Part shown: positions 1 to 32,000 of the stretch, piece after piece
Numbering within the stretch: position 1 is the first letter of the stretch
How the letters are laid out: every line of letters begins with the position of its first letter
Assembly (NCBI GenBank): GCA_964360965.1
Contig: CAYHYM010000002.1
Coordinates: forward strand, 40,412 to 72,411
Length of the DNA stretch: 32,000 nucleotides
Reading direction: 5' to 3'
Origin: an uncultured Gammaproteobacteria bacterium
GTDB lineage: Bacteria > Patescibacteriota > Microgenomatia > Daviesbacterales > UBA10151
Position numbers and translations under genes: made by a program
The notes under the pieces: generated by a model
What the model saw: the letters and a program-made list of their open reading frames with translations, nothing else
Told to the model about the DNA's origin: nothing
The model's database searches: none

Positions 1-1832
1 ATACTTCTATTTGGGGATACTACTCAAGATCAAATGGGGGGCTTCTATCCATAGTTTCATACCTGCTATTATATTGGGCCTTTGTTTCAAACATGGATGC
101 GCCCAAGGTCTTAAACACCCTCAAGTTTGGGTTAGTATCAGGACTGATCATCTCTTTATGGGGAATTGCAGAACACTTTGGAGTGTCACCTTCTTGTGTG
201 ATCTTGCGAGGGGAATTCAATGCCTCCTGTTGGATACAGGATGTGCAATCCAGAGTTTTTGCCACTTTAGGCCAGCCCAACTGGCTAGCGGCATACCTTG
301 CCATGTTAATTTTTCCAAGCTTATATTTCTTTTTAACAGCCAAAAACCGTATACTACAAACTACCTACTACCTACTACTAGTTACCTCTTATCTGGCTTT
401 TACTTTTACCTACTCCAGAGGCCCAATTTTGGGGCTGATAACTGGAATGATAGTGTTTCTCATTCTGTCATTCCCGCGTAGGTCATCGACCGTCGGGATG
501 ACAAAAAGGGTACTTATCGTTTTAGCTACATTTTTTCTTATCAATCTCCTCTTTGGCTCTGCCTTAACCAACTTTAGACTGGTCTCCAAATTTGCCCCCC
601 CACCCAGACCGGCTATTTCACTACCTACTCCAGCCTCAACTGTCACCCAGCTTGAACAAGGCGGAACCGAATCAGGACAAATCCGCTTGATTGTCTGGAA
701 AGGGGCTTTGGAGATCTTCAAACATTTCCCAATTTTTGGTTCAGGTGTGGAAACCTTTGCCATATCCTACTTCCAGTTCCGGCCACAGGCTCATAATTTG
801 GTCTCAGAATGGGATTTTTTATATAACAAGGCCCACAATGAGTTTTTAAATTATTTAGCCAATACCGGACTGGTGGGACTGGGGACATATTTGATAATTA
901 TTATAACTTTTATAATAATTATACTAAAGCGCAAAGGAACCGACCATTTACTACTTTTATCCCTCCTTGCCAGCTATTTAAGCTACCATGTGACCAACTT
1001 TTTTGGCTTTTCCGTTGTTGCAACAGCCCTCCTTTTTTACCTATTTCCAGCATTAGCCTTTGTTGCCACAGAATCCACAAAAGCGCTTAAATTGTCAACT
1101 GTCAATTGGATCTACCGTCGTCCCCTTTACACCAAACTTGCCAAAGGCGTGGTGATCTTTTTAACTCTCTATCTTCTATATTTCATTATTAAGCTTTGGT
1201 ATGCGGATAACCTTTTTGCCAAAGGCATGAAAGAATCAGAGACCGGTAATGTGGGATCATCTTATAATTTTTTATTGTCTGCCAGCATTTTAAACAGCAA
1301 CGAGCCATTTTATAGATCTGAGCTGTCATTTGCAGCAGCCTCTGCAGCGCTGTCTCTTTCACCGGGTGAAGCCACGCTTTCGACAAAACTTAAAGATCAG
1401 GCCACTCAAGAATCAGAAAAAGTGCTTAAATCATCCCCCAAAAATGTGTCATTTTGGCGAACTGCCATCAGAACCTATTTTCAACTATCAGCTCTTGATG
1501 AATCATTTTTCCCAAAAACCATGGCAGCCCTTGATCAAACCATCAAGCTGGCTCCCACTGATGCCAAACTGTACTACAACAAAGCCATACTTTTGGGACA
1601 AAAAAATGATAATGAAGATGCCAAAGAAGCTTTAAAAAAAGCCATTGAACTTAAACCAAATTATAGGGAAAGTTACCTTGCTTTAGGGATATTTTACTTT
1701 GATGAAGGAAAGAGTAAAGAGGCTGTTGAGACTATGCAAAAAGTGCTGACTTTAGTGCCGGGTGATGCTGATGCGCTTAATCAGCTTAATGAGTGGGGCA
1801 AGCAAGGAATTGCTACGCAATCAGGGCAATGA
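1..1832 (+). CDS. O-antigen ligase (Wzy_C)-like polytopic membrane protein with C-terminal TPR repeats; 5' partial
   Basis: The track ORF is 93-1832, but the same frame (codons from nt 3) has no stop back to the window edge, so the gene probably starts upstream. It has many hydrophobic segments and a Wzy_C-like stretch (KAHNEFLNYLANTGLVGLG). The C-terminus has TPR-like repeats (LAPTDAKLYYNKAILLGQ, IELKPNYRESYLALGIFYFDEG). Confidence 0.6.
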   Translation, partial: TSIWGYYSRSNGGLLSIVSYLLLYWAFVSNMDAPKVLNTLKFGLVSGLIISLWGIAEHFGVSPSCVILRGEFNASCWIQDVQSRVFATLGQPNWLAAYLAMLIFPSLYFFLTAKNRILQTTYYLLLVTSYLAFTFTYSRGPILGLITGMIVFLILSFPRRSSTVGMTKRVLIVLATFFLINLLFGSALTNFRLVSKFAPPPRPAISLPTPASTVTQLEQGGTESGQIRLIVWKGALEIFKHFPIFGSGVETFAISYFQFRPQAHNLVSEWDFLYNKAHNEFLNYLANTGLVGLGTYLIIIITFIIIILKRKGTDHLLLLSLLASYLSYHVTNFFGFSVVATALLFYLFPALAFVATESTKALKLSTVNWIYRRPLYTKLAKGVVIFLTLYLLYFIIKLWYADNLFAKGMKESETGNVGSSYNFLLSASILNSNEPFYRSELSFAAASAALSLSPGEATLSTKLKDQATQESEKVLKSSPKNVSFWRTAIRTYFQLSALDESFFPKTMAALDQTIKLAPTDAKLYYNKAILLGQKNDNEDAKEALKKAIELKPNYRESYLALGIFYFDEGKSKEAVETMQKVLTLVPGDADALNQLNEWGKQGIATQSGQ

Positions 1833-2095
1833 AATCAATAAAAACTATCATTGCAGAAACTAAATTCAAAGCCAGGCCTAAAAACATCAGCCGTGAGTTT
1901 CAAGTTTATGGAGTCTATCTGGCAGAAACTTTAAATGATACCAAACACTATTCTTTATATATCAAGCTGGCTAAAGAGCTGCCCAGACCAATTTTAGAGG
2001 AGGCCTTAAATTTCACCAAGGGATATTATGGAGCCAAATCAAAAGCCAAAATCTTCATGTGGAAATTACAGCAATTAAAGAGTAAAATAATATAA
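1829..2095 (+). CDS. hypothetical small basic protein
   Basis: The ATG at 1829 overlaps the upstream TGA (ATGA junction), giving 88 codons. I recognise no motif. Confidence 0.4.
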   Translation: MKSIKTIIAETKFKARPKNISREFQVYGVYLAETLNDTKHYSLYIKLAKELPRPILEEALNFTKGYYGAKSKAKIFMWKLQQLKSKII

Positions 2096-2097
2096 AT

Positions 2098-2412
2098 ATG
2101 GCTGAAGAAAAATTTGATCAATCATCCCGACCTGTTCCTCTTGCAGAGAGTGATCTTTCTCCTATTAAACCTTTAACTGCTTCTAACGTGCTAAAAATTG
2201 CCCAAAGATACATCGAAGCTTCATTCGCCAATAGAAGATTTAACAAAATAATTGCTCAAGCCACAGGAGATATAGATGAAGAAGTCATTATGGAATTTCA
2301 TTATGAGGCAGGACAAGCTGATGCATTCAGGAAAGTCTTAAAAATGGTGGGCCAGGACAATTTAGTATCCAAAGTCAATAAAGGTCTGGATCAAGTGATT
2401 GAACAGCCTTAA
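2098..2412 (+). CDS. hypothetical protein
   Basis: 104-aa ORF starting 2 nt after the previous stop, so it is probably in the same operon. No recognisable motif. Confidence 0.4.
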   Translation: MAEEKFDQSSRPVPLAESDLSPIKPLTASNVLKIAQRYIEASFANRRFNKIIAQATGDIDEEVIMEFHYEAGQADAFRKVLKMVGQDNLVSKVNKGLDQVIEQP

Positions 2413-3014
2413 AGGGAGAGAATTTGGGAATAATCGTGCGGGACAAAACTTAACTTTCTTGGTAAAATTTTATGGTCCTTCCATCTTCGACGGTTTTTGG
2501 GGTCAACTTGTATCTGGATCGAATGGTTAAAACCTGCCGGCTCAATATTGGGCAAACCGCTGATATTTAATTCCGCTTGTTCACCTTCATCAGGATAAAG
2601 AAGATATCCGAACCTTCCAACCTGTAAATGTTCTATCAGATGAACGATTTTTAACTGATCAGCATCTACCTCACCCAACCTAATCCTGATGGCAATTTCC
2701 CAGGCAGTAATTCTCCCATCCTCTGGTAAATACTCCAAGAAATGTTGTTTGGCCCCAAAACCCAAAAAATGCTGACTCCATAAAATGGCACCGTCATCAG
2801 TTGCAAAAGTACCATTAGGCTTTAAGCTTTCAGGCTTAATTCCTGACTTTAAACGCCTGATAATGGGAGGCAAATCCCAAGTAGCACTTAGTTTTGTATG
2901 CACTAATTTATCCAATTTGTTACAATCCCCATAATGGAAGTTGTCAAAGCGCCTGATCCCAGGCTTAAAATTCAGACAAAACCTGTCAAAAAAATAAATC
3001 CAGCTCTTTTGCAA
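2409..3014 (-). CDS. hypothetical protein (start uncertain)
   Basis: 201-aa ORF convergent with 2098-2412. Its first 80 nt would overlap def, so an in-frame downstream start such as the GTG at 2903 is plausible. No recognisable domain. Confidence 0.4.
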   Translation of the reverse strand: MQKSWIYFFDRFCLNFKPGIRRFDNFHYGDCNKLDKLVHTKLSATWDLPPIIRRLKSGIKPESLKPNGTFATDDGAILWSQHFLGFGAKQHFLEYLPEDGRITAWEIAIRIRLGEVDADQLKIVHLIEHLQVGRFGYLLYPDEGEQAELNISGLPNIEPAGFNHSIQIQVDPKNRRRWKDHKILPRKLSFVPHDYSQILSL

Positions 3015-3509
3015 ATTTTAAAAGAGATGATTAAACTGACCAAAACCTTTAAGGAACCGGAAGGTGTGGGTTTGGCCTCCACCCAAATAGGTTTGGATGA
3101 GGCTTTTTTTGTAGCTCGCCTCGATGAGTCGGCGAAGCCACGCCAAAGGCGGGCGAAGCGGGCCAAAAATGGCAATCCGCCAGCTGGCGGATTTATTTCT
3201 GTTATAAATCCTAAAGTTTTATCTTATGGTAAACGCACTAAAAAATATTTTGAAGGATGCCTGTCTTCTCCCAATATTTGGGGTGAAGTTAAAAGATATA
3301 CCTTAATGAAGGTTTCTTACCAGGATTCACATGGAAAATCCATCACCCAGACTTTCAAAGGAATCACTGCCTGGATTTTCCAGCATGAAATGGATCACTT
3401 AAATGGAATTTTATTCCAGGATCGGGTTTTGCAACAAAAAGGCAAGTTTTTTAAATTTACAGGCCGTGATAAAACAGGTCAGGATATATTTGAAGAGGTA
3501 ACAATATGA
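2934..3509 (+). CDS. def: peptide deformylase
   Basis: All three deformylase motifs are present: GVGLASTQIG, EGCLS and HEMDHLNG. A ~23-aa Arg/Lys-rich insertion (DESAKPRQRRAKRAKNGNPPAGG) sits between motifs 1 and 2 and is encoded by a GC-rich patch. Confidence 0.9.
   Translation: MEVVKAPDPRLKIQTKPVKKINPALLQILKEMIKLTKTFKEPEGVGLASTQIGLDEAFFVARLDESAKPRQRRAKRAKNGNPPAGGFISVINPKVLSYGKRTKKYFEGCLSSPNIWGEVKRYTLMKVSYQDSHGKSITQTFKGITAWIFQHEMDHLNGILFQDRVLQQKGKFFKFTGRDKTGQDIFEEVTI
3175..3192. repeat. perfect 18-nt palindrome ATCCGCCAGCTGGCGGAT inside def (encodes NPPAGG)
   Basis: Read directly from the sequence. It lies at the end of the GC-rich insertion in def. Confidence 0.7.
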
Positions 3510-4375
3510 AAAAAATTGTTTATTTCGGTACTCCTGAGTTTAGCGCCTATATCCTGGAAAAACTGCTTCAGTTTTGCCAGACAAAAAAATTCATTGTTCA
3601 GACAGTGGTCACTAGAGCAGATAAACCTGTGGGCAGAGAACAGACTGTGATGCAATCTCCAGTTGCCATGGTGGCCCAAAAATATGGCATTCTTGCTTTA
3701 AAACCACTTAAGCTTGATGAGCAGTTCCTCATTACCAACTACCCACTACTAACTGCTGACCTCTTCATAGTGGCTTCTTATGGCAAAATTATCCCTCAAA
3801 GTTTACTTGATATACCCAGGTTAGGCTCAATTAATGTTCATCCATCTCTTCTACCTAAATATAGGGGGCCAGCACCAATCCTTACCCCCATCTTAAATGG
3901 TGATAAAGAAACTGGAGTAACAATCATGTTAATGGACGCGGAAATGGATCATGGGCCACTTCTTGCTACAAGCAAGATTAGTATATCAGATCAGGATAAT
4001 CATCAGACTCTGACTACAAAACTTGCTCAGGGGTCTGCCCCACTTTTAATTGAAACTTTGGTTAAATTTGTTGGGGGAAGGATAAAACCCAAGAAACAAA
4101 AACACTCTCAGGCCACTTTTACCAAGTTTACCAAAAAAGAAGATAGTTATTTTGATATTAGCAGTCCCCCTGATCCAGAGGTTTTAGAAAGAATGATCAG
4201 GGCATATTATCCCTGGCCAGTTGTTTGGACCCGCTTTCGCCCTTCGGGCTCCAGCGGGCAAGCCCGCATCGTTAAATTCCTACCCAACAATATGCTGCAA
4301 ATGGAAGGCAAAAAGCCAATATCTTTCAAAGACTTCCTAAACGGCTACCCAGATTTTCCCTTTAAAAGTATTTAA
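3506..4375 (+). CDS. fmt: methionyl-tRNA formyltransferase
   Basis: ATGA overlap with def (classic def-fmt pair). It has an N-terminal formyltransferase fold and the SINVHPSLLPKYRGPAPI motif. A GC-rich patch encodes FRPSGSSGQAR near the C-terminus. Confidence 0.9.
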   Translation: MKKIVYFGTPEFSAYILEKLLQFCQTKKFIVQTVVTRADKPVGREQTVMQSPVAMVAQKYGILALKPLKLDEQFLITNYPLLTADLFIVASYGKIIPQSLLDIPRLGSINVHPSLLPKYRGPAPILTPILNGDKETGVTIMLMDAEMDHGPLLATSKISISDQDNHQTLTTKLAQGSAPLLIETLVKFVGGRIKPKKQKHSQATFTKFTKKEDSYFDISSPPDPEVLERMIRAYYPWPVVWTRFRPSGSSGQARIVKFLPNNMLQMEGKKPISFKDFLNGYPDFPFKSI

Positions 4376-4445
4376 AATTTGAAATTTAGTAAAAAATTTG
4401 TATAATTCATCCTTGGTGGAGAAAGTGGCAGCAGAGATTTCCCAC

Positions 4446-4542
4446 TTGCAGACAATCCAAGCACTTAAATAGCTTTCAAGATTTCCTCAATAGTTATCCA
4501 GATCTTCCAATAATTTCTCTTCCTCCTAAAATTAGACTTTAA
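4446..4542 (+). pseudogene. relic of a second, diverged fmt 3' end (frameshifted)
   Basis: Nt 4471-4542 translate to SFQDFLNSYPDLPIISLPPKIRL*. The intact Fmt C-terminus is ISFKDFLNGYPDFPFKSI*, and 10 of 13 aligned residues are identical with differences mostly at third codon positions. Upstream, LQTIQALK (4446-4469) aligns to LQMEGKKP of Fmt in a different frame, implying a 2-nt deletion. Confidence 0.5.
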
Positions 4543-6361
4543 GATCACCATAACGAGCGTAAATATGACCTCTATGTCCAATTGCTTCCACCAGACAGTT
4601 GTTACCACCCAAAGGATTGTAAACTATTCTAAAATCACCTACTCTATCAACTAATCTTTTACCACCGGACCACTCAATCATTTTAGGTCGAACTTGACCT
4701 AAGGCAAACATCCTGATATGCTCACTCATTTTATCAACATCTTTTGGCCTGGGATGTCCCCCCATTAGTTCAGTCAGTGAGAATCTGGAAGAATTTATAA
4801 CATGATATTTAGGTTCTGGCAACTCTGTTGTATTAACTGGTTTAGGCCCAGCCAAATATTGAGCTATAGGAGTGAACACTTTACTCACCTTATGATGCTC
4901 CCTCTTTGGAAATGGTAACCTAATAGGCTCTTGCCAAACAGCTTCTTGATCTACTTGAGCAGGTTGAACTTCTGCTTGTTCCACTCTGCGATAATCAGAC
5001 AATCTGATTGGTTCCCGATTGGGATGCATTTTTCTGGCTTCTTCTAATATGGGAGGCAAGATATCGGAAAATACTGCTTTGATAAAATGTTCGTGATCTA
5101 CTACAAGTTTGGCTGGCATTCCATAAAATTTACCATTCTGACCAATTTCTAAAGTAAGATGAGTTTCATCATCAGCAAAATGCAAAATAAGGACAAGAGT
5201 TTGTTTGTTTTGGCAAGTCAAAGTTATATTAGTTACAACATGACCTTCCGGCATTTTAAAATTTAGTTGTCTGTGAGGTGAACGCATCACATCAGAATAT
5301 AAATCCTTAAAATAGAAATCTATCAATCTATCAATTAAATTATCCGAATTATTATAAAGACCTTCAAGTTCTGTATCTGTCAGCTTATTTTTACCATAAA
5401 ATTGAGCAAATTGATCTAGAGCCCGACCATCCGTTTTTTCATCATAATGTTGGTATTTTTCTAAATTAGCAGGTAAAGTTTTTTCTCTATATGCCTCTTT
5501 GGCCCCCATCTCCATTGTTTCTAATATCCCGCTGTTTCTCCAGAAGAATGGGGAAAAGGAAGTTTCTACCCTGGTTTGAAAAAGCTTGATGGCAGATGAA
5601 GGTGTAATGCCAAGCCTTCCTGGCATGTATATGCCCAAAGCCAGTGGCAATCCTGGCTCGGTGTAGGCTAAAGTTTTACGAAAGGAGAACTCATCCTTAA
5701 GACCCATATCAAAGTTAACCATTAAATCTTTATAGTAGTCAAAGTAAGCGACCAGCCTATTATGCAAAGGATGTAAGGAGGGGAAAACTAAATTTTTCTG
5801 CTCGGGCCTGGCAAATTCTTGTGTTGCCAAATAGATCATGGCCTGGAGCATAACCGGAGATCTTCCAGCATGAAACATCCGATTTATTCTTCTGATACCT
5901 TCTGTGGGAAGGGGCAGGGACATTTGCTCTATATCAAAAAAAGAAGTTCCTTCAGAAGTTATTAAACCCAAAAAATTACTGCCACCTAATTCTTGAGAAT
6001 AAAAATCCTGCTCTTTGAATCTTTTGATTGCTGATTGGGGAAGAGTAACTAAACCTTTGTTTTCTGTTTGAGCCCGCTCCAAAAATATGGACAGTCCTCT
6101 TCTAACTTCCAGCCAGCGGCTTATAAAAGGTTTACCCCTATAAATAACTTTAGTGGGTTGGTGATCTTGTTCGTCAACAATCTGATTCCATTCATCTATA
6201 GTTTCACCTAATAAATTATAATGTCTATTGTATTGCCCAGCTAAAGCCTGTGCTGAAGATGAATTTGATGACCTATTTTTGCGTCTGTCGGCACGGTTAC
6301 CTAGCCCAACTTGAGGCTGGGTTTCTTGTTGGCCAGGTTGTATTTCCCTTCTGTCAAACAT
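4532..6361 (-). CDS. large uncharacterised protein with a C-terminal RelE/ParE-superfamily toxin-like domain
   Basis: Long uninterrupted ORF. The track starts it at a TTG at 6376; the first ATG is at 6361, 4 nt after the rpmB stop. The last ~92 aa (nt 4532-4810) read KYHVINSS...RVGDFRIVYNPLGGNNCLVEAIGHRGHIYARY, matching the RelE/ParE signature (RxGDYRIxY ... GHRxxxY). I recognise nothing in the N-terminal ~520 aa. Confidence 0.7.
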   Translation of the reverse strand: MFDRREIQPGQQETQPQVGLGNRADRRKNRSSNSSSAQALAGQYNRHYNLLGETIDEWNQIVDEQDHQPTKVIYRGKPFISRWLEVRRGLSIFLERAQTENKGLVTLPQSAIKRFKEQDFYSQELGGSNFLGLITSEGTSFFDIEQMSLPLPTEGIRRINRMFHAGRSPVMLQAMIYLATQEFARPEQKNLVFPSLHPLHNRLVAYFDYYKDLMVNFDMGLKDEFSFRKTLAYTEPGLPLALGIYMPGRLGITPSSAIKLFQTRVETSFSPFFWRNSGILETMEMGAKEAYREKTLPANLEKYQHYDEKTDGRALDQFAQFYGKNKLTDTELEGLYNNSDNLIDRLIDFYFKDLYSDVMRSPHRQLNFKMPEGHVVTNITLTCQNKQTLVLILHFADDETHLTLEIGQNGKFYGMPAKLVVDHEHFIKAVFSDILPPILEEARKMHPNREPIRLSDYRRVEQAEVQPAQVDQEAVWQEPIRLPFPKREHHKVSKVFTPIAQYLAGPKPVNTTELPEPKYHVINSSRFSLTELMGGHPRPKDVDKMSEHIRMFALGQVRPKMIEWSGGKRLVDRVGDFRIVYNPLGGNNCLVEAIGHRGHIYARYGDLKV

Positions 6362-6365
6362 TTTA

Positions 6366-6599
6366 TTAGGCAACAACCGAAGCTTCAGTTACTTCGGGTC
6401 TCTTATATGGGGCTTTCACAATCCTTAAACACTTAGTACAATATTTTTTACCTTTATATACATGCAAATTAGGTTTTTGGACTCTTTTGTGAATAGGCGC
6501 TCTTAGAGCCCACACACCTCCTGCTCCTGAGGATCCTTTTTTATGCCTGGAGAAAGAGATCATGTTCTTACCTTTACCACAACGGTAACAGATTAACAT
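6366..6599 (-). CDS. rpmB: 50S ribosomal protein L28 (Cys4 zinc-ribbon type, with insertion)
   Basis: CYRCGKG ... SFSRH ... KRVQKPNLH ... YCTKCLR parallels the bL28 pattern C-x2-CGK ... SHS ... R-x-F-x-PNL ... C-x2-CLK. A Gly/Ser-rich insertion follows the SHS-like motif. Confidence 0.7.
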   Translation of the reverse strand: MLICYRCGKGKNMISFSRHKKGSSGAGGVWALRAPIHKRVQKPNLHVYKGKKYCTKCLRIVKAPYKRPEVTEASVVA

Positions 6600-6600
6600 A

Positions 6601-6616
6601 TGGTAGAATTATATCA
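6601..6616. promoter_or_regulatory. overlapping divergent extended -10 promoters for leaderless rpmB and the M50 protease gene
   Basis: The intergenic region is only 16 nt. The plus strand has TGGTAGAAT (6601-6609) followed by 6 nt and the ATG at 6616. The minus strand has TGATATAAT (6616 down to 6608) followed by 8 nt and the ATG at 6599. Confidence 0.45.
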
Positions 6617-7254
6617 TGAATCCTGAGTTTTTAGCATTATCAATCATTATCCTGTTATTTTCCGTCATCTTACATGAGGTCATGCATGGATATGTAGCCT
6701 TAAGGTTTGGTGACCATACGGCACAGCGGGCTGGTAGATTAACCTTAAATCCTCTTCCTCATATTGATCTATTTGGCACCATACTTTTGCCAGGACTTTT
6801 GATCCTGTCCGGCTCCCCCATTCTGTTTGGCTGGGCCAAACCTGTGCCTGTAAACCCTTTAAATTTTTCCAACTTAAGAAAGGGGGAACTGTTGGTCTCA
6901 TCTGCCGGCATACTGGCCAACTTTGCTTTGGCTGCCGCTGCTACCATCCTCTACCACATCCTCAATGGTTTACCTCAAACTTTCCCTTTTTTGGTGGGAG
7001 CCCTGCTGCGCTTTACAGTTACCATTAATTTGGTGTTGGCAATTTTTAACCTTTTTCCCATTCCACCTTTGGATGGATCAAAAGTGCTTTTGTCTCAGCT
7101 GCCATATAAATTGGCCAAACAATATCAAAAACTGGAACAATATGGCTTTATCATTTTACTGATTCTTCTGATGATCCCATTTGGCCAATCATCACTTTTA
7201 CAAACTATCTTGGGTTTTTTGGTGAGAATATTTTCCAGAGTATTGGGATTTTAA
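6616..7254 (+). CDS. site-2 protease family (peptidase M50) membrane metalloprotease
   Basis: HEVMH (HExxH) lies in the first TM segment, followed by GRLTLNPLPHIDLFGTILLP. The protein is polytopic with a late PPLDGSKV motif, typical of the small M50 (COG1994-like) family. Confidence 0.8.
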   Translation: MNPEFLALSIIILLFSVILHEVMHGYVALRFGDHTAQRAGRLTLNPLPHIDLFGTILLPGLLILSGSPILFGWAKPVPVNPLNFSNLRKGELLVSSAGILANFALAAAATILYHILNGLPQTFPFLVGALLRFTVTINLVLAIFNLFPIPPLDGSKVLLSQLPYKLAKQYQKLEQYGFIILLILLMIPFGQSSLLQTILGFLVRIFSRVLGF

Positions 7255-7321
7255 ACCATTTAAATACCGTAATCTACACAACCCTATTGACAAACATCAT
7301 AAGCTGTGCAACAATTAAATT

Positions 7322-7556
7322 ACCCTAAAGGGGCTTAAGTAGATGGCCTTAAAGGGTGACTGTCCCTACATAGCACGTTTAAAGCCAAAATATTTTTCTT
7401 CACTGTTTTGTAACTTTACGGGAGTTCGGAGTAGACGTTCAGTTTACATGAACGTCTCAGAACACCCACCTCAATATAATTGAGGGAAAAATTTGGCTAA
7501 ACGACTATAGTAGGGAGGAATTATTCTAGTTAGTTTGTAATAATTTACTTCTTCCA
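7322..7556. ncRNA. candidate structured RNA or MITE-like inverted-repeat element (identity unknown)
   Basis: A hairpin spans 7322-7358 (ACCCTAAAGG / CCTTAAAGGGT). A long imperfect rod pairs 7364-7398 with 7486-7515 (~28 bp in five helical blocks). That rod encloses perfect hairpins at 7434-7456 (GACGTTCA-GTTTACA-TGAACGTC) and 7469-7485 (CCTCAAT-ATA-ATTGAGG). Another hairpin spans 7513-7555. A possible promoter lies upstream: TTGACA 7287-7292 with TGcAACAAT 7307-7315. Confidence 0.3.
7434..7456. repeat. 8-bp hairpin element with GTTTACA loop (copy 1)
   Basis: GACGTTCA GTTTACA TGAACGTC. It has the same loop and near-identical stem as the element inside the GT4 gene at 24411-24434. Confidence 0.6.
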
Positions 7557-7586
7557 CGATTTATATCGTAAATATTTCTAATTTTT

Positions 7587-7595
7587 TGGTAGAAT
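7587..7595 (+). promoter_or_regulatory. extended -10 promoter (TGGTAGAAT) for the tRNA-Thr pair
   Basis: This is the same 9-mer as the M50 protease promoter. It lies 11 nt upstream of the first tRNA 5' end. Confidence 0.4.
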
Positions 7596-7606
7596 ATACT
7601 GTGTGT

Positions 7607-7681
7607 GCCTCCTTAGCTCAATGGTAGAGCAACGGTTCTGTAAACCGTCGACGACAGTTCGATTTCTGTCAGGAGGCTCCA
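7607..7681 (+). tRNA. tRNA-Thr(UGU), non-canonical details
   Basis: Manual cloverleaf: acceptor GCCTCCT/AGGAGGC, D arm GCTC-AATGGTA-GAGC, anticodon arm ACGGT-TCTGTAA-ACCGT, T arm GACAG-TTCGATTT-CTGTC, with CCA encoded. Oddities are C rather than U at position 33 and an 8-nt T loop. Confidence 0.7.
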
Positions 7682-7706
7682 TGTTTACAGTGAGCGAAGC
7701 CGAACT
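7682..7706. repeat. GC-rich dispersed element fragment (TGAGCGAAGCCGAA) in the tRNA spacer
   Basis: The 14-mer TGAGCGAAGCCGAA is identical to the reverse complement of part of 10741-10790. Confidence 0.5.
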
Positions 7707-7778
7707 GCCGACATAGCTTAGTGGCAAAGCACTTCATTGGTAATGAAGAGAGCGCGGGTTCGATCCCCGCTGTCGGCT
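7707..7778 (+). tRNA. tRNA-Thr(GGU)
   Basis: Canonical cloverleaf: GCCGACA/TGTCGGC acceptor, anticodon loop TTGGTAA, T arm GCGGG-TTCGATC-CCCGC. CCA is not encoded. Confidence 0.9.
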
Positions 7779-7813
7779 CTGGATTTACTTAAGACTGAAG
7801 ACTTAATACAAAA

Positions 7814-8170
7814 ATGGCATTCAGATTTAGGAATTTTCCGATTTATGAGGATATACGTTCGTTCATTAAAGATATCTATCAATTGGCTAATAAGCTACCA
7901 AAACAGGAACAATTTGAACTAGCTTCTCAATTAAGGCGCGCAGCTACCTCTATATTACTTAATCTAGCAGAAGGTTCTATGAAAAGATCTGATGCGGAGT
8001 TTAATCGTTTTCTAATGATCTCAGTGGGTTCAGTAAGCGAAATTGTAGCTATTTTAGACGTTTGTTTTGACCTGGATTATATTAGTGCTCCAACACATCA
8101 ACAATTTATGCTAAAATGTGAATCTATTGCTAAAAGACTCTATGGTTTTAGTAGAAGATTAAAATCTTAA
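7814..8170 (+). CDS. four-helix-bundle protein (23S rRNA intervening-sequence protein family)
   Basis: 118 aa with the family hallmarks FELASQLRRAATSILLNLAEGSMKRSDAEFNRFLMISVGSVSEI. It sits between tRNA-Thr and rpmG and is flanked by TTACTTAAG-like motifs. Confidence 0.85.
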   Translation: MAFRFRNFPIYEDIRSFIKDIYQLANKLPKQEQFELASQLRRAATSILLNLAEGSMKRSDAEFNRFLMISVGSVSEIVAILDVCFDLDYISAPTHQQFMLKCESIAKRLYGFSRRLKS

Positions 8171-8203
8171 GTCTTTAGTGTTATGTATTAAGTATTTTGT
8201 AAT

Positions 8204-8377
8204 ATGGCTAAAAAGGGAAATAGACAATTAATATCTTTTCAATGTTCTGAATGTAAAAACAGGAATTATACCTCATCAAAAAACACTATCAATAGCAAAG
8301 ATCGTCTTACTTTGAACAAATTTTGTAAACATTGCAGAAAGCATACAGAGCACCAAGAGGTCAAAATAGGCAAATAA
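8204..8377 (+). CDS. rpmG: 50S ribosomal protein L33
   Basis: Not in the ORF track (57 aa). The translation is MAKKGNRQLISFQCSECKNRNYTSSKNTINSKDRLTLNKFCKHCRKHTEHQEVKIGK. This shows the bL33 pattern, with the two CxxC pairs, RNY and KHT.H.E.K. Confidence 0.85.
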   Translation: MAKKGNRQLISFQCSECKNRNYTSSKNTINSKDRLTLNKFCKHCRKHTEHQEVKIGK

Positions 8378-8455
8378 ACTAAATTTTTTCCTCTTAAAAT
8401 TTTAACCCCATATTTGACAAATGAGTTCGAACCATATATGATGGTTGTGAAACCC

Positions 8456-9115
8456 ATGCCCTATTCCATAGATACTAAAGAAAAAGCAATATCCCTTCGA
8501 AAACAGGGATACTCCATAAAAGAAGTTGCAGCACTACTCAATATAGCACAAAGCACATCTTCTTTATGGTTAAGGGAGATAATACTTTCACCTCAAGCAC
8601 AAGATCGCCTCAGAGATAGGAAAATTCTAGGGCAATATAAAGCTATTGAAACTCATAGAAAAAAGAGGTTATCTGTAATAAATGGATTCCATAAAATAGC
8701 TCTGGATGAATTATCAAAGGTTAAATTTAATAAAGCTATATATAAACTTTTGTGTGCGCTCTTTTTCTGGACAGAGGGAGGGAGATCAACAGATAGCTAT
8801 GTATATTTTATTAACTCTGATCCTGTTATGGTAAAAACTTTTGTCAAACTTCTTCATCTGTCTTTCCCTATTGAAGAAAGAAAACTGCGTGCTATGGTCC
8901 AAATACACGAGTATCATAACGATGTCGATACCAAGAAATTTTGGTCAGAAATAACACAAATTCCTGTTGGTCAATTCTCTAAAAGTTATTTAAAACCTCA
9001 TACAGGAAAAAGGATTAGAGACGGATACCAAGGAAGTATAAGAATAAGATATTACGATTATAAGATTGCATTAGAACTACGCGCATTCTATAATGTGTTG
9101 GCTCAAATAATATAG
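8456..9115 (+). CDS. HTH protein with a LAGLIDADG-homing-endonuclease-like C-terminal region (putative)
   Basis: The N-terminal HTH is KEKAISLRKQGYSIKEVAALLNIAQSTSSLWL. The C-terminal LFFWTEGGRS...VYFINSDPVMVKTFVKLL pattern resembles degenerate LAGLIDADG-type proteins. The start was chosen downstream of TTGACA (8414-8419) - 17 nt - TATGAT (8437-8442); in-frame ATGs also occur at 8438 and 8441. The stop codon overlaps tRNA-Trp by 2 nt. Confidence 0.45.
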   Translation: MPYSIDTKEKAISLRKQGYSIKEVAALLNIAQSTSSLWLREIILSPQAQDRLRDRKILGQYKAIETHRKKRLSVINGFHKIALDELSKVKFNKAIYKLLCALFFWTEGGRSTDSYVYFINSDPVMVKTFVKLLHLSFPIEERKLRAMVQIHEYHNDVDTKKFWSEITQIPVGQFSKSYLKPHTGKRIRDGYQGSIRIRYYDYKIALELRAFYNVLAQII

Positions 9116-9186
9116 GGGTGTAGCTCAGTTGGTAGAGCACTCGTCTCCAAAACGAGCGGTCGTAGGTTCGACTCCTACCGCCCCTG
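9114..9186 (+). tRNA. tRNA-Trp(CCA)
   Basis: Cloverleaf: AGGGGTG/CGCCCCT acceptor, D arm GCTC-AGTTGGTA-GAGC, anticodon loop CTCCAAA, T arm GTAGG-TTCGACT-CCTAC, discriminator G. It closely resembles classical bacterial tRNA-Trp. Confidence 0.9.
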
Positions 9187-9208
9187 CAAAATCTATCTAT
9201 ACAATGTA

Positions 9209-9237
9209 TTGACAATTAATGTACAAAAGGTTACTAT
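9209..9237 (+). promoter_or_regulatory. sigma70-like promoter of the toxin-antitoxin pair
   Basis: TTGACA (9209-9214) - 17 nt - TACTAT (9232-9237). The GTG start at 9244 lies 6 nt downstream, so the mRNA is probably leaderless. Confidence 0.4.
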
Positions 9238-9243
9238 ACTCAT

Positions 9244-9546
9244 GTGGCTTTTGGTATTAAGTTTAATGAGGAAAAAAATGAATTACTGAAAGCTACAAGA
9301 AAAGTTAGTTTTGAGGATGTCTTGGAGGCTTTCAAGGAAGAGAAACTGTTAGCTGATATTGCTCACCCAAGTCAAAAGCATCCTCATCAGAAATTATATG
9401 TAATAGAAATTAAAGGGTATGCATATGCAGTTCCCTATGTTTTAGATACTAGAAAACAAGAAATATTTTTGAAAACAGTCTATCCAAGTAGAACGTTGAC
9501 AAAAATATATTTGAAAGGTGAAAAGTATGAAAAAAAGAAAAAGTAA
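9244..9546 (+). CDS. BrnT-like (DUF497-type) toxin, putative
   Basis: 100 aa with a GTG start. The N-terminal F.EEKNELLKATRKVSFEDVLEAF and C-terminal IFLKTVYPSRTLTKIY resemble the BrnT layout (F.WD..KN...KHGVSFEEA ... IRIISAR.A...E...Y). It overlaps the downstream antitoxin-like gene. Confidence 0.5.
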   Translation: MAFGIKFNEEKNELLKATRKVSFEDVLEAFKEEKLLADIAHPSQKHPHQKLYVIEIKGYAYAVPYVLDTRKQEIFLKTVYPSRTLTKIYLKGEKYEKKKK

Positions 9547-9835
9547 TCTTTTTGATAATTTGCTTTTAGATAAGCAAGAAAAACTACTGGAAGAATCCTT
9601 GGAAAGAGGCGAATTTGAGGACAGTCCTAATTTTGAAAATACTAAGAGAATGTTGCAGGAAGCGGCAACCCGGTATTCGGAGTTGCATACTTCCAAACCA
9701 GTTACACTTAGGATCAACCAACTTGATTTAATTAAAATTAAAGCCAAAGCCAAACGAAAACAAATCCCCTATCAAACGCTGATCGGGGCTTTACTTCATG
9801 AGTATGCTGTAGGAGAAAAAGATTTAAGTCTATAA
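9527..9835 (+). CDS. BrnA-like antitoxin (CopG/RHH-type), putative
   Basis: The ATG at 9527 is preceded by AAAGGTGA. The C-terminal VTLRINQLDLIKIKAKAKRKQIPYQTLIGALLHEYAVGE matches the BrnA-type pattern (RL...L..LK..A...GIPYQTLI...LH.Y). Confidence 0.5.
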   Translation: MKKRKSNLFDNLLLDKQEKLLEESLERGEFEDSPNFENTKRMLQEAATRYSELHTSKPVTLRINQLDLIKIKAKAKRKQIPYQTLIGALLHEYAVGEKDLSL

Positions 9836-9857
9836 TACCTTCCAACATAGTCCTTCG
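9829..9857 (+). repeat. 29-nt direct repeat, copy 1 (TCTATAATACCTTCCAACATAGTsCTTCG)
   Basis: 28 of 29 nt are identical to 10718-10746. It contains the brnA-like stop codon and a TATAAT hexamer. Confidence 0.8.
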
Positions 9858-10015
9858 ATAAACTCACCATAAATTCACCAAGACCTGCCCAGTGTGCTTA
9901 TTTTGGACTATAATAGCAAGCTTTTCTAGGATCGCTCTAAATCAAGTCCCTAAATCCTAATAAAGGTTGACGCTTTGGAACTGCTACCTTTTTGATACAT
10001 CTTGAAAAGATATTA

Positions 10016-10552
10016 TTACTCTGCTTTTTTTGCAATTTCCCTAGGTTGATCCAAGAAATCATCTCTTAACCATAATCCTCCTACCCGTAAAATGGTCTCG
10101 ATATTTAAGGCATTTTTATAGACATATTCCTTGACTGGATTCATCATTGCATCTTCTTTTAGAGAAAGTAAAACATTCCTAGCTGTTTCTTGAACATCAT
10201 ATTCTGTATAATCTTTTGGTAAAGAATTTTTAAGATTCTTCAATAAAAATTCTTTACTCTCATCAAGAATTTTCTCTAAGCCACTTTCTCTAATTAACAT
10301 TGCACCATATTCTGTAGGCTGTAACGGGCTACCTGGTGCCTCTGTTAGTAAATGATCTAACTGAATTCCAGCACTTCTGAAATAAGTTTGAATTTCGATA
10401 ATAGCATTGCCCATCCTCTTAATGGATCTACCTAGAGGATCGAGCTTACGATTCAAAATAATCACTATGAAAAAAGCTAGAATAAGAAATGGTGTAATAT
10501 TACTTGGGGTAATCCCCACATATTTTAGAAATTCAAAAATTTCACTTAACAT
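10016..10552 (-). CDS. hypothetical protein with an N-terminal TM helix
   Basis: 178-aa ORF on the opposite strand to its neighbours and bracketed by the 29-nt direct repeats. It has one hydrophobic helix (ITPFLILAFFIVIIL). No recognised domain. Confidence 0.5.
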   Translation of the reverse strand: MLSEIFEFLKYVGITPSNITPFLILAFFIVIILNRKLDPLGRSIKRMGNAIIEIQTYFRSAGIQLDHLLTEAPGSPLQPTEYGAMLIRESGLEKILDESKEFLLKNLKNSLPKDYTEYDVQETARNVLLSLKEDAMMNPVKEYVYKNALNIETILRVGGLWLRDDFLDQPREIAKKAE

Positions 10553-10717
10553 TCTTTTCTCCCTCCCATCTAGCCATTATAATCTTGATTGTAACGTTTG
10601 GGTACTAATATTAAAAGTATCAAACTATCCCACCCATTTCGATTAAGCTATTACAGATTTATAAATCGATAAGATAAGCTAGGCATAGCTTTGAAGTAGA
10701 ATAAATCTATTATTTTC

Positions 10718-10746
10718 TCTATAATACCTTCCAACATAGTGCTTCG
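10718..10746 (+). repeat. 29-nt direct repeat, copy 2
   Basis: See 9829-9857. It is followed by the GC-rich element at 10741-10790. Confidence 0.8.
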
Positions 10747-10790
10747 GCTTCGCTCAGTATAAATTTACCCTTCGGTAAACTCAGGACAAG
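10741..10790. repeat. GC-rich dispersed element
   Basis: GCTTCGGCTTCGCTCAG...CCCTTCGGTAAACTCAGG. Its reverse complement carries the CCTGAGT, CCGAAGGGT and TGAGCGAAGCCGAA motifs shared with other copies. Confidence 0.5.
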
Positions 10791-10837
10791 CCAGGGCCTG
10801 CATATCAGAACGAACTTGACTATGTTAACATATAAGT

Positions 10838-12151
10838 ATGGCTGATGATCCACCAAGAAAGCAGCATGAGCATGCCTCTTTGATTTTCCCCAAAGACTTT
10901 TTATGGGGAACTGCCACATCTGCCCATCAGGTAGAAGGGAACAACTTTTTTAATGATTGGTGGGACTGGGAAATACGCCATCAGCCTTTATCCATGCGCT
11001 CAGGGCGAGCCTGTGACCAATATCATTTATATGAAAAAGATTTTAATCTGGCCCGCTCTTTGGGCCATAATGCCCACAGGTTATCTATTGAATGGTCCAG
11101 GATAGAACCCGAAGAAGGAAAATTTGATGAGGCTGAAATTGAGCATTATGTTAAGTTACTTAAATACCTTAAATCGCTTAATTTTAAGGTGATGTTGACT
11201 CTTTGGCACTTTACACTTCCGAAGTGGTTAGCAGATAGGGGTGGCTGGGAAAATGGTAAAACTGTTGATTATTTCATCAGATTTGTGGAAAAAATTGTAC
11301 CCAAACTAAAAGATGATATTGATCTATGGATCACCATCAATGAACCTGGAGTGGCTGTTTCTCAGGGGTATTTAGTGGCTGTTTGGCCTCCCCAAAAAAA
11401 GAGCAAATGGGCTGCTTTGAAAGCCTACTGGAATATGACCCAAGCTCACAAAAAAGCTTATAAAATCATCCATAGACTGGTACCAGACGCTCAAGTTGGT
11501 ATAGCCAATAACCTAGCTTCTTTTGATGCCTTTCATCACCACTCGGTCTTAGAAGGAATCTCTGAATGGGGACTAGATATTATTAATAATCACCTATTTT
11601 ATAAATTAACAGGCATGGGAACCCATGATTTTTTAGGCATTAACTATTACTTTAATCAGTATATTAGCTTCAGTGGCAAATCCAGATTTCCTTCCCTGGT
11701 TGATATCTCAACCACTAAAAAAGATGTTTCTGATATGGGATGGGAGATCTATCCGGAGGGGATGTTTGACATATTGATGGACTTTTCTGATTATCACAAA
11801 CCGATGTATATTACTGAAAATGGTTTGGCTTCTACCAATGATGATCGTAGGGTTAGGTTTTTACTCTCTTATCTTAAAGAAATTTATCATGCCATCCAAA
11901 CAGGAGCGGATGTGAAAGGATATTTTCATTGGAGTCTAATTGATAACTTTGAATGGACAGACGGCTTTACCCCCAGATTTGGTCTGATGGAAGTTGACTA
12001 TTCTACTCAGAAGCGTATTCCCAGACCCTCAGCTTATGTTTATCAAGAAATTATTAAGCATAATGGTATAGAACATAAAATGTTAAAACTACTTGGCCAT
12101 GGATTAAATGTAGAAGAGGAGCTAAAAAAGATGGCCAAAAAGGATCATTAA
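10838..12151 (+). CDS. glycoside hydrolase family 1 beta-glucosidase
   Basis: FPKDFLWGTATSAHQVEG at the N-terminus, the acid/base motif TINEPG and the nucleophile motif YITENG. The length is typical for GH1. Confidence 0.9.
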   Translation: MADDPPRKQHEHASLIFPKDFLWGTATSAHQVEGNNFFNDWWDWEIRHQPLSMRSGRACDQYHLYEKDFNLARSLGHNAHRLSIEWSRIEPEEGKFDEAEIEHYVKLLKYLKSLNFKVMLTLWHFTLPKWLADRGGWENGKTVDYFIRFVEKIVPKLKDDIDLWITINEPGVAVSQGYLVAVWPPQKKSKWAALKAYWNMTQAHKKAYKIIHRLVPDAQVGIANNLASFDAFHHHSVLEGISEWGLDIINNHLFYKLTGMGTHDFLGINYYFNQYISFSGKSRFPSLVDISTTKKDVSDMGWEIYPEGMFDILMDFSDYHKPMYITENGLASTNDDRRVRFLLSYLKEIYHAIQTGADVKGYFHWSLIDNFEWTDGFTPRFGLMEVDYSTQKRIPRPSAYVYQEIIKHNGIEHKMLKLLGHGLNVEEELKKMAKKDH

Positions 12152-12708
12152 TGACTGAACAAGTACAACCCCCTGATTTTCGTAGGCAGCTCTGGATTGA
12201 TCTTCTTAAAGCGGCGCGGGAAGGTAGACCAATCAGTGAACAGGACAAGAAGGCCTTAGAGTTAAGAAAGTTATGTCTTCAGGTAGCTGATACTTTAACA
12301 GATTTAGTGATTGATCCTAAGATTGAAAATAGTGTAGAAGAGGCTGAACTAGTTGCTAAGCTAGCAGATGAGTTACAAAACATCAAAGAATATGGTGTTG
12401 TAGGCAGTATGCATGTAGGGGACCCCCCAGAATCATTTAATACTACCCTCAAAATGACTGAATATCTGGCAGGACAAATTATAAACGCATTGGAACAAGC
12501 AACTTTAGTTACACCTACCCAGATTAATCCTCAACTAGAAGAATTTAGTGAGGTCTACCAGAAAACACCAGATGGAGTAATGGCTATGATGAATAGTGAC
12601 TATATCTCTCCAAACGTGACTGATTTTACTGTAATAGTTGGAGTTAGAAATTTAACACGCGCAAGACTTTACGCTGACTTAGAAAGTTCTCTAGAAAATC
12701 AGACCTAA
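12151..12708 (+). CDS. hypothetical protein
   Basis: 185-aa ORF joined to the GH1 gene by a TAATG stop/start overlap. Acidic, with no recognised motif. Confidence 0.5.
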   Translation: MTEQVQPPDFRRQLWIDLLKAAREGRPISEQDKKALELRKLCLQVADTLTDLVIDPKIENSVEEAELVAKLADELQNIKEYGVVGSMHVGDPPESFNTTLKMTEYLAGQIINALEQATLVTPTQINPQLEEFSEVYQKTPDGVMAMMNSDYISPNVTDFTVIVGVRNLTRARLYADLESSLENQT

Positions 12709-12764
12709 GAATAAAAAGGCGTAGCTTGAATGCTACAGTGTCCACATAGTATGGTAAATACAGT

Positions 12765-13661
12765 ATGAATTTTTTAACTATTACTGTCTTAGGTTATGCC
12801 TTAAATGGTTTGACTGTCTTAATTGATAAAATTTTACTCAATAAAGCTCTGCCACACCCCATTATTTATACCTTTTATATCTCTGTGATGGGTTTTGTGA
12901 CGATTTTTTTTGCCCCCTTTGGATTTCACCTAAATTTTGGAGTAGCGCTCTGGGGCACCCTAGCTGGTATTTTTGGAGTTTTGGGTACTGTTGCCTATTT
13001 TGAAAGTTTAAAACATGGAGAAGCTTCCACGGTCCCAGCTGTAATTGGGGCTCTAAATCCTATTTTTACTCTCATTTTAGGCTTTGCCCTATTTAAAGAT
13101 ACTTTAACTACTACCCAAATTTTAGCTTTTTTTACTTTACTTTTGGGAGCAGCTATTTTAACTACTAAGTACTGGATGAAAGTAAGAGTAAATAAACAAC
13201 TAGCTTTGATGTTCCTGTCAGGATTTTTATTTGCCCTGACAGCTTTAACCTTAAGAGAGTCTTTTTTAGCTAGTAATTTTATCTCAGGACTAGTAGTTAG
13301 TAGAGTAGCTGGAGGTTTGTTAGTGCTGCCACTTCTTTTTTCCTCTCATTTTAGAATCCAGATATTTGCTTCAAGGTTAACTAAACACCACTTTGCTAAT
13401 AAAACCTCTATGCTTTTATTAGGGGGGCAGTTAATGGGAGCTGTAGGAGGACTCCTTCTGACCTTTGCTATCTCCCTAGAAAATCCAGCTTTAGTTAATT
13501 CCCTGTTTGGAGTTCAATATCTGGTTATTCTAACAGTAGCTTTGAGTTTATATAAAAAGCATCCTCATCTTTTCGATGAGAGATTAACCAAATCTGTGGT
13601 CATTCAAAAAATTATAGGAGTATTATTTTTAAGTCTTGGTCTTTACCTACTGGCAACATAA
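12765..13661 (+). CDS. DMT-superfamily (EamA-like) permease
   Basis: 298 aa with about ten hydrophobic helices in two halves, which is the typical EamA duplication architecture. Confidence 0.5.
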   Translation: MNFLTITVLGYALNGLTVLIDKILLNKALPHPIIYTFYISVMGFVTIFFAPFGFHLNFGVALWGTLAGIFGVLGTVAYFESLKHGEASTVPAVIGALNPIFTLILGFALFKDTLTTTQILAFFTLLLGAAILTTKYWMKVRVNKQLALMFLSGFLFALTALTLRESFLASNFISGLVVSRVAGGLLVLPLLFSSHFRIQIFASRLTKHHFANKTSMLLLGGQLMGAVGGLLLTFAISLENPALVNSLFGVQYLVILTVALSLYKKHPHLFDERLTKSVVIQKIIGVLFLSLGLYLLAT

Positions 13662-13662
13662 C

Positions 13663-14694
13663 ATGAAGAAAGTATACAAAAAGATTAACCATACAAAACA
13701 TTTAATTATCATCGTAGCCTTGGGAATAGTTGGACTTTTTACTGTTTTAGTTATGGGTAATATTTATTATGAAAAAATTTATCCTGTCTCATCCAGTGTT
13801 CAATTTGGAGTCACTTTTTCTCCTTATTATGCTCAGGATTTAGGACAAGATTGGAAAACCACCTATTTAAGTTTAATCCAAGATTTAAAAGTTAAAAATA
13901 TCAGATTAAATAGCTACTGGGATATCATCCAACCTGCTCCAACCCAGTTTAATTTCCAAGATTTAGATTACATGTTTGATCTGGCCAGTAAAAATAATGT
14001 TAAAGTTTTATTGATAGTGGGCATTAAACAGTCTCGCTGGCCAGAGTGTAGAATTCCAGGGTGGGCCAAGGAGCTATCTTTAGGTGAACGTCGTCAAAAA
14101 AATCTAGAGTTTATAGAGAAAGTTATCACCAGATATCAAAATAACTCCAGTTTATGGGCTTATCAGGTAGAAAATGAACCTTTGCTTAACTATGGACATG
14201 CTTGTGATCCTCATGATAGAGATTATTTAAAACAAGAGGTGCAATTTGTTAAAAAATTAGATCCTCGAAAACCTATTATTCTAACTGATTCTGGAGAGCT
14301 AAGATTTTGGAGAACACCTATGCAGCTAGCTGATATTTTTGGTACTACCCTTTATCGTGAAACTTATAATCCCATCCTGGGCTATTTTTACTGGCCGCTA
14401 CCTCCTGCCTTTTATAATTTTAAATCTAGCTTAATTACCAAAATATTTGCCCAGGGAATTCAAAAAACCATTATTGTGGAGCTTCAAACTGAACCTTGGC
14501 TTCCTCAAGAACCCGCTAAAATACCAGTTGAGGATCAAATTGAGATTTTTGACTTAGATAATTTTAAAAATAATGTAGAGTTTGCCAGAAGAACTGGTTT
14601 TGATACCACTATTTTATGGGGGGTTGAGTGGTGGTATTATATGTCCTCAAAAAATCATCCAGAATATCTGGAATATGCCAAAACACTATTTTAA
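13663..14694 (+). CDS. membrane-anchored clan GH-A (TIM-barrel) glycoside hydrolase, family unassigned
   Basis: The start was moved to the ATG at 13663 (MKKVYKK), directly after the permease stop. An N-terminal TM helix is followed by NIRLNSYWDIIQP and the acid/base-like WAYQVENEP motif. A later Glu candidate lies in IIVELQTEPW. Confidence 0.5.
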   Translation: MKKVYKKINHTKHLIIIVALGIVGLFTVLVMGNIYYEKIYPVSSSVQFGVTFSPYYAQDLGQDWKTTYLSLIQDLKVKNIRLNSYWDIIQPAPTQFNFQDLDYMFDLASKNNVKVLLIVGIKQSRWPECRIPGWAKELSLGERRQKNLEFIEKVITRYQNNSSLWAYQVENEPLLNYGHACDPHDRDYLKQEVQFVKKLDPRKPIILTDSGELRFWRTPMQLADIFGTTLYRETYNPILGYFYWPLPPAFYNFKSSLITKIFAQGIQKTIIVELQTEPWLPQEPAKIPVEDQIEIFDLDNFKNNVEFARRTGFDTTILWGVEWWYYMSSKNHPEYLEYAKTLF

Positions 14695-14740
14695 AAAGAG
14701 CTGTCCCTGAGGTGTATCTCATCTTCTGCTAAATTCCCTC

Positions 14741-14769
14741 TTGCATAAATTCAATTCAATTTATAAAAT
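14741..14769 (+). promoter_or_regulatory. sigma70-like promoter upstream of the PBP gene
   Basis: TTGCAT (14741-14746) - 17 nt - TAAAAT (14764-14769). Confidence 0.35.
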
Positions 14770-14805
14770 GCCCTCAAAGAGAGAGTAGAATGCCTGCAGG
14801 TAAAA

Positions 14806-17028
14806 ATGAACAAGTTCTTGCTCCGCCCCCTATCCCTTGTCCTTCTTTTGTCCCAATTTATCTTGATTAAAATAGGTGAGTTGCCTTTTTGGCTAATTAG
14901 CAGGACGCTTGCGTTAGCAAGCAAGAGAGTGAGGTTGCCGGCCGAAGCGTTCCGCTGGCATCGTGGTCGTGGCCGTCCACCCAAATTATGGAATAAAATT
15001 CCCCAAAAAATTAAGATCATTACCTCTATAGCGGTTTTGGCATTAATTTTTTTTCTCTATACCAATTTTGTTTTTATGGCTGCTTATCAGTTGCCAAACC
15101 CTGATCGTCTTACCTCCCCCACCCAACCCTTAACAACTGAAATTTATGACAGAAAGGGACAGCTTTTATACAGGCTTTATGAGGACAGAAACAGAAGCCT
15201 GATTAAATTTGAAGATTTGCCAAAATATCTGATACATGCCACTATTGCCATAGAAGATAAAAATTTTTATCAGCATCTAGGCGTAGATTCATCAGCCATC
15301 ATCCGGGCTATTTATCACAACATCACCCAAAAAAACCTGCAAGGCGCCTCCACCATTACCCAGCAACTGATCAAAAACACTCTATTAACAACCGAACAAA
15401 CATACCAGCGAAAAATAAAGGAAATTTTTTTGGCATTTTGGGCAGAGAGAATTTATTCTAAAGACCAGATTCTTAAGATGTATTTTAATGAAGCGCCATT
15501 CGGGGGAACCGCCTGGGGAGTAGAGGCTGCCTCGCAAACTTATTTTGGGAAAACCACCCGCGATCTAAATTTGGCTGAATCAGCCTATCTGGCAGGGCTG
15601 CCGGCCTCACCCACCCAATTTTCACCTTTTACCGCATCTTTCCAGGTGGCCAAAACCCGCCAAAAAGAGGTCTTGAGCAAAATGGTGGAGGCAGGATTTA
15701 TTGACAAACTACAAGCTCATGAAGCTACAGATAAACCTTTAAACTTACTGCCCCAAAAAAACAGTATTCTGGCCCCGCACTTTGTGATGTATGTTAAAGA
15801 TTTGCTCTCTCAAAAATTCGGTCCCAGAGTGGTTTCCCAGGGTGGGTTAAAAATTACCACCACCCTGGATTTAAACCTTCAGCAAAATTTGGAAAAAATT
15901 GTCAAAGAAGAAGTGGAAAAATTAACAGAACTTAATGTGCAAAATGGAGCAATTCTTGTAACTGACCCAAAATCCGGACAGATTCTGGCTATGGTGGGAA
16001 GTAAAGATTACTATCAGGAAAGCTTTGGTAATTTCAATGTGACAACAGCCCTGCGCCAACCAGGCTCATCCATCAAACCAGCAACCTATGCAGCGGCTTT
16101 TGAGGCAGGATACTCCCCGGGCAACACCATTTTAGATGCTCCGGTTAACTTTATTCAACCAGGCAGCAAACCTTACTCTCCCCTAAATTATGATGGTATA
16201 TTTCATGGGCCTGTATCAATACGGGTAGCCTTAGGTTCATCTTATAATGTGCCTGCTGTAAAGATGCTCTCCACAGTGGGAATTCCCCGTATGATTGCAA
16301 CTGCCAAAAGTTTGGGGATCACCACTTTTGATCCGCCAACTGGCGGACCACAAAGGTTTGGTCTATCACTGACTCTGGGTGGTGGAGAGGTTAAAATGAT
16401 TGACATGATGGCGCTTTATGGCACATTTTCCCAGATGGGCCGATTTAATCGGCCCACACCAATTCTTAAGGTGACAGACTCAAATGGAAATGTCCTGGAA
16501 GAATACTCCAACCAGAGTATCCAAGCGCTCCAGCCTGAAATTGCCTATCTTGTAACTCACATCTTATCTGATAACAAAGCCAGAACCCCTGCTTTTGGGG
16601 CAAATTCACAGCTTTTTATCGCAGACCATCAGGTGGCTGTAAAAACCGGCACCTCTGATAATAAAAGGGATAACTGGACCTTTGGCTATACCCCTTCCTT
16701 TGTGGTGGGGGTGTGGGTGGGCAATAATGACAACTCCCCCATGAACCCTACTTTAACCTCAGGTGTAACCGGTGCCGCTCCTATTTGGAATAGGATTATG
16801 AAGCAGCTTTTGGCAAATCATCCCTTTTTAGGATTTGTCCGTCCGGCAGGGATTGTTGAGGCGCAAATTGACGGAAGACAAGATCTGACCCTTTCCAGAA
16901 ATATTCCCAAATCTTTAGTCAGGATTAGAAAAGATGGTGATAACTTTCACTATTCTGATGCCTTCTCAACGTTTGCCACCTCCTCTGCCGAGTCAAACTC
17001 GGCTAGGACGTTTGACAGTACAAATTAG
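14806..17028 (+). CDS. class A penicillin-binding protein (bifunctional transglycosylase/transpeptidase, PBP1A type)
   Basis: GT51 motifs AIEDKNFYQHLGVD, GASTITQQL and RKIKE. Transpeptidase motifs SSIKP (SxxK), SYN (SxN) and KTGTS (KTG). N-terminal TM anchor. Confidence 0.9.
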   Translation: MNKFLLRPLSLVLLLSQFILIKIGELPFWLISRTLALASKRVRLPAEAFRWHRGRGRPPKLWNKIPQKIKIITSIAVLALIFFLYTNFVFMAAYQLPNPDRLTSPTQPLTTEIYDRKGQLLYRLYEDRNRSLIKFEDLPKYLIHATIAIEDKNFYQHLGVDSSAIIRAIYHNITQKNLQGASTITQQLIKNTLLTTEQTYQRKIKEIFLAFWAERIYSKDQILKMYFNEAPFGGTAWGVEAASQTYFGKTTRDLNLAESAYLAGLPASPTQFSPFTASFQVAKTRQKEVLSKMVEAGFIDKLQAHEATDKPLNLLPQKNSILAPHFVMYVKDLLSQKFGPRVVSQGGLKITTTLDLNLQQNLEKIVKEEVEKLTELNVQNGAILVTDPKSGQILAMVGSKDYYQESFGNFNVTTALRQPGSSIKPATYAAAFEAGYSPGNTILDAPVNFIQPGSKPYSPLNYDGIFHGPVSIRVALGSSYNVPAVKMLSTVGIPRMIATAKSLGITTFDPPTGGPQRFGLSLTLGGGEVKMIDMMALYGTFSQMGRFNRPTPILKVTDSNGNVLEEYSNQSIQALQPEIAYLVTHILSDNKARTPAFGANSQLFIADHQVAVKTGTSDNKRDNWTFGYTPSFVVGVWVGNNDNSPMNPTLTSGVTGAAPIWNRIMKQLLANHPFLGFVRPAGIVEAQIDGRQDLTLSRNIPKSLVRIRKDGDNFHYSDAFSTFATSSAESNSARTFDSTN
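16332..16347. repeat. palindrome TCCGCCA-AC-TGGCGGA inside the PBP gene (encodes PPTGG)
   Basis: It has the same arms, spacing and reading phase as the palindrome in def at 3176-3191. Confidence 0.7.
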
Positions 17029-17056
17029 CTGGTTACGCACGCAAGGCCTGGCCTCC

Positions 17057-17449
17057 CTACTCACCCAGCGCCACCCAGCCTCTTAGGTCTTTTTTTGAAA
17101 GTTTGAGGGGTGAGGTAATAAAAGGATCAACTTCCCCTATAAAAATTAAAGTGCCATATTTGGCAGTTTCTTTACCTTTCCAGTAACTTTCATCAACAGC
17201 TAACTTACTTCCATACTTTTCCCTGACCTCCCCGATATCCCCAACCTCTAACCCATCATAAAAGATCACTTTTTTTACTCTAAATTGACCGATTGGATCT
17301 TTTCCAGAAGGCTTTATATAAACCAAATCCCCTGCTGATATCTGGCCAAAAGGTGGATCGCGCCTTTTAGAAAACCTGCTTTCAATAGTTTTTTTACCGG
17401 ATAAAATTAACTCCCCCACATCATTTTTAAAAATAGCCAGATGTTTCAT
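17057..17449 (-). CDS. ASCH domain protein
   Basis: 130 aa with ILSGKKTIESRFSKRRDPPFGQISAGDLVYIK and a C-terminal KKDLRGWVAL, the typical ASCH/PUA-like pattern. TGATATAAT lies 9 nt upstream of the ATG. Confidence 0.55.
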   Translation of the reverse strand: MKHLAIFKNDVGELILSGKKTIESRFSKRRDPPFGQISAGDLVYIKPSGKDPIGQFRVKKVIFYDGLEVGDIGEVREKYGSKLAVDESYWKGKETAKYGTLIFIGEVDPFITSPLKLSKKDLRGWVALGE

Positions 17450-17479
17450 AGCTTGGCCATTATATCATTTAAGAAGATA

Positions 17480-17508
17480 TTGATTATCATATGTCTACCT
17501 GTTATACT
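17480..17508 (+). promoter_or_regulatory. sigma70-like promoter of the secE-nusG-rplK operon
   Basis: TTGATT (17480-17485) - 17 nt - TATACT (17503-17508). The downstream leader has a TCCTCC/GGAGGA hairpin (17518-17535) that pairs the secE SD and is followed by a T run. Confidence 0.4.
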
Positions 17509-17546
17509 TGACAAAGTTCCTCCAAAATTGGAGGATTTTTTATACT

Positions 17547-17741
17547 ATGAATAAAGTGATCAGCTTTTTGAATGAAGCGAAAGAAGAGTTAAATAAGGTA
17601 GCCTGGCCCACCAGGGAGCAAACTATCCGCTACACTGTTTTGGTTATTTTGGTGACTGTGGTTGTTGGGGTGGCCTTGGGAGGGTTAGACTATATATTGA
17701 CTTTACTGACTACCTTTTTAATAGAAAACTATGGAAGATAA
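17547..17741 (+). CDS. secE: preprotein translocase subunit SecE
   Basis: The start was moved to the ATG at 17547, 11 nt after GGAGGA. ELNKVAWPTREQTIRYTVLVILVTVVVGV gives the SecE signature (KV.WP) plus a single TM helix. It sits directly upstream of nusG. Confidence 0.8.
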   Translation: MNKVISFLNEAKEELNKVAWPTREQTIRYTVLVILVTVVVGVALGGLDYILTLLTTFLIENYGR

Positions 17742-18288
17742 ACAAACAGGCAAAACCGATGTTCCAGGCGCCCGTTGGTATGTGGTCCATACCTATTCCG
17801 GGCATGAAAATAAAGTGTCAGCCCAGCTGAAACAAAGAATAGAATCAGAACGTCTGGAAAACAAAATTTTGGAAATTTTGGTGCCTATTCAGAACAAAAT
17901 TGAAATTAAATCAGGTAAAAAAGTAACTGTGGCTGAAAAAATTTTTCCGGGATATATTTTGGTAAAAATGGTAATGGATGAGGCTTCCTGGCTGGCTGTC
18001 AGAACCACACCAGGAGTAACCGGTTTTGTGGGTATGGGTTCAAAACCTACTCCCATCTCCGATGATGAGGTTAAAACCATCATTCAGTTTACCAAAGCAG
18101 AAACACCCATCTTCAAACAGGTATTTGAAATCTCTGATACTGTTAAAATAGTTGACGGGCCTTTTGCAGATTTTATTGGTAAAGTGGATAACGTGGATGA
18201 GGAAAGAGGCAAGGTGAAGGTATTAGTGTCCATATTCGGACGCGAGACACCGGTAGAACTTGATTTCCTACAGGTTCAAAAGATATGA
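17731..18288 (+). CDS. nusG: transcription termination/antitermination factor NusG
   Basis: RWYVVHTYSGHENKV, FPGYILVKM and GVTGFVG, followed by a C-terminal KOW region (VKIVDGPFADFIGKV...IFGRETPVELDFLQV). Confidence 0.95.
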   Translation: MEDKQTGKTDVPGARWYVVHTYSGHENKVSAQLKQRIESERLENKILEILVPIQNKIEIKSGKKVTVAEKIFPGYILVKMVMDEASWLAVRTTPGVTGFVGMGSKPTPISDDEVKTIIQFTKAETPIFKQVFEISDTVKIVDGPFADFIGKVDNVDEERGKVKVLVSIFGRETPVELDFLQVQKI

Positions 18289-18326
18289 CACCACTATAGT
18301 GGTGAGCGAGCGAAGCGAGTCGAACC
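18289..18326. repeat. palindrome plus GC-rich module ending GAGTCGAACC directly before the rplK ATG
   Basis: CACCACTATAGTGGTG is followed by AGCGAGCGAAGCGAGTCGAACC-ATGG. The last ~21 nt are nearly identical to the sequence preceding the rplA ATG. Confidence 0.6.
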
Positions 18327-18749
18327 ATGGCTAAGAAAGTTAAAACTTATATTAAATTAAACATTCCGGCAGGACTAGCCACTGCTGCCCCGCCTGTGGG
18401 ACCGGCTTTGGGCCAGCATGGTTTGCCCATCATGGAGTTTGTCAAAGCTTTTAATGAAAGAACTGCAGAAAAACAGGGCAATATCTTGCCTGTAGTAATC
18501 ACAGTTTATGAGGATCGGACTTTTTCCTTTATCACCAAACAGCCACCTGTGGCTGAAATGATCAAAAAAGCCCTGAGTTTGGAAAAAGGATCCGGAAAAG
18601 CTTTAAAAGAACCTGTGGGGAGTATAACTCATACTCAAGTTGAGCAAATTGCCCGCTCCAAAATGCCGGATTTAAATACTAGAAATCTTGAGGCTGCCAC
18701 AAAAATTGTGGAGGGAACAGCCAGATCAATGGGGGTTAAAGTACAGTAA
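18327..18749 (+). CDS. rplK: 50S ribosomal protein L11
   Basis: [32 protein letters not shown] is the canonical uL11 N-terminus. The length is typical at 140 aa. Confidence 0.95.
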
Positions 18750-18760
18750 ATGAAAGGAGA

Positions 18761-18803
18761 ACCCTTCGTCCTGAGTTAGTCGAAGGACGAAGTGAGTCGA
18801 ACC
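18761..18803. repeat. GC-rich hairpin module between an SD-like AAAGGAGAA and the rplA ATG
   Basis: The stem pairs CTTCGTCC (18764-18771) with GGACGAAG (18785-92), followed by TGAGTCGAACC-ATGG. Confidence 0.6.
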
Positions 18804-19640
18804 ATGGGTAAAACTAAAATTAAAATAATAGATGATTCTGCTGCGGTTGGTAGACAAGATGAGTTGGTGGAAAAATTAAAAACAGAACTGGGAATAAAAG
18901 ATGTACAGCAAAAGAATGGTAAGCCGGCAAAGTCTGAGTCAGCCAAAGCAATGGGTGAAGTTAATGACAAGACTAAAAAAGCCCAAAAGACTGGCAAAGC
19001 CAAACCCAGATCTAAAAAATACCAGGAACTGGTCAAAGATCTGGACAGATCCAAAACTTATCCTATTCCGGAAGCAGTTGACATGGTTAAAAAATTGTCC
19101 TATGCTAAATTTAATGGGACCTTAGAAGCTCATATAAATACCGCACAAACGGGGATCGCTGGTTACGTCTCCTTACCCTATGCGTCCGGCAAGAAACTTA
19201 GCATTTTAGCTTTTGGCCCTCTGCCCTCGCCCGAGGAATATGAAGGAGTAAGTTTTGGTGATGATTCAACCATAGAATCCATTTCCCAGGGTAAGGTGGA
19301 TATTGATTTGATAATAACTACTCCCGAATGGATGCCTAAACTTGCCAAAGTAGCCAAAATTTTAGGACCTAGGGGTTTAATGCCCAGCCCCAAAAATGGC
19401 ACAATAACTGATGACATTAAGAAAACTGTAGAGTCCTTCCAAACCGGAAAAACAGAGTATAAAACAGAACCTAAGACCCCCATTATCCATCTGGCTCTGG
19501 GGAAATTAGACCAACCAAATGAGGAACTTGAGGCCAATGTTAAAATTCTGCTTTCTACTTTGGGCAAAACCAGAGTTAAAAAGGTATCTTTATCCCCCAC
19601 CATGGGACCATCTGTTAAGGTGGATTTAGCTTCTGTGTAA
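18804..19640 (+). CDS. rplA: 50S ribosomal protein L1 with a ~65-aa Lys-rich N-terminal extension
   Basis: The canonical uL1 core starts at RSKKYQELVKDLDRSKTYPIPEAVDMVKK and includes GPRGLMPSPKNGT. The start was placed at the ATG at 18804; the track uses a GTG at 18792, and an internal ATG at 18951 would shorten the extension. Confidence 0.85.
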   Translation: MGKTKIKIIDDSAAVGRQDELVEKLKTELGIKDVQQKNGKPAKSESAKAMGEVNDKTKKAQKTGKAKPRSKKYQELVKDLDRSKTYPIPEAVDMVKKLSYAKFNGTLEAHINTAQTGIAGYVSLPYASGKKLSILAFGPLPSPEEYEGVSFGDDSTIESISQGKVDIDLIITTPEWMPKLAKVAKILGPRGLMPSPKNGTITDDIKKTVESFQTGKTEYKTEPKTPIIHLALGKLDQPNEELEANVKILLSTLGKTRVKKVSLSPTMGPSVKVDLASV

Positions 19641-20603
19641 AGCTTTTTTTAGGATCATTCTCAGATCAATCTTTAAAAAGTAAACAGAAATGATGCCAAA
19701 AATTAGGATAAAGACAGCAGTTAAAATATGAAACAGCACCACCATGGCAGAGGCAAGGTTGGGTTCAAGTCCAAAAACTCCGGAAAAAATCAGCAAGCCT
19801 GATGCTTCAGCAGATCCCACATAGCCCGGTGCTGCCGGAATAAGGTAAGTTAAAGCAGACAGAAGTTGTCCCAAATACATATTAATAAAAGGCTGGGGGT
19901 ATGAAATGGCCAAAAAAGTAAAATACCAGATGGCTGCATCTGTGGCGTATGCCAGTATAGTTAAAAAAAGGAGCGAAAATAAATCTATTGGCTTCCTATT
20001 TAAAATAGTAAAAGAATCTAAAATAAAACTACTAAACCTCTCAAAATATATCTTAATATTCTTAAATATTAATAGATTAATCAAAAATTTAACTAATTTT
20101 TGAGCAAAATCTTTATTAAAAATGGCTAAATAAGTTACAAGCAAGGCTAAAGATAGTATAATAATTATAATTGTTATAAAATTTATACTAAGAGAGGTGG
20201 GAATTATCAGCAAAAGTACACCTGATAAAAGTAAAACCACCAGAAAATCCAAAAAACGGTCCAAAAATACCCATACCAGTGATTTTGAAAGCGGCAAGCC
20301 ATATTGGGTATTTAAATAAATTCCCTTGGCTATTTCCCCTGCTCTGATGGGAATATAAAAATTAAAAAGCATGGCTACCCCGTTTAAGAAAAGCAAATCA
20401 GAAAATTTAATCCTTTTAATCTTGGAAAGAAAAATTTTAAATCTTAAACTTCTAATAAAAATGGAAAAAAATAGAAAAATAAACACTAAAATAAGATAGG
20501 ACAGGTTAGTTTGGGAAAGAGTTAAAAAAATTTGTCCAACATCTACAAATTGCAGCCATAAAAAAATCAGCGCCAATCCTATCGCTGTATTAAGTGCTAG
20601 CAT
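19626..20603 (-). CDS. flippase-like / lysylphosphatidylglycerol-synthase TM-region family membrane protein
   Basis: 325 aa and polytopic. SLRFKIFL ... FNFYIPIRAGEIAKG resembles the LPG_synthase_TM (UPF0104) family signature. Its 3' end overlaps rplA by 15 nt on the opposite strand. Confidence 0.55.
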   Translation of the reverse strand: MLALNTAIGLALIFLWLQFVDVGQIFLTLSQTNLSYLILVFIFLFFSIFIRSLRFKIFLSKIKRIKFSDLLFLNGVAMLFNFYIPIRAGEIAKGIYLNTQYGLPLSKSLVWVFLDRFLDFLVVLLLSGVLLLIIPTSLSINFITIIIIILSLALLVTYLAIFNKDFAQKLVKFLINLLIFKNIKIYFERFSSFILDSFTILNRKPIDLFSLLFLTILAYATDAAIWYFTFLAISYPQPFINMYLGQLLSALTYLIPAAPGYVGSAEASGLLIFSGVFGLEPNLASAMVVLFHILTAVFILIFGIISVYFLKIDLRMILKKALHRS

Positions 20604-20648
20604 ATAATTAACTATACTTCAAAAAGATAAACTTTGTATAATAAAATT

Positions 20649-21434
20649 ATGTTTACTACTTTAAAACAAAAAATTATTCTGGCCATCTATATCTTTATTC
20701 TTATTTCAATACCAATTGGCTCGTATCTGGCATCTTCCCGTCAAACTTATAAAAGCAAAGCCGCAGAAGCAGATCATGTCATTATTTCTTCACCTGATGA
20801 GGAAAAAGAAAAATCTGCCACCAAATCTGCCAAAAAAACAACCACTCCAGCTTCCACTCCTTCGCCTTCGCCCACAGTGGCTGTATCTTTTGGGCCTACC
20901 ATGAACTTAAAGCTTATTTTGGAAGGAAGACCCAAAGACAAATATGCCGGCAAAGTTTTTATTGGCATTGCCGAAGGGACATCTTTCTCATCTGGCGGGC
21001 CCAAATATCTGCTGCAGTTTACTATAGACTTGCCCTCATCTGGATTTTTTGAAGGTTTGTCTTTGGCAGGACTCTCAGCTGGCACTACTTACTCAGCCTA
21101 TATCAAACCTACAGTTCAAATTGCCACCTCTTCCGCTTTTATCATGTCACCATCAATTACCAATTTAAACAGCGGAGCTCCTTTGACCATTTTAACAGGT
21201 GATTTAAATGAGGATAACACCATAAATTCGGCTGATTACTCCATTGCCAAGGCAGCTTTTGGCGCAATACCATCATCCTCAAATTGGAATGAAAATATTG
21301 ATTTTAATAAGGATCAAAGAATAAACAGCTTTGATTTGGGGCTGATTGTTAAAAATTTTGGCAAAACAGGACTGTCCGGAGTGTGGATTTCACCCACCCC
21401 CGCCACTAAATCAGGATCAATTGACAAATTATAA
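20649..21434 (+). CDS. secreted or anchored protein with a C-terminal dockerin-like repeat pair
   Basis: The start was moved to the ATG at 20649, 6 nt after TGTATAAT. An N-terminal TM/signal helix is followed by a Ser/Thr/Pro-rich linker. Two Ca-binding dockerin-like repeats follow: GDLNEDNTINSADYSIAKAAFG and IDFNKDQRINSFDLGLIVKNFG. Confidence 0.6.
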   Translation: MFTTLKQKIILAIYIFILISIPIGSYLASSRQTYKSKAAEADHVIISSPDEEKEKSATKSAKKTTTPASTPSPSPTVAVSFGPTMNLKLILEGRPKDKYAGKVFIGIAEGTSFSSGGPKYLLQFTIDLPSSGFFEGLSLAGLSAGTTYSAYIKPTVQIATSSAFIMSPSITNLNSGAPLTILTGDLNEDNTINSADYSIAKAAFGAIPSSSNWNENIDFNKDQRINSFDLGLIVKNFGKTGLSGVWISPTPATKSGSIDKL

Positions 21435-21506
21435 CAACTAAGGTAAAATTATAACAGCTTAAGATAGTAGGCAGGTTAAAATTTTGACCATAAGACTTAC
21501 TGAGGC

Positions 21507-21533
21507 AAAAACTCCTCGGTAGAAGGAGTTTTT
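21507..21533 (+). promoter_or_regulatory. rplJ leader hairpin sequestering the SD (L10-leader-like or attenuator)
   Basis: A 10-bp stem pairs AAAAACTCCT (21507-21516) with AGGAGTTTTT (21524-21533) around a 7-nt loop. The AGGAG in the 3' arm is the rplJ SD, 7 nt before the ATG at 21536. The 3' arm runs into a T tract. Confidence 0.45.
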
Positions 21534-21535
21534 TA

Positions 21536-22096
21536 ATGGCTAAAACAAGATTACAAAAAAAGCAAACAATTACTGATTTAAAGCAAAAGCTTGACCGGGC
21601 CAAGGCTGTGGTTTTTGCAGATTATAAAGGCTTAACCATGAAGCAGTTATCTGATCTGCGAAGTAAACTGTATGACCTTAACGCAGAGTTTACAATTACC
21701 AAAAATACTCTTCTTAAAAGAGCTTTAGCAGCGATGGGTGACAGCGAGGAGGGATCCCTGGCGATCTTTGATGGTCCCACAGCCACCCTTTTTGCTTACG
21801 GCGATGAAATCTCCCCTATTAAAACTTTGGCCAAAATCTTAAAAGATGCAGGCCTTGGTAAGGTAAAAGCCGGATTTTTGAGGCTCCAGGGGGACGCCTT
21901 GGAGGCACGATTTGAGGCACTTGATGAATATAGAGTAATTTCACTTTCACAGCTTCCAGGAAAAGATGAACTCAGAGGACAAACCGTAAGTGTATTATTT
22001 GCTCCCCTTCAGGGGATAGTTGGAGTCCTAAATGGTAATTTAAGAAATCTGGTATATGCATTAAATCAAATTAAATTACAGAAAGGTGGTGAATAA
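21536..22096 (+). CDS. rplJ: 50S ribosomal protein L10
   Basis: The N-terminus shows the uL10 pattern ([38 protein letters not shown]), and the gene lies directly upstream of rplL. Confidence 0.9.
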
Positions 22097-22104
22097 AATT
22101 TACT

Positions 22105-22536
22105 ATGGCAAACGATACACAAAAATTGGAAAAAATTAGCGCTCCGCTGAGTAATTCCTTAAAAGGAATTATAGAACAAATTGAAAAACTTTCTGTTTTG
22201 GAACTGGCTGATTTGGTTCATGCACTCGAAGATAGATTTGGTGTTTCAGCGCAAGCTTCGGTTGCTGTTGCAGCAGGACAGGCCGCCTCCGCACAAGGCT
22301 CCGGCGAGCCGATGGAAGAAAAAACAACTTTCAATGTTGTTTTAACTCAAGCAGGAGCAAATAAAATTGCAGTTATTAAAGCTGTAAGAGAATTGGTTCA
22401 AACATTAGGATTAAAAGAAGCTAAAGATTTGGTAGAAGCAGCTCCAAAACCTGTTTTGGAATCTGTAAACAAAGCTACTGCTGAAGAAGCAAAAACTAAA
22501 TTAACAGCAGCTGGAGGAACAGTTGAGTTGCAGTAA
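22105..22536 (+). CDS. rplL: 50S ribosomal protein L7/L12
   Basis: N-terminal dimerisation helix ([28 protein letters not shown]), an Ala/Gly hinge, and the C-terminal domain [31 protein letters not shown]...GGTVELQ. Confidence 0.95.
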
Positions 22537-22625
22537 TGCAACGAAACCCTGAGCATAGTCGTACTTCGAGTTCCCTCAGTATGACCCTGAGTGCTAATCG
22601 AATGGGTCGAAGGGTGGAATTACAG
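22537..22625. repeat. GC-rich dispersed element cluster downstream of rplL
   Basis: ACCCTGAGC and ACCCTGAGT occur once each and GGGTCGAAGGGT once. These are the same motif vocabulary as at 30154-30243. Confidence 0.5.
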
Positions 22626-22682
22626 TGAATGAAATTGAGGGATTGACACCCATTGTTTTCTTATGATATACAATGAGACAGA

Positions 22683-22916
22683 ATGGCAGACAAGTTATCA
22701 CTTGACAATTTACCTGATCTTTTAACAGTTAGAGAAGTGGCTGAAATTTTAAGAGTCTCTCCTTTAACCATTAAAAGATGGGGTAAAAGAGGCAAACTGC
22801 CTGCCATTAGAATTAATTCCAGAGGAGATAGAAGATATAAGAAGGAAGCCGTACTTTGGCTGCTGGGAATAACCCAGAAATCATCAACAAGTGAAACTCA
22901 GCAATCATCTTATTAG
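22683..22916 (+). CDS. excisionase-family (MerR-like) helix-turn-helix DNA-binding protein
   Basis: LLTVREVAEILRVSPLTIKRWGKRGKLPAIRINSRGDRRYKKEAV is the typical excisionase/HTH_17 pattern. TACAAT lies 8 nt upstream of the ATG. Confidence 0.65.
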   Translation: MADKLSLDNLPDLLTVREVAEILRVSPLTIKRWGKRGKLPAIRINSRGDRRYKKEAVLWLLGITQKSSTSETQQSSY

Positions 22917-22959
22917 CCTGCTAACTGGTCATGAATATGTTGTCACAAAGGCAAAATAA

Positions 22960-23478
22960 TTACTCAGTAGTTATTTGAGCATGGACCCTGTAGGTTGGAT
23001 TTGGTTCAAAAACAATCTCACCCCTTTTTTCAACTATATAATAAGCAAAGCCTGACTTTTCTTCTACTGTCTTATAATCATGGTCAATGGGATCTGATGA
23101 AGAATTATCAAGCACCACTAAAAAGTTTTTACCGGTATTAACAACAGCATGACCAAATCCGGAAGGTACCACCACTGTTTTACCTACCACCAATGTGACT
23201 ACTTTAAACTCTTTTGCCTCACCTTGCTCATCATTTCTTTGCATCAGCAGTATACCTTGACCAAAAAGGCACTGATAAATTTCAGCTGACATGGATTTAT
23301 GAAAATGCCCATGAGTTTTATAATATTCCTGGCCCAAAAGGCCGGACATTAAAACTGTGATATTATACCCCTTTCCGGTAATCACAAAATAAATTTCCTT
23401 TATTGTTTTTGATGGGCTTATCAAAACATCTTTGATATCTTTACTGGTTTTGGTAATGATAACTTTATTTAACATCAT
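22960..23478 (-). CDS. cupin-fold protein, cupin-type glucose-6-phosphate isomerase-like
   Basis: THGHFH ... AEIYQCLFGQGILLMQ ... VVVPSGFGHAVVNTG resembles the archaeal-type cupin PGI family metal-binding motifs. Confidence 0.45.
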   Translation of the reverse strand: MMLNKVIITKTSKDIKDVLISPSKTIKEIYFVITGKGYNITVLMSGLLGQEYYKTHGHFHKSMSAEIYQCLFGQGILLMQRNDEQGEAKEFKVVTLVVGKTVVVPSGFGHAVVNTGKNFLVVLDNSSSDPIDHDYKTVEEKSGFAYYIVEKRGEIVFEPNPTYRVHAQITTE

Positions 23479-23496
23479 CTTAGCTTACCAGTATAC

Positions 23497-24210
23497 TTAT
23501 CTTTTAGTCAATAAAAGAAAAAGATATTTAAAAAGTTTAAGCTGCCTTTTAATCCTCCAGGGCTGATTAGTAAGTCTAAATAACCATTCCAGGCCCAAAG
23601 ACCTTAAAAAGTAAGTGGCTCTGGGAACTATTCCTGAAAGATAGTCCAATGATCCGCCCACACCCATGGCCACTTTTACCGGAATGTGAGGCAAATTTTG
23701 AGCAATCCAGTATTCCTGTTTAGGATGACCAAAAGCCACAAATAGGATATCAGTGGGAGGAAAGTTGCGAGGGGGCAACCTGCCTTCTCTATCTACCTCT
23801 CCACCACTTTCCGCAAATGTCACCTTAAGTTTAGGATATTTTATTTTTAAGCACTCTGCAGTTTTTTCTGCAGTTTGGTTTCTTCCTCCCAAAAAAGCAA
23901 CTGAAAACCCTCTTTTGGCTGACATTTCCACCAATTTTTCCATCAAATCTACTCCGGGAGTGGTATTTTTGATCTTACCTGATAATTTTAGACCCATACC
24001 ATCTGGAATAGATAAATCTGCGCTGTTTAAGATCTTTTTAAAACCAGGATTATTTTGAGCATCGACTATAAATTCAGGATTAGGAGTCACAATAAAATGC
24101 TTTTCCTCTTGCAAGGCCAGGCCTTGCAAGGCTAACCAATTGTAAACTTTCTTTAAAGCCTCATCCATTGTGACATCATCAATTTTAACTCCCAAAATAT
24201 CTATTTTCAT
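23497..24210 (-). CDS. WecB/TagA/CpsF-family glycosyltransferase (GT26)
   Basis: The start was moved to the ATG at 24210 (MKIDILGVKIDDVTMDEAL). Other motifs are FIVTPNPEFIV, SIPDGMGL, FLGG and LFVAFGHPKQEYWI. Confidence 0.8.
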   Translation of the reverse strand: MKIDILGVKIDDVTMDEALKKVYNWLALQGLALQEEKHFIVTPNPEFIVDAQNNPGFKKILNSADLSIPDGMGLKLSGKIKNTTPGVDLMEKLVEMSAKRGFSVAFLGGRNQTAEKTAECLKIKYPKLKVTFAESGGEVDREGRLPPRNFPPTDILFVAFGHPKQEYWIAQNLPHIPVKVAMGVGGSLDYLSGIVPRATYFLRSLGLEWLFRLTNQPWRIKRQLKLFKYLFLLLTKR

Positions 24211-24230
24211 AAAAAATACTTTCTGTTCGT

Positions 24231-25373
24231 TCAGGATGACAATAACACCTTTAGTGTTTCCTTTGCACATTTTTCCCAGGAAAACCTTTTGATGTTTTCA
24301 AAACCTGCTTTTACACTTTGCACTCTCCACTTTGCACTTTGCACTTTTTCCATCCCCCTCACTATATCATCAATGGAATATGGATTCACCAAAATGGCAG
24401 CCTTGCCAGCTACGTTTCGGTTTACACGAACGTAGCCAGCCACCTCCGGCATACTTGACACATCCGATGTGATCACTGGACATCCGCAAGCCTGAGCCTC
24501 CAAAATAGGTAATCCAAACCCTTCAAAAAGAGAGGGAAAGAGCAGAGCTTTGGCTCCGGAGTATAGGGCCGGTAAATCTTTATCAGCTACATAACCCAGG
24601 AATTTAACCTTATCTTCTATACCTAGCTTCTTAGGAAGCTGATAAACCTCATCACTCATCCAACCTTTGGAACCAGCAATTACAAGTTTAGAAGCGGCGA
24701 AGTCACGAGCGACTATTGAAAAAGCCTTAATTATCCTCTCCAGATTCTTCCTGGGCTGTACAGTCCCCACAAATAGAAAGTACTTTCCCTCCTCTATATC
24801 AAAGTATTTCAATGTATTTCTAAGTATTTCTTCTTTTACTGATCTAAACAACTCCTTATCATACCCCTCATATACCACTCTGATTTTATCCTCTTCTATT
24901 CCTATTCTTTCCACCAGATCCCTTTTAGTAGCTTTTGACACGGCAATAATCTTGCTTGCCCCTCTTAACTGATATCTTTGCATGATGGAAAGATATAGTT
25001 TTTGTTTTAACTGGTGCATGGAAGGAAGAAACTCTGACCCCAAATCATGGACAGTCACCACCGTCTTTATCCCTGGTGTTCTGATTAAAGGCAGCGTATG
25101 CGCAGGCACATACAGCACATTAAGATCATCTTTAAAGGTCTGTACAGCCAGTCCCCCTTGTGTCCAAAGCCTTGACCATTTAATTGTCACAAACTTGAAA
25201 TTCTTTGGCCATCCATTATTGTCATTCCGAGCTTGCGAATTCGGTCTGATATAAACTATATAAGTATTTTTGTCATCAATTTTTGCCAAAGCTTTAAGCA
25301 GTTGATAAGAATAATTTTCTGTCCCGGTCTTTTTTTTATCAAATGCCCTGGAGCCATCAAAACCAATTATCAT
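24231..25373 (-). CDS. GT4-family glycosyltransferase (GT-B fold)
   Basis: FVGTVQPRKN and the EX7E-type motif PSLFEGFGLPILEAQACGCPVITS. The gene contains an in-frame palindromic insertion and a heptamer repeat tract. Confidence 0.85.
   Translation of the reverse strand: MIIGFDGSRAFDKKKTGTENYSYQLLKALAKIDDKNTYIVYIRPNSQARNDNNGWPKNFKFVTIKWSRLWTQGGLAVQTFKDDLNVLYVPAHTLPLIRTPGIKTVVTVHDLGSEFLPSMHQLKQKLYLSIMQRYQLRGASKIIAVSKATKRDLVERIGIEEDKIRVVYEGYDKELFRSVKEEILRNTLKYFDIEEGKYFLFVGTVQPRKNLERIIKAFSIVARDFAASKLVIAGSKGWMSDEVYQLPKKLGIEDKVKFLGYVADKDLPALYSGAKALLFPSLFEGFGLPILEAQACGCPVITSDVSSMPEVAGYVRVNRNVAGKAAILVNPYSIDDIVRGMEKVQSAKWRVQSVKAGFENIKRFSWEKCAKETLKVLLSS
24314..24348. repeat. five tandem heptamers (CACTTTG CACTCTC CACTTTG CACTTTG CACTTTT) inside the GT4 gene
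   Basis: Read directly from the sequence. The unit length is not a multiple of three. The tract encodes EKVQSAKWRVQSVK on the minus strand. Confidence 0.8.
24405..24440. repeat. 24-nt hairpin element (GTTTACA loop) flanked by 6-nt direct repeats GCCAGC, in frame inside the GT4 gene
   Basis: GCCAGC-TACGTTTCGGTTTACACGAACGTA-GCCAGC. It encodes AG-YVRVNRNV-AG. The element is related to the hairpin at 7434-7456. Confidence 0.65.
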
Positions 25374-25391
25374 GTTATCTAGGTCTCTCTT

Positions 25392-26408
25392 TCATCTTTT
25401 ACTGACCGAACGTTTGTATAAATCCAAATTTTCCAAAGCCATGCCAGTACCCAAGGCTACACAAAGAAGCGGGTTTTCTACGGCAGCTGCCGGAACTCCC
25501 AACATTTGGGTCAAAAATTTGTCCAGATTCTTCAGTAGTGATGTTCCACCACTCATCACAATCCCCTTATCAATAATATCTGAGGCCAGCTCAGGAGGCA
25601 CTTGTTCCAAAACCCCTTTAACAGCCCCTAAAATTTTTTGCAGTATATCGGAAATTGCCTCAGTCACTTCATCCGATGATAACTTTAAGCTTTTGGGCAG
25701 TCCTGTAAAAGCATCCCTTCCTCTTATTTCCATATCTTTTTTTTCATTTGAAGGCAGCGCTGTGGCTGACCCAATGCTGATTTTGATATTTTCAGCCATC
25801 TGGTCTCCAATGATTAAGTTATATTTTTTCCGAACATAGGATTGGATCGCTTCATCAATTTTATTACCCCCAACTCTAACCGAGTTATGAACTACCACTC
25901 CTCCCAGACAAATCACTGCAGCCTCAGTAGTCCCTCCTCCAATATCAACAATCATATTGCCGGACGGATTGGCAATGGGGATTTTGGCCCCAATTGCTGC
26001 GGCCAAAGGTTCATCTATTAAAAAAGCAGTTTTGGCGCCAGCTGATAAGGTAGCATCCAAAATGGCCCGCTTTTCAACAGAGGTGACACCGGCCGGCGCG
26101 CAAACCATCACCTCCGGTTTAAATAATCTGCTGCGGCCGCAGGCCTTGTCTAAAAAATAGGCAATAAGACCTTGAGTGATAACATAATCGGCAATTACCC
26201 CGTCTCTCATTGGACGGGAGGCAATAATATTCCCCGGGGTCCTGCCTAACATTTCTTTGGCCTCATTGCCTACTGCCAAAACACTTCTATCCAGCGTGGA
26301 GATGGCCACCACAGTTGGCTCATTAAGCACAATTCCCTCACCCGCCAGATAAACTAAGGAGTTGGCAGTTCCTAAATCTATACCTACTCGTTTACTAAGA
26401 CCAAACAT
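25392..26408 (-). CDS. mreB: rod-shape-determining actin homologue MreB
   Basis: GIDLGTANSLVY, GNEAKEMLGRTPGNIIASRPMRDGVIAD and DIGGGTTEAAV. The start was placed at the ATG at 26408 (MFGLSKRVGIDLGT), 7 nt after TAAAAT; the track uses a TTG at 26429. Confidence 0.9.
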   Translation of the reverse strand: MFGLSKRVGIDLGTANSLVYLAGEGIVLNEPTVVAISTLDRSVLAVGNEAKEMLGRTPGNIIASRPMRDGVIADYVITQGLIAYFLDKACGRSRLFKPEVMVCAPAGVTSVEKRAILDATLSAGAKTAFLIDEPLAAAIGAKIPIANPSGNMIVDIGGGTTEAAVICLGGVVVHNSVRVGGNKIDEAIQSYVRKKYNLIIGDQMAENIKISIGSATALPSNEKKDMEIRGRDAFTGLPKSLKLSSDEVTEAISDILQKILGAVKGVLEQVPPELASDIIDKGIVMSGGTSLLKNLDKFLTQMLGVPAAAVENPLLCVALGTGMALENLDLYKRSVSKR

Positions 26409-26469
26409 TACGCCAATTTTAGCAATCAAAGAAATTAGTCACAAGATATACTAAATGGATCAAAAGAGT

Positions 26470-27639
26470 TCACTTAAGGTTTATCCCATACAGGTTGGGG
26501 GAAGAAGCAGTTGGTGTGGGAAAAGAGCTAACCAGGATCAGCCTGGAAGAATCCGGCCAAACATAGACATAATTATCATCAAATTTACCGGCGAATAAAA
26601 CTGCCTTATTGCTGCTGTCAAAATCAATAATTGAAACTTGATCACTCTCCACCAGCACAATATGCCTTGAATCAGGCAGCCAAAAATGAAGCTTGGCTGA
26701 AGGTACATCATATTGTTTATTATCCTCCAGGTCGTAAACTTTAAAGTTAGAAATTAAAACTTCACCCTCTTTTTCTTTGTCGGTAAGAGCATTTTTTCTA
26801 TAGATAAATTTAGTCTCATCAGGGGCCCATTTCAAAACCGCTGAATTTGAAGCAAGGTGTTTGGCCGCAAAATCCTTGATATTTAATACCCTGGCCTGGT
26901 TTTGAGCATTCTTATCATCTGCCCAGGATTTTAAAGTGGACGTCAGTACAGGGGTAATATCCCTGGGATCCTGGTTGAGCCTATTTTCATCTAAAATATA
27001 ATGGTTGCTACCTACTTTTGCCATAATCTGTTTTGAATCAGGAGAAAAATCTAAAAAAGCGTTGGTATAATCAATACTCAAACTTTGAGCAATCTGATGC
27101 GGCTCTGAGGAACGGGCAAAAGCAATGGGGCGATCAGAGACCATAGTCCAAACCCAAACTCCCGCTTTTTTGTTACCTATTGCTTGAGTAGAACTTAGGG
27201 GAACTACATATGCCAATTTTTCTCCATCAGGAGAAAGTATCGGGTTTTTTACTCCGCTGAAGGTTAAGGGGTAAATGGTGGGCTGGGCCGGGAAAAGAAT
27301 CAATTTCAAATCGCTCACCAGTCCCTCTTTAACCTCAACTGATCTTTCCCAGGGGATGAAACCCTCTTTTACCACTCTCACCTGATAAGTTTTAGGAGAT
27401 AAACCAGGGATGGTGGCATTGGTGGCTGTGGTTAAATGTCCGTCAATAAAGACAGAGGCTGCATCAGGAGAAGATTTGATAGTGATAATTCCGGTGCCGA
27501 CGATTCTTTTTTCTTTAGGAGAAAAAGTATATCCTTTGGCCAAAAAAATAGCCAATCCTGAGGCTGCCACAATAATAACCAGTGTCAAAATGGTGAATAA
27601 AAAACGTTTTGACATAATATTCTTAAGATATCCTAACAT
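26470..27639 (-). CDS. PEGA-domain membrane-anchored protein with a beta-propeller-like C-terminal region
   Basis: An N-terminal TM helix is followed by PEGA-like IKSSPDAASVFIDGHLTTATNATIPGLSPKTYQVRVVKEGFIPWERSVEV. The repetitive beta-rich C-terminus (SPDGEKLAY, FSPDSKQI, WAPDETKF) resembles TolB-like blades. Confidence 0.55.
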   Translation of the reverse strand: MLGYLKNIMSKRFLFTILTLVIIVAASGLAIFLAKGYTFSPKEKRIVGTGIITIKSSPDAASVFIDGHLTTATNATIPGLSPKTYQVRVVKEGFIPWERSVEVKEGLVSDLKLILFPAQPTIYPLTFSGVKNPILSPDGEKLAYVVPLSSTQAIGNKKAGVWVWTMVSDRPIAFARSSEPHQIAQSLSIDYTNAFLDFSPDSKQIMAKVGSNHYILDENRLNQDPRDITPVLTSTLKSWADDKNAQNQARVLNIKDFAAKHLASNSAVLKWAPDETKFIYRKNALTDKEKEGEVLISNFKVYDLEDNKQYDVPSAKLHFWLPDSRHIVLVESDQVSIIDFDSSNKAVLFAGKFDDNYVYVWPDSSRLILVSSFPTPTASSPNLYGINLK

Positions 27640-27669
27640 AACTTAATTATCTTATCCAGTGGAATTTTG

Positions 27670-27742
27670 CGGCCCTGGAGGGAATTGCACCCCCGACCAA
27701 CCGCTTAGGACGCGGCTGCTCTGTCTGCTGAGCTACAGGGCC
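27670..27742 (-). tRNA. tRNA-Arg(CCU), non-canonical D and T loops
   Basis: Cloverleaf on the minus strand: GGCCCTG/CAGGGCC acceptor, D arm GCTC-AGCAGACA-GAGC with no GG in the D loop, anticodon arm GCCGC-GTCCTAA-GCGGT, T arm GGGGG-TGCAATT-CCCTC with G at position 55. Confidence 0.65.
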
Positions 27743-27747
27743 AAGGT

Positions 27748-27783
27748 TTACTTAAGTTAGTTAAGATACTTAAGTTACCTAAG
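27748..27783. repeat. 9-mer array 1: TTACTTAAG TTAGTTAAG ATACTTAAG TTACCTAAG
   Basis: Four tandem 9-bp units between tRNA-Arg and the 3' end of the four-helix-bundle suffix gene. The array overlaps that gene's last codons and stop. Confidence 0.85.
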
Positions 27784-28362
27784 TTTAACGCGTAGTCTCT
27801 TTTGAAACAAGTTTTCAGAATATCCACCCTCCTTAATAAAAGTTTCTTCTGCTTTGTTAATTTGCTTATTTAACAAATAGGTTGCTAAATGACATAAAGT
27901 TAAGAGAAAATTAGCAGCTTCCTCTGGATCATCTGGCAACTTGGGCTTTTCTTTAAATTCACCTAAGTTACTTAAGTTACCTAAGTCACTTAAGCGATAA
28001 GCAAGCTGCCTAAATTCCTTCACCTTAGGATCATCCTTGGGCCAGATTTTTAAATCTCTTTGTCTTAAAAAATCTTCATAATCTTTAATTAACTCTTCCA
28101 AAGAGGATTCAGCTACACCTAAAAGTCTAATCTCCCCTTTTTTAGAGGTTCTACCAAATCCTACCGCTTCTACTATATTTTGCTTTCCGGACCTGGCAGA
28201 TTGATTCATCTGATCAGCAGTCCTGTAATCTGGCTTGCTGTCTTTTAAGTTACTTAAGACACTTAAGTTACCTAAGATATACTTCTTAATAAAAATTACA
28301 GTTAAATCATGTATAATTTCGCTATAACGATAGGTCAGGAGGTACTTGTGCTTTGGTAGCAT
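27775..28362 (-). CDS. four-helix-bundle suffix-domain protein (23S rRNA IVS protein-related)
   Basis: RTADQMNQSARSGKQNIVEAVGFGRTSKKGEIRLLGVAESSLEELIKDYEDFLRQRDLKIWPKDD matches the family core. It has two in-frame L-x-x tripeptide repeat insertions (LGNLSVLSNL and LSDLGNLSNLGE). Confidence 0.8.
   Translation of the reverse strand: MLPKHKYLLTYRYSEIIHDLTVIFIKKYILGNLSVLSNLKDSKPDYRTADQMNQSARSGKQNIVEAVGFGRTSKKGEIRLLGVAESSLEELIKDYEDFLRQRDLKIWPKDDPKVKEFRQLAYRLSDLGNLSNLGEFKEKPKLPDDPEEAANFLLTLCHLATYLLNKQINKAEETFIKEGGYSENLFQKRLRVKLR
27959..27994. repeat. 9-mer array 2 (intragenic): TCACCTAAG TTACTTAAG TTACCTAAG TCACTTAAG
   Basis: In frame within the gene; encodes LSDLGNLSNLGE on the minus strand. Confidence 0.85.
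28241..28276. repeat. 9-mer array 3 (intragenic): TCTTTTAAG TTACTTAAG ACACTTAAG TTACCTAAG
   Basis: In frame within the gene; encodes LGNLSVLSNLK on the minus strand. Confidence 0.85.
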
Positions 28363-28364
28363 AT

Positions 28365-28400
28365 TTACTTAAGTTACCTAAGATACTTAAGTTACTTATA
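28365..28400. repeat. 9-mer array 4: TTACTTAAG TTACCTAAG ATACTTAAG TTACTTATA
   Basis: It lies between the gene's start codon (28362) and tRNA-Pro (28409). Confidence 0.85.
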
Positions 28401-28408
28401 TCTTATCA

Positions 28409-28480
28409 CGGGGACTAGGTCATCGGTAGACCGCTCGGTTCGGGTCCGAGAGGCAGGGAGTTCAATTCTCCCGTCCCCGA
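28409..28480 (+). tRNA. tRNA-Pro(CGG)
   Basis: Cloverleaf: CGGGGAC/GTCCCCG acceptor, D arm GGTC-ATCGGTA-GACC, anticodon arm CTCGG-TTCGGGT-CCGAG, T arm GGGAG-TTCAATT-CTCCC, discriminator A. Confidence 0.9.
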
Positions 28481-28605
28481 CTAGTATGTTGTTTACATTC
28501 AAATATCTGATCACCTATGGACCTTACTTACCTTTGAGGATCATCTGTAGATTTACGAGCATAGAGGACATACTTTAATTTCGAAAAATCCAGCTCCTCA
28601 TCCAT
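28481..28605 (-). pseudogene. serine recombinase N-terminal relic (in-frame TAA, truncated at the tRNA-Pro 3' end)
   Basis: The minus strand from the ATG at 28605 reads MDEELDFSKLKYVLYARKSTDDPQR*VRSIGDQIFECKQHTS. YARKST....RQ..SI.DQ is the catalytic N-terminal signature of serine recombinases. The TAA at 28528-28530 sits where CAA (Gln) is expected. The frame runs directly into tRNA-Pro. Confidence 0.55.
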
Positions 28606-28631
28606 GAGGGAATTATACCAAAGCTATTATT

Positions 28632-28988
28632 TTATAAATTAGTTACCACTTCGCCAAGCTTAGCAATACCTCTTTTTCCTAAATCAATAGTTACCCCTTG
28701 CATCTCTAATCCTGACATTCCAACAGTTTTAACATTGGGTGAATGACGACCAATAGCTGCTACTAAAGCACGTCCATCATAACCACTTGTATCGTTAGGG
28801 TCTAAATTACCATCAATCGTAGCTACTTGTACCCCTAATTCCTCGAATTGTTCTATAGCTTTGACTGCATCATCAAAAGTTTCTGCCTTTAAAACTACAC
28901 TATGACCTGCAGATTCTAGTATGCGCCTTATGTTTTCTTGCCAATCCTTATTATCTTCTGCAACAAATACTCTTGCTCTTTCTGGCAT
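28632..28988 (-). CDS. stand-alone response-regulator receiver (CheY-like) domain protein
   Basis: 118 aa with VFVAEDN (acidic pair), ATIDGNL (putative phospho-acceptor Asp59), VGMSG (Ser/Thr position) and LGKRG (Lys position). AAGGAG lies 8 nt upstream of the ATG. There is no output domain. Confidence 0.55.
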   Translation of the reverse strand: MPERARVFVAEDNKDWQENIRRILESAGHSVVLKAETFDDAVKAIEQFEELGVQVATIDGNLDPNDTSGYDGRALVAAIGRHSPNVKTVGMSGLEMQGVTIDLGKRGIAKLGEVVTNL

Positions 28989-29002
28989 TTTAAATACTCC
29001 TT

Positions 29003-29698
29003 TTAATTAAGTTTAGGGTCAGGATATTCACCACTAATAATTCTGGCATTCCCACCACCTGGAACTTCTCCTATTTCAATAGTTTCAGTAGCTCTTCTTT
29101 CTAAATCTTTAACAATTATCATATCAGGACTTTTGCTGTGTACTAAAGTCACACTTAAACCACCGAAGCATTTATCCAATGCTGCCATCTGTGTCTCTCC
29201 ATTTCTGGCACCTCCAAAGCATTCAGAAACTCTTAATCCATAATCAGTCACACAACCTAACTCTAGATCAGATAACATGTAATCTCTAGCTGCAGATAGG
29301 AAACAAACAGTTCTCATTGGGTCACCAAGAGGCAGTTTGGAATAAGAACCAAATGTTGCTAAATGCTCTTGTACGTAGCCTCGTCTGTAGAGAGCATACC
29401 TTCTGGCTGTAAGTAAATCGTCGTCCTCAAACACTTTCTCAGCTTCTTTTAGTCGTAGGTCTACTAAGTCTAAAGCCTCAAATTGTCTTTCTGCTTTAAC
29501 TAATTCATTTGCGTTATTGGTAGTTTGTTCAACAAATAATTTTACATCTCCAGTAAGTTCAGTGAGGGCTTTAAATTTTTGGTTTTCTTCCTCTGGAAGT
29601 TCAACATAAATAGGTGCATTAAACCATCTACCAGCCACTTCCGTGACCTGATCGGCACTAAAGTTACCAAAATATTGCTGAAATTCATTACTAGCCAT
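29003..29698 (-). CDS. hypothetical protein (231 aa), first gene of a two-gene unit with the receiver protein
   Basis: Clean ORF with a near-consensus promoter upstream. I recognise no motif. Confidence 0.55.
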   Translation of the reverse strand: MASNEFQQYFGNFSADQVTEVAGRWFNAPIYVELPEEENQKFKALTELTGDVKLFVEQTTNNANELVKAERQFEALDLVDLRLKEAEKVFEDDDLLTARRYALYRRGYVQEHLATFGSYSKLPLGDPMRTVCFLSAARDYMLSDLELGCVTDYGLRVSECFGGARNGETQMAALDKCFGGLSVTLVHSKSPDMIIVKDLERRATETIEIGEVPGGGNARIISGEYPDPKLN

Positions 29699-29711
29699 AA
29701 ATTATTAGAGC

Positions 29712-29740
29712 ATTATACACCTGATTTATCCTGAAGTCAA
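29712..29740 (-). promoter_or_regulatory. near-consensus sigma70 promoter for the 231-aa / receiver unit
   Basis: The minus strand reads TTGACT (29740 down to 29735) - 17 nt - TATAAT (29717 down to 29712). The ATG at 29698 lies 13 nt downstream. Confidence 0.5.
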
Positions 29741-30153
29741 ACTATGGGTTGTGTAAGCGGACTTTTTTGCTGGTTAAAATCCCAATAACTTACCTAAAAT
29801 TCTGTGGAATTCTAACCTGGTTCTAATTCCGAGTCTTCGAAGAATCAAGCTTTGCTTAATTTCTGAATCTTGTGAAGGAATCAAGCTTTGCTTATAATCC
29901 GGTACTTGTTCGCCTGTTTGTTCATTAAATTTCATAAGAATTAGAACAAAAAAGACTGGCATTCGCGGTCGGTCGAAACCTTAGGCTAGTCCAGTCATCG
30001 TGATAAATGTATCCTATCACATTCCGCCCCATTTGTCAAAGTCAAATTTAGCCTTAAAAAACATAATTTTGTGGGTAATTTCTATTATTAAAAATTAAGA
30101 TTTGTGGATCAAAGTCTTTTGGTTTCCAGTGTTTTAGGATAGAATCTGACAAA

Positions 30154-30243
30154 AGGAGCAGCTCGCCCTGAGTCCTGAGCAAAGCCCGCCCTGAGCGAGG
30201 CCGAAGGGTCGAAGTATCGAAGGGTTTAAGATCATTCGCTCCT
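30154..30243. repeat. GC-rich dispersed element cluster closed by an AGGAGC/GCTCCT stem
   Basis: GCTCGCCCTGAGTCCTGAGCAAAGCCCGCCCTGAGCGAGGCCGAAGGGTCGAAGTATCGAAGGGT. It uses the same CCCTGAG and GTCGAAGGG vocabulary as 22537-22625 and 18761-18803. A TAGAAT -10-like hexamer lies at 30140-30145 on the plus strand. Confidence 0.5.
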
Positions 30244-30249
30244 GTTTGA

Positions 30250-30747
30250 CTAAAACCTTTTCCAGACTACTTTTTTGTCTTTTATTTTTTCCCCTGCCAT
30301 CTTCAGCTCATCATAAATGCCATCAATCAGATCATATTTTTGGGCCTCTTTTAAAGACACCCAGGCAAAATCATCTGTCTCCTCTTTTTGCAGCTTAATT
30401 TTACCTTTCACATAATCTGCCAGACAGGAAATGACCAAAGATGGGGATCCATCGCTATGAACCGTAGCAAGAGAGGTCAGATATTGAATATTATCAATCT
30501 CAATACCCGTCTCTTCTTTAACTTCCCTACCCAAGGCTTTTTCCAAAACATTGTACCAGTAATCTTTAGTATCTTTAGGTAAGCTGGTATAATCACTACT
30601 TTCCAGTCTTCCTCCCGGCACACTCCAGCGTCCGGGAAATCTTTTTTTGTTCTTTGAGCGTTGAATGATTAAATATTTGCCTCTCTTAACAATAATGGCA
30701 GTGATGGCGACTTCGTGTAAGTATTGATTCATAGTTTTCCAAACCAA
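30250..30747 (-). CDS. NUDIX hydrolase
   Basis: Nudix box GGRLESSD...EKALGREVKEETGIEI (G-x5-E-x7-REVxEETG). Confidence 0.8.
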   Translation of the reverse strand: MVWKTMNQYLHEVAITAIIVKRGKYLIIQRSKNKKRFPGRWSVPGGRLESSDYTSLPKDTKDYWYNVLEKALGREVKEETGIEIDNIQYLTSLATVHSDGSPSLVISCLADYVKGKIKLQKEETDDFAWVSLKEAQKYDLIDGIYDELKMAGEKIKDKKVVWKRF

Positions 30748-31238
30748 AGCTTGATTTCTTTTGCGGCTTCTTCTTCAGTTCCTGAGGCATGAATTAAGTT
30801 ATAAACAGATCTGCCATCACGGTTAGCAACAAGAATGGAATCTTCGCCTAAATCTCCTCTGATAGTACCTTTTTCAGCTGTTGCAGGATCAGTGTAGCCT
30901 GTGATTTTCCTAGTTAAAGATACTGCCTCTTCTCCTGCTAAAATCATGCACACAATTGGCCCGGAAGTAATAAAATTTCTTAACCATCCCACCACTTTTC
31001 TTCCTTGAGATAAAGTATCTGTCACCTGATCATCCCCGGCCTGGACACTTTTTTCTCCTATTGAACGAAGATAACTTTCATCTCCTGGGTAGTGTTTTTC
31101 AACTATATCAGTTGGGGCTATCAACTTCTTTAATTCCACCACTTCCAAGCCAACTTTTTCATAGCGGCTGATAATTTCACCTATTAAGTTGCGTTTTACA
31201 GCATCTGGTTTAATTAACACTAAAGTTTTCTGAATCAT
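30729..31238 (-). CDS. ndk: nucleoside diphosphate kinase
   Basis: TLVLIKPDAVKRNLIGEIISRYEKVGLEVV, GTIRGDLG and NLIHASGTEEEAAKEIKLWF, which includes the active-site His region. There is an internal insertion relative to short NDKs. Confidence 0.85.
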   Translation of the reverse strand: MIQKTLVLIKPDAVKRNLIGEIISRYEKVGLEVVELKKLIAPTDIVEKHYPGDESYLRSIGEKSVQAGDDQVTDTLSQGRKVVGWLRNFITSGPIVCMILAGEEAVSLTRKITGYTDPATAEKGTIRGDLGEDSILVANRDGRSVYNLIHASGTEEEAAKEIKLWFGKL

Positions 31239-32000
31239 TTGACTTCCACATCCTCCACCTGATAACTGCCATCCTCAAAAATACCTATTTTGACAAATCT
31301 GGGATTTTGGGTGTTTCTAACAGCAGTCAGGGCTCCCACAGTAGTCATCAACATACCGCTTTCTGGCTCGCTGTATCCGGTAAAATAATGCACATCTCCG
31401 GCAAAAATCTCCTTTACCCCCCCGTCTTTTAACATCATAGTTAAATCACGGGCTTGTTTTTTTAAATTATCAGACGCCTTACCCATAATTCTTTCTGAAG
31501 ACGGATGATATAAAGGCTCATGGGCAAATGCCAAAACCAGCTGGGGATTTTCCTGTCTTATTCTTGCTATCTCCTCTTTTAACCATGCCAGCTGCTGAAC
31601 GTCTAAACCCTGATAATTGTCACTGTTATAAATAATTAAAAATCTGACATTTTGATATGAAAAAGATTGAAATGGAGGTCCAAATATTTTAATAAAATTG
31701 GCAGCGGGCAAAGTTCCCCTATTCCTGGAATCCCACAGATCATGGTCGCCGGCTGTTAAAAAATAACGTATTCCGGATCCGTCAAATTCCTTTTTTGCCT
31801 TTTGCAGTTCATCCTCTGTCCCCACATCTGTATAATCGCCTAAACCAATGACAAATTTCAAATTCTCATCTTTGGCATAACTTAAAGCTTTTTTAAGATT
31901 TTGGTTATCATTGTGCGAGTCAGCAACCAGTATAAATTGAAAGACCAGCTTTGCTTTGATAGTTTTTGGGGGTGGGGGGCGCTGTGAGACTTCTTGATTG
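31235..32000 (-). CDS. calcineurin-like metallophosphoesterase; 5' partial (continues past the window end)
   Basis: The track starts at a TTG at 31861, but the frame stays open to nt 32000. It encodes motif I upstream (FILVADSHNDN), then GLGDYT, TAGDHD and AGDVHYF. Confidence 0.75.
   Translation of the reverse strand, partial: NQEVSQRPPPPKTIKAKLVFQFILVADSHNDNQNLKKALSYAKDENLKFVIGLGDYTDVGTEDELQKAKKEFDGSGIRYFLTAGDHDLWDSRNRGTLPAANFIKIFGPPFQSFSYQNVRFLIIYNSDNYQGLDVQQLAWLKEEIARIRQENPQLVLAFAHEPLYHPSSERIMGKASDNLKKQARDLTMMLKDGGVKEIFAGDVHYFTGYSEPESGMLMTTVGALTAVRNTQNPRFVKIGIFEDGSYQVEDVEVK

Follow-up and report, generated by a model that had tools for sequence, protein, structure and literature searches.

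RelE-type nucleases are textbook components of two-gene toxin-antitoxin (TA) modules. Nucleases also act on the ribosome in other settings, as with B. subtilis Rae1 (NYN) and E. coli SmrB (SMR), which are ribosome-associated endonucleases with targeting domains. [quoted passage not shown] These fused proteins carry recognisable antitoxin or DNA-binding domains such as RHH, HTH, Phd/YefM, and ParD. The same survey notes that some multidomain BECR proteins have no identifiable antitoxin and explicitly omits them from its analysis (PMC11980606). A further arrangement is that of Cami1, a CARF-RelE protein (PDB 8phb/8phj; Mogila et al., 2023, Science, as cited in PMC11980606).

Here we describe gene X, found in a 32,000-nt stretch of DNA (the window) from an uncultivated Daviesbacteria-like bacterium of the CPR. 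It belongs to a family of about 200 clusters in CPR bacteria, in which a RelE-like domain is fused to a confidently predicted orphan domain. The product may be a self-regulated nuclease that blocks translation.

Gene X and its protein family

Gene X lies within an open frame spanning 4532..6376 on the minus strand, from which the ATG at 6361 gives a protein of 609 aa (Table 1). This ATG (6359-6361) lines up with the N-termini of homologues, which begin MFDRRE or MLDRRE. The C-terminal peptide quoted in the preliminary description of this locus is the exact translation of 4535-4810, followed by GDLKV.

Table 1. Positions of gene X, its protein regions, and adjacent features in the window.
Feature	Position	Strand	Basis or remark
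def-fmt	2934..4375	+	Pfam; conserved outer boundary of the syntenic frame, convergently oriented to gene X
Gene X, 609-aa protein	4535..6361	-	Stop codon 4532-4534; source: uncultivated Daviesbacteria-like (CPR) bacterium
Predicted disordered, basic, Q/S/R-rich tail, residues 1-40	6242..6361	-	pLDDT below 50 for residues 1-21; NRxxRR motif conserved
Predicted mainly helical orphan domain, residues 41-455	4997..6241	-	AlphaFold2 pLDDT mostly 85-98
Linker, residues 456-517	4811..4996	-	Residues 456-481 predicted disordered (pLDDT below 50), then a short helix
Predicted RelE-like (BECR-fold) domain, residues 518-609	4535..4810	-	AlphaFold2 model, Foldseek, ParE_toxin match
R578 codon (GDFR)	4628..4630	-	Aligns with catalytic R61 of E. 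coli RelE (hhalign column map)
R597...Y601 codons (GHRGHIY)	4559..4573	-	Paired with R81 and Y87 of E. coli RelE in the hhalign column map
Small Cys4 ORF of 77 aa, probably a divergent L28 (ribosomal protein)	6366..6599	-	Weak PDB matches, cluster name
Divergent spacer, 16 nt, between L28 and M50-peptidase start codons	6600..6615	.	Sequence inspection

The family comprises 198 clusters at 50% identity, distributed in Daviesbacteria/Microgenomates. Nearly all members are 570-630 aa in length and match end to end, and the short matches are mostly fragments. It is an unannotated, fast-evolving, accessory family. The fusion itself is conserved, as the homologue survey proposed in the preliminary description bears out: the RelE-like C-terminal domain is present in 116 of 128 full-length members, and in the other 12 the C-terminal module is swapped or remodelled, with no tie to RelE obtained by sequence for the variant C-terminus. 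In a word-indexed profile search for stand-alone relatives of the C-terminal domain, the only match was P0157, a contig-end fragment of gene X itself. The protein family shows neither a signal peptide nor a transmembrane segment, and no trafficking domain of a known kind is detected.

The C-terminal RelE-like domain

The preliminary description recognised a RelE/ParE-type module at the C-terminus, and the structural evidence confirms it. The isolated domain (the last ~92 aa) is modelled by AlphaFold2 with a pLDDT of 92.1 and a beta-alpha-alpha-beta4-alpha topology, which is the RelE-like topology as defined in bioRxiv 10.64898/2026.08.28.747851. Its DSSP elements are E9-11, H15-22, H28-42, E49-53, E56-63, E66-74, E77-85, and H86-93; the C-terminal segment forms a helix when the domain is modelled alone and is coil in the model of the whole protein. 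The 14 best Foldseek matches in the PDB are all RelE, RelG, HigB, archaeal RelE, PfiT, or pneumococcal TA toxins, with PfiT the weakest of the 14, best TM scores of 0.57-0.67, and probabilities up to 1.00. The small size of the domain keeps the E-values at about 0.02. The RelE domain of Cami1 is also among the Foldseek matches, and ParE structures come no higher than 24th place, at probabilities below those of RelE and HigB.

Sequence profiles are less decisive. Pfam PF05016 (ParE_toxin) matches the gene X protein at 17.3 bits (E 0.007), below the gathering cut-off of 23, so that the profile check put forward in the preliminary description falls short while the structural one recovers RelE and HigB toxins. 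Among relatives, ParE_toxin matches occur in 6 of 36, 5 of 42, and 4 of 78 members of three sets, the best at E 1.3e-5, and nothing in Pfam or PHROG other than ParE_toxin or RelE-like toxin matches recurrently across 42 and 78 family members. T. thermophilus RelE comes first in a PDB profile search, and the hhalign probability for E. coli RelE by itself is 13%. The domain is basic, with a pI of 9.8 and a charge of about +5 across the family. Thus, the C-terminus of the gene X protein is predicted to have the RelE/ParE-superfamily fold, the sequence evidence being weak but consistent with the model.

The R-x-GDYRI and GHR motif layout pointed out earlier is not a chance resemblance. It appears here as RVGDFRIVY and IGHRGHIY, and the conserved residues of the domain are R573, R578, R597, and Y601. 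Over the family, the Arg of GDxR, the counterpart of RelE R61, is kept in 114 of 117 members (97%); the position of RelE R81, the Arg of GxR, is R or K in 114/117 (97%); and that of RelE Y87 is Y or F in 79/117 (68%). The family shows no conservation at the positions of RelE K52 and K54, and the near-invariant Glu of an FExG motif is replaced by Ala in this protein.

The N-terminal region and linker

The large N-terminal part could not be assigned to a family in the preliminary description, and it resists assignment still. No Pfam or NCBIfam domain is found in residues 1-517 (Pfam across 120 members), the N-terminal domain has no PADLOC, PHROG, or PDB-sequence profile match, and its predicted fold has no Foldseek match in the PDB or BFVD. 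The Q/S/R-rich start that had been remarked upon corresponds to residues 1-21 of a tail (residues 1-40) with a family median pI of 10.8. In the AlphaFold2 model, the orphan domain that follows holds a four-stranded sheet at residues 366-407. Its conserved motifs are DIExM, YFDYY, ARLGITPSSAIKL, and THLTLE...YGxP, and its invariant or near-invariant residues are D208, S256, H401-E405, G414, and P416, with S256 near-invariant even within the most divergent set of the family. By column conservation, this is the best-kept part of the protein (0.46 vs 0.42 for the C-terminal domain). Within the linker, a helix at residues 498-504 is conserved with the motif LTPIxxxL..P.P (RxLTP kept), and pLDDT reaches 85 by residues 501-510.

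Genomic context and evolution

Directly upstream of gene X is a small ORF that was previously taken to be the L28 gene, rpmB, with the ATG of gene X 4 nt past its TAA. The spacing is as described (TAA at 6366-6368), whereas the evidence that this ORF encodes L28 is weak. The three best PDB matches of the small ORF are D. radiodurans L28, at E 0.023-0.7, with GGV...KRVQxxNLH in common, and one of its relatives (more than 406 clusters at 65-92% identity) is named L28 by JGI. The Pfam Ribosomal_L28 and NCBIfam L28 models give no match at E <= 1, and comparing the profile of the small ORF with E. coli L28 by hhalign is uninformative. On this evidence, the 77-aa ORF is probably a divergent L28. It occurs in genomes both with and without gene X, and a role as the missing antitoxin is ruled out by this distribution, its 65-92% conservation, and its likeness to L28. 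A conserved Cys4 L28-like gene that escapes Pfam and NCBIfam, and is also missed by some gene callers, is relevant in its own right to ribosomal-protein censuses of CPR genomes.

TATAAT-like boxes sit immediately 5′ of the ATGs of both L28 and the M50 peptidase, and L28 and gene X are therefore probably expressed as one leaderless transcript. The gap between them is too short for any promoter-like site; a scan of the region finds no minus-strand promoter-like site in or beside it, and terminator and promoter scans give nothing beyond shuffled expectation. The preliminary description argued from the lack of an SD at gene X to translational coupling with rpmB, and from there to a link with the ribosome. 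This argument is weakened, as SD-less, apparently leaderless starts are the rule in the window and the slot occupied by gene X is variable. Since most genes of the window lack an SD, its absence at gene X is not diagnostic of coupling.

Homologous loci share the frame M50-L28-X-[variable]-fmt-def. The rpmB linkage holds in many of them and not in all: an L28-like ORF directly precedes gene X in 11 of 17 loci, and gene X stays with L28 where insertions part L28 from M50 (L014, L021). Elsewhere, gene X abuts rpsF (L011, L023) or lies between rplA and rplJ (L022). A ribosomal-protein gene directly adjoins gene X in 3 of 6 distinct contexts, for which a rough estimate puts p at about 0.02-0.03, taking ~6% of genes to encode ribosomal proteins. 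Sister Daviesbacteria genomes with the same M50-L28-...-fmt-def frame have no gene X and carry unrelated genes after L28, so that gene X seems to sit next to L28 as the occupant of a variable insertion slot and not as its dedicated partner. The slot is also occupied by PIN/MazE, AbiEii, and AAA_14-DUF4143 genes. Gene X diverges much faster than its neighbours, at about 30% identity compared with 77-82% for M50 and 60-68% for Wzy, and its W-L001 similarity is incongruent with theirs. Its GC content is the same as that of its flanks, and a phage or mobile origin was rejected on this basis together with the lack of a match in 50,697 phage records or IMG/VR.

The absence of an antitoxin gene, claimed from the window, holds there and across homologues. 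Neither the 156-nt gap to fmt (4376-4531) nor the interval separating the small ORF from gene X contains an ORF of at least 40 aa, and no antitoxin-like or immunity-like neighbour is conserved in 20 homologous loci. The ORF families common to at least 3 of the 20 independent loci are the L28-like ORF, M50, fmt, def, a short ORF beside def (3 loci), and shadow ORFs that overlap these genes.

Possible functions of the gene X protein

Three readings were offered in the preliminary description, of which the cis-regulated toxin fits best. Our favoured explanation, advanced tentatively and a little short of an even chance, is that gene X encodes an accessory, cytoplasmic, single-chain, self-restrained effector of the RelE family. 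A basic RelE-like domain would be permanently tethered to a ~450-aa domain without a recognised fold. As the effector, the RelE-like domain would bind the ribosomal A site and cleave, or at least block, mRNA through its conserved Arg/Arg/Tyr set; its nuclease activity and ribosome dependence are inferred. Because no antitoxin exists, restraint in cis is proposed to come from the N-terminal domain, from the conserved linker helix, or from both, and it would be lifted by a cue, for example stress or an infecting phage; CARF-RelE (Cami1) and fused toxin-antitoxin proteins follow the same design principle. Gene X would be an accessory, fast-evolving occupant of the variable slot 3′ of the probable L28 gene, co-transcribed with it.

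Repeated adjacency to ribosomal-protein genes and co-transcription with a probable L28 would imply that gene X is expressed constitutively, a pattern that fits a housekeeping factor no worse than a toxin. It is conceivable, though on balance unlikely, that the protein is a domesticated ribosome-associated factor and not a toxin. The RelE fold would then provide a module that binds the A site or the ribosome, and is perhaps still nucleolytic, to a protein specific to this lineage that acts in translation, quality control, or mRNA turnover and is co-expressed with ribosomal proteins. The L28, rpsF, and rplA/rplJ contexts, the persistence of the L28-X pair despite insertions, the native base composition, and the lack of an antitoxin all agree with this reading. 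It is disfavoured by the patchy presence of gene X, which is missing from sister genomes with the same frame, by evolution far faster than and incongruent with that of its neighbours, by the exchange or remodelling of the C-terminal module in the 12 variant members, and by a slot common to TA and Abi genes. A narrower form, which we consider improbable, is a lineage-specific Daviesbacteria ribosome-surveillance nuclease, again not a toxin, in which a RelE-fold A-site endonuclease would be joined to a ~450-aa domain sensing stalled, collided, or hibernating ribosomes and co-expressed with ribosomal-protein genes in the rpmB, rpsF, and rplA/rplJ contexts. The weight could also lie at the other end of the protein. 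The N-terminal domain would then be the functional core, an enzyme using D208, S256, H401, and E405, and the RelE-like domain a non-catalytic, non-toxic appendage for binding RNA or protein. The strongest motifs (YFDYY, LGITPSS, THLTLE), the higher column conservation, and the constancy of S256 speak for such a core; however, a mere binding appendage would not need counterparts of the RelE catalytic residues at 97%, and no enzyme fold is recognised, which leaves this reading rather unlikely.

The remaining explanations concern the target and destination of the C-terminal domain. A ParE-like poison of DNA gyrase, or a domain with some other non-ribosomal target, is suggested by ParE_toxin being the only Pfam model matched and by the ParE structures in the Foldseek list, but the low rank and lower probability of those structures, and conservation of the Arg/Arg/Tyr set typical of mRNA-cleaving members, make it quite improbable. 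The polymorphic or exported toxin with a lost immunity gene, another of the earlier readings, is very improbable. A large N-terminal region ahead of a small toxin fold, a minority of members with a different C-terminal module, and rapid divergence recall such proteins, but the hallmarks, namely a secretion or trafficking domain and a downstream immunity gene, are not detected for gene X, nor are a signal peptide, a transmembrane segment, or an immunity-like ORF conserved downstream in the 20 loci, and the N-terminal domain is better conserved than the C-terminal one. PADLOC anti-phage defence models give no match for five diverse family members.

Comparison with known systems

The C-terminal domain of gene X shares its predicted fold, topology, and basic surface with stand-alone RelE/HigB toxins, including T. 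thermophilus RelE (2khe), M. tuberculosis RelE1 (9g12) and RelG (3g5o), and E. coli/Shigella HigB. Counterparts of R61 and R81, and at 68% of Y87, recur in the family, as does the GDYRI...GxRxxxY layout. It differs from these toxins in being the tail of a ~600-aa protein with no antitoxin gene, in not keeping K52/K54, and in scoring below the Pfam threshold. Likewise, type II TA modules (RelBE/ParDE/HigBA) pair a toxin of ~85-100 aa with an adjacent antitoxin, whereas gene X encodes 609 aa and has no cognate antitoxin gene. What gene X may have in common with Rae1 and SmrB is the idea of a nuclease that works on mRNA bound to the ribosome in normal physiology, and translation genes lie nearby; their folds are unrelated, and gene X is patchy and fast-evolving, with putative ribosome binding. 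Should the surveillance reading be true, minimal-genome bacteria would have in gene X an analogue of Rae1 or SmrB built on the RelE fold.

The closer parallels are single-chain proteins. As in Cami1, the RelE fold is fused C-terminally to a large domain, which is regulatory in Cami1, and there is no antitoxin. Unlike Cami1, gene X has no CARF match and no type III CRISPR context, its neighbours being housekeeping genes. As in fused TA proteins, one chain combines a BECR domain with a presumed neutralising or regulatory part; unlike them, no antitoxin or DNA-binding domain is found in residues 1-517 (120 members). Single-chain control of the RelE fold is represented by few cases, such as Cami1 and the fused TA genes, and the gene X family would offer a third solution. 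If the N-terminal domain is a sensor or inhibitor, it would constitute a new regulatory domain for ribosome-dependent RNases, carried in a compact single-gene module.

Gene X and Its Protein Family

Gene X lies in an ORF spanning 4532..6376 on the minus strand, and ATG 6361, which yields a 609-aa protein, is likely its start because the protein then opens with MFDRREIQP..., in alignment with the N-terminal MLDRREVLP... of homologues. Its GC content equals that of its flanks. Upstream on the same strand, a 77-aa ORF ends in TAA, followed by 4 nt and the ATG of X, while the 156 nt between the end of fmt (4375, opposite strand) and the X ORF contain no ORF of at least 40 aa. Nucleotides 4535-4810 translate exactly to the C-terminal peptide quoted in the preliminary description, plus a terminal GDLKV. 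Thus, the ORF scan and the sequence bear out what that description recorded of the ORF, the peptide, the TAA-ATG spacing, and the empty gap.

A word-indexed search retrieved 42 homologues, all of ~570-670 aa and with no Pfam domain; those that are named belong to Candidatus Daviesbacteria or the Microgenomates group. An exhaustive HMM search covering 1.84 billion representatives returned 198 X-family clusters, 132 of them at E ≤ 1e-30; nearly all span 570-630 aa and match from profile position ~10 to ~595. Short matches are mostly contig-end fragments, such as P0157, the tail of X itself. The fusion is conserved, with the RelE-like domain present in 116 of 128 full-length members. The other 12 (~9%) carry a variant C-terminus of ~125 aa ending in HHxxFxxxY, which received no assignment by Pfam, PDB sequence search, or hhalign, and which may reflect exchange of the C-terminal module while the N-domain stays the same. 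By eye, this variant is RelE/YoeB-like; its carriers include P0037, P0042, P0082, P0121, and P0127 (alignment A4). For this RelE-like subtype, a single clear alternative architecture came to light: P0154 (303 aa), with the domain at residues 203-296 behind an unrelated N-terminal region. The AF2 model of full-length X, a confident one (pLDDT 85, pTM 0.83), predicts the domain layout listed in the table.

Features of gene X, the window, and homologous loci in other genomes (L numbers)
Location	Position	Strand	Feature
X protein (AF2)	residues 1-21		disordered, inside basic tail
X protein (AF2)	residues ~41-455		mainly helical domain, four-stranded sheet at 366-407
X protein (AF2)	residues 456-481		disordered linker
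X protein (AF2)	residues 498-504		short conserved helix
X protein (AF2)	C-terminal end, after helix 498-504		RelE-like domain
Window	6366-6599	-	conserved 77-78-aa Cys4 ORF
L001	5737-5973		conserved 77-78-aa Cys4 ORF
L003	5752-5988		conserved 77-78-aa Cys4 ORF
L012	4755-4985		conserved 77-78-aa Cys4 ORF
Window	first members of 7607-9187 cluster		tRNA-Thr(TGT), then tRNA-Thr(GGT)
Window	7814-8170		23S_rRNA_IVP-family four-helix protein
Window	8204-8377		L33
Window	8414-9115		233-aa HTH_23 protein
Window	begins 9114		tRNA-Trp, at last base of HTH_23 protein
Window	19626-20603	-	LPG_synthase_TM gene, between rplK-rplA and rplJ-rplL
Window	20634-21434	+	dockerin-domain protein gene, between rplK-rplA and rplJ-rplL
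L011	5001-7224		ychF-X-rpsF-ssb-rpsR
L023	1254-3210		X-rpsF
L022	86-4893		rplA-glycosyltransferase-X-rplJ
L006	2043-8090		folA-glyA-X; rpsB 1.5 kb downstream
L010			X after 197-aa gene without assigned function
L025			X after 300-aa gene
L017/L018	5268-5678		136-aa unknown after L28
L019	5306-6958		550-aa GH5-like protein after L28
L020	5475-7058		527-aa unknown after L28

The C-Terminal RelE-Like Domain

Sequence evidence for the proposed RelE/ParE-type C-terminus is weak and points in one direction. ParE_toxin is the sole Pfam match of X, at 17.3 bits (E 0.007, second half of the model only) against a cut-off of 23 bits. It is matched by 6 of 36, 5 of 42, and 4 of 78 relatives (best E 1.3e-5), sets in which no other Pfam family recurs. 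PHROGs assigned "RelE-like toxin" to four of the five family members tested, and a PDB profile search with 36 C-terminal domains ranked Thermus thermophilus RelE first (E 0.027), then Rv2866 and RelE.

The structural model speaks more plainly for the proposal. Predicted from 98 residues with a 36-sequence alignment (pLDDT 92.1, pTM 0.81), the isolated domain runs beta, alpha, alpha, four strands, and C-terminal helix, which is exactly the RelE-like topology of the BECR survey (bioRxiv 10.64898/2026.08.28.747851). In a Foldseek search of the PDB, the 14 best matches are RelE (T. thermophilus, M. tuberculosis RelE1 and RelE2, M. jannaschii), HigB (E. coli, Shigella), PfiT, and a pneumococcal TA toxin, with best TM-scores of 0.57-0.67 and probabilities up to 1.00; Cami1 (a CARF-RelE fusion), YafQ, BrnT, and ParE rank lower. 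Since E-values are only ~0.02, as expected with a ~90-residue query, the fold claim rests on the consistent list rather than on one value. The domain is concluded to be a member of the RelE/ParE superfamily. Its likeness is to the mRNA-cleaving RelE/HigB toxins more than to ParE, which comes lower in the Foldseek list, and a ParE-like target is considered less likely.

Onto E. coli RelE, hhalign placed R578 at R61, R597 at R81, and Y601 at Y87 over 79 columns, at a probability kept low by the single-sequence template. Among 117 aligned family domains, the R61 counterpart is Arg in 114, the R81 counterpart R/K in 114, and the Y87 counterpart Y/F in 79; the R573 position is R/K in 109, and K52 and K54 lack conserved counterparts. 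The domain is basic family-wide (median pI 9.8, charge ~+5). RelB inactivates RelE by displacing its C-terminal helix. In X, the model of the isolated domain shows residues 597-604 of this helix (nt 4550-4573) as helical and that of the full-length protein shows them as coil, a difference that may be a very faint hint of intramolecular displacement or control, or a modelling artefact.

The Upstream ORF and Its Linkage to X

The 77-aa ORF, previously named rpmB, has no L28 match in Pfam or NCBIfam; its top PDB matches are only Deinococcus radiodurans L28 (E 0.023 as a single sequence, 0.24-0.5 with profiles), with which it has a ...GGV...KRVQxxNLH stretch in common. Its family comprises more than 406 clusters (65-92% identity) with an invariant Cys4, mostly labelled "hypothetical" in NCBI records; JGI names one "ribosomal protein L28." It is probably a divergent, Deinococcus-type L28. 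The ORF is uncalled in several public gene tables, and overlooking it could make L28 seem absent in CPR ribosomal-protein censuses.

The missing Shine-Dalgarno (SD) sequence at X had been read as a sign of translational coupling to rpmB. It is not diagnostic: the def, L28, M50, L33, GH1, EamA, and nusG starts lack one as well. TATAAT-like boxes lie 7-9 nt before the ATG of several window genes and SD sequences are mostly missing, which suggests that leaderless mRNAs are widespread in the source organism. X would most simply follow L28 as second cistron on one leaderless transcript, since it sits 4 nt behind L28 without room for a promoter. Only 16 nt separate the divergent start codons of L28 and M50, each with its box 7-9 nt upstream (6585-6630); def, GH1, EamA, and ASCH follow the same pattern, and most window genes have no SD.

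Genomic Context and Evolution

The window covers a housekeeping part of a CPR bacterial chromosome, encoding Wzy_C/TPR, def, fmt, X, the small ORF, an M50 peptidase, two tRNA-Thr, a 23S-IVP protein, L33, tRNA-Trp, GH1, EamA, PBP1, NusG, L11, L1, L10, and L12. The frame M50(-)/small ORF/X/[variable]/fmt/def/87-aa ORF/Wzy_C recurs in L001, L003, L009, L012-L016, and L021, and the short contig L027 holds M50, the small ORF, and the X start only. Among the 17 loci with enough upstream sequence, the small ORF directly precedes X in 11, remaining with X where insertions part it from M50 (L014, L021); in six (L006, L010, L011, L022, L023, L025), X lies elsewhere. The linkage is conserved only in part, and the link of X to rpmB is largely positional. 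Away from L28, X often still abuts translation genes (L011, L023, L022), an adjacency that may be beyond chance. In L022 it occupies the L1-L10 gap that is filled otherwise in the window, where two genes part rplK-rplA from rplJ-rplL (18327-22536). The window L1 ORF as listed (GTG start, 282 aa) may truly start further downstream, since ~100 residues precede its Pfam match. The tRNA and protein genes at 7607-9187 form a compact cluster.

When the ORFs lying up to 1.8 kb from X in 20 independent loci were compared all against all, no antitoxin-like partner emerged, in line with the antitoxin-less arrangement described for the window. Families in at least three loci were the L28-like ORF, M50, fmt, def, a short ORF beside def (3 loci), and shadow ORFs overlapping these genes.

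Three sister Daviesbacteria genomes keep M50-L28-...-fmt-def with other genes, unrelated to X, directly after L28 (see table), and in X-bearing genomes the L28-fmt interval also carries PIN/MazE pairs, AbiEii, and an AAA_14-DUF4143 ATPase. By these gene orders, the interval is a (hyper)variable slot in Daviesbacteria, with X as one alternative occupant. The slot also holds a 589-aa unknown; further contents lie at L014 1043-3532 and L015 5854-7011. Compared with L003 or L009, the window has identities of 77-82% for M50, 60-66% for Wzy, and 63-64% for Def, but only 29-32% for X, whereas with L001 it shares 55% in X despite less similar M50 (72%) and Wzy (54%). By these identities, X evolves fast and incongruently with the genes beside it. 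No copies were found in phage records or IMG/VR contigs.

Possible Function of X

These results support X as a self-contained RelE-family protein, its effector domain basic at the surface, retaining the hallmark Arg/Arg/Tyr residues, and tethered to a large, well-folded orphan domain. They also support X as an accessory gene without an antitoxin, diverging fast and occupying a variable chromosomal slot in which TA and Abi genes gather as well. The preliminary interpretation is thus supported in part: it stands as to the RelE-superfamily domain and the absent antitoxin, and is weakened as to SD-based coupling and the rpmB link. X should not be classed as a type II TA toxin, as it lacks two defining features of these, being neither small nor paired with a cognate antitoxin.

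X may well work like RelE. The most economical mechanism is that the RelE-like domain would act as a ribosome-dependent mRNA endonuclease, or a translation blocker, restrained in cis until a signal sensed through the N-domain frees it. The main rival holds that X is a domesticated, non-toxic ribosome-associated factor, for which its recurrence beside ribosomal-protein genes in independent contexts speaks (p ~0.02-0.03 by rough estimate); its patchy presence and its fast, incongruent evolution disfavour this. It is less likely that X is an exported polymorphic toxin, or that the N-domain is an enzyme with the RelE part as a passive appendage.

X thus represents a BECR/RelE protein of several domains that has an orphan N-domain and no antitoxin and is confined to Microgenomates; its architecture is unusual and testable, and its function is entirely one that we infer. 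Gerdes (2025; PMC11980606) notes that multidomain BECR proteins lacking an identifiable antitoxin are numerous, and leaves them aside. Cami1 shows that a fused sensor can control a RelE domain with no antitoxin involved.

Follow-up and report, generated by a model that had tools for sequence, protein, structure and literature searches.

Four tandem arrays of a 9-nt unit in and around a four-helix-bundle gene between two tRNA genes

Why does the same short DNA unit recur four times in and around one small gene, both outside and inside its coding sequence? The question is raised by a window of 32,000 nucleotides (the whole stretch of DNA that was analysed, from contig CAYHYM010000002.1, placed by GTDB in the Patescibacteriota), in which the gene for a 195-aa protein lies between the genes for tRNA-Arg and tRNA-Pro, with an upstream (U) and a downstream (D) array at its ends and two further arrays in its loop-coding parts.

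Tandem Repeats Finder reports four arrays of period 9 (27748-27785, 27964-27994, 28245-28276 and 28365-28398; 3.4-4.2 copies each), and a period-specific detector found exactly four period-9 arrays in the 32 kb window, all at the 195-aa gene, and none at periods 8, 11 or 12. A sequence-only reading had described four blocks of exactly four 9-bp units; the four arrays are there, but the first unit of its third array (loop 1) and the last unit of its fourth (U) are degenerate. Also, CCTAAG, which had been taken for a palindrome, is not palindromic, and the repeat unit is more aptly given as a core, CTTAAG or CTTAGG, with a spacer of 3 nt, which amounts to the 9-bp dyad AAGT-N-ACTT. The coordinates agree with the description of the outer arrays as bracketing the gene and filling the gaps to the tRNA genes (32 nt on the tRNA-Arg side, 46 nt on the tRNA-Pro side), and the inner arrays are indeed in frame and encode L-[SG]-x repeats, whereas the D array overlaps the end of the gene and supplies the stop codon with its first unit (AAA CTT AGG TAA), in a frame that differs from that of the internal arrays. 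Exact TTACYTAAG occurs 9 times in the window versus 0.96 expected, with 8 of the 9 copies inside the four arrays, and the two-unit pattern CTTARGNNNCTTARG (at most one mismatch) occurs 24 times versus 1.3 expected. As 22 of these 24 matches lie in the arrays, the objection that the 9-mer might be a genome-wide microsatellite fails within the window. A CRISPR array is not a suitable description either, since the gaps between the arrays (175, 246 and 88 nt) are conserved coding sequence and PADLOC gave no match for the 195-aa protein; nor is a contingency-locus microsatellite subject to phase variation, since the 9-nt period keeps the frame, though copy number varies by whole units.

Table 1. 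Features of the window discussed in the text (positions within the 32,000-nt window).
Feature	Position	Strand	Remarks
195-aa four-helix-bundle suffix-domain gene	27775..28362	-	ORF; sole gene of the cassette; TIGR04258; PF05635/S23p fold (predicted)
Upstream (U) array	28365..28400	-	4 units, non-coding; ends 3 nt ahead of ATG
Loop-1 array	28241..28276	-	in frame (TTA GGT AAC and similar); residues ~30-41 (LGNLSVLSNLKD), between helices 1 and 2
Loop-2 array	27959..27994	-	in frame; residues ~123-135 (LSDLGNLSNLG), end of helix 4 and following loop
Downstream (D) array	27748..27783	-	4 units; abuts tRNA-Arg
tRNA-Arg(CCT)	27669..27742	-	co-oriented with and directly downstream of the cassette
tRNA-Pro(CGG)	28409..28481	+	divergent from the cassette; other border of the insertion site
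Possible fifth, degenerate array	27622..27657	-	CTTAAG, CCTAAC, CTTAAT, CTTATC at spacings 10, 10, 9; weak call
Canonical 118-aa four-helix-bundle gene	7814..8170	+	TIGR02436/PF05635, profile matches; between tRNA-Thr and rpmG
Upstream heptamer array of canonical gene	7786..7809	+	ACTTAAG ACTGAAG ACTTAAT
Downstream heptamer array of canonical gene	8164..8205	+	TCTTAAG TCTTTAG TGTTATG TATTAAG TATTTTG TAATATG; runs into rpmG start codon

The encoded protein scores 57.9 bits against TIGR04258 (cut-off 40), which places it in that family, and 31.3 bits against TIGR02436 (cut-off 24). Its score against Pfam PF05635 (28.8 bits) stays under the gathering score (33.8), as the domain is interrupted by the loops. 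An AlphaFold2 model (pLDDT 84.8) has six helices, and a Foldseek search with it retrieved 2RLD (target-normalised TM-score 0.82, probability 1.0) and 2GSC (probability 1.0), so that the protein is predicted to adopt the four-helix-bundle fold of the solved S23p structures; together with the profile scores, this backs the earlier assignment of the gene to the S23p/IVS/Avd-related fold. Helices 8-29 and 46-69 of the model bound loop 1, in which pLDDT falls below 50 at residues 38-41. The protein is basic (pI 9.2), and Pfam and TIGR profile searches found no transposase domain in it. PF05635/S23p proteins are very common among bacterial genomes; to our knowledge, those outside Avd, the accessory protein of diversity-generating retroelements, are without known function, and we know of no demonstration of nucleic-acid binding in the family other than for Avd. 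A classification of IVS proteins as HEPN was dropped, the HEPN survey (PMC3710099) making no mention of IVS, S23 or Avd.

The architecture recurs far beyond the window. Period-9 arrays in 80 homologous loci of many phyla lie at four fixed positions, namely next to the start, within each of the loops 1 and 2, and over the stop codon, and these positions are the same from Patescibacteria to Planctomycetota and Bacteroidota. A looser detector applied to the gene zones of the 80 loci found 124 period-9 arrays versus 0-3 at each of the periods 7, 8, 10 and 11, with at least one period-9 array in 63 loci and none in 17, and a strict detector found 111 period-9 arrays in 465 kb versus 2, 2, 1 and 5 at periods 8, 10, 11 and 12. 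The U position holds 45 arrays (80 loci and the window's own), the loop-2 array starts 198 nt past the SGKQNIVE motif across loci (IQR 193-202), and D arrays begin, at the median, 4 nt ahead of where the stop codon ends. Array size is ~4 units at every position, with whole-unit differences (4 versus 5) between close relatives; their U arrays have conserved cores and 4 or 5 copies, and generally the 6-nt core is conserved and the 3-nt spacers are free to drift. The unit itself is lineage-specific (CTTAAGNNN, TATAGGACC, AATTGGACN, TGAGGGNNN and others): units agree at 6.8 of 9 positions within a locus versus 5.4 of 9 between loci, unit type tracks protein subfamily, and two paralogs from one metagenome-assembled genome (L057 and L078) have a unit each of their own. 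Units that are 8/9 self-complementary make up 31%, versus 3.4% of random 9-mers, and within an array the central base is A in some units and T in others. The protein is most conserved in its SGKQNIVEG motif and its suffix domain, neither of which varies by unit type.

Codon usage separates a constraint on nucleic acid from one on protein. In 23 loci, leucine is encoded by TTA in 80% of cases inside the coding repeats versus 23% elsewhere in the same genes, and serine by AGY in 97% versus 37%; these synonymous codons stay locked at 45-75% protein identity. Tripeptides at equivalent sites are unrelated by lineage (LSN, SYK/TYR, TNW, PHI, SHE) and match the non-coding units. It had been considered that distant orthologs might carry the same LxN repeats encoded by unrelated nucleotides; none does. 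The layout is recurrent over phyla with a lineage-specific repeat, and the arrays are therefore maintained as DNA or RNA sequence and not for the sake of the protein, as the sequence-only reading had proposed. The codon lock inside the arrays also rules out an explanation by the protein alone. Such an explanation would hold that a hydrophobic residue is required in the loops at each third position (LxxLxx/YxxYxx), that the DNA repeat is a recent codon duplication and that the flanking arrays are decayed coding extensions. It could draw on array-less homologs, which keep xSY xTY xxY in loop 2, and on protein P0068, the N-terminal extension of which translates the upstream array. We consider it highly improbable. 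It is already largely refuted by the codon test, and besides, the U array of the window has TAA stops in the frame of the gene, the D array is read in another frame than the internal arrays, different lineages have unrelated tripeptides at the same sites in agreement with their non-coding units, the loops are of low model confidence (AlphaFold2), and canonical four-helix-bundle genes have period-7 arrays, which cannot be coding.

Comparison of orthologous tRNA-Pro/tRNA-Arg loci bears on how the gene came to lie there. About 30 of these spacers are empty, with 41-77 nt, back-to-back promoters, no array and no scar, and other orthologous spacers contain a PaaX_M/Cas2-like gene or an HTH gene instead; for an alternative occupant of ~212 aa, the label "LAGLIDADG-like" had no Pfam support, and only an HTH domain was found. 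As the spacers are mostly empty or hold other small genes, the gene and its arrays are, as had been suggested, a repeat-delimited insertion cassette. Adjacency to tRNA genes does not hold as a defining feature, as ~45 of 60 loci have no nearby tRNA and synteny is lineage-specific. The immediate neighbours in the window are the tRNA genes, a response regulator and a PEGA-domain protein, and relatives have a scrambled gene order on either side of the cassette. In empty sites tRNA-Arg usually has a -10 box (TAAAAT/TAGAAT), in the place of which the D array is found in the window; a scan for sigma-70 promoters and terminators gave nothing from tRNA-Pro to the gene, and no terminator. The inserted cassette would have displaced the tRNA-Arg promoter, in which case tRNA-Arg would probably be made by read-through and released by processing.

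Folding gave, for the window's own locus, a minimum-free-energy structure (z = -3.8) in which U pairs with D and both inner arrays form hairpins; the long-range U:D stem is missing from the centroid structure. Across loci, U/D duplexes with z < -2 were obtained in 21 of 69, and the loop-2 zone had z < -2 versus shuffled sequence in 27 of 78 loci, compared to 5-8 for each of the control zones (74-80 loci each). Sense and antisense strands folded equally well, with no RNA-specific signal and thus nothing to tell RNA-level from DNA-level action. In CTTAAG-type arrays many spacers (AAA, AGA, CAA) would put 3x3 internal loops between AU-rich 6-bp helices, and therefore stems of this type would be weak. 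The mutual orientation of U and D, as judged from spacer or central base, is direct for 8 loci, inverted for 4 and ambiguous for another 9, and clearly asymmetric units are inverted between the two ends in L047, L051 and L058.

The explanation that we favour, tentatively and as a possibility, is that of a selfish cassette similar to the intervening sequences (IVS) of 23S rRNA, in which the arrays would be cis-acting pairing and recognition modules, possibly read by the cassette's own protein. The cassette would be a compact insertion with one basic four-helix-bundle gene (TIGR04258, S23p/Avd fold), the ends and the two internal loop-coding sites of which would be marked by ~4 copies of a lineage-specific 9-nt unit. 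Through dyad symmetry and mutual complementarity the arrays would act as cis elements: U and D may pair and thereby close the ORF in a stem, and each internal array may fold back on itself. This would be the plan of the 23S rRNA IVS with an S23p ORF, which RNase III excises at the terminal stem. The fixed array positions, the codon lock, the lineage-specific and often dyad-symmetric unit, the folding results and the insertion status all count in favour of this explanation.

The IVS of Coxiella, Leptospira and Salmonella resemble the cassette in having an ORF of the same superfamily (S23p/PF05635), an insertion within a stable-RNA transcription unit and the sporadic distribution expected for a selfish element; they have complementary terminal sequences around the ORF, which the cassette may share, its U and D being paired in the minimum-free-energy fold and unpaired in the centroid. 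In Coxiella, the terminal stem of the IVS is cut by RNase III, and short tandem repeats of strain-variable copy number are likewise found at the ORF start, namely 2-3 perfect GACAGAT heptamers and one degenerate copy upstream of S23p (PMC4990558). These heptamers were the only related item in a literature search on TIGR04258/PF05635/S23p and 9-nt repeats, in which no prior description was found. In contrast to IVS, the cassette lies outside rRNA (between tRNA genes here, between protein-coding genes in most other loci), its protein carries long loops and, at the C-terminus, a suffix domain, its ends are formed by 9-mers in tandem and not by a plain inverted repeat, and two more arrays are in frame inside its gene. 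It is not an IVS proper, which is inserted in an rRNA helix; Rfam found only the two tRNAs in 27400-28800. Against the IVS-like explanation also stand that a stem for RNase III requires no periodicity and no core specific to a lineage, that U/D orientations are mixed, that both strands fold equally, that the centroid lacks U:D pairing, that 17 of 80 loci are array-less and that no mobility enzyme is present.

The canonical four-helix-bundle gene of the window speaks for the IVS-like explanation, as its inverted heptamer arrays may be counted as a family trait. Degenerate 9-mers had been described beside this gene; the repeats there are heptamers of period 7. The downstream array, which Tandem Repeats Finder gives as period 21, and the upstream array are mutually inverted and can form a duplex of at least 12 bp, and 2 of the 6 loose 7-mer arrays in the 32 kb window flank this gene. 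Orthologs of the canonical gene (L220-L230) have the same inverted-heptamer arrangement, in which the unit changes on both sides together. A cross-locus matrix of U-by-D duplexes for this gene gave no usable signal, as the zones took in GC-rich tRNA sequence, and viral contigs yielded no close relative of it. The canonical protein matches the Avd model NF033474 weakly (28.6 bits, cut-off 80; canonical gene only). Avd proteins share with the cassette protein the four-helix-bundle fold at a distant sequence relation, and both are basic proteins that act, in the case of the cassette protein putatively, with nucleic acids. Since the cut-off of the Avd model is not reached by the canonical gene, and since neither a reverse transcriptase nor a template/variable repeat pair was seen among the immediate neighbours of the cassette gene, the locus is not a diversity-generating retroelement.

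Strict period, conserved 6-nt core with free 3-nt spacers, ~4 units everywhere and the match of unit to protein subfamily, including the two paralogs of one metagenome-assembled genome, suggest that the cassette's own protein, as an oligomer, may read the repeats. The same features count for arrays that act as double-stranded DNA, like operators or transposon ends, to which the basic protein (as dimers or a ring) would bind cooperatively at 9-bp dyads, thereby autoregulating its gene and marking the ends, with solo arrays elsewhere as a small regulon or as landing sites. MetJ on tandem 8-bp met boxes and the omega repressor on 7-bp heptads are analogues. The A/T flips of the central base are as expected of a symmetric site, and the pI of the protein, the equal folding of both strands and the solo arrays 5' of atpH, atpA, epimerase, PEGA, infB and mreB genes agree with it. 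However, the protein has no recognised DNA-binding domain, its most conserved parts, the SGKQNIVEG motif and the suffix domain, show no change by unit type, operators within a gene's own coding loops are unusual, and the inversion of truly asymmetric units at the two ends fits base pairing too, so that we hold this alternative to be somewhat unlikely. As in iteron and operator arrays, the repeats are short, abut one another, share a conserved core and stand beside the gene; like met boxes, the omega heptads of pSM19035 and the parC iterons of ParR, their units are often palindromic, of few copies, direct or inverted, and located beside the gene of the presumed binding protein. Those systems differ in that their proteins are of the ribbon-helix-helix type with proven DNA binding, which for the cassette protein is inferred, and in that the cassette arrays are also found at the stop codon and inside coding loops.

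Solo arrays occur in related loci at ~0.07 per kb versus 1.1 per kb at the gene, and sit exactly in short intergenic spacers. At the atpH, atpA, epimerase and PEGA genes they extend into the start codon, and upstream of infB and mreB they end at least ~30 nt before it. The possible fifth array of the window lies in the stretch from tRNA-Arg to what is probably the real start of the PEGA-domain gene, and at the same place L147, L164 and L190 have intact solo CTTAAG arrays that run into the PEGA ATG. A scan of viral contigs for CTTAAGNNN x4 gave 11 phage loci, two of them with the array beside terminase genes, and no tie to the cassette gene; matches of a viral-contig scan for ATAGGWCNN x4 were rejected as cassette evidence, being mostly collagen-like G-P-I coding repeats with no four-helix-bundle-suffix homolog near any of them. 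The latter scan also cautions that "ATAGGACC" arrays within long ORFs can be ordinary coding repeats. REP/REPIN-RAYT systems are similar in their short (~36 bp) genome-specific palindromic elements, which flank one particular gene and have solo copies in intergenic spacers, also within operons, and in the co-variation of repeat and gene. They differ in that the cassette gene encodes a four-helix bundle and not an IS200/IS605-type Y1 transposase, and in that the cassette elements are internally periodic (9-nt unit), also lie in frame inside coding sequence and appear low in genome-wide copy number, with none away from the cassette in the window; as its gene has no transposase domain, the cassette is no REP/REPIN-RAYT.

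The solo arrays could also be footprints of gene deletion between flanking direct repeats, if the arrays were by-products, that is, palindromic microsatellites prone to slippage, 9-bp target duplications that have built up, or scars of recombination, carried along by the cassette and homogenised through gene conversion. U and D of the window are indeed direct repeats of 86% identity, close relatives differ in copy number by whole units, solo arrays fit exactly into short spacers, gene order in relatives is scrambled around the cassette, and period-7 arrays are also common in these genomes; moreover, 9-bp symmetric units resemble target sites of elements that make 9-bp duplications. Nevertheless, we judge by-products to be clearly unlikely: the four positions are the same from Patescibacteria to Planctomycetota and Bacteroidota, array size is tightly held, core retention with drifting spacers is contrary to what would follow from recent duplication, synonymous codons are locked despite 45-75% protein identity, empty sites are scar-free and no transposase is present.

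A broader view, which we regard as rather doubtful at present, is that TIGR04258 proteins would be repeat-reading nucleic-acid-binding oligomers, the specificity of which co-evolves with a 9-nt unit written four times in and around their own gene. Protein and arrays would then form a widespread, previously unrecognised class of transposase-less selfish cassettes that have insertion hot spots in common with homing-endonuclease-like genes and leave behind solo arrays at other places, and the same logic, with 7-nt units, might apply to the whole S23p/PF05635 family, including the rRNA IVS. The architecture, the nucleotide-level constraint, the insertion status and the pairing potential come directly out of the computation; RNA processing, protein binding and a role of the cassette in mobility or maintenance are inferred. 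The arrays are a clear case of a nucleic-acid signal retained within protein-coding loops, which would mislead gene callers, repeat finders and protein-repeat analyses alike, and in Patescibacteria several kinds of small insertion genes share the spacers beside tRNA genes as hot spots. The origin and movement of the rRNA IVS that carry S23p have been a question for more than 30 years, and a gene-tied, co-varying cis element that is visible from sequence offers a concrete handle on the PF05635/S23p proteins, as it predicts a possible protein target, possible processing sites and the end marks of the cassette.

Around and within a four-helix-bundle (4HB) gene located between tRNA-Arg and tRNA-Pro, the sequence-only reading had described four short arrays of a 9-bp unit at 27748-28400, and the same four were recovered by Tandem Repeats Finder and by a strict period-specific detector (at least 4 consecutive units, at least 5 invariant columns). 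At period 9, those four were the only arrays that the strict detector reported over 32 kb; periods 8, 11 and 12 gave none. The exact 9-mer TTACYTAAG occurs 9 times in the window (0.96 expected) and the two-unit pattern CTTARGNNNCTTARG 24 times (1.3 expected), 22 of them inside the four arrays. The coding-strand unit consists of a CTTAAG or CTTAGG core and a 3-nt spacer, and forms a 9-bp dyad, AAGT-N-ACTT. tRNA-Arg(cct) is found 32 nt past the stop codon of the gene and the divergent tRNA-Pro(cgg) 46 nt ahead of its start. The two inner arrays are indeed in frame, as had been proposed, and are read as TTA-RGT-NNC to give L-[SG]-x; the upstream flanking array (U) holds TAA stops in the frame of the gene, whose own stop codon comes from the first unit of the downstream array (D), read as CTT AGG TAA.

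Positions of arrays and associated genes in the window
Feature	Position	Strand	Size or copies	Remark
Heptamer array	7786-7809			flanks canonical 4HB gene; inverted relative to 8164-8205
Canonical 4HB gene	7814-8170		118 aa	
Heptamer array	8164-8205			flanks canonical 4HB gene; inverted relative to 7786-7809
HTH protein gene	8414-9115	+	233 aa	adjoins tRNA-Trp 9114-9187
Degenerate CTTAAG-like array	27622-27657			cores spaced 10, 10, 9; between tRNA-Arg and PEGA gene
Period-9 array	27748-27785		3.4-4.2 copies (range over the four)	Tandem Repeats Finder
4HB-suffix gene	27775-28362	minus	195 aa	
Period-9 array	27964-27994		3.4-4.2 copies (range over the four)	Tandem Repeats Finder
Period-9 array	28245-28276		3.4-4.2 copies (range over the four)	Tandem Repeats Finder
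Period-9 array	28365-28398		3.4-4.2 copies (range over the four)	Tandem Repeats Finder

The 195-aa product, a basic protein (pI 9.2), scored 57.9 bits against TIGR04258 (four-helix-bundle suffix domain; cut-off 40) and also matched TIGR02436, and its match to PF05635 was only partial. An AlphaFold2 model (pLDDT 84.8) places helices at residues 8-29, 46-69, 74-101, 112-125, 146-177 and 180-194, and among real structures it best matches 2RLD and 2GSC, both of the S23 family. One inner array corresponds to residues ~30-41, the loop between helices 1 and 2, and the other to residues ~123-135, the end of helix 4 and the following loop; model confidence is lowest at the array-encoded residues. Homologs (3371 hits, Patescibacteria predominant) retain L[SG]x repeats in both loops and differ by indels of whole tripeptides. 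In 23 loci with L[SG]x repeats and protein identity as low as ~45%, codon choice within the repeats departs from that in the rest of the same genes: Leu is TTA in 80 versus 23%, Ser is AGT/AGC in 97 versus 37% and Gly is GGT in 80 versus 32%. At the same two loop sites, distant homologs carry other tripeptides (for example SYK/TYR, TNW/SNL, PHI/PQF or SHE), each of which is the translation of a 9-mer that also flanks that gene in non-coding DNA. Orthologs therefore present the opposite of one peptide encoded by unrelated nucleotides. The protein does not explain the repeats, and a protein-level repeat is hardly credible; selection or spread at the level of the nucleic acid, as postulated earlier, is what the codons and the translated flanking units support.

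We retrieved 80 genomic loci (L-numbers denote such genomic or metagenomic loci) of the 4HB-suffix gene family from Patescibacteria, Planctomycetota, Verrucomicrobiota, Bacteroidota, Ignavibacteriota, Armatimonadota, Methylomirabilota and others. Over 465 kb, the strict detector reported 111 arrays at period 9, as compared to 2, 2, 1 and 5 at periods 8, 10, 11 and 12, and 82 of the 111 were in or beside the gene (~1.1 per kb versus 0.07 per kb in the flanks). A looser detector found 124 period-9 arrays in the gene zones, versus 1, 0, 3 and 3 at periods 7, 8, 10 and 11, with at least one in 63 of the 80 loci. The second inner array (loop 2) starts 198 nt past the SGKQNIVE motif (IQR 193-202), the median start of D lies 4 nt ahead of the stop codon's end (IQR -11 to +6), and the median size is ~4 units at each of the four positions. 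This four-position architecture is conserved across phyla.

The unit itself is lineage-specific, as exemplified by CTTAAGNNN, TATAAGNCN/TATAGGACC, ATGGGACNN, AATTNGNCN, TGAGGGNNN with inverted CCCACANNN, and A-rich GAC or T-rich GTC units. Units agree on average at 6.8 of 9 positions within a locus, at 5.4 between loci and at 4.7 for random 9-mers. Unit type tracks protein subfamily and not host label; in CAZAUT01, a single metagenome-assembled genome, two paralogs have their own units (AATTNGNCN at L057, CTTAAGNNN at L078). Across loci and among close relatives the 3-nt spacer varies and the core is conserved, and 38 of 124 array consensus units are self-complementary at 8 of 9 positions, versus 3.4% of random 9-mers. 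In the AGYKYLLTYQY subfamily (L023, L024, L031, L033), loop 2 contains two adjoining in-frame arrays of opposite orientation, TGAGGGNNN then CCCACANNN, a coding hairpin built from non-palindromic units. On a Chisholmbacteria contig, a LeuRS-like ORF (L012 54-2936) contains six in-frame period-9 arrays whose units (GTACAAGAG, GGGAGATAA, GTAGTNCAA) are not the CTTAAG unit present at the adjoining 4HB-suffix gene.

Arrays also occur away from the gene. Related Patescibacteria have solo CTTAAG arrays that take up short spacers between genes, such as those of atpF/atpH/atpA (L029) or 5' of an epimerase gene (L018) and of the PEGA-domain gene that adjoins tRNA-Arg (L147, L164, L190); most reach the next start codon, frequently in the form ...CTTATG or ...CTTAAGATG, and those 5' of mreB (L018) and infB (L015) stop ~30 nt or more short of it. 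Their orientation was that of the downstream gene in 5 of 5 cases checked. The intact arrays of L147, L164 and L190 occupy the spot of the degenerate array of the window, inside which the annotated PEGA ATG at 27639 probably falls; the gene is likely to start instead with the ATG at 27615-27613 (MSKRF...). In two phage contigs (L084 3216-3273; L091 373-416), terminase genes have CTTAAG-type 9-mer arrays next to them. In the viral-contig scan, ATAGGACC-type arrays in long ORFs may be ordinary collagen-like G-P-I repeats, and ATAGGWCNN arrays (L092-L141, giant-virus metagenome-assembled genomes included) were almost all such coding repeats. Among close relatives, copy number shifts by whole units (4 versus 5). 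It is improbable that the arrays have no function and arose as by-products of slippage or recombination, the solo ones marking past deletions. The strict period, conserved core, fixed size and co-variation of unit and protein argue for recognition.

With the PEGA gene as query, 78 orthologous metagenomic loci were obtained, and their spacers fall into three classes. About 30 tRNA-Pro/tRNA-Arg spacers are empty (41-77 nt): they lack arrays and have conserved promoters placed back to back (reverse complement GGTATAAT; TGnTAAAAT/TAGAAT). About six contain a gene whose product is a winged-HTH plus PaaX_M/Cas2-like protein, and five (L152, L165, L194, L196, L197) one for an HTH protein of ~212 aa. 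Five further loci have the 4HB-suffix gene and CTTAAG arrays ~1.2 kb past the PEGA gene instead, and it lies in the tRNA spacer in the window, L001-L003 and L005; the PEGA/tRNA/cassette neighborhood is kept with order and orientation scrambled. Orthologous spacers vary in the presence of the cassette, and gene and arrays together form an insertion. D abuts tRNA-Arg, both in the window and in the three relatives closest to it, where empty sites carry the -10 box, from which we infer that tRNA-Arg now depends on read-through transcription from the cassette. The ~212-aa protein is homologous to that of the window's HTH gene (BLASTP E = 7e-12), which for this reason seems to be a further small gene of the kind inserted into spacers beside tRNAs; a LAGLIDADG endonuclease was discarded for this ORF, as the resemblance was by eye only and Pfam gives an HTH domain alone. 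The PaaX_M/Cas2-like gene (165-185 aa; L148, L151, L153, L157, L182) is flanked by TGCGATCGTACAA copies, and a homolog at L220 1392-1910 adjoins rpmG and the canonical 4HB gene. Longer "empty" spacers (148-154 nt; L156, L170-L174) contain partial duplicates of tRNA-Pro 3' and tRNA-Arg 5' parts, which suggests past insertion or excision.

Folding of 27743-28408 (minus strand) as RNA gave an MFE of -166.7 kcal/mol (z = -3.8 versus shuffled), in a structure where U:D pairing encloses the ORF and the inner arrays each fold into a ~15-bp hairpin with a 3-nt loop; the long-range U:D stem is missing from the centroid structure. Compared to dinucleotide shuffles, U/D duplexes reached z < -2 in 21 and z < -3 in 11 of 69 loci, and the loop-2 zone out-folded shuffles in 27 of 78 loci, versus 5-8 for each of three control zones of the same genes (74-80 loci each). 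Where units are clearly asymmetric (L047, L051, L058, L045, L072), the flanking arrays are inverted, with stems of roughly 17-40 bp, the longest near-continuous ones in L047 and L058. When orientation was scored from the spacer or the central base, U and D came out as direct repeats at 8 loci and as inverted ones at 4, with 9 loci ambiguous, and sense and antisense strands folded equally well; these results fit RNA structure and DNA symmetry alike. That the arrays are bound as double-stranded DNA, in the manner of operators or transposon ends, we regard as rather unlikely. Inverted ends of asymmetric units and the precedent of 23S rRNA intervening sequences (IVS) argue for pairing.

Beside the canonical 4HB gene (TIGR02436/PF05635), located between tRNA-Thr and rpmG, the repeats previously taken for degenerate 9-mers turned out to be heptamers. 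Only 6 loose 7-mer arrays occur in the 32-kb window, 2 of which flank this gene, the downstream one extending into the rpmG start codon. Its orthologs (L220-L230) always show the order tRNA, 4HB, rpmG and the same inverted-heptamer bracket, with a unit that differs by lineage, both sides changing together (GACTTAA/TTAAGTC, AACTTAA/TTAAGTA, GCTGAAA/TTTCAGC, ATAAACA/GTTTTAT, ACAACTA/TAGTTGT); at an unrelated canonical gene (L066) the arrays are direct, not inverted. The Coxiella IVS carries an ORF of the S23p (PF05635) family, is cleaved by RNase III at its terminal stem and contains, before the ORF, 2-3 perfect GACAGAT heptamers (strain-variable) and one degenerate copy (PMC4990558). Period-7 arrays are also common in Daviesbacteria-like loci (L142-L219; 80 in 436 kb versus 0 at periods 8, 10 and 11), often as inverted pairs and potential hairpins (L147 5145-5177 with 5196-5226; L158 554-583 with 603-633); in L165 such a pair (3965-3998 with 5101-5132) brackets the PEGA gene. 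Heptamers occur within coding genes as well, namely TTTGCAC x5 at 24310-24348 (glycosyltransferase ORF 24231-25373(-)) and TACTACC x4 at 351-380 (ORF 93-1832(+)).

The fold, the IVS association and one instance of heptamers beside an S23p ORF are already known. In the searchable literature, database-entry notes possibly aside, we did not find the four-position period-9 architecture across phyla, nucleotide-level maintenance of period-9 arrays inside coding loops, co-variation of the unit with gene subfamily, the filled/empty tRNA-spacer polymorphism of the cassette or a general inverted-heptamer bracket around canonical members. We tentatively favor an IVS-like selfish cassette whose dyad-symmetric arrays would act in cis as modules for pairing and recognition, and place the finding with IVS-type S23p cassettes. 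Pairing between its ends, together with hairpins inside it, would insulate the cassette or lead to its processing within a stable-RNA transcription unit, and the most likely reader of the periodic unit would be the cassette's own oligomeric protein, a putative binder. Since canonical 4HB loci and the Coxiella IVS both have heptamers, border tandem arrays look like a trait of the whole family, with period 7 in canonical members and, in the suffix subfamily, period 9, which also permits in-frame copies within the gene.
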